Virus record (IMG/VR): IMGVR_UViG_3300029745_000183
Coordinates: 1-7,267 of that record
Direction: 5' to 3' (one strand)
DNA from: a virus
Taxonomy: Duplodnaviria; Heunggongvirae; Uroviricota; Caudoviricetes
Length of the DNA: 7,267 bases
Shown here: one piece after another, positions 1 through 7,267 of the stretch
How positions within the stretch are numbered: position 1 is the first letter of the stretch
Layout of the letters: each line of letters opens with the position of its first letter
Position numbers and translations under genes: made by a program
Notes under the pieces: generated by a model
The model's database searches: none
Seen by the model: the letters and a program-made list of their open reading frames with translations, nothing else
What the model was told of the DNA's origin: nothing

Positions 1-192
1 GTGACGCGAAAAGATGCCTGGTACTTTGCCAACTATGACCCGCGTATGAAGCGTGAAGGCCTGCATTATGTCGTGGTTGAGCGGGATGAAAAGTACATGG
101 CGAATTTTGACGAGATGGTGCCGGAGTTCATCGAAAAAATGGACGAGGCACTGGCTGAAATTGGTTTTGTATTTGGGGAGCAATGGCGATGA
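1..192 (+). CDS. 3' end (63 codons) of an unidentified protein, probably truncated at the window edge
   Basis: Frame is open from base 1 to TGA at 190-192. The first codon is GTG at the window edge, so the real start is most likely upstream. The stop overlaps the ATG of the next ORF (ATGA at 189-192). No motif I can assign. Confidence 0.5.
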
Positions 193-347
193 CGCATCCT
201 CACGATAATATCCGGGTAGGCGCGATCACTTTCGTCTACTCCATTACAAAGCGAGGCTGGGTATTTCCCGGCCTTTCTGTTATCAGAAATCCACTGAAAG
301 CACAGCGGCTGGCTGAGAAGATAAATAACAAACAGGAGGATATATGA
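189..347 (+). CDS. Hypothetical small protein (52 aa), translationally coupled on both sides
   Basis: ATG at 189 overlaps the upstream stop (ATGA) and its TGA at 345-347 overlaps the ATG of the DGQHR gene (ATGA). GGGGAG sits 9 nt upstream of the ATG. It is below the 60-aa cutoff of the supplied ORF track. No recognisable domain. Confidence 0.3.
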
Positions 348-1408
348 GTCAGGTTGGTAATCATTCATTCGAATTTCCGGCATCGCAAGGTGTACAGGGT
401 GGTACTGTTACACTCTTCCTTACCATACCAGGAAGATCGCTGGCTCGTTTCCTCGCTTCAGATAATTACGGCCATACACTGGAACGCTCTCAGCGAGAAA
501 TTAATCCAAATCGAGTACGAAAATTTTTAAATTATCTCACTAACGCAGACTCAAGAAATGAGCCTTTTATCATTCCCCCTCTCGTAGGTAACTGTGATTC
601 GAATATAGAATTTGTACCGTTTGGCAACACAAATGTTGGTATAGCCAGAATTCCCCTCGACGCCGAAATAAAACTTTTTGATGGTCAACATCGTGCAGCT
701 GGCATTGAGATATTTTGCCGAAGTTCCCCATCAACGCTCATGGTTCCCATGATGCTTACAATGAATCTGCCGCTAAAAACCCGGCAGCAGTTCTTTTCGG
801 ACATAAATAACAACGTTTCTAAGCCATCAGCGACCATCAATATGGCGTATAACGGCCGGGATGATATTGCTCAGGGAATGATATCCTTCCTGACCCAACA
901 TACTGTATTTGCCGATATAACCGATTTTGAACACAACGTAGTGCCATTAAAAAGTAATATGTGGGTGAGTTTCAAGGCACTCACTGATGCAACGTCAAAG
1001 TTCGCTAGGAACGGCAATCAACAACTTGAAATGGGATATATAGAATCTGTCTGGGAGGCATGGATTACACTAACTCAGATTGACTCAATCCGACATGGTG
1101 TACACCACGCTACGTACAAGCGCGATTATATTCAGTTCCATGGAGTAATGATTAACGCTTTCGGTTTTGCGGTTCAACAGATGATGGTTAATCATTCCAT
1201 CGCAGAAATAACTTCTATGATCGAAAAACTATGTGCAACTACCAGCTCTGCAGAAAGAGAGGATTTTTTTCTGATGGATAACTGGGCGGGGATCTGCACG
1301 AAAGCCAGCCAGGAAAAACTATCTGTTATTGCCAATGTGGCAGCGCAGAAAGCAGCAGCAAACAGACTGATACAAGCTTTTACCAAAGGAAGTCTGGAAA
1401 CAACTTAA
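344..1408 (+). CDS. DGQHR-domain protein, DndB-like (ParB/Srx-fold superfamily), 354 aa
   Basis: Contains the exact family-defining motif DGQHR (in IKLFDGQHRAAGIEIF), preceded by FIIPPLVGN. Length is in the DndB range. AGGAGG lies 4 nt upstream of ATG 344. No DndC/D/E-like genes follow in the window. Confidence 0.75.
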   Translation: MSQVGNHSFEFPASQGVQGGTVTLFLTIPGRSLARFLASDNYGHTLERSQREINPNRVRKFLNYLTNADSRNEPFIIPPLVGNCDSNIEFVPFGNTNVGIARIPLDAEIKLFDGQHRAAGIEIFCRSSPSTLMVPMMLTMNLPLKTRQQFFSDINNNVSKPSATINMAYNGRDDIAQGMISFLTQHTVFADITDFEHNVVPLKSNMWVSFKALTDATSKFARNGNQQLEMGYIESVWEAWITLTQIDSIRHGVHHATYKRDYIQFHGVMINAFGFAVQQMMVNHSIAEITSMIEKLCATTSSAEREDFFLMDNWAGICTKASQEKLSVIANVAAQKAAANRLIQAFTKGSLETT

Positions 1409-1485
1409 TGAATCAACATTGTCTCATATCAGCATGCTGTACGGCGTCTTTAAGGAACGGTGAGCATGAAAAACAAAATCATCAT

Positions 1486-1512
1486 GGAGCTACAGGCTCC
1501 TTTTTTATTATT
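1486..1512 (+). terminator. Candidate intrinsic terminator downstream of the DGQHR gene
   Basis: GGAGC-tacag-GCTCC hairpin (5-bp stem) followed directly by TTTTTTATTATT. The stem is short, so this is weak to moderate. Confidence 0.35.
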
Positions 1513-1561
1513 CGCATTCACCCTCAAGCGTATTAACCAACAATTCAGGGATTAATGAAAG

Positions 1562-1780
1562 ATGGCAGACATCATTGATTCAGCATCAGAAATTGAAGAA
1601 TTACAGCGCAACACAGCAATAAAAATGCGCCGCCTGAACCACCAGGCTATATCTGCCACTCATTGTTGTGAGTGTGGCGATCCGATAGATGAACGAAGAC
1701 GCCTGGCCGTTCAGGGTTGTCGGACTTGTGCAAGTTGCCAGGAGGAGATCGAACTTAAGAACAAACAATGGGGACTGTGA
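1562..1780 (+). CDS. TraR/DksA-family C4-type zinc-finger protein (72 aa)
   Basis: Small protein with two Cys pairs (CCEC and CRTCASC) in the spacing typical of the TraR/DksA C4 zinc finger. Homologues are common in lambdoid early regions. Confidence 0.7.
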   Translation: MADIIDSASEIEELQRNTAIKMRRLNHQAISATHCCECGDPIDERRRLAVQGCRTCASCQEEIELKNKQWGL

Positions 1781-1827
1781 TGGCTTCAAAGCAGCAAATT
1801 TCAACATCGTCCAACTGAGGTGTAAAA

Positions 1828-2067
1828 ATGTTCAGAATCATTTTTCCTAACACCTGGTACGTCGACCACCACGGCACTCCCTGCAAAATCCTGCGTTCTA
1901 CCCACAACAAAGTTCACTACATCCGAAAAGGCAGAACATGTATCGCCAGCATGTTCCGCTTTAATCATGACTTTGAACCTGTGAATAAAGCTGATGCAGA
2001 TCGGATAGCAGAAGAGATCGAAACGGCAGAACACATTAAGAAGTTACGTGCCATACGCAGGAAATAG
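1828..2067 (+). CDS. Hypothetical phage protein (79 aa)
   Basis: ORF with a good SD (GAGGTG, 7-nt spacer), co-oriented with the xis-int operon. No motif recognised. Confidence 0.55.
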   Translation: MFRIIFPNTWYVDHHGTPCKILRSTHNKVHYIRKGRTCIASMFRFNHDFEPVNKADADRIAEEIETAEHIKKLRAIRRK

Positions 2068-2206
2068 AAAAATTGATAAATTCAATACTGCATTACTCAG
2101 CATTAAATTTATCTCTATGACCAGTCAAGAGATGTACCTGCCATGAGCTTAATATCATGTCAGATATATCGGTCACAAACTCCCTCAGCAGCTAAGAGGA
2201 GGACAA

Positions 2207-2443
2207 ATGTCTCGACTAATCACTTTACAGGACTGGGCTAAAGAAGAATTTGGGGACTTAGCACCAAGTGAGCGAGTTCTGAAAAAATACGCGCAAGGGA
2301 AAATGATGGCCCCACCCGCTATAAAAGTTGGTCGCTACTGGATGATTGACCGAAATTCCCGTTTTGTAGGAACGCTTGCAGAACCGCAACTCCCAATAAA
2401 CGCAAACCCAAAACTCCAACGGATAATCGCTGATGGCTGCTAG
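2207..2443 (+). CDS. xis: Excisionase (lambda Xis-like winged helix)
   Basis: N-terminal ITLQDW and a PPAIKVGRYW segment resemble lambda/HK022 Xis (LTLQEW ... PPPVKDGREY). AAGAGGAGG RBS. The 3' end overlaps the int start by 11 nt, as in lambda. Confidence 0.85.
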   Translation: MSRLITLQDWAKEEFGDLAPSERVLKKYAQGKMMAPPAIKVGRYWMIDRNSRFVGTLAEPQLPINANPKLQRIIADGC

Positions 2444-3575
2444 ACCCCGATCTCACAAAATCTCTATACCCAATTTATATTGCAAATTAGATAAGCGAAC
2501 CGGAAAGGTATATTGGCAATACAAACATCCACTATCCGGTCGTTTTCATAGCTTAGGAACTGATGAGAATGAAGCAAAACAAGTTGCTACTGAAGCAAAT
2601 ACCATTATTGCTGAACAACGTACCAGACAAATATTAAGCGTCAATGAGCGTCTGGAAAGAATGAAAGGCAGGCGCTCAGACATTACGGTGACAGAATGGC
2701 TTGATAAATATATTTCTATCCAGGAGGACAGGCTGCAACATAATGAACTAAGACCCAACTCCTATCGGCAAAAAGGCAAACCCATTCGTCTTTTCCGTGA
2801 GCATTGTGGAATGCAACACCTCAAGGATATTACCGCACTTGATATTGCCGAAATAATTGATGCTGTAAAGGCTGAAGGTCATAACAGGATGGCGCAAGTC
2901 GTGAGAATGGTGTTGATCGACGTCTTCAAAGAAGCACAACACGCAGGACATGTTCCGCCAGGATTTAACCCTGCGCAGGCAACAAAACAACCGCGAAATC
3001 GAGTAAACCGCCAAAGATTGTCACTGCTCGAATGGCAGGCAATATTTGAAAGCGTAAGCAGACGGCAGCCCTATTTAAAATGCGGCATGCTACTTGCTCT
3101 TGTTACTGGACAACGTTTAGGCGATATCTGCAATTTGAAATTCTCTGATATATGGGACGACATGTTGCACATTACTCAGGAAAAAACCGGTTCAAAACTT
3201 GCTATTCCGCTTAACCTGAAATGCGATGCTCTGAATATTACCCTTCGTGAAGTTATATCTCAGTGCAGGGATGCTGTTGTTAGTAAATATCTGGTCCATT
3301 ACCGTCACACTACCTCTCAAGCAAACAGAGGAGACCAGGTTTCTGCAAATACTCTGACAACGGCTTTTAAAAAGGCCCGGGAAAAATGTGGCATAAAATG
3401 GGAGCAAGGAACTGCGCCCACATTTCATGAGCAGCGATCTCTCTCAGAACGGTTATATCGGGAACAGGGTCTGGATACGCAAAAGTTGTTAGGCCATAAA
3501 TCCAGAAAAATGACCGACCGATACAATGATGATCGTGGTAAAGACTGGATTATCGTAGATATCAAAACAGCATAG
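2433..3575 (+). CDS. int: Tyrosine recombinase, lambda Int family integrase (380 aa)
   Basis: N-terminus RPRSHKISIPNLY and C-terminal TFHEQRSLSERLY...LLGHKS...RYNDDRG match lambda Int (RRRSHERRDLPPNLY; TFHELRSLSARLY...LLGHKSDTM...YRDDRG), including the catalytic R, HxxR and Y positions. Confidence 0.95.
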   Translation: MAARPRSHKISIPNLYCKLDKRTGKVYWQYKHPLSGRFHSLGTDENEAKQVATEANTIIAEQRTRQILSVNERLERMKGRRSDITVTEWLDKYISIQEDRLQHNELRPNSYRQKGKPIRLFREHCGMQHLKDITALDIAEIIDAVKAEGHNRMAQVVRMVLIDVFKEAQHAGHVPPGFNPAQATKQPRNRVNRQRLSLLEWQAIFESVSRRQPYLKCGMLLALVTGQRLGDICNLKFSDIWDDMLHITQEKTGSKLAIPLNLKCDALNITLREVISQCRDAVVSKYLVHYRHTTSQANRGDQVSANTLTTAFKKAREKCGIKWEQGTAPTFHEQRSLSERLYREQGLDTQKLLGHKSRKMTDRYNDDRGKDWIIVDIKTA

Positions 3576-3585
3576 AAAATAGCCA

Positions 3586-3622
3586 GTTTTGGGGAAGGGT
3601 TTTGGGGAAAGTTTTGGGGAAG
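3586..3622. repeat. Three tandem copies of GTTTTGGGGAA(G/A), period 12-13 bp
   Basis: Direct reading: copies start at 3586, 3599 and 3611, immediately 3' of the int stop codon. Confidence 0.6.
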
Positions 3623-3642
3623 ATTTTACATCATCATAAATC

Positions 3643-3675
3643 AACGGGCGTGTTATACGCCCGTTTCAATATTTA
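3643..3675. terminator. Bidirectional intrinsic terminator shared by int (+) and the icd fragment (-)
   Basis: Perfect 9-bp stem AACGGGCGT / ACGCCCGTT with a 5-nt loop, followed by TTTCAATATTT on the + strand and a U-rich run on the minus strand. It lies 23 nt beyond the icd stop codon. Confidence 0.65.
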
Positions 3676-3688
3676 ACACATGTAGTGA

Positions 3689-3853
3689 TTACATATTCTT
3701 GATGATCGCGTCACCAAACTCTGAACATTTCAGCAGTTTAGCGCCTTCCATCAGACGTTCGAAGTCATAGGTTACAGTCTTCGCGTTGATCGCGCCTTCC
3801 ATACCTTTAACAATCAGGTCTGCGGCTTCAGTCCAACCCATGTGGCGCAGCAT
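3689..3853 (-). pseudogene. icd: 3'-terminal fragment of isocitrate dehydrogenase (last 54 codons plus stop), icdC-like
   Basis: Minus-strand translation gives [54 protein letters not shown], which I recognise as the Icd C-terminus. An in-frame TAA two codons upstream ends the homology at about 3853, so no full-length icd is present. Confidence 0.85.
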
Positions 3854-3911
3854 TAGTTAGATGACTAAATCGTAACTATTTGACATAGCAACATAATTTT
3901 ACTAATTTGCA

Positions 3912-3948
3912 TATAACTCATTAGCCCTTAGCATTTCTATAACTCATT
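3912..3948. repeat. Two exact direct copies of TATAACTCATT, 26 bp apart
   Basis: Direct reading: copies at 3912-3922 and 3938-3948, in the AT-rich arm between the icd homology boundary and the mcrA 3' end. Confidence 0.5.
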
Positions 3949-4040
3949 GATTATAAACATGTGTTTTTGAGTTTTGATAACCATTTTTAGCATAAAAATA
4001 GCAGTTAACATTTGCAGAAGTTAAGATCAGAGAAAAATTT

Positions 4041-4054
4041 TACCCTGTAGGGTA
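4041..4054 (-). terminator. Weak candidate terminator downstream of mcrA
   Basis: TACCC-tgta-GGGTA hairpin about 35 nt past the mcrA stop, followed on the minus strand by AAATTTTTCTC. The stem is only 5 bp. Confidence 0.2.
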
Positions 4055-4086
4055 TTACGTCTTAAATGTGACTTTAATAAATAATT

Positions 4087-4920
4087 TTATTTCTGTAATC
4101 GGTTTATATTAACGTAAAGCATCTCGATTAGTTCTTTTGCATTTTTACTATAGTGCAATTCTCTATGGCAATTCGGACAAAGGGCAACACAGTTATCTGT
4201 TGTATCAGCACCACCTGAAGACAGGGGAATTACATGATGCACTTCCAAATATGGGTTTCCATCATTTAAATAAAACGGAGCATTTTTACCACAGTTTTCA
4301 CATATACCTTTACTTTGCTGTAAAATCCAAGCTTTTACCATCGGGTCTCGGACATAAACTTTTTGTAGTCTTTCTACCTCAACTGGTTTCCTAGAGCCCT
4401 CGGGTTGACTCAACGTTTTCTTAATTAATTTACTAACCCTCATATTCAGAAGCGATTCATCATCTGTAGGCTGTGAAAGCTCTGATAGTTCTCCACGTAT
4501 TATAGACGCCCAAAAACTGTCACTATAAATACCTGGAACATTTATCAATATTCGTTTCGTTCTATTGCCGGAAGGAATTTCCTTTCTCCCCGTACGACTA
4601 AAATAAGCCTGATAACCACACATCTTCAAGCGTATATCGCGGGGGCTATTACCAATCAAAGTAAAATATTCACCAGGATGGATTTTTCTTTCATCCAAAG
4701 AATGCATATGTTTTCTGACTGATGATGACGCCAGATATACTACGACTTGGGATACACCAGAATCAACCAACCGTTCAATGATATAATCAAGAGCGATATT
4801 GTAATCTTTGTTTCTGTCACCCGGCCCCCACGACTCAAGGATTAGACCATAAACACCATCCTCTTCACCTATCGAACACTCAGCTTTCAGTTCAATTCCA
4901 TTATTATCAAAAACATGCAT
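4087..4920 (-). CDS. mcrA: McrA, type IV modified-cytosine-specific restriction endonuclease (HNH), 277 aa
   Basis: Protein begins MHVFDNNGIELKAECSIGEEDGVYGLILESWGPGDRNKDY and ends with the HNH region CENCG...HHVIP...CVALCPNCHRELH. Length and sequence match my recollection of E. coli McrA, which is encoded on e14 next to pin. Confidence 0.93.
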   Translation of the reverse strand: MHVFDNNGIELKAECSIGEEDGVYGLILESWGPGDRNKDYNIALDYIIERLVDSGVSQVVVYLASSSVRKHMHSLDERKIHPGEYFTLIGNSPRDIRLKMCGYQAYFSRTGRKEIPSGNRTKRILINVPGIYSDSFWASIIRGELSELSQPTDDESLLNMRVSKLIKKTLSQPEGSRKPVEVERLQKVYVRDPMVKAWILQQSKGICENCGKNAPFYLNDGNPYLEVHHVIPLSSGGADTTDNCVALCPNCHRELHYSKNAKELIEMLYVNINRLQK

Positions 4921-5026
4921 AATATTAATCTTTAATCAATTTTTCACGACAATACTACTTTTATTGATAAAATTGCAACAAGTTGCTGTTGTTTTACTTT
5001 CTTTTGTACACAAAGTGTCTTTAACT

Positions 5027-5581
5027 TTATTTATCCCCTGCAGGAAACCTCTTATACAAAGTTGACACACCAACATCATAGATAATCGCCACCTTCTGGC
5101 GAGGAACTCCTGATGCAATTAATCGTCCGGCCTGTTCCCATTGTTCTGGTGTAAGTTTGGGACGACGTCCACCAATTCGTCCCTGTGCGCGAGCAGCTTC
5201 CAGTCCAGCTTTTGTTCTTTCAACAATCAGTTCACGCTCCATTTCAGCCAGGGCACCCATCACATGAAAGAAAAAGCGCCCCATTGGGGTACTGGTATCA
5301 ATTGAATCCGTCAGACTACGAAAGTTGATGCCTCGTTCGCGCAACTCCTCCACCAGCACGACAAGATGCCGCATACTGCGCCCCAGTCGGTCCAGTTTCC
5401 AGACCACCAGCGTATCACCTGCCGATAATGTCCTGAGCAGTTTTTTCAGTCCCGGCCTTTCGGACTTTGTACCGCTTATCTTGTCTTCAAAAATCAGCTC
5501 GCATCCTGCACAGTTCAGCGCATTACGTTGTAGATCTGTGTTCTGGTCATTTGTTGACACACGTACATAGCCAATAAGCAT
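5027..5581 (-). CDS. pin: Pin DNA invertase, serine recombinase of the Gin/Hin/Pin family (184 aa)
   Basis: From the internal Met the protein reads MLIGYVRVSTNDQNTDLQRNAL..., the canonical invertase N-terminus with catalytic Ser in VRVSTNDQ, and has a C-terminal HTH. GGGAG RBS 8 nt upstream of ATG at 5581. The track ORF start at 5617 is an in-frame upstream extension. Confidence 0.93.
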   Translation of the reverse strand: MLIGYVRVSTNDQNTDLQRNALNCAGCELIFEDKISGTKSERPGLKKLLRTLSAGDTLVVWKLDRLGRSMRHLVVLVEELRERGINFRSLTDSIDTSTPMGRFFFHVMGALAEMERELIVERTKAGLEAARAQGRIGGRRPKLTPEQWEQAGRLIASGVPRQKVAIIYDVGVSTLYKRFPAGDK

Positions 5582-5607
5582 GGTAGATCTCCCTGACAAA
5601 AGCAGGA

Positions 5608-6063
5608 ATGATGCCATTTGCTCGTTATTTCTGCATTTTCATAAACGTTGGTTTGGGAGAAGCGGCAAAACGAAATGTGGGGACAGGGGAAAATCAGATA
5701 CCGGACATGGCCTCTTTTGCCAGTGGTGATGGATGGATGAAATTACCCAACGGGAAAATCCTGCAATATGGTCGTGGTGCGATTACGCCGACATTATCGA
5801 CGCAAACAATGAGAATTACATTCAGCATCCCTTTTCCTAAAGAAGTGGACTGCGCCATGCTTACCCATTCTGGTGATGGTGGTGCGCCTTTAGGCGCTGG
5901 ACGGGGATTCGTGATGACTGCAGAAGGTCCAACACTAACCGGTTTTAATTCCGCTTACAGAACTGCATCAACCAGCTCCACAGTAACCTCTATAACTGTA
6001 TTGACGATTTGCAGTGATTGCAGGACGTTACGGGTAGCCTCATCGTTCTGTGGTTTCTGTTAA
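5608..6063 (+). pseudogene. Orphan side-tail-fibre C-terminal fragment (stfE-like), the variable cassette of the Pin inversion module
   Basis: Divergent from pin and reads through the crossover site. The segment [19 protein letters not shown] resembles tail-fibre C-terminal domains. No fibre N-terminal region, no tfa gene, and a Cys-rich, non-protein-like tail ([17 protein letters not shown]). ATG 5608 is probably not a genuine start. Confidence 0.4.
5636..5661. other. Pin/Gin/Hin-type recombination crossover site (pix-like), 26 bp
   Basis: TTTTCATAAACG-TT-GGTTTGGGAGAA: two 12-bp half-sites around a 2-bp core. Reverse complement TTCTCCCAAACC-AA-CGTTTATGAAAA resembles hixL TTCTTGAAAACC-AA-GGTTTTTGATAA. 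Sits 55 bp upstream of the pin start, the expected position. Confidence 0.55.
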
Positions 6064-6068
6064 TCGAT

Positions 6069-6269
6069 TTATCCATTAGATTTTTCATAAAGCTCAGGTT
6101 TAAATGGCAACCGTCCGCAAGTTCTATATGCAGCTTCTGCTGCACGTCCTTTTGGAATTAACTGGCCCGGACGGTTTCGCCACTGATAAACGGCTTCAGT
6201 TGTTATGCCGAAAAAAGCAGCAACTTTCTCAATACTGCCGAAGTAGCTTTCGATATCGTCAGTTGTCAT
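6069..6269 (-). CDS. Cro-like HTH regulator (YdaS/Cro family), 66 aa
   Basis: Small HTH protein (VAAFFGITTEAVYQWRN...IPKGRAAEAAYRTCGRLPFKPELY) transcribed divergently from the CI-like repressor. GGAGGG RBS. Confidence 0.8.
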   Translation of the reverse strand: MTTDDIESYFGSIEKVAAFFGITTEAVYQWRNRPGQLIPKGRAAEAAYRTCGRLPFKPELYEKSNG

Positions 6270-6366
6270 ACGCCCTCCAAACTAAGTTTTATTAGATGCT
6301 AATTACAAATCTATCTTTGGTCAATAAAAACTAAGATTACTTAGCAATTCAAGAAATGGTGCTCCT
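6270..6366. promoter_or_regulatory. Divergent promoter/operator region between the cro-like and cI-like genes
   Basis: 97-bp AT-rich intergenic region. Two inverted repeats of form CTAAG-N4-(C/A)TTAG at 6282-6295 and 6331-6344. Minus-strand sigma70-like elements TTGACC (6319-6324) and TAGCAT (6296-6301) with a 17-bp spacer, a candidate pR for the cro-like gene. Confidence 0.55.
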
Positions 6367-6993
6367 ATGGAAACGGTTGGTCAGCGTATAAAAGCTCTGA
6401 GAAGAGTTACCGGAACGTCCCAGAAAGAATTGGGTAAATTTTGTGGAGTAAGCGACGTTGCTGTGGGGTACTGGGAGAAAGACATCAATACCCCTGGTGG
6501 GGAGGCACTTTCGAAATTAGCGAAGTTCTTCAATACGTCAATAGATTACATTCTTTATGGTGCTGAGTTTGAAGGCAAACTCGTCACAAACATGCGCAGA
6601 GTTCCTGTAATATCGTGGGTTCAGGCTGGGCAGTTTACTGAGTGCAGGGCAGCAGAAGTGTTTAGTGAAGTGGACAAGTGGGTAGATACATCATTAAAGA
6701 TTGGTGATAACTCATTTGCATTAGAGGTTAAAGGTGACTCCATGACTAACCCTAATGGCCTCCCAACAATACCAGAAGGCGCAACAGTGATTGTAGATCC
6801 AGATGCAGAACCTCGTCATGGAAAAATAGTCATCGCTCGACTTGATGGAACAAACGAAGCTACAGTAAAAAAATTAGTCATCGATGGCCCTCAAAAGTTT
6901 TTAGTGCCATTAAATCCTCGGTATCCCAACATCCCTATCAATGGTAATTGCCTTATCATTGGTGTAGTCAAAGGAGTTCAATACGAACTCTAA
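6367..6993 (+). CDS. CI-like prophage repressor: N-terminal XRE HTH plus C-terminal S24 (LexA-like) autopeptidase domain, 208 aa
   Basis: HTH at the N-terminus (QKELGKFCGVSDVAVGYWE). Ala-Gly cleavage-site candidate in WVQAGQF. Catalytic Ser in KGDSM and Lys in ATVKKL, as in LexA and lambda CI. Confidence 0.88.
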   Translation: METVGQRIKALRRVTGTSQKELGKFCGVSDVAVGYWEKDINTPGGEALSKLAKFFNTSIDYILYGAEFEGKLVTNMRRVPVISWVQAGQFTECRAAEVFSEVDKWVDTSLKIGDNSFALEVKGDSMTNPNGLPTIPEGATVIVDPDAEPRHGKIVIARLDGTNEATVKKLVIDGPQKFLVPLNPRYPNIPINGNCLIIGVVKGVQYEL

Positions 6994-7058
6994 GACCTCT
7001 CTTCTCTAACTAAGGCACCGAACTAAGAAAAGTTTGGTGTTTTCTCTTGCCATAATAA

Positions 7059-7072
7059 CTAAGTTAAGTTAG
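7059..7072. promoter_or_regulatory. Third operator-like inverted repeat CTAAG-ttaa-GTTAG downstream of the repressor gene
   Basis: Same half-site architecture as the two sites in the cro-cI intergenic region. Lies in a 247-bp untranslated region upstream of the next + strand gene, where a pL/oL equivalent would be expected. Confidence 0.3.
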
Positions 7073-7240
7073 ATTTTATATCAAAGATAACGAACAGGCA
7101 GGACGCCCACGAAGTAGCCGCCTGGGGCATATGAAGTCCAGGATGATTCGTTAGCAACAAAAAAGCGCCCTACAGGACGCTTAGCTCTTTAACAATCTGG
7201 TCCCCATCAACAAGTAACTGATAACTTGAGGAGGTGTGAA

Positions 7241-7267
7241 ATGCACAAAACAGAACCAAAAATCGTC
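7241..7267 (+). CDS. 5' end of an unidentified gene (first 9 codons, MHKTEPKIV), truncated by the window end
   Basis: ATG at 7241 preceded by a strong GAGGAGG SD with a 6-nt spacer. Co-oriented with the repressor gene. Confidence 0.4.

Follow-up and report, generated by a model that had tools for sequence, protein, structure and literature searches.

Does the DGQHR-domain protein encoded near the left end of this phage-derived sequence act as one unit with the genes upstream of it, or is it a separate acquisition with a role of its own? The window analyzed here (the whole stretch of 7,267 nucleotides, from IMG/VR virus record IMGVR_UViG_3300029745_000183) starts with three open reading frames, the last of which encodes a 354-aa product. 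The first-pass annotation read these frames as a co-translated module with a possible new function in DNA modification, superinfection exclusion or anti-restriction. We therefore compared the window with phage, plasmid and E. coli sequences and with the known DndB-related systems.

A lambda-like prophage with one exchanged gene

The source element is a lambda-like E. coli prophage that carries one swapped-in DndB-like (DGQHR) gene (Table 1). Its genes follow the order of the lambda exo-xis region: exo, orf60a, an equivalent of the TraR-like orf73, xis and int are present, and orf63/orf61 are replaced. Lambda Orf73 has itself been described as TraR-like (PMC8614690). On the right side, the xis-int-icd layout is identical in annotated genomes. 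An Rfam scan of the window detected no RNA family.

Table 1. Features of the window. Positions are counted from its first nucleotide; the last column gives the method, the best matches or the assignment to the phage backbone.
Feature	Position	Strand	Basis or remark
exo (Red-alpha, lambda exonuclease), 3' end: last 63 codons and stop	1..192	+	backbone
ATGA overlap, exo stop / 52-aa ORF start	189-192	+	sequence
orf60a homolog (DUF1317), 52 aa	189..347	+	backbone; PF07026, E = 4e-31
Shine-Dalgarno AGGAGGA, 3 nt 5' of the DGQHR start codon	334..340	+	sequence
ATGA overlap, 52-aa ORF stop / 354-aa ORF start	344-347	+	sequence
Stand-alone DGQHR-domain (DndB-family) protein, 354 aa	344..1408	+	
Single-gene mosaic cassette, limits set against the DGQHR-less sister phage 4A7	347..1427	+	blastn
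DGQHR pentapeptide codons, residues 113-117	680..694	+	sequence
Terminator-like hairpin GGAGC-TACAG-GCTCC (1486-1500) and T6 tract	1486..1506	+	scan; backbone, outside the cassette
TraR/DksA-type zinc-finger gene, orf73 position in the exo-xis region	1562..1780	+	backbone; PF01258, E = 1e-8; TIGR02419, E = 1e-14; phrog_54
DUF4222 gene	1828..2067	+	backbone; PF13973, E = 1e-19
Excisionase	2207-2443	+	Pfam Exc
Lambda-type integrase	2433-3575	+	Pfam Arm-DNA-bind_1, Phage_integrase
Duplicated icd 3' end, prophage end at the icd attachment site	3689-3853	-	Pfam Iso_dh

The limits of the exchanged segment were set by blastn against the locus of phage 4A7 (L002). Window positions 1-346 correspond to 4001-4346 of that locus (96.5% identity) and positions 1428-2500 to 4792-5864 (99.2% identity, a block that includes the hairpin), with no match between 346 and 1428. 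According to the 4A7 annotation, the counterpart of the cassette in that phage consists of orf63/DUF1382 and a small ORF. It is near certain that the DGQHR gene constitutes a single-gene cassette lying between orf60a and the TraR-like orf73, in place of orf63/orf61. Phage records with the same flanks but no DGQHR gene number 251, and E. coli genomes of this kind 3,731. The gene, which RefSeq labels 'DGQHR domain-containing protein', was found in 284 of 5,426 complete E. coli genomes (about 5%); all of these copies are at least 99% identical, and 282 of the 284 genomes carry it at full length. The arrangement of the whole window is contiguous in none of the 5,426 genomes. With approximately 42-44% GC, the cassette shows no contrast in base composition with the remainder of the exo-xis region. 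In E. coli, many copies belong to remnants of defective prophages devoid of pL. IS insertions, among them IS1 and IS3, have disrupted some copies. Both observations indicate that the gene is dispensable to the host.

The two upstream frames are textbook lambda genes. The first, called unidentified in the first-pass annotation, is exo: ORF1 (1-192) is 92% identical to residues 164-226 of lambda Exo, matches phrog_149 (exonuclease) and carries the RefSeq annotation 'lambda exonuclease family protein'. ORF2, which would be 54 aa long if started at another ATG at 183, is 88% identical to lambda Orf60a (60 aa). Its divergence is confined to the last 4 aligned residues, and these C-terminal residues are changed at the cassette join.

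The case for a co-translated three-gene module was built on the two ATGA overlaps, which are indeed present, and among 58 lineages there are 10 in which DUF1317 does lie directly upstream of a DGQHR gene; Salmonella SPN1S-type phages, whose DUF1317 follows a gene other than exo, belong to these. However, the 4-nt overlap of exo and orf60a already exists in phage lambda, and the same -4 overlap with the upstream gene was observed in 25 of 56 DGQHR lineages, with upstream genes of many unrelated families. Thus, the overlaps carry little information. The upstream gene is a different one in 48 of the 58 lineages (HTH-repeat, ParB-HTH, Rv2179c-like exonuclease, PerC, YqaJ or ASCH-like). Moreover, exo, orf60a, the hairpin and the TraR gene have 96.5-99% nucleotide identity to phages without a DGQHR gene (96.5% for exo and orf60a), and the join lies precisely at the start codon of the DGQHR gene. 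Since these four features belong to the backbone of DGQHR-less phages, the three frames are not a co-inherited module. The strong Shine-Dalgarno sequence of the DGQHR gene also allows independent initiation, so that translational coupling is not required. The three-gene module was therefore rejected on the identity of its first two genes, the mosaic junctions and the varying upstream neighbors, and a common function of the three frames now appears extremely improbable.

The same annotation had placed the gene in the early-left operon upstream of xis-int, followed by a hairpin and a TraR-like gene. Both descriptions proved correct, and most viral contigs with an identical gene have an intact kil-gam-bet-exo series upstream. 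No sigma-70-like promoter was found on the + strand upstream of the DGQHR gene, the count of such sites being no higher than in shuffled sequence. The gene abuts orf60a, and early transcription from pL has been described for the exo-xis genes (PMC8614690). From this arrangement, the DGQHR protein would be a delayed-early product of the pL transcript, made after infection or induction, and probably not a defense protein expressed in the lysogen.

The DGQHR protein and its relation to DndB

Profile searches placed the 354-aa product well above the cut-offs of TIGR03187 (DGQHR domain, 188.8 bits vs 58.85) and PF14072 (DndB, 158.2 bits vs 29.1). It remained below those of TIGR03233, the DndB equivalog model (106.9 bits, cut-off 328), and of TIGR04172, phosphorothioation-associated DGQHR protein 1 (16.8 bits, cut-off 450). 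The family assignment made in the first-pass annotation is right, including the ParB/sulfiredoxin fold, and it is near certain that the product of 344-1408 is a stand-alone member of the DGQHR/DndB family without being DndB.

The protein combines an N-terminal domain of ParB/sulfiredoxin fold (approximately residues 8-140) with an alpha-helical C-terminal region. Its motifs are RSQRE (48-52), GNC (82-84), DGQHRA (113-118) and RxQFFSDINNNxSKP (147-161). The pentapeptide DGQHR, the pair Q50-R51 within RSQRE and the stretch F151-SDI-N155 are invariant in 32 homologs; the N-domain motifs are putative nucleotide-binding motifs. When the HEPN motif Rx4-6H was sought, an R260-x5-H266 pattern was found. 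Viral fold relatives of the protein include AIPR and GmrSD-N proteins. Pfam profile searches detected neither a canonical HTH family nor a nuclease domain (DUF1524, HNH or PD-(D/E)xK) in the 354 residues, and a sequence search for a relative of solved structure returned only noise (top match, E = 0.9).

The likeness to DndB is extensive. Both proteins belong to the DGQHR domain family, have similar lengths (354 vs 361 aa), share the ParB/Srx fold of the N-domain and are homologous over about 290 residues, with the QR pair, DGQHR, QQxFxDxN and (R)DY..H as common motifs. However, the window protein is only 23% identical to DndB of E. coli NADC 6564. DndB requires Cys29 for DNA binding and recognizes the operator TACGN10CGTA (PMC4507180). 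The residue aligned with Cys29 is Ile28 in the window protein, and the operator is absent from the window, even with one mismatch allowed. The two genes also differ in location, the window gene lying in a phage pL operon and DndB in a chromosomal defense island. A bacterial DndB-like protein has been found to bind ATP and GTP (PMC12704722).

The DndC, DndD and DndE partners, already noted as missing in the first-pass annotation, were searched by tblastn with E. coli queries. No match was obtained in the window or in 134 loci with 5-6 kb flanks, whereas the E. coli DndB query matched 132 of the same 134 loci. PADLOC matched only its DndB model, and NCBIfam only models of the DGQHR type. Membership in a Dnd, Ssp or Dpd system was therefore rejected. 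No TGT-like gene was annotated or Pfam-labeled in the contexts examined.

Relatives beside methyltransferases and anti-restriction genes

Of 58 lineages, which are not phylogenetically independent, 22 have an orphan DNA methyltransferase no more than 860 nt downstream of the DGQHR gene and in the same orientation. Five families are represented (MT-A70, Dam PF05869, N6_N4, D12 and C5-type). Examples of such pairs are Salmonella phage SPN1S, with the order DUF1317-DGQHR-methyltransferase, and an E. coli prophage type (L075) with the order PerC-DGQHR-MT-A70. Only 3 lineages have a methyltransferase elsewhere within 5-6 kb, as detected by similarity to six representatives found beside DGQHR genes, so that other kinds may be missed. 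None was detected in the window or within 5 kb in the window's own clade, nor in several other clades (Klebsiella, Citrobacter). In the nearest clade, at 73% identity, the stop codon of the DGQHR gene is overlapped by an MT-A70 methyltransferase gene, which is absent from the window allele. Several clades without methyltransferase have nevertheless retained the DGQHR gene in different genera, with 55-67% identity, which argues for purifying selection on the stand-alone form.

More distant homologs (36-43% identity) were found in 1,062 plasmids, 880 of them conjugative. On IncL/M plasmids, the DGQHR gene points in the same direction as ssb and an antirestriction gene and lies at a distance of about 9 kb from mobA/traI. 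Another element carries it flanked by ArdA and PsiA, and a KlcA-type antirestriction gene is close by. The relatives occupy early or establishment regions of mobile elements: in phages the early-left operon, in conjugative plasmids the flank of oriT that holds ssb and anti-restriction genes. Plasmid leading regions are rich in anti-defense genes and orphan methyltransferases (PMC11541004); in the supplementary tables of that study, 'DGQHR' appears in one row only, with a count of 7. Literature searches found no published function for a stand-alone phage or plasmid DGQHR protein.

Possible functions and known counterparts

We tentatively propose, with a probability of about 40%, that the DGQHR protein is an NTP-gated DNA-binding accessory that would help the DNA of an incoming or induced element to cope with host restriction. 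Judging from its relatives, a nucleotide is probably bound in the pocket formed by the DGQHR, RSQRE and FSDINN motifs and would gate DNA binding. In this the protein would resemble DndB, a repressor whose DNA binding is modulated by ATP, as well as the DndB-like protein that binds ATP/GTP and the clamps of ParB type. Element DNA might then survive restriction because the protein assists or controls DNA methylation, or because it shields the DNA; this is the weakest step of the model. It is suggested by the location of homologs in parts of the element that deal with its DNA just after entry or upon induction. As the E. coli allele has no methyltransferase partner, its product would have to work by itself or together with a methyltransferase from another locus. 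The context favors such an anti-restriction or establishment role over prophage-encoded defense, although the co-location with anti-restriction genes may reflect just a common slot for accessory genes. A wider, rather doubtful generalization is that stand-alone DGQHR proteins form a widespread class of mobile-element establishment factors, NTP-gated DNA binders first made at entry or induction, which would defeat restriction with whatever orphan methyltransferase is available or alone. Such factors might, for instance, act as decoys of the related DUF262-type domains found in Type IV and PT-sensing restriction enzymes.

The protein might instead regulate phage or host gene expression, its binding to specific or broad DNA regions tuning the lysis-lysogeny decision or host physiology, with no part in restriction evasion. 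DndB, the ParB-type clamps KorB and HerB and other exo-xis genes would be its models. This is unlikely but deserves serious attention, as the closest characterized relative, DndB, represses transcription in a sequence-specific manner (PMC4507180), the replaced orf63/orf61 belong to a region modulating lysogenization and induction, and HerB, a ParB-like protein of plasmid leading regions, reprograms host transcription (PMC13370423). However, both the DndB operator and the cysteine needed for its DNA binding are missing here, the cassette contains no non-coding DNA to hold an operator of its own, no canonical HTH family was matched, and the recurrent methyltransferase neighbor would be left unexplained.

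We consider rather improbable that the protein is a defense or exclusion effector, that is, a ParB-fold NTPase or nuclease, possibly with a HEPN-like C-domain, which would attack competitor nucleic acid or deplete nucleotides and so cause superinfection exclusion, on the model of Osa, AbiU1/AIPR or the DUF262 N-domains of GmrSD, SspE and BrxU. The AIPR and GmrSD-N fold relatives and the R260-x5-H266 pattern agree with this view, DndB was described as ParB plus HEPN by Makarova et al. (PMC3632139), and effector roles for DndB were proposed by Aravind's group (PMC10853773). It fits poorly with the absence of the nuclease domains sought and with the PADLOC match being to DndB only, which is not an effector. 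The lack of an own promoter and the position in the pL operon argue against expression in the lysogen, and the plasmid leading-region homologs lie among anti-defense genes, not defense genes. A functionless passenger, in which the gene would be the remnant of a DGQHR-methyltransferase pair hitch-hiking in often defective prophages after loss of the methyltransferase, would account for the MT-A70 gene of the nearest clade, the many copies in decayed prophages without pL and the IS1 and IS3 insertions. The near-identity of the 284 E. coli copies, moreover, leaves little time for selection to become visible. It is nonetheless quite improbable, given an intact reading frame in which all family-invariant residues are kept, the 282 full-length copies, and the purifying selection indicated by the clades that lack a methyltransferase.

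Most of what the first-pass annotation reported is ordinary, consisting of two lambda genes and an accessory gene that already has a RefSeq label. The remaining interest lies in the family of this accessory gene, carried by 284 of the 5,426 E. coli genomes and by more than 1,000 plasmids. Among the plasmid carriers are IncL/M and pOXA-48-like types, which spread carbapenem resistance. DGQHR genes recur in those parts of mobile elements that house anti-restriction functions, and an orphan DNA methyltransferase often follows directly downstream. If the protein is an anti-defense or methylation helper, it would represent a new function in the ParB superfamily and a possible determinant of the establishment of phages and resistance plasmids in new hosts. 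It would also give insight into DndB-like proteins outside phosphorothioation systems.

Several known systems can be compared with the window gene. It shares with the exo-xis genes the slot, the probable early transcription from pL and the status of non-essential accessory gene, but it lies outside their conserved set, and only about 5% of E. coli genomes have it. The same ParB/Srx fold and the same motif triad of QR, DGQ(Q/H)R and FxxxN (PMC4619093) are present in the DUF262 N-domains of the Type IV and PT-sensing restriction enzymes GmrSD, SspE and BrxU. In contrast to these enzymes, the window protein has no C-terminal DUF1524/HNH part, and it gave no DUF262 Pfam match at E <= 1.

A tie, physical or through an operon, between a ParB-superfamily NTPase and a DNA-modifying enzyme on a mobile element is seen in ParB-fold/methyltransferase fusions and in DpdB, and the 22 DGQHR lineages with a methyltransferase close downstream are the counterpart here. 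DpdB is a ParB-like ATPase partner of the DNA-modifying enzyme DpdA. The fusions are enriched in prophages (PMC12704722). Unlike in these fusions, the DGQHR protein and the methyltransferase are encoded by separate genes, and the window allele has neither a methyltransferase nor a TGT-like neighbor. Finally, HerB/YfjB and KorB, the plasmid ParB-like CTP-dependent clamps, are mobile-element proteins of ParB fold that are made at entry and control transcription. They are canonical ParB proteins with a GERRxR-type box and an HTH, whereas the window protein has a DGQHRA box and matches neither the ParBc nor the HTH_ParB Pfam model. The fold is nonetheless common to both, and the plasmid DGQHR homologs occupy the same leading-region niche as HerB.

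Reading frames upstream of the DGQHR gene

The layout described in the first-pass annotation for the first 1.4 kb was confirmed: the overlaps, the 354-aa DGQHR ORF, the hairpin and the TraR gene are all present. The upstream gene, which had been called unidentified, is the 3' end of lambda exo. The 63 residues encoded here match lambda Exo 164-226 at 92% identity, and RefSeq labels the full gene 'lambda exonuclease family protein'. The 52-aa ORF (54 aa from an alternative in-frame ATG at 183) is DUF1317 (PF07026, E = 4e-31), 88% identical to lambda Orf60a. Since orf60a starts 4 nt ahead of the exo stop in lambda (lambda coordinates), the first ATGA overlap is an ancestral feature of lambda. 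These genes belong to the well-studied exo-xis region. The conserved genes there, orf60a-orf63-orf61-orf73-ea22, form a block with early transcription from pL that affects both lysogenisation and induction; Orf73 is its TraR-like protein (PMC8614690).

Features of the window and of one plasmid homologue
Feature	Position	Strand	Remarks
ORF1	1-192		frame 1, runs off left end; stop 190-192
52-aa ORF	189-347		ATG at 189; overlaps ORF1 stop as ATGA 189-192
Hairpin, 9-bp, GC-rich	253-275	+	within orf60a; terminator scan
AGGAGGA Shine-Dalgarno, strong			ahead of DGQHR-gene start codon
354-aa ORF (DGQHR gene)	344-1408	+	overlaps stop of 52-aa ORF as ATGA 344-347
DGQHR motif	680-694	+	residues 113-117, within FDGQHRA
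Hairpin, 5-bp, GC-rich, T6 tail	1486-1506		terminator scan; backbone
TraR/DksA zinc-finger gene	1562-1780		backbone
DUF4222, excisionase, lambda-type integrase			beyond TraR gene
Inverted repeat, 16-bp stem, AT-rich	2075-2113	-	140-nt gap DUF4222/xis; terminator scan
Duplicated icd 3' piece	3689-3853	-	beyond TraR gene
HNH protein, taken as McrA	4087-4920	-	e14-like element
Pin-type invertase	5027-5617	-	e14-like element
Tail-fibre C-terminal fragment	5608-6063	+	e14-like element
Cro-like gene	6069-6269	-	e14-like element
S24/HTH repressor	6367-6993	+	e14-like element
427-aa homologue, locus L129 (NZ_CP084785.1)	8989-10272		IncL/M plasmid; PLSDB examples H129-H157

The overlaps had been read as implying co-translation and co-function of a three-gene module formed by the exo fragment, the 52-aa ORF and the DGQHR gene. 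The loci of relatives (41 genomic and 80 viral) were dereplicated at 97% protein identity into 58 lineages. DUF1317 was the same-strand upstream gene in 10 of these; in the others this gene was an HTH-repeat, ParB-HTH, Rv2179c-like 3'-5' exonuclease, PerC, YqaJ exonuclease or ASCH-like gene, or one of various small ORFs. A -4 overlap was found in 25 of the 56 full-length lineages, regardless of the identity of the upstream gene. Such overlaps are what tight packing of phage operons produces and do not point to a fixed partnership. In Salmonella SPN1S-type phages DUF1317 again precedes DGQHR, there not after exo, which leaves a small chance of a loose functional link. However, the changing neighbours, the overlap irrespective of neighbour and the strong ribosome-binding site of the DGQHR gene make joint action of the three ORFs highly improbable. 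The proposed module comprises ordinary lambda backbone genes and a single accessory gene; what stands of the original reading is a DGQHR family member without Dnd partners, in the early-left slot upstream of xis-int.

A single-gene cassette and its distribution

When window 1-2450 was compared by megablast with 50,697 phage records, 251 matched, none over more than 56% of the query, with the flanks alone in common. Against 4A7, a sister phage lacking the DGQHR gene, window 1-346 matched at 96.5% and 1428-2500 at 99.2%, with no match in between; this homology gap defines the cassette as 347-1427. The left junction lies at the DGQHR start codon, where the Orf60a tail is altered, and the right one 20 nt beyond the stop. 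In the same slot, 4A7 carries orf63/DUF1382 and a small ORF; its version of DUF1317 has 60 aa. Both the hairpin and the TraR gene are backbone, outside the cassette.

The flanks were present in 3,731 of 5,426 complete E. coli genomes and the DGQHR gene in 284, always at 99% nucleotide identity or more; the window's arrangement was contiguous in none of the 5,426 (top coverage 53%). In IMG/VR contigs with an identical gene, the 2-4 kb upstream hold an intact kil-gam-bet-exo operon and often reach the repressor gene. Several complete genomes carry decayed remnants from which differing deletions removed pL, one junction being found in 23 genomes. Many genomic copies sit in defective short prophages at icd, for example at loci L001 (NZ_CP022664.1), L126 (NZ_CP148445.1) and L127 (NZ_CP101257.1). 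At least two distinct deletions took pL and the immunity region out of these icd remnants: one left an O'-exo junction, seen in the 23 genomes, another a bet' junction. All of the remnants retain exo'-orf60a-DGQHR-TraR-DUF4222-xis-int and have, at their far end, a McrBC-like pair of McrC and an AAA-ATPase. In the right part of the window (3689-7267), a second element resembling e14 lies past the integrase and the icd duplicate, which suggests that icd holds a tandem of two elements derived from prophages.

An IS1 element breaks the DGQHR gene in genome match H39 (NZ_CP148275.1), and an IS3 element lies inside the matched 2.45-kb region of H26 (NZ_CP148385.1). Likewise, IS1B splits the plasmid homologue in many records of ~63.6 kb, a size typical of pOXA-48-like plasmids. 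These insertions show that the host can do without the gene. The gene is also mosaic: its last ~240 nt (window 1140-1380) are 77-88% identical (mean ~85%) to ~5800-6040 of L075, an E. coli prophage type of an MT-A70-carrying clade, versus ~65% for the remainder. This points to recombination within the gene, perhaps accompanied by loss of the methyltransferase.

The protein family and its genomic neighbours

Profile search confirmed the proposed DGQHR/DndB-family membership: the 354-aa protein passed the cut-offs of TIGR03187 (DGQHR domain; 188.8 versus 58.85 bits) and Pfam DndB (158.2 versus 29.1 bits), and failed that of TIGR04172. The DndB model was its sole match in PADLOC, and PHROGs places it in phrog_7901, labelled function unknown. 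Among 5.8 billion proteins, 247 matched; the best 120 of the 247 were 53-100% identical and ~350-400 aa long, the named ones coming from Enterobacterales. Alignment of 32 of those homologues (mean column identity 66%) revealed invariant blocks RSQRE 48-52, GNC 82-84, DGQHRA 113-118, RxQFFSDINNNxSKP 147-161, DFE 194-196 and QFH 264-266. Among 1.84 billion representatives at 50% identity, a profile search matched 826 at E <= 1e-3, 79 of them at E <= 1e-30. More distantly, proteins of 510-560 aa (P0192-P0254) have the DGQHR domain from about residue 135-170, implying an N-terminal extension or fusion in that branch. In Rheinheimera pacifica (locus L036, 3846-6326), tandem paralogues of 451 and 341 aa were found, the latter with DGQTR for DGQHR.

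The AlphaFold2 model (pLDDT 81.9) displays a beta-rich N-domain followed by helices. By sequence no PDB relative was found, a Foldseek comparison with the PDB gave nothing informative, and the helical C-terminal half had no informative match. Structural relatives among viral proteins were DndB-like, AIPR, DUF262/GmrSD-N and ParB-like, none characterised.

Methyltransferases were searched by tblastn with six representatives, themselves taken from DGQHR neighbours. In 22 of the 58 lineages, which are not independent, a same-strand methyltransferase lay no more than 860 nt downstream; only 3 had one elsewhere within 5-6 kb. The downstream gene overlaps the DGQHR stop or comes after one HTH-repeat gene. 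Five families are represented (MT-A70, phage Dam PF05869, N6_N4, D12 and, by its motifs, C5), next to DGQHR proteins 30-73% identical to the window's. The nearest clade (73%, E. coli prophages) has the order PerC-DGQHR-MT-A70; in the window's own clade, the six probes found no methyltransferase within 5 kb, and the Pfam-labelled contexts of the Klebsiella and Citrobacter clades examined likewise showed none. In 9 lineages (loci L007, L083-L090, L097-L110 and similar), the intervening gene encodes a repeated-HTH protein of 154-179 aa with weak Pfam matches to Sigma70_r4_2 and GcrA (E = 6e-4). GcrA-type proteins read DNA methylation, and this protein could complete a DGQHR-HTH-methyltransferase unit as its third member. 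Prophages are enriched in fusions of ParB-fold proteins with methyltransferases, and binding of ATP and GTP is reported for a DndB-like protein (PMC12704722).

Homologues of 427-438 aa (36-43% identity) were also found in 1,062 of 72,556 PLSDB plasmids, 880 of them predicted conjugative, mainly from Klebsiella, Enterobacter, Escherichia and Citrobacter. The IncL/M homologue runs in the same direction as ssb, an antirestriction gene, DUF1380 and Hha, ~9 kb from mobA/traI, a site that is probably the leading region. A Buttiauxella plasmid-like contig (L020, 4744-9478) reads ArdA, DGQHR (437 aa), PsiA and, further on, a KlcA-type antirestriction gene; there the DGQHR gene takes the place directly ahead of psiA that psiB usually fills. 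Leading regions concentrate anti-defence genes and orphan methyltransferases (PMC11541004).

Proposed role and comparison with known systems

The cassette places a DGQHR/ParB-fold protein inside the pL-driven exo-xis region, and scanning the window revealed no promoter-like site of the gene's own. From this position, expression would be delayed-early, after infection or induction and not in the lysogen. By homology, the protein probably binds a nucleotide at the DGQHR/RSQRE/FSDINN pocket, which would gate DNA binding. The weakest step, drawn from genomic context, is that the protein would protect the DNA of its own element from host restriction when that DNA enters a cell or is induced, either assisting or controlling methylation or shielding the DNA. 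We give this reading, a counter-restriction helper working by methylation or shielding, a probability of about 0.4.

A DndB/KorB/HerB-like regulator tuning lysis-lysogeny or host physiology seems rather unlikely; HerB, a canonical ParB-like leading-region protein, does reprogram host transcription (PMC13370423), and the DndB operator motif was not found in the window. We consider an exclusion effector of ParB-NTPase/nuclease or HEPN type improbable. DndB is said to carry a HEPN domain (PMC3632139), and the 354-aa protein has an R260-x5-H266 pattern; distant members have K in place of R260, and neither a structure nor a profile of HEPN type matched. That the gene is a functionless relic of a DGQHR-methyltransferase pair appears still more doubtful. 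At the level of the family, the methyltransferase that recurs next to DGQHR and the niche in plasmid leading regions are leads worth testing. The family is common and uncharacterised, and its anti-restriction/establishment context is suggestive.

As first proposed, the gene lacks DndC/D/E partners: tblastn detected none of the three in the window, nor in any of 134 loci taken with flanks of 5-6 kb. Identity as DndB was rejected on this ground, on the equivalog score (106.9 bits, cut-off 328) and on an identity of 23% (292 residues aligned) with the functional DndB from E. coli NADC 6564. Membership tests also rejected a DUF262 restriction enzyme and a canonical ParB. Our literature search turned up no publication on what stand-alone DGQHR proteins of phages or plasmids do. 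DndB and the 354-aa protein share the QR pair, DGQHR, QQxFxDxN and an (R)DY..H stretch, whereas the functionally important Cys29 of DndB is Ile here. Altogether, the 354-aa protein belongs to, and works most like, the DGQHR domain family, whose name is already in use in RefSeq ('DGQHR domain-containing protein').

Follow-up and report, generated by a model that had tools for sequence, protein, structure and literature searches.

A probable tandem of two decayed prophage remnants, one of them e14-like, in the icd attachment site of Escherichia coli

Known elements at the icd site and the layout of the locus

The Escherichia coli K-12 element e14 and the lambda-like NC-SV use the icd, or phage 21, site, and NC-SV is described as integrated there, in icd (PMC12803456). 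e14 carries mcrA (PMC12707154) and excises on SOS induction by recombining icd with icdC; in K-12 this excision is reported to be slow or inefficient (PMC13626634).

We analysed a 7,267-nt stretch of a tailed-phage record (IMGVR_UViG_3300029745_000183; the window). Gene identities in the window were assigned by Pfam, and those of defence genes also by PADLOC. The whole window matched, at 100% identity, an interior segment of a 120,694-bp E. coli contig (L004 4391–11657), and likewise L006 and L008; to L005 it was 99.97% identical. It very probably covers the boundary of two independently integrated, heavily decayed temperate-phage remnants, standing in tandem in the attachment site at the icd 3' end, the right one being e14-like with a putative SOS-driven excision. 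In window orientation, the left part of the locus read icdC ... McrBC-tail-fibre scraps-ybcK-emrE-ren-P-O', joined to exo'-DUF1317-DGQHR-TraR-DUF4222-xis-int. After int followed a partial icd, then mcrA-pin-stf'-DUF2570'-cro-cI-orf68-ECs1072-yfdPQR-xisE-intE-NB-ARC/TPR and a full icd. K-12 icd and its upstream region matched L004 18972–20453 at 98.2%.

The first-pass annotation had pictured one element, conditionally a circularly permuted one with at most a single unseen gap. This is contradicted by the position of the window inside the 120,694-bp contig, with unlike flanks: to the left lies P-ren-emrE-ybcK, to the right yfdPQR-xisE-intE-NB-ARC/TPR-icd together with chromosomal sequence. The genes it had named (CI, Cro, xis-int, DGQHR, McrA, pin and a tail-fibre remnant) were all recovered by Pfam. 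It had seen no replication or morphogenesis genes, and the Pfam search of the window indeed found no complete replication, lysis or morphogenesis gene. Nor did the flanking sequence supply replication, lysis and structural genes as a complete set arranged as in a prophage.

The right remnant, 11,011 bp long, has its far end at window 3854–7267 and continues rightward. With K-12 e14 (15.2 kb, in icd) it shared the attachment site, an element-borne replacement icd 3' end, the pin-mcrA-P arm right end (97.6% at the nucleotide level; McrA 100%, Pin 97.8%), orthologous IntE and XisE (94%), and the order S24 repressor/Cro, early-left genes, xis, int and an icd-side cargo slot. Deletions have reduced both of them from a ~40-kb phage resembling the 00-3076 prophage. 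In contrast, the immunity modules differed (CI 32%, Cro 18%), and the deletions in the window remnant were other than those of K-12 e14, and larger. K-12 e14 retains ymfL/ymfM, O'/terminase', portal', baseplate' and its invertible segment in full, whereas the window remnant had none of these and a single pix site. The int-side cargo was an NB-ARC/TPR gene instead of lit/ymfD/ymfE, and attR abutted another prophage, not icdC.

The left remnant resembled Lambdavirus phages at the phage 21 site (4A7, 3W, 1W and Perceval), to which window 1–3853 was 97.8–98.5% identical. Shared with them were the int-xis-DUF4222-TraR...exo arm and the attP-side icd fragment. Unlike these phages, the remnant lacked the immunity region as well as N, Q and the lysis and head genes, and it carried a DGQHR gene that is missing from them.

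Phage satellites (PICI, P4-like) are comparable to the e14-like element in their small size, integrase, repressor-type switch and defence cargo. According to the Pfam list, however, the 11-kb element carried neither a replication/primase module nor a terminase small subunit; genes for capsid size or packaging redirection were absent, as was the terminase-proximal region. The element has demonstrably arisen by deletion from a full phage.

For tandems at this site, Wang et al. reportedly described, in 1997, lysogens of phage 21 and e14 with related but distinct integrases and one icd attB. As in that tandem, each element of the window locus would be expected to excise mainly itself. Theirs was a laboratory lysogen with viable phage, while the window locus consists of two natural remnants, the 21-site partner being without a switch.

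Gene content and deletions of the e14-like remnant

Next to the P arm (3854–4086), which lies in a 2,027-nt block 97.6% identical to K-12 e14, was mcrA (4087–4920, minus strand). It encodes a type IV 5-methylcytosine-directed HNH restriction enzyme (100% identical to K-12 McrA; PADLOC mREase_IV, 6.5e-203) and is cargo of the e14-like element. It was followed by an intact serine DNA invertase gene, pin (5027–5581, minus strand; Pfam Resolvase and HTH_7; 97.8% identical to K-12 PinE). A single pix-type site survived at 5636–5661 (minus strand; motif match with ≤3 mismatches), which we take to be a probable Pin crossover site from the Gin/Hin/Pin consensus. No second such site was found in the window or in all 20 kb of L004, with ≤3 mismatches allowed. 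In cis, Pin is left without a partner site; the exon for the tail fibre is dead. This exon, stf' (5611–5985, plus strand; Pfam Gp53-like_C), is a variable C-terminal, gp53-like one and matched the stf alleles of G47-1 and NZRM4169 as far as 5976 and 5985, respectively. Its ORF (5611–6063) crossed the junction, giving a chimeric product of 150 aa; about 20 contigs had a gene call for it.

Between stf' and cro, 53 nt of a DUF2570 (lysis cassette) gene remained (5984–6036), with 100% matches to DUF2570 genes in E. coli prophages. The gene order from cro into the tail-fibre remnant, pin and mcrA had been described correctly before, missing only this scrap. Then came cro (6069–6269, minus strand; Pfam P22_Cro; 100% identical to ML35 Cro), cI (6367–6993, plus strand; Pfam HTH_3 and Peptidase_S24) and, as the first gene right of cI, the start of orf68 (7241–7267, plus strand). 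The latter, a 68-aa ORF, ran off the window (L004 11631–11837) and is a hypothetical protein in ML35. The element relies on an xisE-intE pair of its own, 3 kb beyond the end of the window. These were followed on L004 by a STAND-type NB-ARC/TPR gene and the full icd, so that defence genes, McrA and the STAND-type protein, lay at both ends of the remnant. IntE and XisE were 99.7% and 100% identical to the copies in the intact 00-3076 prophage, and 94% to those of K-12.

The 00-3076 prophage, a 40.6-kb phage, is the intact relative of this remnant, which derives from a myovirus-tailed phage of ~40.6 kb by at least two deletions. The first (~9.6 kb) ran from the ymfL start into DUF2570, and the second (~19.8 kb) from DUF2570 into the tail-fibre exon beside pin. 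Between them they left no gene for replication, late control, lysis, terminase/cos, head or tail. The DUF2570 fragment mapped colinearly to 21656–21708 of the intact prophage, and the ML35 match began at 6030, precisely where ymfL would start. The fragment overlapped its neighbouring segments by 2 and 7 nt, which suggests microhomology joins. Mobilisation of the cargo by helper phages, as proposed earlier, is unsupported because the terminase/cos region is deleted: the HNH-terminase region, where cos is expected, is gone, and there were no satellite-type genes.

The left remnant and the shared attachment region

Window 1–3575 is the int-proximal arm of a lambda-like remnant using the phage-21-type icd site. 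It began with the 3' end of a lambda-exonuclease (YqaJ family) gene (1–192, plus strand, as are all genes of this arm; L004 3923–4582 = YqaJ; annotated as lambda exonuclease family in FORC 064), followed by a DUF1317 gene (189–347; PF07026, also annotated). A lone DGQHR/DndB-like gene (344–1408; Pfam DndB 3.8e-46, PADLOC DndB 4.3e-37) is a moron in this early-left arm. It was missing from phages 4A7, 3W and 1W, which are elsewhere 98% identical to the left arm, and it occupied the identical slot in prophages with another integrase (L018, L021, L022). Further along were genes for a TraR/DksA-type zinc finger (1562–1780; Pfam zf-dskA_traR), a DUF4222 protein (1828–2067; Pfam DUF4222), an excisionase (2207–2443; Pfam Exc) and a tyrosine integrase of the icd/phage-21-site type (2433–3575; Pfam Arm-DNA-bind_1 and Phage_integrase). 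The Int and Xis ORFs were intact. The integrase region had 98% nucleotide identity to sequenced Lambdavirus phages; in FORC 064, as in many further genomes, the integrase lay immediately beside the full icd.

A 5.85-kb deletion fused the 5' end of the exonuclease gene to the O' remnant and removed the repressor/cro region (L004 232–3929 corresponds to L002 7137–10829, and L004 3928–4700 to L002 16675–17447). The left xis-int pair is thus cut off from any switch. For the far left end of this remnant we relied on relatives, which match at 99.9% over the available 4.4 kb; it is probably the one given above.

Beyond int there were three tandem TTTTGGGGAA repeats (3587–3621, plus strand), probably arm-type Int sites of a P' arm; one further TTTTGGGGAA copy was found ~120 nt past icdC at the left element's opposite end (L001, L024, L027). 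The adjoining icd 3'-end homology (3635–3853, minus strand; coding part 3689–3853) shared 87% identity with L004 19036–19254, where the icd 3' end lies. In an alignment of nine copies, the window copy equalled the icd 3' end beside int in FORC 064, and it abutted the e14 flank ...gtcatctaacta exactly like K-12 mcrA-icdC. This fragment serves as the attR core region of the e14-like element and as the attL core region of the left remnant. The crossover was placed by inference within 3843–3853, ATGCTGCGCCA on the icd strand. The B' side of the e14-like attR was the neighbour's icd copy and not the native icdC.

On the e14-like side there was a single arm-type motif, GTTTTGATAACC, also written TTTTGATAA(C), at 3971–3982, with three copies beside the icd 3' end at L004 18988–19020. 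Both att sites of the e14-like element were intact, with matching arm-type repeats. An att region had been recognized in the first-pass annotation; it is present at 3587–3982 and is a hybrid, its two sides bearing unlike arm-type repeats, TTTTGGGGAA and TTTTGATAAC. The two recombination systems differed accordingly, with 59% identity between the left Int and IntE and 35% between the left Xis and XisE. Assignment of xis-int (2207–3575) and DGQHR to the same element as CI, Cro, pin and mcrA fails on these identities and on the differing repeats.

The switch, excision and competing readings

The e14-like remnant appears to keep a lambda-style switch, comprising a predicted self-cleaving CI, Cro, and OR- and OL-like operators. 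Aligned to lambda CI, the repressor conserved VQAG (the Ala-Gly cleavage site), GDSM (Ser) and VKKL (Lys). Its identity to K-12 YmfK was 32%, low enough to indicate a different immunity type; with the K-12 repressor so distant, the argument for SOS responsiveness comes from homology to lambda CI. The OR-like region (6270–6366) carried the operator ACTAAG-N5-TTAG at 6281–6295 and 6330–6344, and a promoter scan placed a PR-like promoter at 6324–6296 on the minus strand. A third operator (7058–7072) overlapped a PL-like promoter (7047–7075, plus strand) facing yfdPQR-xisE-intE; three copies of the motif in the window compare with 0 expected by chance. Between this promoter and xisE-intE lay an opposing ECs1072-family gene and a hairpin (7163–7182).

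From these features we infer the following route. DNA damage would stimulate, through RecA, the self-cleavage of CI, which would derepress the PL-like promoter and turn on XisE and IntE. Acting on attL (icd|P') and the hybrid attR (P|icd'), these two proteins would release an 11-kb non-replicating circle, and the left remnant would then border icd without a gap, the arrangement seen in FORC 064. Reintegration of the circle would be one outcome; otherwise it would be diluted out, and mcrA and the STAND gene would go with it, as for K-12 e14.

A less likely reading, which still deserves some weight, is that the e14-like remnant is grounded for good and has become a fixed defence island of the chromosome, its switch having survived only as a gene for superinfection immunity, or by chance. 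Among the early and late genes lost with the 29.5 kb there could have been factors for int/xis expression, and any antitermination or activator function; the opposing gene and hairpin would fit a grounded element, and e14 itself is an inefficient exciser (PMC13626634). Against it, cI, cro, xisE and intE were all full length and 99.7–100% identical to copies in other E. coli prophages, both att arms and their repeats were intact, and K-12 e14, comparably decayed, still excises on SOS induction (PMC13626634). The left remnant against icd, the predicted excision product, was common, although this could equally be the ancestral state.

We consider it improbable that the two remnants behave as a composite, with IntE/XisE, or the left Int/Xis in trans, excising both, or the left one alone, via the outermost att sites, and the e14-like switch also governing DGQHR, McrBC and other left cargo. 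The core ATGCTGCGCCA was common to all three att copies, both Int proteins target one icd site, and the left Int and Xis ORFs are intact. Yet the arm-type motifs and the recombination proteins differ as given above, and in the left remnant int-xis lack both a promoter and a switch. In the tandem of Wang et al., e14 is said to excise itself far better than the adjacent phage 21 prophage, and vice versa.

The tandem arrangement was found in several independent assemblies, including contigs of 120 and 179 kb. The int-icd'-mcrA-pin junction recurred in a 3.6-Mb contig (L027; 99.8% over 6.2 kb), where tail genes are still kept, and a diverged int-icd'-mcrA junction in four complete genomes. The complete genome 82.0311 had a full lambdoid prophage and a full e14-like phage in the same order as in the window. 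Contigs collapsed or joined through the ~219-nt icd repeat might mimic such a tandem; most junction contigs are short-read metagenome assemblies, and the related contig L007 resembles such a join. Given the agreeing assemblies, the recurrence in L027 and the complete genomes, and the SNP pattern that the middle icd copy has of its own, an artefact is very improbable. Least credible of all is a single circularly permuted element of ~7–8 kb, with CI/Cro controlling xis-int 2207–3575 and 3580–4090 as attP: int-(icd fragment)-mcrA superficially resembles a P'-core-P junction and every named gene is present, but the 120- and 179-kb contigs have differing flanks with a second xis-int and a full icd rightward, the arm-type repeats on the two sides of the core and the two integrases (merely 59% identical) differ, and the left arm was 100% identical to an element standing alone beside full icd in many genomes.

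Two independent remnants in tandem thus remain the preferred reading. The proposal of a minimal SOS-responsive excisable island, made for the window as a whole, holds for the 11-kb e14-like side with its switch, recombination genes and defence cargo, and not for a window made of two remnants; a stripped, SOS-switchable, excisable and defence-carrying remnant would describe the e14-like element only. Nor would this be a new kind of island. The e14-like remnant belongs to an ordinary, already understood kind of prophage remnant, and for K-12 e14 it is documented that SOS triggers excision and that mcrA is conditionally lost with it (PMC13626634 and papers cited therein).

Two prophage remnants in tandem at icd

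The ORF list and the Pfam scan recovered all genes named in the first-pass annotation. The left part of the window encoded a DndB/DGQHR protein (344–1408), a TraR/DksA zinc-finger protein (1562–1780), a DUF4222 protein (1828–2067), an excisionase (2207–2443) and a lambda-type tyrosine integrase (2433–3575). These were followed by the final 54 codons of icd (3689–3853, minus strand; ORF list), and then by HNH McrA (4087–4920, minus), a Pin-type serine invertase (5027–5581, minus), a gp53-like tail-fibre C-terminal fragment (5611–6063), a P22-type Cro (6069–6269, minus) and a HTH+S24 repressor (CI; 6367–6993). No complete replication, lysis or morphogenesis gene was present in the window; the first-pass annotation had likewise seen no replication or morphogenesis genes. 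The Rfam scan of the window returned zero RNA families and nothing marking a sRNA like C0293 of e14 or svsR of NC-SV.

The window was 100% identical to positions 4391–11657 of L004, a 120,694-bp Escherichia coli contig (GCA_052411635.1). Two further contigs (L006 and L008) were likewise 100% identical, and a 179-kb scaffold (L005) reached 99.97%. The window fell into three segments, never contiguous, when it was compared with 5,426 complete E. coli genomes; none of these covered more than 53% of it in a single place. The first segment (1–3853) was found at 100% identity in many genomes, the second (3854 to about 5985) is the mcrA-pin-stf' end of e14-type prophages, and the third (about 6030–7267) is a cro/cI module. 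The chimeric tail-fibre ORF was present on about 20 contigs when looked up with the caller's start at 5611, while the first-ATG start at 5608 gave no match.

In L004, the left flank of the window carried exo', an O' scrap, lambda P, ren, emrE, ybcK and a P22-AR fragment. Beyond cI, on the other side, came a 68-aa ORF, an ECs1072-family gene, yfdP, yfdQ and yfdR, then xisE-intE, a gene for a 775-aa NB-ARC/TPR protein and the complete icd. The icd region was 98.2% identical to icd and its upstream sequence in K-12. The window had been proposed to be one minimal, possibly circularly permuted island. Its two ends enter different chromosomal/prophage DNA, so it is not a circular permutation. Nor is it one element: the in-window xis-int and DGQHR genes belong to a lambda-like remnant on the left, and CI/Cro, pin and mcrA to an e14-like remnant on the right. 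The two recombination systems are distinct, Int and IntE being 59% identical and Xis and XisE 35%. The idea of a stripped, switch-bearing defence remnant rather than a full prophage holds for the e14-like element; the proposed architecture, a single permuted element with in-window xis-int and DGQHR, does not. In the genome of FORC 064 and many others, segment 1–3853 adjoins the full icd directly and represents the arm next to int in a decayed lambdoid prophage.

The icd site hosts e14 as well as lambda-like phages, such as phage 21 and NC-SV (PMC12803456). Natural tandems of lambdoid and e14-like elements recur there. The contig L027 had the same tandem junction, with 99.8% identity over 6.2 kb, and its e14-like partner retained tail genes; the complete genome of 82.0311 carried a full lambdoid prophage, then a full e14-like phage. 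Either order of integration of the two elements yields the observed structure. These two element types in tandem at icd were reportedly the subject of a laboratory study decades ago (Wang et al. 1997).

In ML35 (L015 10439–15002), an e14-like left arm (cI, cro, ymfL ... baseplate, ymfQ') was fused directly to lambda P'-ren-emrE-ybcK. This fusion most plausibly arose through a deletion spanning an earlier tandem junction, which apparently took out pin, mcrA, the middle icd copy and the int-xis of the neighbour.

A hybrid attachment site

The full icd (L004 19090–20340) has an element-type 3' end, and its displaced copy lies at 3635–3853 in the window. This ~219-nt icd homology matched the int-adjacent copy of FORC 064 without a difference. 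Its icd-internal end meets the e14 flank with gtcatctaacta and ATGCTGCGCCA on the two sides of the junction, matching the mcrA-icdC junction of K-12 exactly. The first SNP distinguishing the icd copies placed the crossover inside ATGCTGCGCCA (3843–3853).

On the int side there were three tandem TTTTGGGGAA repeats (3587–3621), and one further TTTTGGGGAA was found about 120 nt past icdC, at the far end of the left element (L001, L024 and L027). The mcrA side had a single GTTTTGATAACC at 3971–3982, 118 nt from the core, and three TTTTGATAA copies lay beside the icd 3' end (L004 18988–19020). Both elements thus share one geometry of arm-type sites, P' holding three copies and P a single one, and the motif is element-specific. 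A true attP was not found in the window: TTTTGGGGAA was on the int side versus TTTTGATAAC on the mcrA side, and the window ends do not join. Each side of the core bears the arm motif of a different element. The "att region" is a hybrid of the form P(e14-like)-core-P'(left element) and not an attP, serving as attR for one element and as attL for the other. A true attP and a hybrid tandem junction can be told apart by comparing Int arm-type repeats across the core.

Identity and decay of the two remnants

From 3854 on, the window was 97.6% identical over 2,027 nt to the right end of K-12 e14 (pinE-mcrA plus the sequence abutting icdC), with McrA and Pin 100% and 97.8% identical to K-12. As in e14, pin-mcrA was located at the int-distal end, with e14 P-arm sequence and an identical core flank. 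IntE and XisE, encoded outside the window (L004 14684–16037) and adjacent to the icd end, had 93.9% and 93.8% identity to their K-12 counterparts. The right-hand element belongs to the e14 family, judged by its attachment site, Int/Xis, layout and the cargo at its right end. Its immunity is not that of K-12 e14, CI and Cro being 32% and 18% identical to YmfK and YmfT. The immunity module is a mosaic swap, also found in ML35. Compared with K-12 e14, the remnant has a swapped immunity module, and its decay is different and deeper.

The genome of 00-3076 carried an apparently complete e14-like prophage of 40.6 kb at icd, versus 11,011 bp in our remnant. Between the two, the NB-ARC/TPR-intE-xisE-yfdRQP arm was 99.4% and the pin-mcrA end 99.0% identical at the nucleotide level. 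Lost relative to 00-3076 were ymfL and the replication, late-control, holin/lysozyme, HNH-terminase, head and tail genes. Between stf' and cro there was a colinear 53-nt fragment of the DUF2570 lysis cassette (5984–6036), which maps to 00-3076 21656–21708; the stf'-cro join therefore arose through two or more deletions (about 9.6 kb and about 19.8 kb) rather than a single one. On the cro side, the match with ML35 began at 6030, precisely at the would-be ymfL start. The scrap overlaps its neighbours by 2 nt (5984–5985) and 7 nt (6030–6036), suggesting two microhomology-mediated deletions. A deletion mediated by Pin looks less likely as the route. The pin gene is intact, but a single pix-type site was all that the window and the whole of L004 contained. 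Its partner crossover site and the tfa genes have been deleted, so that no invertible tail-fibre switch is present. The remnant in CFSAN061772 differs in having one 28.7-kb deletion, and CBASS-type cargo where our remnant has the STAND gene. K-12 e14 and CFSAN061772 arrived at similar cores through independent deletions.

The left element encoded lambda-type Int/Xis by an element-borne icd 3' end and had early-left genes in lambda order; it is what remains of a lambda-like prophage that used the phage 21 type of site. The int-xis...exo arm of the Lambdavirus phages 4A7, 3W, 1W and Perceval was 97.8–98.5% identical to segment 1–3853, but the DGQHR gene was missing in the phages. A 5.85-kb deletion fuses O' to exo' in the remnant and took its S24 repressor, cro, kil, gam and bet, leaving xis-int without a switch. 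Relatives that share 99.9% identity across the 4.4 kb available suggest, by analogy, that the rest of the remnant comprises ybcK, emrE, ren, P, tail-fibre scraps and McrBC and extends as far as icdC.

Between ren and the tail-fibre scraps (L004 232–4700, compared with L002) we observed emrE, for a SMR multidrug efflux protein, and a ybcK-type large serine recombinase gene. Both are also known from DLP12 of K-12, which makes them modules common to icd-site and DLP12-type lambdoid prophages. The DGQHR/DndB-like gene was a lone, swapped-in moron between DUF1317 and TraR, and no partner dnd/dpd genes were found near it. It filled the same slot in prophages beside fimZ/sfm that have a different integrase (L018, L021 and L022). 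Besides the 98%-identical phages 4A7, 3W and 1W, it was missing from 82.0311, where DUF1382 and a hypothetical gene took its place.

Switch, defence cargo and predicted excision

In the CI of the e14-like remnant, VQAG (Ala-Gly cleavage site), GDSM (Ser) and VKKL (Lys) stood at the lambda positions when compared with the lambda CI structures 2HO0 and 3BDN. Pfam recognized HTH_3 and Peptidase_S24 domains, so on sequence this is a self-cleaving (S24) repressor of the lambda-CI/LexA type. The motif ACTAAG-N5-TTAG had three copies in the window, versus zero expected by chance. Two of them flank a PR-like promoter between cro and cI, and the third overlaps a PL-like promoter just downstream of cI, directed toward yfdPQR-xisE-intE. 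All of cI, cro, xisE and intE were full length. IntE shared 99.7% and XisE 100% identity with the proteins of the intact 00-3076 prophage, and both were 94% identical to those of K-12 e14. Arm repeats were retained at both att sites.

K-12 e14 excises upon SOS induction, slowly or inefficiently, by an event that recombines icd with icdC (PMC13626634). The excised circular form of e14 was observed on gels (PMC2614495). From this precedent and the parts present we infer SOS-induced excision of the e14-like remnant: DNA damage would lead to RecA-stimulated cleavage of CI, and this would switch on XisE/IntE and release an 11-kb circle unable to replicate. The chromosome would then resemble that of FORC 064 at this site, with mcrA and the STAND gene lost unless reintegration of the circle restores them. 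Three points qualify the prediction. The repressor immunity type differs from that of K-12 (32% identity), helper functions might have gone with the deleted DNA, and the opposing ECs1072-family gene and a hairpin stand between the PL-like promoter and xisE-intE. This hairpin, strong and terminator-like, is on the minus strand at 7163–7182, downstream of the oppositely oriented ECs1072-family gene (L004 11809–12243). Its position between the PL-like promoter and the early-left operon gives this gene the look of a self-contained moron.

Mobilisation by helper phages, proposed in the first-pass annotation, found no support. Compared with its intact relative in 00-3076, the e14-like remnant lacks the terminase-proximal region. 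Phage satellites (PICI/P4-like) combine a replication module with packaging hijack, whereas the e14-like remnant has neither: no replication module of its own and no helper-packaging hijack genes or sites were found among the called genes of the 11-kb element.

Two variable cargo positions were recognized. The int-icd slot (L004 16356–18683) encoded the 775-aa NB-ARC/TPR (STAND-type) protein, in place of lit/ymfD/ymfE in K-12 e14 and of a CBASS-like nucleotidyltransferase plus a Cap15-family gene in CFSAN061772. PADLOC gave only weak matches for this protein (PDC-M34B, 5.9e-10, N-terminal ~120 aa), and it may therefore be a candidate for an undescribed defence gene. No PADLOC matches were obtained for yfdP, yfdQ, yfdR, ECs1072 and TraR. 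The pin-att slot (window 3854–5026, with equivalents in L002, L007 and S88-type genomes) held intact mcrA in the window and in K-12, a truncated mcrA plus a LEM-3-like GIY-YIG gene in 82.0311, and GmrSD (DUF262), GIY-YIG and DpnII/MboI-type genes in the ssrA-side prophage of S88/NU14.

In contig L007 (shared part, window 5460–6259), the exact stf'-DUF2570'-cro junction was joined to a truncated pin, GmrSD, GIY-YIG and smpB. We rejected this contig as proof that the remnant had relocated, its left part being the ssrA-side prophage of S88, NU14 and others. Some 250 nt (pin'-pix-stf 5') are common to that prophage and the window, and L007 is most likely an assembly join through this ~250-nt repeat in a k=141 metagenome assembly; a real recombinant is less likely.

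The behaviour predicted by the first-pass annotation is already known for e14, and the locus leaves the current understanding of e14-type elements unchanged. What looked like a tiny self-contained element with switch, int, att and defence genes is the seam of two ordinary prophage remnants, and its seemingly paired genes (CI/Cro with xis-int; DGQHR with McrA) come from separate elements. The locus adds a natural example of icd as a stacked prophage/defence hotspot, with McrA, a STAND NTPase, McrBC and DGQHR at or near icd in this case; relatives carry CBASS, Lit, GIY-YIG and GmrSD there. It is also a further case of prophage decay sparing the immunity switch, the recombination genes and end-located defence genes. 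Independent routes led to such a pared core in our remnant, in CFSAN061772 and in part in K-12 e14. We consider it improbable that e14-like phages, independently pared to an SOS switch, Int/Xis and end defence genes, have been selected as a defence cassette that can be jettisoned upon SOS induction. If they were, DNA damage would conditionally strip McrA type IV restriction and a STAND-type sensor from a subpopulation, and the surviving e14-like switch in tandem arrays might be the sole regulated route for remodelling the icd defence hotspot.

What the first reader, a model, noticed from the sequence alone, without database searches (positions are those of the whole stretch)
3576..4086. icd 3' fragment sits between int and mcrA: an attP-like, not attL/attR-like, arrangement
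e14-type elements integrate into the 3' end of icd and carry a replacement icd terminus. Here 165 bp of icd 3' coding sequence plus its terminator lie directly after int, the homology stops at about 3853 with an in-frame stop two codons upstream, and the other side runs into mcrA. In an integrated prophage, int and mcrA should be at opposite ends separated by the whole element, with full-length icd continuing beyond the junction. This order is what an excised circle, a tandem insertion or a rearranged remnant would give. The known e14 cargo genes between icd and int are also absent, leaving only 113 bp between the int and icd stop codons.
Basis: partly seen in the sequence, partly recalled or inferred. 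Interest (0 to 1): 0.6.

Follow-up and report, generated by a model that had tools for sequence, protein, structure and literature searches.

The report
Junction between two tandem icd prophages
The icd gene fragment between an integrase gene and mcrA is the internal attachment site of two different defective prophages (a phage-21-type and an e14-type) sitting side by side in the E. coli icd gene, which is an ordinary and already understood arrangement.

Summary
A 113-bp spacer follows. A 165-bp icd 3' fragment lies at 3689-3853 on the minus strand, with a TAA two codons upstream, and then comes mcrA.

- Left of 3853 the sequence is 100% identical to phage-21-type remnants that abut a full-length icd in many E. 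coli.
- Right of 3853 is the mcrA-side end of e14-type elements, as at K-12 mcrA-icdC.
- Contigs identical to the window show the whole order: 21-type remnant...xis-int | icd' | mcrA-pin-stf'-cro-cI...xisE-intE-cargo | full-length icd.
- The window therefore holds the internal att site of a tandem of two different elements. It is attL of the 21-type element fused to attR of an 11-kb e14-type remnant.
- The arm motifs agree: three TTTTGGGGAA (21-type) on the int side and one TTTTGATAAC (e14-type) on the mcrA side.
- Three closed-genome lineages show analogous arrays, and the reverse order also occurs.

It is not an excised circle or an assembly chimera. Novelty and interest are low.

The parts
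2207..2443 (+). Excisionase of the phage-21-type element (B)
   Evidence: Pfam Exc. The exact sequence carries the UniRef name 'Excisionase RepID=VXIS_BPP21'.
2433..3575 (+). Tyrosine integrase of element B (380 aa), with a lambda-type arm-binding N-terminal domain
   Evidence: Pfam Arm-DNA-bind_1 and Phage_integrase. It is 59% identical to the e14-type IntE of the same genome. The same int lies beside a full-length icd in single lysogens and at attP in free phages such as 4A7.
3585..3627 (+). Three direct repeats of TTTTGGGGAA spaced 12-13 bp apart. They are candidate 21-type arm-type Int sites (P' arm of B).
   Evidence: In free phage 4A7 the same three copies are present, plus a fourth copy 119 bp beyond the core on the other arm. 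That fourth copy is missing from the window. Binding by Int is inferred, not shown.
3643..3665 (-). icd transcription terminator hairpin, carried within the duplicated block
   Evidence: It is conserved in all att copies.
3637..3853 (-). 217-bp block shared by all att copies (icd 3' end plus terminator). The copy here is the one carried by element B.
   Evidence: Zero differences from the icd end of single B lysogens such as FORC 064. It has 29 differences from the full-length icd of its own genome, and 16 from K-12 icdC.
3689..3853 (-). icd 3' coding fragment (54 codons), non-functional here
   Evidence: TAA lies two codons upstream.
3843..3853 (.). Inferred crossover (core overlap) interval, TGGCGCAGCA(T)
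   Evidence: K-12 attL, attR and the excised e14 circle differ at 3842, and the arms diverge from 3854. In a K-12 derivative carrying a 21-type att insertion, SNPs at 3842 and 3853 bracket the exchange to 3843-3852.
3854..4086 (.). e14-type P arm (mcrA side). It holds one e14-type arm motif, TTTTGATAAC, at 3972-3981, a TATAACTCATT pair at 3912-3948, and the mcrA terminator-like hairpin at 4041-4054.
   Evidence: It is near-identical to K-12 attR and to the excised e14 circle attP. The motif pattern is 3+1 in the e14 circle, with the single copy 119 bp from the core. The window has only the single copy. The three companion copies lie at the e14-type attL in L028 at 18988-19021. Hairpin.
4087..4920 (-). 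mcrA (type IV HNH restriction endonuclease), terminal gene of the e14-type element (A)
5027..5581 (-). pin-type DNA invertase of element A
   Evidence: Pfam Resolvase and HTH_7. pinE is annotated in the matching genomes.
5611..6063 (+). Truncated tail-fibre ORF (Gp53-like_C) fused by a deletion to the cro region. It serves as a marker of this particular remnant.
   Evidence: An exact-protein look-up found 20 contigs; most of the longer ones shown have the window's gene order, L031 does not.
6069..6993 (.). cro (6069-6269, -) and cI-like LexA-family repressor (6367-6993, +) of element A

Best explanation
The window spans the internal attachment site of a tandem array of two different defective prophages, both inserted in the 3' end of E. 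coli icd.

- **Element B** (left of 3853) is a phage-21-type lambdoid remnant. Its int-proximal arm and its own replacement copy of the icd 3' end form its attL.
- **Element A** (right of 3853) is an 11-kb e14-type remnant: mcrA-pin-stf'-cro-cI...xisE-intE-cargo. Its mcrA-side arm forms its attR.
- The two types of integrase use the same ~10-bp crossover interval at the 5' edge of the 217-bp shared block. An icd gene rebuilt by one element therefore remains a complete target for the other.

The most likely history is that B lysogenised first. The e14-type element then integrated by Int-mediated site-specific recombination into the rebuilt icd. That left B's icd fragment stranded between mcrA and B's int, and gave the full-length icd a new e14-type 3' end.

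The array structure and the hybrid nature of the site are shown by the data. The order of arrival, and Int binding to the repeated arm motifs, are inferred.
For: 1. Window 1-3853 is 100% identical to many E. coli in which this int abuts a full-length icd.
2. Window 3843-5985 matches e14-type mcrA-icdC ends at up to 98.8% identity.
3. Seven other contigs match the window at 99.96-100% over the parts they cover: L028, L029 and L032 over its whole length, L030 and L033-L035 over 3.5-7.2 kb. L028 is a 120-kb genome contig, L029 a 179-kb metagenome scaffold, and the rest are smaller assemblies. L028 and L029 show the second integrase (375 aa), xisE, a cargo gene and a full-length icd 11 kb to the right.
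4. The second integrase is 94% identical to K-12 IntE. The window's integrase is 59% identical to it.
5. The window's Xis carries the phage 21 excisionase name.
6. The true attP of each type has a different second arm. Phage 4A7 has int-icd'-sitABCD side. The excised e14 circle has mcrA-icd'-ymfD. Both are aligned with the window.
7. Arm motifs agree. The 21-type TTTTGGGGAA occurs three times only on the int side. The e14-type TTTTGATAAC occurs once on the mcrA side. Both types have a 3+1 layout in their own attP, with the single copy 119 bp from the core.
8. The middle block is purely B-type and the full icd end is purely e14-type. This fits exchange at the block's edge rather than inside it.
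9. Closed genome 82.0311 shows a complete array: icd - e14-type prophage - icd' - 21-type prophage - icdC. PEC131 is a third lineage. The reverse order occurs in MS1657 and in a K-12 derivative carrying a luxR construct at the 21-type site.
10. Papers read here state that icd is the phage 21 attachment site and that e14 integrates at the same locus (PMC12803456), and that icd is among the most occupied prophage hotspots (PMC3603311). That phage 21 and e14 share one attB is taken from the title of Wang et al. 1997, which appears in their reference lists and could not be read.
Against: - The distal end of element B (the third icd copy) is not visible for the window's own genome. L028 ends about 0.9 kb beyond the locus fetched. 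The third copy is seen only in relatives (FORC 064, ML35, 82.0311).
- The order of arrival cannot be read from the junction sequence. Integration of B into the attR of a resident e14-type element gives the same product.
- Arm-site function rests on repeat pattern and position only. The counts of each 10-mer in a 7-kb window are only modestly above shuffled expectation (7 of 200 shuffles for TTTTGGGGAA). The argument comes from their clustering and conserved placement.
Confidence: 0.94

Rival explanations
1. The window is the attP region of one excised, circular e14-like element, or a permuted record of one. On this reading int and mcrA belong to the same element.
For: In an excised e14 circle, mcrA does lie next to an icd fragment. 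Both arms in the window are phage DNA.
Against: - In the e14 circle the other arm is ymfD-ymfE-lit-intE with TTTTGATAAC x3, not this int with TTTTGGGGAA x3.
- Free 21-type phages have a sitABCD-side arm, not mcrA.
- Identical sequence sits in 120-179 kb chromosomal contigs, with a second int and a full-length icd nearby.
- No phage or plasmid record holds the junction.
Confidence: 0.01
2. The junction is an assembly chimera, made by mis-joining across the repeated 217-bp icd block.
For: The block is present two to three times per genome. Repeats of that length can mislead short-read assemblers.
Against: - The copies in the same genome differ at 29 of 217 positions, so they are easy to tell apart.
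- The same junction, 99.96-100% identical, occurs in at least six other assemblies from different samples.
- Analogous junctions occur in four RefSeq assemblies of complete-genome level.
Confidence: 0.02
3. The tandem is real, but arose in the opposite order. The e14-type element was resident first, and the 21-type phage integrated into its attR (the mcrA-icdC junction).
For: The product is identical at the junction (alignment logic). Single e14-type lysogens are common.
Against: - attR lacks the icd-5' half of the bacterial core, so it is a poorer target than the rebuilt icd.
- In the K-12 (e14+) derivative with a 21-type att insertion, the insertion went into the full-length icd, not attR. 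This is one case only.
- Single B lysogens with 100% identical sequence over 1-3853 are abundant. The particular e14-type remnant marked by the 150-aa stf' ORF was found together with mcrA only in this tandem arrangement.
Confidence: 0.25
4. The second element entered by RecA-dependent homologous recombination within the 217-bp icd block, not by integrase.
For: The blocks are 87% identical, and homologous recombination is possible. The resulting gene order would be the same.
Against: - Exchange inside the block should leave mosaic blocks.
- The middle block is 0/217 different from B-type attL, and the full icd end is 0/217 different from the e14-type end of strain ML35.
- Any exchange therefore lay at the extreme edge, where the integrase core is.
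Confidence: 0.07

Closest known systems
e14 defective prophage of E. coli K-12: attR end pinE-mcrA-icdC and attL at icd
   Same: - The window from 3854 rightwards has the same mcrA-side arm, mcrA and pin as K-12 e14.
- The unit's own integrase is 94% identical to IntE.
- The 3+1 TTTTGATAAC arm layout is the same.
- It uses the same crossover interval in icd.
   Different: - The unit here is 11.0 kb rather than 15.2 kb.
- cro is fused to a truncated tail-fibre gene.
- The cargo next to int is a 775-aa NB-ARC/TPR protein instead of lit, ymfD and ymfE.
- The icd fragment beside mcrA is not the ancestral chromosomal end. It is the copy brought by a second prophage.
Phage 21-type lambdoid phages that integrate in icd (phage 21; Bievrevirus 4A7, 3W, Lambda_ev phages; prophage NC-SV)
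   Same: - The xis-int module and 113-bp spacer with three TTTTGGGGAA repeats are the same.
- So is the carried icd 3' end, 96-100% identical.
- NC-SV is described as sitting at the phage 21 site in icd (PMC12803456).
   Different: - Element B is a remnant. It has a partial replication region and no immunity region in L028.
- It carries a DndB-like DGQHR gene where 4A7 has other small genes.
- Its attL has an e14-type arm where the icd 5' part would normally be.
Tandem (polylysogen) arrays of integrative elements at one attB, with three related att copies
   Same: There are two units, each with its own int next to its attL. The internal att has mobile-element DNA on both sides. Such arrays are routinely resolved in island-mapping work (PMC10111431) and were noted for enterobacterial prophages (PMC3603311).
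   Different: The two units are of different types, with different arm specificity. From memory of the abstract of Wang et al. 1997 (J Bacteriol 179:5705; not readable here), an e14 and an adjacent 21 prophage were studied in K-12 and each excised the other poorly.

Membership tests
Tandem prophage array at one attB | Three directly repeated copies of the att identity block bounding two units | tested here: met
   Two copies were seen in the window's own genome: L028 8027-8243 and 19039-19254. The third lies beyond the contig held. All three are seen in closed genome 82.0311, and the distal copy is seen in FORC 064 and ML35.
Tandem prophage array at one attB | Each unit has its own integrase next to its own attL | tested here: met
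   The 380-aa int lies beside icd'. The 375-aa int, followed by a cargo gene, lies beside the full-length icd. The two are 59% identical.
Tandem prophage array at one attB | The internal att combines the distal arm of one unit with the int-proximal arm of the other | tested here: met
   Alignment with reference attP, attL, attR and attB and arm motif distribution.
e14-type element (unit A) | IntE-type integrase and XisE | tested here: met
   94% identity to K-12 IntE. An 81-aa Exc-family gene lies upstream. Both are outside the window.
e14-type element (unit A) | pin-mcrA at the end next to an icd fragment, with the e14 mcrA-side arm | tested here: met
e14-type element (unit A) | Excision on SOS induction | not testable with these tools
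   int, xis, cI and cro are intact ORFs. Activity would need experiment.
Phage-21-type integration module (unit B) | Phage 21 excisionase | tested here: met
   The exact sequence carries the UniRef name RepID=VXIS_BPP21.
Phage-21-type integration module (unit B) | Integrase equal or near-equal to phage 21 Int | not tested
   No phage 21 Int sequence was available. Cluster names are generic. Membership is inferred from the linked Xis and from att architecture.
Phage-21-type integration module (unit B) | attP carries the icd 3' end between the core and the int-side arm | tested here: met
   Free phage 4A7 has int, 113 bp, then icd'. The same layout is present in the window.
   The left arm has 21-type motifs only. 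The right arm has the e14-type motif and e14 sequence. The fourth 21-type copy seen in a true attP is absent.
   Identical sequence is embedded in 120-kb and 179-kb contigs with chromosomal genes. There is no phage or plasmid record with the junction.

The most novel reading that the evidence does not exclude
The hybrid internal att may be more than a passive scar. Co-occupation of icd by 21-type and e14-type elements, followed by deletion across the internal att, could be a regular route by which mosaic prophages and defence-gene islands are assembled at this hotspot. Strain ML35 shows such a deletion, with ymfQ' fused to P'. A second possibility is that the small e14-type remnant benefits from a neighbouring 21-type phage for mobilisation. 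Nothing here tests either idea beyond showing that both orders of tandem, and one deletion derivative, exist.
Probability: 0.1. Interest if true: 0.35.

Novelty: already known. Interest (0 to 1): 0.12.

Why it matters
Its main use is for annotation. Prophage and island callers should split this region into two units at 3843-3853, rather than calling one element or a circular form. The stranded icd fragment should not be read as evidence of excision.

The site is also a clear natural example of two integrases with the same core specificity but different arm specificity sharing one target. The arm motifs are readable directly from the sequence.

It raises no new biological question.

Tried and rejected
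- **Exact-pattern scans.** I scanned for the int...icd'...mcrA junction in one-genome-per-species contigs and in JGI metagenome contigs. Both found nothing. The source was found instead through the exact 150-aa stf' protein.
- **Exact-protein look-ups.** Look-ups of McrA and of the cI-like repressor returned many contexts, but none with the tandem junction.
- **Phages and plasmids.** Neither collection holds the junction. They did supply the two reference attP sites.
- **Rfam.** No match at gathering thresholds anywhere in the window.
- **sRNA idea.** I considered that the int-icd spacer might hold an sRNA like co293 or svsR. The svsR paper places svsR at the 3' end of cI, not here, so I dropped the idea.
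- **Primary papers.** Wang et al. 1997 and Mehta et al. 2004 are not held. What I say about the 1997 paper beyond its title is from memory and is marked as such.
- **Fixed polarity.** I tested whether the e14-type unit is always next to the full icd. It is not: a synthetic reverse-junction query found MS1657 and a K-12 derivative in the reverse order.
- **Coverage criterion.** The '≥80% coverage' count (1225 records) is not diagnostic, because single 21-type lysogens already cover 88% of that query. Only hits reaching query positions 1-59 count.

Full report
**1. The observation**

- An integrase gene (2433-3575, +) is followed by a 113-bp spacer.
- Next comes a 165-bp fragment of the 3' end of icd on the minus strand (3689-3853), with its terminator hairpin at 3643-3665.
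- An in-frame TAA lies two codons upstream of the fragment.
- A 233-bp AT-rich stretch follows, then mcrA (4087-4920, -).
- Pfam and PADLOC confirm the gene identities.

**2. The two halves of the window have different relatives**

I compared the window with 5,426 complete E. coli genomes.
- Positions 1-3853 are 100% identical to many strains, and the match stops exactly at 3853.
- In those strains, such as FORC 064, the same int lies 113 bp from a full-length icd. The element is a roughly 12-kb lambdoid remnant whose far end is an IS66/mcrBC-like region next to an icd pseudogene and iraM. It is not mcrA.
- Positions 3843 to about 5985 match the mcrA-pinE end of e14-type elements, where mcrA lies beside the icdC pseudogene as in K-12.
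- No complete genome holds 80% of the whole window. Only four hold an int-icd'-mcrA-side junction.

**3. Reference att sites**

- Free lambdoid phages (4A7, 3W, the Lambda_ev series) carry the same xis-int module and icd fragment as their attP. Their other arm leads to sitABCD.
- A 15.2-kb circular record (OR902858.1) has the size and gene order of excised e14. It gives the e14 attP as mcrA-icd'-ymfD...intE.
- I aligned the window with these two attP sites, with K-12 attL and attR, with a single 21-type lysogen's attL and attR, and with an unoccupied attB.
  - A 217-bp block (3637-3853) is common to all.
  - The window's left arm is the 21-type int-side arm.
  - The window's right arm is the e14 mcrA-side arm.
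- The window's site is therefore a hybrid of the two.

**4. The source context**

- An exact look-up of the 150-aa truncated tail-fibre ORF (5611-6063) found 20 contigs.
- L028, L029 and L032 match the whole window at 99.97-100%. L030 and L033-L035 match the 3.5-7.2 kb that they cover at 99.96-100%.
- L028 (a 120-kb genome contig) and L029 (a 179-kb metagenome scaffold) give the order: P-exo-DUF1317-DndB-like-TraR-DUF4222-xis-int(380) | icd' | mcrA-pin-stf'-cro-cI-...-yfdPQR-xis(81)-int(375)-NB-ARC/TPR protein | full-length icd.
- The 375-aa integrase is 94% identical to K-12 IntE and 59% identical to the window's integrase.
- The window's Xis is the phage 21 excisionase sequence.
- int and mcrA therefore belong to two different elements. 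Unit A (e14-type) measures 11,011 bp from core to core in L028.

**5. The three classes of icd block**

I counted differences over the 217-bp block.
- The window's copy has 0 differences from the icd end of single 21-type lysogens.
- It has 8-9 differences from 4A7, from the internal copy of 82.0311, and from an unoccupied attB.
- It has 16 differences from K-12 icdC.
- It has 29 differences from the full-length icd of its own genome. That copy is e14-type: 0 differences from ML35, and 14-22 from other e14-type copies.
- Neither copy is mosaic. This fits exchange at the edge of the block.

**6. The crossover interval**

- In K-12, attL and the excised e14 circle share G at 3842, while attR has A. 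The arms diverge from 3854. The e14 exchange therefore lies in 3843-3853.
- A K-12 MG1655 derivative (CP174267) carries a luxR construct inserted through a 21-type att site into the full-length icd of the e14 lysogen.
- There, SNPs at 3842 and 3853 bracket the exchange to 3843-3852, TGGCGCAGCA.
- That this strain was made with a phage 21 attP integration vector is my inference from its content.

**7. Arm motifs**

- The int-side spacer holds three TTTTGGGGAA repeats at 12-13 bp spacing, at 3587-3621.
- Phage 4A7 has the same three, plus a fourth 119 bp beyond the core on the other arm.
- The e14 circle has three TTTTGATAA(C/A) next to its icd block, plus a fourth copy 119 bp beyond the core on the mcrA side.
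- The window has the three 21-type copies on the left and the single e14-type copy at 3972-3981 on the right.
- The three e14-type copies sit at unit A's own attL, at L028 18988-19021.
- Both phage types thus share one att architecture but have different arm words. The window has exactly the set expected for attL(21-type) joined to attR(e14-type).
- That these repeats are the arm-type Int binding sites is inferred. The grounds are their placement and the lambda-type arm-binding domain in both integrases.

**8. Other instances**

- Closed genome 82.0311 has the full array with two apparently complete prophages: icd - cargo - intE...terminase...tail...pinE - mcrA' - icd' - int - lambdoid prophage - sitABCD - icdC.
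- PEC131 is a third lineage, with different cargo at the e14-type end.
- The reverse order (a 21-type unit next to the full icd) occurs naturally in MS1657 and in the K-12 derivative. There is no fixed polarity.
- In ML35 the same two units are fused by a deletion across the internal att.

**9. Mechanism and rivals**

- The best explanation is sequential Int-mediated integration of two elements that share core specificity. Each carries its own replacement icd end, so the rebuilt icd remains a complete target.
- I favour 'B first, then the e14-type unit into the rebuilt icd'. The rebuilt icd is a full attB, and the K-12 derivative shows that choice of target. The opposite order gives the same junction and keeps about a quarter of the probability.
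- An excised circle, an assembly chimera and a tandem of two identical units are effectively excluded. Entry by homologous recombination is unlikely, because the blocks are not mosaic.

**10. Comparison with what is known**

- icd is described as the phage 21 attachment site, and e14 as integrating at the same locus (PMC12803456). That the two share one attB is stated only in the title of Wang et al. 1997, cited there and in PMC3603311; I could not read it.
- icd is among the most occupied prophage hotspots (PMC3603311).
- e14 excision recombines icd with icdC and is linked to SOS induction (PMC13626634).
- Tandem arrays with three related att sites are routinely recognised (PMC10111431).
- From memory of the 1997 abstract, an e14 prophage and an adjacent 21 prophage were examined in K-12.

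**11. Verdict**

The window is therefore a natural, decayed example of a known arrangement. Interest is low. The practical value is correct delimitation of the two units.

Noticed in passing
window 344-1408 (+): A solitary DndB-like DGQHR-domain protein (Pfam DndB E = 3.8e-46; PADLOC DndB E = 4.3e-37) sits in the early-left region of the 21-type remnant. No other dnd genes are in the window. Phage 4A7 has small DUF1382-type genes at this position instead.
   Followed up: partly
window about 5985-6069; L031 9843-10647: cro is joined directly to a truncated invertible tail-fibre segment (150-aa Gp53-like_C ORF). The same ORF-cro junction also occurs in another context: near smpB, with a GmrSD-type gene and a truncated invertase in place of mcrA-pin. 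This small module is therefore not unique to the icd site.
   Followed up: partly
L028 16356-18683; L039 4597-9024; L043 4456-5739; L003 16262-19548: The slot between the e14-type int and icd holds different cargo in each strain. L028 has a 775-aa NB-ARC/TPR protein, 82.0311 has a hypothetical protein plus a DUF2357 pair, and MS1657 has an Sll1717-family P-loop ATPase. CFSAN061772 has a hypothetical protein, a nucleotidyltransferase-like protein and a Cap15 family cyclic dinucleotide receptor domain protein. K-12 has lit, ymfD and ymfE. It looks like a variable cargo slot, with several entries of defence type.
   Followed up: partly
L038 (E. coli ML35) 15669-16773: In ML35 the same e14-type and 21-type units are fused by a deletion joining a partial ymfQ to a partial replication gene P. 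The internal att, mcrA and the 380-aa int are removed, leaving one composite 'prophage' between icd and icdC.
   Followed up: partly
L004-L006, L008, L010-L012 (contigs found through the exact McrA protein): The identical 277-aa McrA occurs in contigs where icd is followed by a very short pin-mcrA remnant and an icd fragment. Next come genes for pertussis-like toxin subunits, a CdtB-like nuclease, a DinI-family protein, a cold-shock protein and an Ail/Lom-family protein. That gene content suggests Salmonella. The organism was not determined.
   Followed up: no
L025 (OR902858.1; also OR902851.1): Two 15.2-kb records deposited as E. coli 'plasmids' have the size and gene order of excised e14 (mcrA in three frameshifted pieces, an icd fragment, int, xis). 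They are useful as reference e14 attP sequences.
   Followed up: partly
L042 (K-12 MG1655 derivative CP174267) 418-2806 and 6505-10435: In this strain intE is interrupted by an IS3 element. A luxR-containing construct sits between the full icd and the e14 attL, flanked by 21-type att arms. It is presumably an engineered insertion.
   Followed up: partly
window 5027-5617 (-): The mechanical ORF for the invertase runs to 5617. The conserved 184-aa Pin starts at 5581 (MLIGYVRVST...), 30 bp from the divergent tail-fibre ORF, as in related loci.
   Followed up: yes
window 3912-3922 and 3938-3948: An exact 11-bp direct repeat, TATAACTCATT, lies in the e14 mcrA-side arm. It is also present in the excised e14 circle. 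It could be a binding site for an accessory factor (Xis, IHF or Fis); this was not examined.
   Followed up: no

Follow-up and report, generated by a model that had tools for sequence, protein, structure and literature searches.

Within the attachment (att) region of phage lambda, arm-type sites are bound by the N-terminal domain of the integrase (Int) and are bridged to the core with the help of IHF, Xis, and Fis (PMC4880445). In a search with the lambda arm consensus, P'1, P'2, and P'3 were recovered at 27785-27815; the three are direct sites in tandem and overlap the stop codon of int at 27812-27814. For coliphage 21, the record OL657228.1 annotates a feature at 27563-27599 as an attP integration site with three subsites, P1P2P3, and gives their consensus as YYTTCCCCAAAA. 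The same record annotates a hairpin as a terminator, an icd fragment as a pseudogene, and xis as an excisionase; the announcement of the phage 21 genome does not discuss attP. A 1997 study by Wang and colleagues reportedly puts the minimal attP needed for integration in vitro at 366-418 bp, and the outermost repeated dodecamers, proposed there as arm recognition sites, reportedly lie within its outer limits.

The DNA analysed here (the window, meaning the whole stretch of 7267 nt) contains three dodecamers of this type downstream of an int gene, and its features are collected in Table 1. Residues 1-71 of the encoded Int form an arm-DNA-binding domain (Pfam Arm-DNA-bind_1 PF09003, E 1.8e-28), and the catalytic part matches Pfam Phage_integrase PF00589. 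The protein can be aligned over its full length with the crystal and cryo-EM structures of lambda Int (1z1b and 5j0n), the alignment with lambda Int starting from residue 5. Elsewhere in the window, the early-left region of this phage-21-type prophage carries a solitary gene at 344-1408 (+) for a DndB/DGQHR-domain protein (Pfam PF14072, E 3.8e-46; PADLOC DndB, E 4.3e-37). No other dnd genes were found in the window, and the DndB-type gene may be defence cargo.

Table 1. Positions of the features discussed in the text, with the Int signatures that accompany each class of repeat
Feature	Position	Strand	Basis or association
xis, excisionase, 78 aa	2207-2443	+	Pfam Exc PF07825; phage 21 annotation; overlaps int start
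int, phage-21-type heterobivalent tyrosine integrase, 380 aa	2433-3575	+	PF09003, PF00589, phage 21 identity
Probable arm-type repeat 1, GTTTTGGGGAAG	3586-3597	+	Nearest int stop; inside phage 21 feature P1P2P3
Probable arm-type repeat 2, GTTTTGGGGAAA	3599-3610	+	Inside phage 21 feature P1P2P3
Probable arm-type repeat 3, GTTTTGGGGAAG	3611-3622	+	Nearest icd terminator and core
Host-homologous att segment: icd 3' end and terminator	3636-3853	-	Homology limits, Iso_dh C-terminus, phage 21/e14 alignment
icd terminator hairpin, 9-bp stem, 5-nt loop	3643-3665	-	Terminator scan; phage 21 annotation
Two exact TATAACTCATT copies, 26 nt apart	3912-3922, 3938-3948	+	e14 arm; second repeat family of the preliminary description
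Probable e14-type arm site GTTTTGATAACC	3971-3982	+	e14 mcrA-side arm, 117 nt past icd-homology boundary
Int signature NLYxKLDKR	Int residues 14-24		Repeat class TTTTGGGG
Int signature NLYPxxSRK	Int residues 14-24		Repeat class TTTTGATAA
Int signature GLSCYxDART	Int residues 14-24		Repeat class TTTTGCAG
Int signature NLFCFxDPRT	Int residues 14-24		Repeat class TTTTACTG

The two sides of the window have different origins. Positions 2400-3855, spanning xis, int, and att, share 98.5% nucleotide identity with coliphage 21 and with about 28 related phage records. Past 3855 the phage 21 match ends, and the mcrA end of e14 is matched at 97%; the junction lies at 3853/3854, with window 3854-7267 as the e14 side. 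In the direction of icd, an e14 remnant (pin, mcrA) comes first, followed by the e14 arm, the icd fragment (icd') with its terminator, the three repeats in the P' arm of phage 21, and the int and xis genes of a prophage of the phage 21 type. Several strains have an ordinary phage-21-type attL to which window 1-3853 is 100% identical. The junction in one piece occurs in only four of 5426 complete E. coli genomes. From these matches, the window reads as a rare hybrid att junction between tandem phage 21 and e14 prophages. The preliminary description had called the element e14-like; since 1-3853 is an ordinary phage-21-type attL and the sequence beyond 3855 is that of e14, the element is instead phage-21-type, with e14 DNA only beyond the icd' fragment, and the window is to be read as a tandem phage 21/e14 junction.

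Between the repeats and this junction lies a segment shared with the host. An ORF at 3689-3853 on the minus strand corresponds to the last 54 codons of isocitrate dehydrogenase, matching the Iso_dh C-terminus, and in 5415 of 5426 complete E. coli genomes window 3636-3690 has a match beside icd or beside the icd fragment displaced by e14. The terminator at 3643-3665 is predicted on the minus (icd) strand only, and the hairpin is carried by the phage to restore the 3' end of icd. As the repeats end at 3622 and host homology begins at 3636, the repeats are in phage-specific DNA outside the host-homologous segment, and the core or crossover site must be within that segment. Inspection of icd' by eye for the core revealed no more than one imperfect inverted repeat (CTGCGGC...GGCGCAG, 3820-3850), whose halves are separated by a 17-nt spacer. 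Over the whole window the IHF consensus is not in excess, with 11 sites compared with 12.2 expected, and none of them falls in the stretch from the repeats to the terminator. A promoter scan found no promoter-like site inside the repeats.

The repeats themselves are 12 nt long, take the form GTTTTGGGGAA(G/A), and are present three times with start-to-start spacings of 13 and then 12 nt. The stop codon of int (TAG) occupies 3573-3575, leaving a gap of exactly 10 nt before the first repeat, and the array ends just ahead of the icd terminator hairpin. Three phased copies at this distance from int had been noticed in the preliminary description, along with four closely spaced G-runs on the int strand, and the coordinates bear out both observations: the runs are GGGG at 3591-3594, GGG at 3597-3599, GGGG at 3604-3607, and GGGG at 3616-3619. 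Tandem Repeats Finder, applied to the whole 7267-nt window, returned a single array at 3585-3627 with a period of 13, 3.4 copies, and a score of 65. Allowing up to two mismatches, the dodecamer occurs four times in the window compared with 0.64 expected, and three of the four occurrences are the array.

The phage 21 feature in OL657228.1 covers the same 37 bp as the three repeats, and the dodecamers are identical in the alignment. The repeats are thus already known and annotated attP sites of phage 21, and a standard part of a lambda-like att. The two attachment sites are alike in repeat sequence, in the place of the repeats after the int stop, in the terminator, and in the icd' fragment. In the phage 21 locus of our collection (L001), the three copies are at 2687-2723 and a fourth, ATTTTGGGGAAAG, is at 3072-3084, in the same orientation and 117 nt past the other end of the icd homology. 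The far arm is where the window differs: as this arm belongs to e14, it has a site of the e14 type in place of the fourth dodecamer of phage 21. An inverted dodecamer resembling lambda P2 was not found at up to three mismatches in the far arm of phage 21 (L001 2956-3072), and its set of arm sites may be 3 + 1 instead of the 3 + 2 of lambda. The 115 bp that bear the repeats are present in 1679 of 5426 complete E. coli genomes (∼31%).

Comparison with lambda places these dodecamers in a familiar setting. In both systems the arm nearest int has three direct sites in tandem by the int stop codon, the first repeat of the window being by position the counterpart of lambda P'3, and the N-terminal domain that recognizes the lambda sites has a homologue in the Int of the window (PF09003). 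Phage 21 also resembles lambda in having a same-orientation copy near the outer end of the other arm, where lambda has P1; no inverted copy like P2 was found in it, and lambda has five arm sites in all. The sequences and dimensions differ. The lambda site on the int sense strand is ATAGTGACT compared with GTTTTGGGGAAG in the window, spacing is 10-11 nt in lambda and 12-13 nt here, and the window sites are much further from the core, with the icd 3' end and terminator (∼218 bp) in between. Relative to lambda, the N-terminal domain of the window Int has a 5-residue insertion in its variable hairpin.

Taken with the phage 21 annotation, these data make it very probable that the three dodecamers are the P'-arm, Int arm-type binding sites of the phage 21 att and that they work as DNA and not as RNA. 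The preliminary description had listed Int arm-type sites in an att arm among several candidate roles, and this one is now strongly supported. By analogy with lambda, the Int encoded just upstream would contact each dodecamer through its small N-terminal domain for arm binding, while the catalytic part of the same Int would bind the core inside the icd-homologous segment. Int bridges of this kind, together with host bending proteins, would fold the att arms into an intasome that performs integration and excision, as in lambda. We infer both the physical binding of the dodecamers by the Int N-terminal domain and a division of the three sites between integration and excision.

The e14 element of E. 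coli K-12 is informative about whether such repeats go with int or with att. Its attL (L252 2625-2657) has three copies of TTTTGATAA beside the icd terminator, with spacings of 13 and 11; the array reads GGGGTTTTGATAACTTTTTTTGATAAAATTTTGATAACC and is 102 nt from the icd stop. The gene intE is 3.2 kb away from this triple repeat, with ymfD, ymfE, and lit between them, and cargo is inserted between int and its arm sites in e14. Since the e14 triple stays by the icd terminator with intE 3.2 kb off, the repeats belong to att and not to a 3' untranslated region of int. The att sites of e14 and of the window have in common the icd target, the number of repeats, their spacing (13 and then 11-12 nt), and a distance of 102 nt to the icd stop, and the far-arm copy of e14 is at the same aligned position as that of phage 21. 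They differ in the variable half of the repeat (GATAAC in e14, GGGGAA in the window), in the Int signature (NLYPLYSRKVN compared with NLYCKLDKRTG), and in the cargo genes that separate the e14 repeats from intE. Copies of the motif are found in both arms of attP, in a 3 + 1 arrangement, in phage 21, in e14 (three at attL and one at attR in K-12), and in the Klebsiella phage Kp4865-4.

The wider distribution of the repeats was assessed in 80 genome loci from many enterobacterial genera, which encode Int proteins with 51-99% identity to that of the window. Where icd is next to int, there are almost always three repeats, spaced by 13 and then 11-12 nt, and the first is 101-103 nt from the icd stop. 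The preliminary description had proposed repeat number and phase in relatives as a check, and both are kept, together with the distance to icd. The sequence of the repeat is not constant and falls into four classes, GTTTTGGGGAAG, GTTTTGATAAC, GTTTTGCAGAAG, and ATTTTACTGAG. Among the 59 non-redundant loci that have both repeats and an Int signature, IMG/VR loci included, the class of the repeat agrees with the signature in 58. Most IMG/VR contigs stop at the int stop codon, so that few are informative downstream, and those that are informative agree with the genome loci. The copy in the far arm changes class too: e14 has GTTTTGATAACC there, and Kp4865-4, of the GATAA class, has three copies of TTTTGATAA beside int and one ∼119 nt from the other end of its record. 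A GCAG-class triple repeat was also seen after int at loci with a target gene other than icd (L080, L082, L095, L097, L105, L117, and others). Arm sites follow the class of the Int N-terminal domain, whatever the integration site.

At the sole discordant locus (L031), int is both a chimera and a pseudogene, interrupted by an in-frame stop. The locus is one of two tandem elements in Providencia alcalifaciens BIGb0506, 13 kb apart, the other being L032. Its int combines a GGGG-class N-terminal part, which matches the neighbouring L032, with a GATAA-class C-terminal end and repeats, and the chimera looks like the product of recombination between neighbouring int genes.

Other explanations of the array have to be weighed against these observations. 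One alternative, suggested by the four G-runs on the int sense strand, is that the repeats exert an effect through the int transcript, either by forming a G-quadruplex in the RNA or by controlling mRNA stability or translation as a retroregulator similar to sib. When G-quadruplex energies are included, the minimum-energy fold from ViennaRNA contains a quadruplex of three tetrads and is better than the plain fold by 0.9 kcal/mol. The canonical rule (four G-runs of at least three, loops of up to 7 nt) fails, however, the sole match being at 3591-3619 with loops of up to 12 nt, and in sister clades the G-runs are swapped for GATAAC, GCAGAAG, or ACTGAG while number, spacing, and position are kept. 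The quadruplex prediction suggested in the preliminary description thus yields only a long-loop match to G-runs that are not conserved. The 65-nt region also folds worse than its shuffles, with a minimum free energy of -5.9 kcal/mol compared with a mean of -8.19 kcal/mol (z +1.03), and no Rfam family was matched above its gathering threshold. A sub-threshold match to the tpke11 sRNA at 3620-3684 (-), with 22.1 bits compared with a gathering value of 43 and E 0.036, extends over the terminator hairpin and is probably a chance match driven by that hairpin. A paper on the svsR/co293 sRNA deals with the cI region, a different locus.

The sib element of lambda is an RNase III hairpin that lies across att from int and is detached from int by integration. 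Both sib and the repeats are downstream of int on the int transcript strand, but the repeats lack a stable fold, lie int-proximal to the crossover, and in e14 accompany att. An element of the sib type must be parted from int by integration, whereas the repeats, placed between the int gene and the host-homologous segment, remain beside int in phage and prophage alike and were seen there in each lysogen examined; the e14 equivalents, moreover, are beside att and 3.2 kb from intE with three genes between. The analogy with sib drawn in the preliminary description is not supported, an action on the transcript is most unlikely, and the RNA and G-quadruplex idea can be dropped.

Sites for Xis, or for another accessory protein in place of Int, are a closer competitor that is nevertheless improbable. 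The repeats are tandem and direct, like the lambda X1, X1.5, and X2 sites, and the grouping of the Xis proteins of the relatives into four classes parallels that of the repeats. Covariation alone cannot separate Int from Xis, because xis and int are co-inherited. The arrangement of the sites is more telling: in lambda, Xis sites occur only in the int-distal P arm, while the int-proximal P' arm has three Int sites (PMC4880445), and one additional copy, placed at the outer edge of the opposite arm, is in keeping with Int arm sites and not with an Xis filament. The outermost dodecamers of phage 21 are also reported by Wang and colleagues to delimit the attP needed for integration in vitro. Integration in vitro does not need Xis, so that dodecamers which reportedly delimit attP for this reaction fit Int more than Xis. 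The case for Int over Xis thus comes from the lambda-like position, the copy in the other arm, and these reported integration data. The number of copies does vary, with two in E. coli 2012C-4227 (L085 711-735) and in Proteus hauseri (L015) and four in Proteus penneri (L019), as might be expected if slippage during replication of an intergenic spacer had left an array without function. That reading is contradicted by the way in which a triple array recurs, at constant spacing and distance to icd, across enterobacterial genera and 51-99% Int identity, and by class switches matched to the Int N-terminal domain; slippage is scarcely credible as the source of the array.

With the dodecamers read as Int arm-type sites, the relatives point towards a possible recognition code. 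Each repeat may be made up of TTTTG, constant except for TTTTA in one class, and then a variable block of 4-5 nt. This block may be matched to Int residues ∼17-24, which belong to the first beta-hairpin of the domain that binds the arms. The hybrid att of the window, with a P' arm of the phage 21 type and a P arm of the e14 type, could hinder clean excision of either neighbour and, if so, tandem prophages at icd would be more readily fixed. An arm-site recognition code of icd integrases, combined with mismatched hybrid arms that hinder excision and help to fix tandem prophages, is a tentative proposal, to which we give somewhat less than an even chance. Neither the code nor the effect of mismatched arms is in the annotation examined, and both are extensions of known lambda biology. 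The repeats themselves have little discovery value, being textbook-type arm sites of a well-studied lambdoid phage that are annotated already, and the cross-clade pattern of recognition is a tidy but unsurprising by-product. Even so, four classes of repeats and four signatures of the Int N-terminal domain provide a ready set for swaps of arm specificity in heterobivalent integrases.

On the other side of the junction, the e14 site GTTTTGATAACC is aligned column for column with phage 21 ATTTTGGGGAAAG, and its motif is the one present three times at e14 attL in K-12. A perfect match to the IHF consensus, AATCAATGAGTTA, is present on the minus strand at 3940-3952 and overlaps the second copy of TATAACTCATT; the TATAACTCATT copies may be candidate sites for an e14 accessory protein (IHF or Xis). 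The preliminary description had held that different factors probably bind on the two sides of the att boundary, reasoning from the dissimilarity of the two repeat families. The idea survives in spirit, on a ground that the letters alone could not reveal: the other arm is that of e14 and has its own site, GTTTTGATAACC.

The e14 remnant beyond this arm contains mcrA (4087-4920), encoding a type IV restriction enzyme, pin (5027-5617), and a tail-fibre fragment (5608-6063). A gene for an S24/HTH repressor (6367-6993) follows within ∼300 nt of the tail-fibre fragment, and the make-up of the remnant (4087-6993) suggests a large internal deletion relative to the e14 of K-12.

Follow-up and report, generated by a model that had tools for sequence, protein, structure and literature searches.

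The analysed stretch of DNA, hereafter the window, comprises 7,267 nucleotides. Positions 1-3855 display 97-98% identity to phage-21-like lambdoid phages, and the phage matches stop at 3855. This left part contains the C-terminus of exo, a TraR-type gene, a DUF4222 gene, and the xis (2207-2443) and int (2433-3575) genes of a phage-21-like prophage, both on the + strand and recognized through the Pfam families Exc, Arm-DNA-bind_1 and Phage_integrase. These are followed by three GTTTTGGGGAA repeats (3586-3621, + strand), a terminator predicted as a hairpin 3' of an icd copy (3643-3665, - strand), and the icd copy itself (3689-3853, - strand), a 3' fragment of 54 codons on the P' side of the 21-like prophage, which is of the phage-21 type, its translation ending in ...AIIKNM as in phage 21. 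The icd 3' homology starts with an 11-bp common core, ATGCTGCGCCA (3843-3853, - strand), in which the crossover presumably takes place. The core is common to K-12 icd and to the K-12 e14 right-arm-to-icdC (attR) junction, the first difference between icd and icdC occurs directly after it, and the core-proximal block ctAAcTAcTGCTGCGCCA is kept family-wide. From ~3636 rightward the window matches the right end of e14 with 97-98% identity, through a spacer or arm (3854-4086; 233 bp, 26.6% GC), mcrA (4087-4920, - strand) and pin (5027-5617). The mcrA gene, the last at the e14 right end, encodes an HNH domain and matches a model of a type IV methyl-directed restriction enzyme over its full length; a terminator-like hairpin is predicted after it (4041-4054, - strand), in that outer portion of the AT-rich spacer which does not belong to att. 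The gene order pinE, mcrA, arm, icdC of K-12 matches the mcrA side of the window.

As the phage-21 matches end at 3855 while the e14 matches continue to the right, and as K-12 carries the same arm, the spacer is assigned to the P arm of e14. Based on these matches, the window represents the junction of two tandem prophages in icd, with a phage-21-like prophage on the left and an e14-like remnant on the right. A 21-like phage has integrated at the attR core of e14, yielding the order e14 P arm, core, 21 P' arm. The integrase encoded next to the arm (2433-3575) is accordingly predicted not to be the one using it; window Int and e14 IntE are 60% identical, and window Xis and XisE 36%. The arm belongs to the e14-like element on the mcrA side and not to the adjacent integrase, which is of the phage-21 type with GTTTTGGGGAA sites of its own. 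Assignment of the GTTTTGGGGAA triple as putative phage-21-type P' arm-type sites of the adjacent integrase follows from homology to phage 21, the record of which (OL657228) labels the homologous triple as attP subsites with the consensus YYTTCCCCAAAA.

The same hybrid junction is found in E. coli 82.0311, PEC131 and other strains, in several viral contigs and in Citrobacter sp. FP75, and the 233-bp arm is present in 346 of 5426 complete E. coli genomes. Hybrids of an e14-type P arm with a phage-21-type P' arm and int, corresponding to window 3689-3982, were also observed in the collected records L001, L008, L015, L016, L019, L036, L041, L062 and L142. In the viral contig L016 (~5270-5283), the sequence beyond the e14-type P arm and core, CACTACGCATGCAG, does not resemble icd, and the arm adjoins something other than an icd 3' copy there. 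Phage record ON470584, considered as a contiguous attP, was rejected: although the arm is present, the record represents a prophage region that is misassembled and includes host genes. The closest well-described counterpart is the e14 attR arm of K-12 (NC_000913.3, ~1,211,180-1,211,412), with a 233-bp arm that is 99% identical, the same core and the same pinE-mcrA neighbours, including both copies of the repeat discussed below (1,211,318-1,211,328 and 1,211,344-1,211,354). The surroundings differ: the K-12 arm abuts the displaced icd end (icdC), followed by iraM, whereas the neighbours of the window arm are the icd copy and P' arm belonging to the phage-21-like prophage. Moreover, the e14-like element of the window carries a large internal deletion, unlike K-12 e14.

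Within the arm, the sequence TATAACTCATT is present as two exact + strand copies, a core-proximal copy 1 (3912-3922) and a distal copy 2 (3938-3948), with no other exact copy in the whole window. The start-to-start distance is 26 bp, and measured from the edge of the icd homology at 3853 the proximal copy is located at 59-69 bp and the distal copy at 85-95 bp, in full agreement with the two exact 11-bp direct repeats of the preliminary description, placed there 26 bp apart and 60-95 bp from the end of the icd homology. To call them phased is generous, as the distance does correspond to ~2.5 helical turns, which leaves the copies facing opposite sides of the helix. Of 5000 dinucleotide-preserving shuffles, 2.3% contained a direct repeat of at least 11 bp and 0.9% contained one whose copies were within 50 bp of each other, percentages that apply to the 233-bp arm alone, while the repeat itself was picked from a scan of 7.3 kb. 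The pair is genuine and, compared to shuffled arms, modestly unusual. Apart from the pair, the window has a single close direct repeat of 11 bp or more, the GTTTTGGGGAA triple at 3586-3621; we note that this triple, just after int, represents a stronger repeat signal than the TATAACTCATT pair.

A different sequence in the arm is predicted to be recognized by the e14-type integrase. GGTTATCAAAAC (3971-3982, - strand) is shared with the e14 P' arm, as expected for an arm-type site, and has a degenerate, A-rich copy on either side (3959-3970 and 3983-3994). In the attL region of K-12 e14, past the icd stop and terminator, the sequence GGTTATCAAAAttTTATCAAAAaaaGTTATCAAAAC harbors the arm-type 10-mer three times in tandem; the e14 P' arm has three copies of the GGTTATCAAAAC 12-mer and the mcrA-side arm a single one. 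Throughout 19 kb of K-12, GTTATCAAAA has 8 matches with at most one mismatch compared to 2.2 expected, a count reached in 0 of 200 shuffles, and every exact match falls in the two att arms. The P' triple is kept beside int genes 82-86% identical to IntE at attL junctions of other hosts, and a contiguous e14-type attP (L068) holds the P' triple together with a P-arm copy of the GTTATCAAAA motif. The GGTTATCAAAAC site is positioned at +119 from the core, identical to the position of the phage 21 dodecamer, where ATTTTGGGGAAA occurs at +119 from the end of TGGCGCAGCA and the e14 equivalent is GTTTTGATAACC. An arm-binding domain (PF09003, Arm-DNA-bind_1) is detected in e14 IntE (E 1e-37), in the Int of L068 and in the window Int, and both excisionases, XisE and window Xis, belong to the lambda Xis family.

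Two further sites, in-between the arm-type site and the core, are predicted to bind IHF. H1, AATCAATGAGTTA (3940-3952, - strand), is an exact match to the consensus pattern WATCAANNNNTTR, which has two exact matches in the window, H1 being the only one near the att site. The core-proximal H2, TGTCAAATAGTTA (3873-3885, - strand), is IHF-like with one mismatch and a T-rich tract upstream. Phage 21 displays the same arrangement in its attP (OL657228): in addition to the same icd core and the dodecamer at +119, it has an exact IHF consensus at +88..+100, with the offset and orientation of H1, and a one-mismatch IHF-like site at +21..+33, as in the e14 arm, and its P' triple likewise follows the icd copy and a terminator. 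The two elements differ in the arm-type sequence, which is TTCCCCAAAA in phage 21 compared to GTTATCAAAA in e14, in their proteins, the Int of phage 21 being 60% and its Xis 36% identical to those of e14, and in that phage 21 has no TATAACTCATT-like repeat.

For a broader comparison, viral, genome and metagenome collections were searched for GTTATCAAAA, a gap and then GCTGCGCCA. This provided ~100 arms with an identical 139-bp span and 56 distinct related sequences, from which 19 representatives less than 85% mutually identical were taken; a genome-wide pattern scan returned mostly chance matches, with only 5 scored loci being true relatives. A match with at most one mismatch to the IHF consensus is present at the H1 position in 18 of the 19 e14-type representatives and at the H2 position in 16 of 19, against 0.3% of the other positions in these arms. 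Mean information in the same representatives amounts to 1.26 bit/position for H1 and 1.15 for H2, compared to 0.67 for the whole arm and 0.30 for the proximal repeat copy. Phage-21-type arms, collected in a parallel scan, have the same 139-bp geometry, with H1 in 10 of 10 and H2 in 7 of 10 representatives at the same threshold, and the site-to-core span is 139 bp in nearly all relatives of both types. We also observe that in e14-type and phage-21-type arms of many hosts (loci L005-L077, L198-L250 and L331-L398) both IHF sites remain at fixed offsets though the intervening sequence is largely unrelated. Conservation of the att type is confined to about 130 bp (3854-3994) of the 233-bp arm, the outer part being unconserved in relatives. 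The preliminary description of all of 3854-4086 as an AT-rich att arm is hence appropriate in composition and too wide in extent.

Placed on this map, the distal copy coincides with the TTR-side half of the conserved, predicted IHF site, with 9 of its 11 bases inside the H1 consensus. In diverged E. coli haplotypes the distal copy is changed to CCTAACTCATT or CATAACTCATT with the IHF consensus intact, reducing the exact repeat to 9-10 bp. The proximal copy is of a different nature. It repeats AATGAGTTATA, while the ATCAA element of H1 is replaced by GCTAA; in the IHF register it reads GGCTAATGAGTTA, with 4 mismatches to WATCAANNNNTTR, and positions with 4 mismatches make up 14% of the background. 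No conserved IHF-like signal is found at its position among the 19 e14-type representatives. The proposal of accessory-factor sites in the preliminary description thus stands for the distal copy, which overlaps a conserved IHF consensus. The check suggested there, a search for the same motif near att in related elements, returned the pair in the e14 lineage only: a direct repeat of at least 9 bp at this position is restricted to that lineage among the 19 arms, the other lineages reach at most 7/11 self-similarity over 13 offsets, the 18 other representatives are devoid of the TATAACTCATT pair despite sharing the GTTATCAAAA arm-type motif, and the proximal copy is not kept even in the closest diverged arms (Citrobacter FP75 and E. 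coli C1). For the pair, the outcome is therefore the one that the preliminary description had named as refuting its proposal, repeats missing from homologous elements with functional att sites, the contiguous attP of L068 included.

Given the constant 139-bp arm length, substitution rather than a 26-bp duplication or insertion gave rise to the proximal copy. It is invariant in 8 e14-type haplotypes and in 3 arms ~10% diverged, where only ~1 change is expected, which renders the invariance uninformative and the polymorphism test without power. Some selection may nevertheless act on copy 1, as an exact 11-mer repeat is found in only ~1-2% of shuffled arms and the copy is unchanged in the haplotypes. 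Most likely, its resemblance to the H1 half is fortuitous or a relic; at most, the proximal copy would be part of a poorly defined accessory region of the excisionase or Fis type between H1 and H2. Few pairs of P arm and xis/int alleles are available on viral contigs, since most predicted prophages either stop at int or carry cargo that separates int from att. A candidate Fis site, the 15-mer GCATTTCTATAACTC at 3931-3945, has G/C ends and Y/R at -4/+4 when judged by eye against the Fis consensus; it is unconserved in relatives and was given no weight.

Taken together, we consider it probable that the arm is a P arm of the lambda type, and that the repeat pair consists of one predicted IHF site and a partial look-alike of it; the two copies would then not constitute a functional pair. 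An arm-binding integrase domain, a motif present in both arms and IHF consensus matches between the arm-type sites and the core are all found in e14, and point to the lambda-type att arm that the preliminary description had proposed. Inward from mcrA, the arm is ordered as GGTTATCAAAAC (3971-3982), H1 (3940-3952), a ~55-bp spacer, H2 (3873-3885) and the core (3843-3853). We propose that IntE would bind GGTTATCAAAAC via its N-terminal domain, and that IHF would bend the arm at H1 and H2, allowing the integrase at the arm-type site to reach the core, as in lambda, with XisE presumably acting between H1 and H2; all protein binding in this scheme is predicted from sequence.

The P arm of lambda is ordered P1-H1-P2-X1-X1.5-X2/F-H2-core. 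Similar to lambda, e14 has an integrase for arm-type and core sites with an arm-binding domain, a Xis-family excisionase, an outer arm-type site oriented as the P' sites, and two predicted IHF sites in the P arm. Unlike lambda, e14 lacks a convincing P2 arm-type site and identified excisionase or Fis sites, and its P' arm is ~265 bp long because it encompasses 165 bp of icd coding sequence. The total att span is here ~400 bp, in agreement with the minimal attP of phage 21, which is reportedly 366-418 bp; work by Wang et al. from 1997 is likewise said to have proposed repeated dodecamers as the phage 21 arm sites. A search for a second, P2-like arm-type site near copy 1 gave only weak matches in e14-type arms. 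In some 21-type arms a weak inverted arm-type-like match is located ~-77 from the core, represented in phage 21 by TTTTGGCTAA (L003 6546-6556), which could be a P2-like site. The e14 GGCTAAT (window 3920-3929) lies in nearly the same place and abuts the proximal repeat copy.

Alternatively, both copies may be sites for the e14 excisionase XisE, comparable to X1 and X2 of lambda, with XisE competing with IHF at H1 and thereby contributing to directionality. Several aspects are compatible with this: both are direct repeats located between the arm-type site and the core of the P arm only; the motif is missing from the P' arm, as expected for excisionase sites; their distance from the core edge (59-95 bp) is near that of X2 and X1 in lambda; copy 1 occupies the region of the lambda Xis and Fis sites; XisE is of the lambda Xis family; and copy 1 is invariant in the e14-type haplotypes. 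We nonetheless regard the reading as unlikely. The spacing is 26 bp (2.5 turns) rather than ~20 bp, no comparable repeat occurs in the 18 other e14-type arms or in 10 21-type arms with Xis-family proteins, copy 2 is fully accounted for by the conserved IHF site, and it loses its first 1-2 bases in the diverged haplotypes. In addition, L068, with an Int 85% and a Xis 79% identical to IntE and XisE, lacks the TATAACTCATT repeat; this last argument is weakened by a difference between the L068 excisionase and XisE at the position aligned with R23 of lambda Xis, a residue that contacts DNA, so that the lack of the repeat in L068 is compatible with a XisE site in e14. A more elaborate version, in which lineage-specific XisE sites provide a built-in switch, with IHF at H1 supporting integration and XisE at both copies supporting excision, appears decidedly unlikely. 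In lambda, occupancy of H1 favours integration and hinders excision, and such a switch would, if true, be a variation on this rule.

It is very unlikely that both copies are IHF sites, with a weaker proximal one adding further bend. Copy 1 and H1 do have the TTR-side half AATGAGTTA in common, and the + strand sequence TAACT... recurs in one orientation at H1, copy 1 and H2. Yet copy 1 in register misses the ATCAA element, its 4 mismatches are common in the background, and the relatives are devoid of a conserved IHF-like signal there. That the repeats represent integrase arm-type sites, as the preliminary description suggested with reference to recombinase sites, is scarcely credible: direct repeats in an att arm and the arm-binding domain of the element's integrase would agree with it, whereas TATAACTCATT has no match with up to 2 mismatches in the attL/P' region of K-12 e14, the different motif GTTATCAAAA is present in both arms, is kept with the integrase type and sits at the phage 21 dodecamer position, and the repeats are unconserved among the elements sharing it. 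Finally, it is highly improbable that the repeats are without att role and simply reflect chance in AT-rich foreign DNA bound by H-NS downstream of mcrA. Among the H-NS-associated 'promoter islands' listed in PMC3661553 is the K-12 spacer between mcrA and icdC, the counterpart of window 3854-4086, and the repeat is only modestly improbable, one such case among ~19 lineages being unsurprising. Against this, copy 2 coincides with a motif fixed in position in ~30 diverged arms of two integrase types; the 'promoter island' status fits AT-rich foreign DNA and leaves the positional conservation of H1 and H2 unexplained. Within the window no Rfam family was matched, promoter-like matches in the arm did not exceed those in shuffles, and PMC10111431 contains nothing on e14 arms.

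The element bearing the arm is e14 itself, here fused to a relative of phage 21, and as nothing departs from the lambda plan, the TATAACTCATT feature is ordinary and already explained in kind, with little importance beyond annotation. The use of a common attachment site in icd by e14 and phage 21, two classic elements, has long been known. By-products of the analysis are a corrected reading of the locus, as two tandem prophages with the arm assigned to the e14-type element, an explicit candidate for the e14 arm-type motif (GGTTATCAAAAC), two predicted IHF sites backed by ~30 diverged arms, and the finding that the 139-bp geometry of the arm is exactly the same for the two integrase types. Should the proximal copy be an excisionase site overlapping IHF control, this would add a modest mechanistic point.

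Elsewhere in the window, we observe that the e14-like element is heavily deleted internally at ~6030-6066, where a tail-fibre fragment (5608-6063, gp53-like C-terminal domain) abuts a Cro-like gene (6069-6269), followed by an S24 repressor-like gene (6367-6993); as a contiguous block, 4900-7267 is found in no complete E. coli genome. AACTAAG is present on the + strand five times around the S24 repressor-like gene, at 6280, 6329, 7008, 7021 and 7057, and the whole window has 6 copies (the sixth at 2746) against 0.7 expected. The copies resemble half-sites of operators within the e14-like immunity region. In the 21-like prophage, an ORF of 354 residues of the DndB family (DGQHR; 344-1408) is located between exo and xis. 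The segment is absent from most related phages, the matches of which to the window are split into 2-3 pieces, and the ORF may be a defence-related cargo gene.

Follow-up and report, generated by a model that had tools for sequence, protein, structure and literature searches.

A probable compound deletion scar in the Pin inversion module of an e14-family prophage remnant at icd

The P-inversion region of prophage e14 from E. coli K-12 comprises pinE, stfE, tfaE, tfaP and stfP and includes an invertible P segment of 1797 bp. Inversion of this segment creates StfE2, a protein that combines the pin-proximal leader with the gp53-like end of StfP (PMC12529663). When it is produced, StfE2 blocks the adsorption of T2 and other phages (Kirigo et al. 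2025, PMC12529663); in view of this phenotype, a 'silent cassette' is not a safe assumption for the e14 family. Deletion of stfP or stfE in K-12 takes out one inverted repeat and ends the effect of inversion, and the e14 segment is inverted by PinQ, PinR and PinE, the last of which also inverts the Mu G segment and the Salmonella H segment (PMC12529663). K-12 e14 is also a textbook case of the 'grounded' prophages, which have undergone large internal deletions and in which the ends carrying the integrase, the immunity region and defence cargo stay (PMC6379469). In G47-1, K-12 and LZSFT34, which harbour intact relatives of the module described here, two inverted crossover sites (pix) lie 1.8-1.9 kb apart (1,797 bp in K-12) and the segment between them contains two variable stf ends and two tfa genes. 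In the known inversion systems, a Fis-dependent recombinational enhancer is located in cis, inside the 5' part of the invertase gene.

The window, that is the whole stretch of 7,267 nucleotides that was analysed, consists of two prophage elements in tandem at icd, as judged from the ORF listing and Pfam. Its features are as follows.

1-3575: prophage arm encoding a DndB-like protein, a TraR-type zinc finger protein, DUF4222, an excisionase and a lambda-type integrase (Pfam)
3689-3853, minus strand: icd 3' fragment (icdC-like; a 54-aa ORF corresponding to the Icd C-terminus; ORF listing)
4087-4920, minus strand: mcrA, type IV methyl-directed HNH restriction enzyme (Pfam HNH; PADLOC mREase_IV, E = 6.5e-203)
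5027-5581, minus strand: pinE, serine DNA invertase of 184 aa, intact (Pfam Resolvase and HTH_7; PHROG DNA invertase, E = 1.6e-97)
5608/5611-6063, plus strand: gp53-like tail-fibre fusion ORF (Pfam Gp53-like_C)
5611-5985, plus strand: native part of the cassette, with a short leader, pix and a gp53-like receptor-binding domain (alignment to LZSFT34 and other alleles)
5636-5661, no strand: pin-proximal crossover site pix (identity to K-12 and consensus match)
5984-5985, no strand: junction J1, cassette/spanin (three-way alignment; 2-bp microhomology TA)
5984-6036, minus strand: spanin island of 53 bp (100% match to CRE1493 locus L003, 14001-14053)
5986-6063, plus strand: scar-encoded tail of the fusion ORF, 25 residues and then the stop (translation and alignment to intact cassettes)
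6030-6036, no strand: junction J2, spanin/ymfL start region (three-way alignment; 6-of-7 microhomology ACGG[G/T]TA)
6037-6068, minus strand: native cro-ymfL spacer, retained (identity to ML35, CRE1493 and K-12)
6069-6269, minus strand: cro-like gene of the immunity region, 66 aa (Pfam P22_Cro; Cro/CI family regulator in the ML35 annotation)
6367-6993, plus strand: cI-like repressor of the LexA/S24 type, 208 aa (Pfam HTH_3 and Peptidase_S24; PHROG transcriptional repressor)

The icdC-like fragment is the right end of an e14-family remnant and marks its boundary with the second prophage, whose integrase end lies at 3575. Taken in reverse, the window has the gene order of K-12 e14 (cI, cro, scar, stf', pinE, mcrA, icd'), and McrA, a cargo at the right end of the prophage, is 100% identical to its K-12 counterpart. 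Over its 7,267 bases the window is 100% identical to contig L005 (assembly GCA_052411635.1), which beyond the window carries the early genes of the remnant, xis, int, a gene for a 775-aa NB-ARC/TPR protein and then full-length icd. The two icd repeat copies are 11.0 kb apart in L005 and share 87% identity. An icd 3' fragment at 3689-3853 thus faces a full-length icd at the far end, with the stf cassette, pinE and mcrA on the right arm and int, xis and cI/cro on the left arm: the element is an 11-kb e14-family remnant in icd, in tandem with a second prophage. Defence genes surround the fusion ORF, as mcrA is adjacent and the NB-ARC protein is encoded at the other end of the remnant. Rfam gave no match anywhere in the window.

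PinE of the window differs from K-12 PinE by four substitutions, T129A, A149E, A157S and T159V (180/184 residues identical). It possesses both the resolvase catalytic domain (Pfam Resolvase, E = 1.8e-51) and the C-terminal HTH (HTH_7) that characterize serine invertases, and its VRVSTNDQ motif includes the catalytic Ser. The 5' part of pin is kept, with 95.6% identity to K-12 over 5000-5662. The crossover site at 5636-5661, TTTTCATAAACGTTGGTTTGGGAGAA, is the same as the pin-proximal pix of K-12 e14 and codes for N-V-G-L-G-E, the residues that link the constant part of the tail fibre to its variable part. A prior examination of these letters without database searches (hereafter the sequence-only reading) had retained it as the one good site. 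It is the only match in the window, at three mismatches or fewer, to the consensus of the invertase family for the 26-bp site, TTNTCNNAAACC-NN-GGTTTNNGANAA (0.01 expected by chance); its half-sites score 17/18, all other positions in the window score less than 13, and 0.06 sites scoring at least 14 are expected in shuffled sequence. The same reading had put forward a degraded second site at 5929-5954, a suggestion that has to be abandoned: this segment reaches a half-site score of 9/18 at most in any register, which is chance level, and no 2-bp centre separates its AACC and GGTT halves. Nearly the same sequence is present in the intact cassette of G47-1, where it is plain coding sequence. An inverted-repeat search of 4900-6400 detected no inverted partner of pix, and no second pix site emerged when every 26-mer of the 20-kb loci L005 and L006, which extend 10 kb on either side, was scored against the consensus.

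The locus has one crossover site where an inversion switch has two in inverted orientation, and 5582-6068 contains a single truncated cassette and no tfa ORF where alternative tail-fibre C-termini and tfa genes would be expected. The proposal that a Pin inversion module had collapsed here by deletion is borne out by the intact relatives, since the two pix, two stf ends and two tfa genes found in them are replaced in the window by one pix and a partial cassette directly followed by the immunity region. Judged by these features, the locus is best viewed as a relic of a Pin switch that lies outside the class of working inversion systems. As inversion requires two inverted sites on the same molecule, the module should no longer be able to switch: the established mechanism of Hin, Gin, Cin and Pin, together with the locked mutants of K-12 (PMC12529663), implies that the switch would be frozen and that inversion would no longer be possible. 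Because invertases of the Pin family cross-react, Pin may act in trans on pix-type sites of other prophages.

The fusion ORF carries a Gp53-like_C domain (Pfam) at residues 45-124 and also matches tail-fibre PHROGs. Alignment to relatives agrees with the sequence-only reading that it does not include the constant N-terminal part of a tail fibre, and the ORF listing likewise reveals no tfa-sized ORF in the pin-cro interval. The lack of a constant N-terminus is normal for the pin-proximal cassette of an intact system; what is abnormal is that the partner site, the tfa genes and the end of the cassette are all missing. Residues 1-125 of the fusion ORF are 99% identical to the 136-aa cassette of LZSFT34, and the DNA of other cassette alleles is 100% identical up to 5985. 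The window therefore retains the native cassette minus its last 11 codons, that is 92% of it. Intact cassettes end with SMNYSWWAVGE, instead of which the window ORF has 25 scar-encoded residues. A frame degenerating into a Cys-rich tail had indeed been noticed, and such a tail is present after residue 125, but it is a read-through of scar DNA: it is the antisense of a spanin fragment and of the ymfL leader, read in the frame of the cassette up to a chance stop. The Gp53-like_C profile is covered from 1 to 76 of its 84 positions in the window, from 1 to 83 in intact copies and from 6 to 84 in K-12 StfP and in the reconstructed StfE2. The lost end of the cassette is conserved even in K-12 StfP, which is only 23% identical and ends with YYYNWIAIGY.

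The same variable end is found in other genomes behind at least five unrelated constant N-terminal parts, which is classical tail-fibre module shuffling, and the joint of these fibres is always N-(L/V)-G-L-G-E, whose residues are coded by the crossover site. Two proteins, P0004 and P0020, bear different foreign C-terminal extensions on the same cassette; truncating scars therefore recur in the cassette module. No promoter-like site was found on the plus strand upstream of the fusion ORF, and AGGA lies 0-3 nt from its ATG codons, a poor spacing for a ribosome-binding site. AlphaFold2 gave a mean pLDDT of 30 for the fusion ORF and 41 for an intact 220-aa tail fibre, with homologues too alike in both sets, and a PDB sequence search with the ORF returned a weak match to the C-terminus of a short tail fibre (E = 0.019). 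The cassette is most likely non-functional, because it has no constant N-terminus, no tfa and no virion to serve and because its predicted receptor-binding domain is incomplete.

The two sides of the pin-cro interval match E. coli genomes separately. The left arm (3636-5976) is 98.3% identical to the icdC-mcrA-pinE-cassette arm of G47-1, and the right arm, from 6030 onwards, is 99.9% identical to the e14-type immunity regions of ML35 and CRE1493. The homology with the immunity region starts within the annotated GTG start codon of ymfL, with its first two bases, and 6035-6055 is also identical to the K-12 sequence located just upstream of ymfL. Between the arms, 5984-6036 corresponds with a 100% match to nucleotides 153-205 of a 393-nt DUF2570 spanin gene belonging to this phage family (14001-14053 of CRE1493 locus L003), whose product matches the PHROG of Rz-like spanins (E = 2.3e-46). 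The 44 bases that separate the two homologous arms are thus not filler. J1 joins the cassette (...CCACAGTA) to the spanin sequence (ACCTCT...) with a shared TA at 5984-5985. J2 joins the spanin sequence (...ACGGGTA) to the sequence upstream of ymfL (GCCTCA...) inside an imperfect 6-of-7 match at 6030-6036. In the intact 37-kb prophages of CRE1493 and LZSFT34, these three pieces follow one another in the same order and with the same orientation. On LZSFT34 the deleted lengths amount to 21,205 bp and 9,033 bp, and on CRE1493 the second deletion amounts to 7,810 bp. No IS remnant was found at the scar.

Mapping the endpoints on intact e14-family prophages, as had been proposed, therefore placed both junctions and modified the picture of a single deletion scar: the loss of the segment up to the immunity region stands, but two junctions flank a 53-bp piece of spanin gene where only one had been assumed. 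The stop codon of the ORF (6061-6063) is 5 bases away from the convergent stop of cro (6069-6071), and no terminator-like site lies between them or elsewhere in 5582-6068 on either strand, in accordance with what had been read from the letters. It does not follow that the scar itself ends 5 bp from cro, as had been claimed, since the last junction (6034-6037) coincides with the ymfL start codon, 33-35 bp from cro, and the native cro-ymfL spacer is retained at 6037-6068. No second site and no intact stf or tfa gene was found in the interval.

The best explanation for these data, to which a probability of about 0.9 can be given, is that 5582-6068 would be the compound deletion scar of an e14-family prophage inserted in icd, produced by ordinary prophage decay. 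The parent would have belonged to a prophage family with lambdoid immunity and early genes, P27-type packaging genes and a contractile tail. Its order would have been int, xis, early genes, cI, cro, ymfL, replication genes, Q, holin, lysozyme and spanin, then terminase, head, tail, baseplate and the constant part of the tail fibre, and finally pix, a variable end and tfa facing tfa and a second variable end, pix, pin and mcrA. A deletion of ~21 kb, with one endpoint 11 codons short of the end of the pin-proximal cassette and the other in the middle of the spanin gene, would have removed the last 11 codons of the cassette, both tfa genes, the other variable end and the distal pix, together with the constant part of the tail fibre and the baseplate, tail, head, terminase and o-spanin genes. 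Another deletion, of ~8-9 kb between the spanin gene and the ymfL start codon, would have taken the rest of the spanin gene, lysozyme, holin, Q, the replication genes and ymfL. As the junctions lie on microhomology and no pix-like sequence is found at them, these deletions would be illegitimate and not mediated by Pin, and would have arisen by slipped or template-switching replication or by end-joining. They could be two microhomology deletions or possibly one complex template-switching event, as no one-junction intermediate was found in 5,426 complete E. coli genomes or in JGI metagenome contigs. The switch would have kept pinE intact, a single pix and 92% of a single silent cassette, whose frame would continue into the scar and end at a chance stop 5 bases from cro.

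Both arms, pin-mcrA and int/immunity, have probably been kept because they are harmless or useful (restriction, immunity), the lysis and killing genes having been purged. A candidate sigma-70-like promoter for cro lies on the minus strand, from 6324 to 6296. Because cro, pin and mcrA are on the same strand and no terminator is predicted between them, transcripts started at this promoter could now extend into pin and mcrA after SOS induction.

At least 20 contigs carry the exact 150-aa fusion ORF; they originate from an NCBI assembly, from ENA metagenome assemblies made with different assemblers and from Logan single-run contigs. Across both junctions, the ten contigs that were compared match the window at 99.96-100% identity. 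The pin-cro interval or either junction is spanned in none of the 5,426 complete E. coli genomes, the exact scar has no match among GTDB representative genomes, and neither J1 nor J2 has any match in JGI metagenome contigs. In an exact protein look-up, the 150-aa form (start at 5611) is on record and the 151-aa form (start at 5608) is absent. The scar is real and belongs to a rare clonal lineage that is absent from the complete-genome set. The compared copies, being 99.96-100% identical, give no signal of selection.

Other origins of the junctions have to be weighed against decay by illegitimate recombination. An assembly artefact or chimera could be suspected from metagenome contig L008, in which the scar is the same but the left flank changes inside pin, so that chimeric or recombinant joins do arise around this repeat-rich region; however, the recovery of the fusion ORF on so many contigs from independent assemblies, with near-perfect identity across the junctions, leaves this idea a negligible probability. 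Since an intact Pin adjoins the scar and serine invertases are known to delete occasionally between directly repeated sites, Pin might itself have made the deletion, either by recombining pix with a pseudo-site or by resolving directly repeated sites. Such an event should have left its junction at the 2-bp centre of pix (5648/5649) with a hybrid site, but J1 and J2 lie 336 bp and ~386 bp away from this centre and pix is unaltered and identical to that of K-12. Moreover, the four parental breakpoints reach scores of 8-10 out of 18 against the site consensus, that is chance level, and plain microhomology of 2-7 bp is found at both junctions, all of which makes an origin by Pin extremely unlikely.

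Two further proposals concern what the locus might still do. The module might work through a distant partner site on the chromosome, for example in another prophage, and thereby give a large inversion. Pin-family invertases do act on one another's sites (PMC12529663), and ~3,000 of the 5,426 E. coli genomes contain sequences similar to the pin-cassette region, at up to 7 places per genome. However, the 10 kb on either side of the site in L005 and L006 contain no second one, every contig recovered displays one identical arrangement across pix, and invertases of this family, which depend on the Fis-bound enhancer and on a defined synapse of supercoiled DNA, become less efficient over very long distances; the proposal seems very unlikely. 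The fusion ORF might also encode a locked-on, StfE2-type protein that would mask a surface receptor and prevent phages from adsorbing, the scar being kept for defence. The layout of leader and gp53-like domain is the same (residues 47-125 in K-12 StfE2, 45-124 in the window), the K-12 protein blocks T2 adsorption when produced (PMC12529663), and the ORF is located among defence genes, with mcrA adjacent and NB-ARC at the far end of the remnant. Against this, the domain is without its last 7-8 profile positions, its conserved end being swapped for 25 unrelated Cys-rich residues, and its variable part is only 23% identical to StfP. Expression signals are also poor (AGGA-ATG spacing of 0-3 nt, no promoter-like site upstream on the plus strand), the near-identity of the compared copies provides no signal of selection, and the random C-terminal fusions seen in P0004 and P0020 from other lineages point to repeated decay. 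A role in defence thus looks quite improbable. A broader scenario would have the deletion freeze a StfE2-type layout, the 150-aa protein being produced constitutively or from the SOS-inducible cro promoter region and masking a receptor, and the orphan Pin switching other prophages in trans. If it were true, the locus would be a natural 'locked-on' derivative of a recombinase-gated defence system, but this scenario has to be regarded as a long shot.

Ordinary prophage decay thus being preferred, the scar would provide a clean example of the decay of a cryptic prophage by microhomology deletions and would carry little wider weight. Lysis, replication and virion genes have been purged, and the integrase, the immunity region, the invertase and the restriction cargo at the ends survive. 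The 150-aa 'gp53-like domain-containing protein' would be an artefact of read-through into the scar, a warning for annotation. The locus also offers a natural parallel to the mutants engineered to keep a single site, in which the P segment of e14 is locked, and such naturally frozen variants could be used as test material, as the tail-fibre cassettes of e14 have recently been tied to phage defence.

Among known systems, K-12 e14 shares with the window the identical pin-proximal pix at the same distance from pin, the leader before pix, the mcrA neighbour and the attachment in icd with a duplicated icd 3' fragment. It differs in that it has retained two pix, two variable ends and two tfa genes and is still capable of inversion, whereas the window has lost the distal pix, both tfa genes, the constant part of stf and the last 11 codons of the cassette. 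The cassette allele beside pin is gp53-like in the window but of the StfE type in K-12 as oriented in the MG1655 reference, and the immunity region of the window is a different allele from that of K-12 e14. The intact e14-family prophages of LZSFT34 and CRE1493 (~37 kb, thrW/proA) contain all the pieces of the window (cI, cro, the start of ymfL, spanin, cassette and pin) in the same order and orientation with 97-100% identity. They differ by holding the 29-30 kb that are missing from the window, by another integration site and by their cargo next to pin, which is a gene for a GIY-YIG protein where the window has mcrA.

The Gin, Cin, Hin and Pin (Din) systems of Mu, P1 and Salmonella similarly have a serine invertase gene beside a 26-bp site that falls where the constant part of the fibre meets the variable one, but they are defined by two inverted sites, of which the window locus has one. 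K-12 StfE2 and the window ORF have in common the pin-proximal leader, the GLGE joint encoded by pix and the Gp53-like_C domain, which occupies residues 47-125 of the reconstructed StfE2, in agreement with PMC12529663. In the window, however, the variable domain is ~23% identical, the C-terminus is truncated with a foreign tail and the ORF is no longer switchable, so that leader and joint are present and the domain behind them is incomplete. Finally, the deletion fusions of K-12 e14 (the chimeric replication/terminase gene ymfN and the pseudogenes beeE and jayE) resemble the scar in that distant phage genes are fused and the ends of the element are kept. Compared with K-12 e14, the window remnant is more eroded (11.0 kb versus 15.2 kb), its deletions have other endpoints, and the inversion module itself has been hit.

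A second prophage lies in tandem with the e14-like remnant at icd. This prophage and two genes discussed with it are given below; L005 is the contig of assembly GCA_052411635.1 that is identical to the window and extends to full-length icd.

Window 1-3853 (L005 4391-8243): second prophage, in tandem with the e14-like remnant at icd
Window 344-1408: DndB-like/DGQHR-domain protein (Pfam DndB 3.8e-46; PADLOC DndB 4.3e-37)
L005 16356-18683, outside the window: 775 aa protein with NB-ARC and TPR domains, between the integrase of the remnant and icd

About 250 complete E. coli genomes have, adjacent to icd, a prophage arm with 100% identity to segment 1-3853 of the window; none of them displays the tandem arrangement at icd. 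The second prophage encodes a lambda-type integrase (2433-3575) that adjoins the duplicated icd fragment, i.e. the end of the e14-like remnant. Just 3' of the integrase stop codon, between this codon and the icd fragment, the 13 nt unit AGTTTTGGGGAAG is present in 3.4 tandem copies (3585-3627), which may be integrase-binding repeats of the arm type belonging to the attachment region. The gene of the DndB-like protein is located in the early region of this prophage and no further dnd gene is visible within the window. As for the NB-ARC/TPR protein, it shows only weak PADLOC matches (PDC-M34B 5.9e-10) and is probably a STAND-type defence cargo carried by the int end, as a counterpart of mcrA at the opposite end.

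The second deletion, which extends from the spanin gene, has its end at 6029-6036, precisely on the GTG annotated as the start codon of ymfL. The entire cro-ymfL spacer, including the ribosome-binding region of ymfL, is retained after this deletion. The position of its end at the start codon is probably a coincidence.

In one metagenome contig, L008 (9700-10649), the same scar as in the window is present, but the pin gene is broken at about codon 44 and fused to a GmrSD/DUF262 island located close to smpB. The arrangement of GmrSD, truncated pin and gp53 cassette is also found in the complete genomes SFE8, c1-17 and ES8 (98% identity). Therefore, L008 is either a recombinant or an assembly chimera, in which case the join runs through the pin-cassette stretch that is shared.

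Two proteins from other genomes, P0004 and P0020 (185 and 157 aa), carry the same gp53-like cassette, each with a different foreign C-terminal extension; these are truncation scars that arose independently in other lineages. The e14-family prophage of strain ML35 (locus L002, 1-3100), whose immunity region matches that of the window best, is itself a different deletion derivative. In this prophage, the replication protein P, YmfQ and one baseplate gene are partial, which shows that the e14 family frequently erodes through internal deletions.

Follow-up and report, generated by a model that had tools for sequence, protein, structure and literature searches.

The operators of phage P22 are 18-bp dyads composed of two 7-bp halves and four central base pairs (PMC4267663), and Val33 of the P22 repressor fits the cleft at TTAA (PMC2995052). 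Binding of this repressor to the 3C operator has been reported to be non-specific only. Inverted CTAAG pentamers are also known from another setting: C.Csp231I, a small HTH dimer, binds CTAAG-n5-CTTAG and cross-talks with a prophage repressor region (PMC9638921). The dyads considered here have the form CTAAG-N4-NTTAG and lie in the window, i.e. the whole stretch of 7267 bases of viral DNA that was analysed. A preliminary description had proposed them as candidate repressor operators and had likened the region to lambdoid phages. The proposal is supported: with a probability of about 0.88, the dyads would be the operators of a lambdoid prophage immunity region with P22/phage 21 architecture, bound by its repressor and Cro. 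The likeness needs one correction, in that P22 and phage 21 are the closest parallel and not lambda itself. Judged from sequence, the immunity specificity is new, its kind is already known and its architecture is the same as in P22 and 21. No binding or expression experiment for this immunity type was found in the searchable literature, and a full-text literature search did not find the site strings.

The genes on either side of the proposed OR region carry recognisable domains. The repressor gene (6367-6993, plus strand) encodes 208 aa, with a P22 C2-like HTH (HTH_3, 1e-10) and a lambda cI-like S24 autocleavage domain (Peptidase_S24, 9e-28). Its N-terminal domain matches that of P22 C2 (2e-9) and its C-terminal domain that of lambda cI (7.5e-28); in a phmmer search against the PDB, residues 3-65 match 2r1j, 3jxb and 1adr at approximately 2e-9, and identity with phage 21 cI is 49% over the full length. 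In the alignment, VQAG (Ala87-Gly88), GDSM (Ser125) and VKKL correspond to the cleavage site and the catalytic Ser and Lys of lambda. The divergent cro-like gene (6069-6269, minus strand; 66 aa) belongs to Pfam P22_Cro (PF14549, E=4.4e-11) and its product shares 30% identity with phage 21 Cro (E=5e-9). The two genes are 97 nt apart, with two dyads in the gap, as had been described, and two more dyads lie 3' of the repressor gene. In the whole phages vB_EcoM-689R6 and mEp460 the order is lambdoid, Q...O-cII-like(ymfL)-cro, then cI-(PL)-early-left genes-xis-int, ymfL being CII-like. The oR/oL-like layout suggested at the outset is thus borne out by an HTH plus S24 repressor, a P22_Cro gene, promoter overlap and the gene order of whole phages. 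In the window, DNA beyond cro is unrelated from approximately position 6030 and the cro operon ends directly after cro; PR would therefore read only cro before unrelated DNA, and the switch in this copy may be a remnant. The junction at ~6030 was absent from complete E. coli genomes and from the 80 IMG/VR loci checked. At the other end, the window closes on the start of the first early-left ORF (7242-7267, plus strand; identified by ORF and by translation from phage vB_EcoM-689R6, 68 aa in whole phages), which belongs to phrog_1744. An N-like protein 3' of PL was considered and rejected, the product of this first ORF not being arginine-rich and its PHROG being one of unknown function.

Three CTAAG-N4-NTTAG dyads are present, at 6282-6295 (CTAAGTTTTATTAG), 6331-6344 (CTAAGATTACTTAG) and 7059-7072 (CTAAGTTAAGTTAG), exactly at the coordinates first given, and a pattern scan of the whole window returned none elsewhere in its 7267 bases. 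The second is a perfect palindrome and matches on both strands. An unbiased repeat search of 6200-7110 led to the same sites, which made up its top families (D1-D3 and I1). The full site is 18 bp long, AnCTAAG-N4-CTTAGnT, and the central four bases of the window's four sites are TTTT, ATTA, TTAA and AAAA. The 7-mer AACTAAG occurs six times against 0.72 expected, five of the six copies lying on the plus strand within 6280-7063. The intergenic regions of the window are A/T-rich, and there are stray copies of AACTAAG at 2746-2752 (a single copy within the integrase gene) and at 7008-7014 (an orphan), so that chance recurrence of an A/T-rich word might be suspected. This explanation is already refuted, however, by the expectation of 0.04 dyads against three observed, a count reached in none of 200 dinucleotide-preserving shuffles, and by conservation of the dyad positions in nine other genera.

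In OR, the cro-proximal dyad extends to an 18-bp site at the OR1 position (6280-6297, AACTAAGTTTTATTAGAT; pattern match, PWM score 21.9). A PR-like promoter for cro lies beside it on the minus strand (6296-6324; -35 TTGACC at 6324-6319, 17-nt spacer, -10 TAGCAT at 6301-6296; 9/12 in a consensus scan), in a geometry that agrees with phage 21 PR, and the site overlaps the last two nucleotides of the -10 together with the predicted start site. The CTAA and TTAG of this site are invariant in 16 orthologous regions; among orthologues the PR -35 is kept as GGTCAA and the -10 reads TAATAT. The repressor-proximal dyad occupies the OR3 position (6329-6346, AACTAAGATTACTTAGCA; palindromic match, PWM 19.3) and holds TAAGAT (6332-6337), a candidate -10 of the repressor maintenance promoter, the position of which is assigned here with reserve. 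TAAGAT and TTAG are invariant in 16/16 orthologues, the first two of the "central" bases included, and phage 21 and Photorhabdus/Xenorhabdus relatives likewise carry TAAGAT at the equivalent site. A third, central operator was considered at 6304-6321 (TACAAATCTATCTTTGGT), the equivalent of the OR2 position of P22 and 21; it fits the P22/lambda position, but its PWM score (0.0) is at background and it was rejected, being a weak site at best. The same position scores better elsewhere (10.4 in Rahnella, 5.6 in LLS/Enterobacter), and its right half is conserved because the PR -35 overlaps there. As OR has only two strong sites, it may not follow the cooperative three-operator scheme of lambda and P22.

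The second operator cluster is found at a PL-like promoter on the plus strand (7047-7075; -35 TTGCCA at 7047-7052, 17-nt spacer, -10 TAGATT at 7070-7075; 9/12 in the consensus scan), with a predicted start at ~7082. The third dyad had been placed upstream of the next early-left gene, and it does lie 170 nt before the plus-strand ORF at 7242. Its 18-bp form, OL1 (7057-7074, AACTAAGTTAAGTTAGAT; pattern match), is contained within the PL spacer and -10 and has the top PWM score of the window, 25.6. The OL1 sequence is identical in most orthologues, and TTG and TTAGATT of the promoter are invariant. The other site of the cluster, OL2 (7021-7038, AACTAAGAAAAGTTTGGT), scores 12.1, fourth best in the window, and ends 8 nt upstream of the PL -35. 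The preliminary description had noted ACTAAG at 7022-7027 as a recurrence; the copy is present, but instead of a lone half-site it forms the left half of OL2, which is consensus on the left and degenerate on the right. The left-half CTAA is invariant in 12 orthologues, and OL2 is a full dyad in the Yersinia, Providencia and Proteus orthologues. A terminator-like hairpin followed by a U-rich tract (7012-7043, plus strand; RNA fold -15.1 kcal/mol, z=-3.0) lies 3' of the repressor gene and overlaps OL2; its arms, AACACC...GGTGTT, are kept in orthologues. The other noted copy of ACTAAG is also real, although its position, given as 7008-7013, was off by one: ACTAAG occupies 7009-7014 and AACTAAG 7008-7014, on the plus strand. 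This partnerless half-site reads AACCAAA in mEp460 and is not kept even in that phage, the repressor of which is 98.6% identical; it is probably nonfunctional. A third OL site was rejected, the orphan half-sites at 7008-7014 and 6990-6994 being without a dyad partner and not conserved.

The PWM was derived solely from sites of other genera, with null maxima averaging 4.8 and a null 99th percentile of 13.8. In the window it returned the four sites described above, the next best match scoring 1.0, and in 13 kb and 11 kb of two whole phages the same four sites only. By this measure OR and OL have only two scoring sites each, and three operators per region were not found. The sites from which the matrix was built were chosen by the pattern of the preliminary description, and recovery of the three exact sites is therefore circular. 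Evidence independent of that pattern comes only from the fourth site, from the association with the recognition helix and from conservation of the positions.

Positional conservation was assessed in 20 orthologous regions, the repressors of which are 63-90% identical; the nine other genera are Enterobacter, Kosakonia, Kluyvera, Serratia, Rahnella, Yersinia, Rouxiella, Providencia and Proteus. Measured from the repressor gene, orthologue dyads recur ~86 and ~37 nt 5' of the ATG and ~69 nt 3' of the stop codon, with constant half-site offsets across the 20 regions and drift in the flanks and in the four central bases. The N4 is variable in orthologues and mostly A/T, with an occasional G. Within the half-site, positions 1 and 3-7 are conserved and position 2 is variable; 98% of orthologue half-sites have C at position 3. 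Invariant columns make up 15/20 of the half-site columns against 14/88 of the others (Fisher p=6e-7), a conservation that is partly confounded with the promoter elements TTAGATT (PL), TAAGAT (OR3) and GGTCAA (PR -35) and, for OL2, also with the terminator-like hairpin. The pentamers could on these grounds be promoter and terminator elements (a TTAGAT(T) or TAAGAT -10 and a terminator stem, GTTTGGTG) with an incidental dyad appearance: the right half of OL1 overlaps the PL -10 TAGATT, the TAAGAT inside OR3 is invariant and the right half of OL2 falls within the -15.1 kcal/mol hairpin. Such an origin is nevertheless improbable. In all four sites the left half, AACTAAG, falls outside the hexamers and is equally invariant, the cro-proximal site follows the PR -10, in a stretch that should hold no promoter element, and one dyad type recurs in four places at two different promoters. 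Moreover, the motif switches as a unit with the repressor helix, whereas the downstream leader is unchanged.

This last association is seen among loci that share the same PL leader. The motif was present in 101/101 loci with the helix GVSDVxVGYWE and in none of approximately 75 with other repressors. At the same positions, relatives with the helix GVSHVAISQWE have TTAAG dyads and relatives with GVNRVTVTGWE have GTAGG/CCTAC dyads. A motif search across the same immunity group, as the preliminary description had envisaged, thus gave sites at conserved positions in nine other genera and a single recognition-helix type. In Cro, the helix (S/T/P)EA(V/I/F)YQW is kept in 13 orthologues. The same data bear on whether another regulator, either the C protein of a restriction-modification system or a host factor, might bind the dyads, for which the half-sites and prophage cross-talk of C.Csp231I offer a precedent. 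The C-box of C.Csp231I has the same inverted pentamer half-sites, but its spacer is 5 and not 4, its protein family context is unrelated, and its biology, the timing of restriction enzyme expression, has no relation to a phage switch. Spacing is N4 in every site and every orthologue, no C-protein gene or restriction-modification operon adjoins the sites, and identification as a C.Csp231I-type C-box was rejected on both counts. The motif is, in addition, one-to-one with the GVSDVxVGYWE repressor across genera, and P22 C2, the closest solved relative of this repressor, binds exactly 7+4+7 dyads. A foreign regulator is accordingly considered very unlikely, marginally more so than the promoter/terminator explanation.

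If the dyads are repressor and Cro operators, the 208-aa repressor and the 66-aa Cro would each bind, as dimers, the 18-bp AnCTAAG-N4-CTTAGnT sites around an A/T-rich centre, with protein-site affinities and cooperativity that are likewise putative. The site at 6280-6297 would cover the end of the PR -10 and the presumed start point, so that its occupation would block cro transcription. The site at 6329-6346 would cover TAAGAT, the likely -10 of the repressor's own promoter, and Cro or excess repressor bound there could shut this promoter off. In OL, the site in the PL spacer and -10 (7057-7074) and the weaker site that abuts the -35 (7021-7038) would jointly block early-left transcription. 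Because the repressor has a lambda cI-like self-cleavage domain with Ala-Gly, Ser and Lys, SOS-induced cleavage would be expected to release all sites.

The OL and PL sites would control, as the first element of the transcript, a conserved structured leader RNA at its 5' end (7089-7152, plus strand), which is supported by covariation and is an observation separate from that of the operators. It falls within the first 70 nucleotides of the predicted transcript. It occurs in at least 120 viral contigs, and its elements are a helix that closes the structure, the invariant core AGGCAGGACGCCCACGAAGUAGCCGCC, a variable hairpin and GGAUGA. Compensatory changes occur in nine of its 14 pairs, 95% of cells are paired compared with 73% in shuffles, and the covariation score is 0.525, whereas slid controls did not exceed 0.112. 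One copy per phage is found directly after PL-type promoters of many immunity types, preceding at least 76 different first genes. No Rfam family was found in the window at gathering scores, and none at E<=1 for 5900-7267. Homology with putL/putR of HK022 was rejected, the covariance model having no match in the HK022 immunity region or in phage 21, and in whole phages the model did not find another copy in the PR operon. Local enrichment of terminators 3' of the leader, which would have favoured antitermination, was not found (21/121 versus 39/121 for the control strand). It is a tentative and rather doubtful suggestion that the leader represents a new cis-acting class, mediating put-like factor-independent antitermination or other control of the early-left operon in N-less e14/SfV-like phages. 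Further 3' lies a GC-rich hairpin (7163-7182), flagged by a scan as terminator-like on the minus strand. Next to it a boxA-like GCTCTTTAACAA can be read from the sequence (7184-7195; together 7163-7195, plus strand), and this string resembles the annotated boxA-L of phage 21 (GCTCTTTA).

The region is common. At least 80% of it is present in 513/5426 complete E. coli genomes, and it also occurs in phages mEp460, LLS, vB_EcoM-689R6 and vB_EcoS-569R4, as well as in prophages from nine further genera of enterobacteria. AnCTAAG-N4-CTTAGnT would therefore be a concrete and testable operator definition for a common immunity type, from which superinfection immunity groups may be predictable by sequence. 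A prophage sRNA, sRNA-17, with an ArcA site in its promoter, has been placed in an mEp460-like prophage (PMC7719688). It is unrelated to the dyads; the window lacks its primer and end sequences, which were found further 3' in related loci. The e14 prophage of K-12 (ymfK/cohE - ymfT/croE) resembles the present family in its icd integration module, with mcrA and pin nearby, in the position of ymfL 3' of cro in whole phages and in the same conserved PL leader RNA. It differs in an unrelated repressor N-terminal domain and GTAC-containing dyads, and identity with the e14 immunity was rejected, the ymfK-ymfT region having neither CTAA-N6-TTAG nor CTAAG dyads.

With lambda, the locus shares divergent cI and cro genes, operators overlapping PR and PRM, a second cluster at PL 3' of cI, and a homologous C-terminal domain in which the Ala-Gly site and the Ser/Lys dyad align. 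The DNA-binding domain is of another type, and lambda operators are 17 bp long and unrelated in sequence. In lambda, each region has three operators, and both cooperativity and OL-OR looping have been demonstrated. The likeness to P22 and phage 21 is much closer, extending to a homologous repressor DNA-binding domain, a homologous Cro and 7+4+7 dyads with an A/T-rich, variable and presumably uncontacted centre. The half-sites agree fully at positions 4-7 (TAAG), and the cleft valine, Val33 in P22, is kept as Val31. The spacing of operators and promoters is almost base for base that annotated in the phage 21 record. The OR sites are 24-25 bp apart and PR overlaps them in the same register: the initial 3 nt of the central position belong to the -35, and the initial 2-3 nt of the cro-proximal site to the -10. 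At PL, the -35 is followed after 4 nt by the 18-bp operator, with 8 nt more to the annotated start in phage 21, and OL2 is 8 nt from the -35 here and 7 nt in phage 21. Differences are also apparent. P22 and 21 have three operators each in OR and OL, compared with two strong OR sites and two OL sites here; 20 nt separate the repressor-proximal site from the ATG here, whereas in P22 and 21 the two abut; and no N gene or boxB follows PL, where the different structured leader RNA is found instead. The main difference in specificity would be C for T at half-site position 3 (ATTTAAG in P22/21, AnCTAAG here), matched by changes in the recognition helices, from SNVAISQW to SDVAVGYW at four positions in the repressor and from AAVSQW to EAVYQW in Cro. 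As a C at this position is reported to abolish specific binding of the P22 repressor, phages of the P22 type and of the present type should be heteroimmune. The repressor changes (N32D, I35V, S36G and Q37Y in P22 numbering) that accompany the T-to-C exchange at this contacted position make the pair a natural specificity variant of the well-studied P22 repressor and operator, which may be of interest for work on direct and indirect readout. Apart from its specificity, the locus is an ordinary lambdoid switch.

The three CTAAG-N4-NTTAG inverted repeats proposed as repressor operators in the preliminary description lie where it placed them, as pattern matches at 6282-6295 (CTAAGTTTTATTAG), 6331-6344 (CTAAGATTACTTAG) and 7059-7072 (CTAAGTTAAGTTAG), and the pattern has no further match in the window. 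Only 0.04 occurrences are expected in the window, and the observed count was reached in none of 200 dinucleotide-preserving shuffles. Each dyad is immediately preceded by AA on its 5' side, and AACTAAG occurs six times in the window against 0.72 expected, with five of the six in 6280-7063. Moreover, in a pattern-blind repeat search the longest families fall at the same places. Two additional ACTAAG strings had been reported: one, given as 7008-7013, is at 7009-7014, while the other is indeed present at 7022-7027 but forms part of a fourth, degenerate dyad (7021-7038) that had been overlooked. The centres of all four window sites consist of A and T only.

The repressor gene (6367-6993, plus strand) encodes a 208-residue protein with HTH_3 and Peptidase_S24 domains. 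Its C-terminal half resembles the lambda cI C-terminal domain (E=7.5e-28), with VQAG, GDSM and VKKL aligning with the lambda cleavage site, catalytic Ser and catalytic Lys, and its N-terminal 65 residues resemble the P22 C2 DNA-binding domain (E about 2e-9). The cro-like gene (6069-6269, minus strand) encodes a P22_Cro-family protein. Many E. coli chromosomes carry the same 1.2 kb with at least 99% identity, and at least 80% of window positions 5950-7267 is present in 513 of 5426 complete E. coli genomes. The immunity region also occurs in phages vB_EcoM-689R6 and vB_EcoS-569R4, as well as in mEp460 (95%) and LLS (77%). The gene order in these phages is Q ... O, ymfL (encoding a CII-like activator), cro / repressor, small ORFs, yfdP, yfdQ, xis, int, and the earlier assignment of "right" and "left" early regions is therefore correct. 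Homology to all of the phages and prophages with this module ends at about 6030 in the window, exactly at the initiation codon of ymfL, a cII-like gene; the immunity module is therefore intact, with a right operon consisting here of cro alone. From this arrangement, PR, the predicted promoter facing cro, would transcribe that gene only.

To the left of about 6030 lie a tail-fibre C-terminal fragment (5608-6063), pin, mcrA and an icd 3' fragment and, further left, int and xis of an icd-integrating element. The junction at about 5985-6030 was absent from the 5426 complete E. coli genomes and from 80 viral contigs. Over 2207-4920, xis and int (plus strand) are followed directly by the 54-codon icd fragment (3689-3853, minus strand) and then by mcrA and pin (minus strand), an order to be expected if two elements had integrated in tandem at icd, or if an e14-like element had been excised as a circle. 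In E. coli genomes, positions 1-3853 and 3636 to about 5985 match two separate places. A DndB-like/DGQHR-domain protein is encoded at 344-1408 (plus strand; Pfam DndB 3.8e-46, PADLOC DndB 4e-37), next to genes for a TraR/DksA zinc-finger protein and a DUF4222 protein (1562-1780, 1828-2067) just upstream of xis and int. The window holds no other dnd genes, and the DndB-like gene may be prophage cargo related to defence.

Relative to predicted promoters, the dyads are placed much as the operators of phage 21 are. A consensus scan of 5950-7267 returned only three promoter-like sites, two of which are the expected PR (minus strand; -35 TTGACC 6324-6319, 17 nt, -10 TAGCAT 6301-6296) and PL, facing the early-left ORF at 7242 (plus strand; -35 TTGCCA 7047-7052, 17 nt, -10 TAGATT 7070-7075). 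In OR, the cro/repressor intergenic region, the cro-proximal 18-bp site (6280-6297) overlaps the two final bases of the PR -10 as well as the predicted start, and in OL, downstream of the repressor gene, the 18-bp site 7057-7074 starts 4 nt past the PL -35 and extends into the -10. The annotated phage 21 record (OR and OL operators, PL start, boxA and nut) shows closely similar spacing. There, TTGACC is likewise followed after 4 nt by an 18-bp OL1, whose end is 8 nt from the annotated start, a distance that would put the corresponding start in the window at about 7082; OL2 ends 7 nt before the -35, compared with 8 nt for 7021-7038. In both, the PR -35 overlaps the first 3 nt of the central OR position and the PR -10 the first 2-3 nt of the cro-proximal site, and OR sites start 22-26 nt apart in phage 21 and 24 and 25 nt apart in the window. 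A third OR operator is not claimed, because the central position (6304-6321) has a background weight-matrix score in the window and in most orthologues. Within the repressor-proximal site, TAAGAT (6332-6337) is invariant in 16 of 16 orthologues, although two of its bases belong to the centre, which otherwise varies freely, and recurs at the equivalent site of phage 21 and relatives; it is for this reason a candidate -10 of the repressor's own promoter, although no good -35 was found to accompany it. Directly 3' of the repressor gene, a terminator-like hairpin (7012-7043, plus strand; -15.1 kcal/mol, z=-3.0) has a loop and descending arm that coincide with the second OL operator (7021-7038), and this stretch may serve as both transcript end and repressor site.

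A scan of one genome per species recovered 20 orthologous regions from nine other genera, with repressors 63-90% identical. Upstream of the repressor ATG, CTAA-N6-TTAG occurs at a distance of about 35-48 nt in 16 of the 20 regions and again at about 82-97 nt in 18, while 13 have a dyad about 66-113 nt past the repressor stop together with a PL-like promoter. The N4 varies (TTTT, TTTG, TTAA, TTAT, TGTT, ATTA, ATTG, ATAA) and the flanks diverge. Among 16 aligned OR sequences, 15 of 20 half-site columns are invariant compared with 14 of 88 others (Fisher p=6e-7); the invariant OL columns are the upstream-site CTAA, the -35 TTG and the downstream-site TAAG and TTAGATT. A symmetrised weight matrix built from the other genera only scored 25.6 (7057), 21.9 (6280), 19.3 (6329) and 12.1 (7021) in the window, with 1.0 the next value; maxima in same-size random sequences averaged 4.8 (99th percentile 13.8). 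In two whole phages (13 kb and 11 kb), the same four sites and no others exceeded 6. The matrix sites were picked with the originally proposed pattern, so what the matrix adds independently is the fourth site and the lack of further ones. That fourth site forms a full dyad in the Yersinia, Providencia and Proteus orthologues; within the E. coli clade, GTTTGGT, the right half of the site, is also the descending arm of the 7012-7043 hairpin, so that the conservation of this site has two explanations. In five more distant loci (L091, L092 and L094 from Rouxiella, L095 from a Serratia MAG and L104 from a gammaproteobacterial MAG), a cro homologue and OL were not found beside the repressor, and L095 (1011-1073) and L104 (935-997) each have two additional CTAAG dyads, 430-570 nt 5' of the repressor gene, which suggests a differently organised regulon using the same operator.

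A natural control is provided by a PL leader that lies downstream of OL in phages of many immunity types. Where this leader accompanies a repressor with the helix GVSDV(A/S/T)VGYWE, CTAA-N6-TTAG lies within 125 nt upstream in 101 of 101 loci, compared with none of about 75 leader-bearing loci with other repressors; many of these loci are near-identical, and the count therefore overstates independence. In more distant homologues the architecture persists with other letters. The helix GVSHVAISQWE (Photorhabdus, Xenorhabdus) pairs with TTAAG-N4-CTTAA and GVNRVTVTGWE (Morganella, Proteus) with GTAGG-N4-CCTAC, both with three sites before the ATG and two past the stop. In K-12 e14 itself, the N-terminus of the repressor is unrelated and the dyads are of the GTAC type.

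The leader itself (7089-7152, plus strand; 64 nt) is a conserved structured RNA beginning about 7 nt past the predicted PL start. At least 120 viral contigs contain it according to an exact-pattern scan, with 131 distinct variants among the matches listed, and it was also located in comparison loci L165 (107-180, minus strand; K-12 e14), L001 (7057-7129) and L166-L285. For 45 diverse copies, RNAalifold predicts a closing helix (AACGAA/UUCGUU), an invariant 3-bp helix and a variable hairpin; the element also has an invariant core (AGGCAGGACGCCCACGAAGUAGCCGCC) and GGAUGA. Compensatory covariation is strong. Double changes of this kind occur in 9 of 14 pairs; 95.1% of cells are paired compared with 73.4% in shuffles, and the covariation score is 0.525 compared with 0.128 (shuffles) and at most 0.112 (slid partners). 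It occurs once per phage, at a fixed 19-22 nt past the -10 of PL-type promoters, which carry a wide variety of operators, and precedes at least 76 different first ORFs. This position recalls that of HK022 putL, just downstream of PL (PMC9378689), but no sequence or model similarity to HK022 put was found, and the leader is absent from HK022, phage 21 and Rfam. Neither a second copy downstream of PR nor an excess of nearby terminators was found. Further downstream, a GC-rich hairpin (7163-7182) scores as a minus-strand intrinsic terminator (T-run 7162-7153) and is followed immediately on the plus strand by GCTCTTTAACAA (7184-7195), resembling the boxA of rrn, P22 and phage 21; no boxB-like hairpin or N-like gene follows, and the string is present in some relatives only (Kosakonia, Kluyvera), with K-12 e14 lacking it. 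In related prophages (L002, L003, L008, L047, L102 and others, not the window), the primer and end sequences of the 193-nt sRNA-17 published for E. coli RS218 (PMC7719688) fall in the early-left region, between a few hundred bases and 1 kb past PL, so sRNA-17 may be part of, or processed from, the repressor-controlled early-left transcript.

Taken together, the data support the original interpretation of the dyads as predicted repressor operators in two regulatory regions, belonging to a lambdoid immunity switch that is ordinary in kind and has the architecture of P22 and phage 21. Among studied relatives of the repressor in the phage collection, phage 21 cI is the nearest (48.8% identity, E=1e-66), and the Cro proteins of the window and of phage 21 share 30% identity. 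Phage 21 operators are of the ATTTAAG-N4-CTTAAAT type, and the P22/21 half-site ATTTAAG is replaced in the window by AACTAAG. P22 repressor binds 18-bp sites, contacting positions 2-7 and 12-17 and preferring A/T-rich sequence at the uncontacted positions 8-11, and T-to-C at position 3 leaves non-specific binding only (PMC4267663); the window half-site is this "3C" variant. The valine that fits into the methyl cleft of TTAA, Val33 in P22 C2 (PMC2995052), is retained as Val31. Neighbouring helix residues differ (SNVAISQW against SDVAVGYW in the window), with a parallel change in Cro (AAVSQW against EAVYQW in the window). Repressor and Cro would presumably share out their tasks, and bind with relative affinities and cooperativity, as in P22 and lambda. 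The predicted operator specificity is distinct and appears to be previously undescribed. The site strings had no match in the full-text literature searched, and the sole matches to the pentamers in an operator context concern C.Csp231I. This restriction-modification controller recognises CTAAG-n5-CTTAG and shows cross-talk with the repressor region of Rac (PMC9638921). Its half-sites are the same as those in the window, although its spacing is one bp wider and its protein context and biology differ, and such C proteins might conceivably cross-talk with this common immunity region of prophages.
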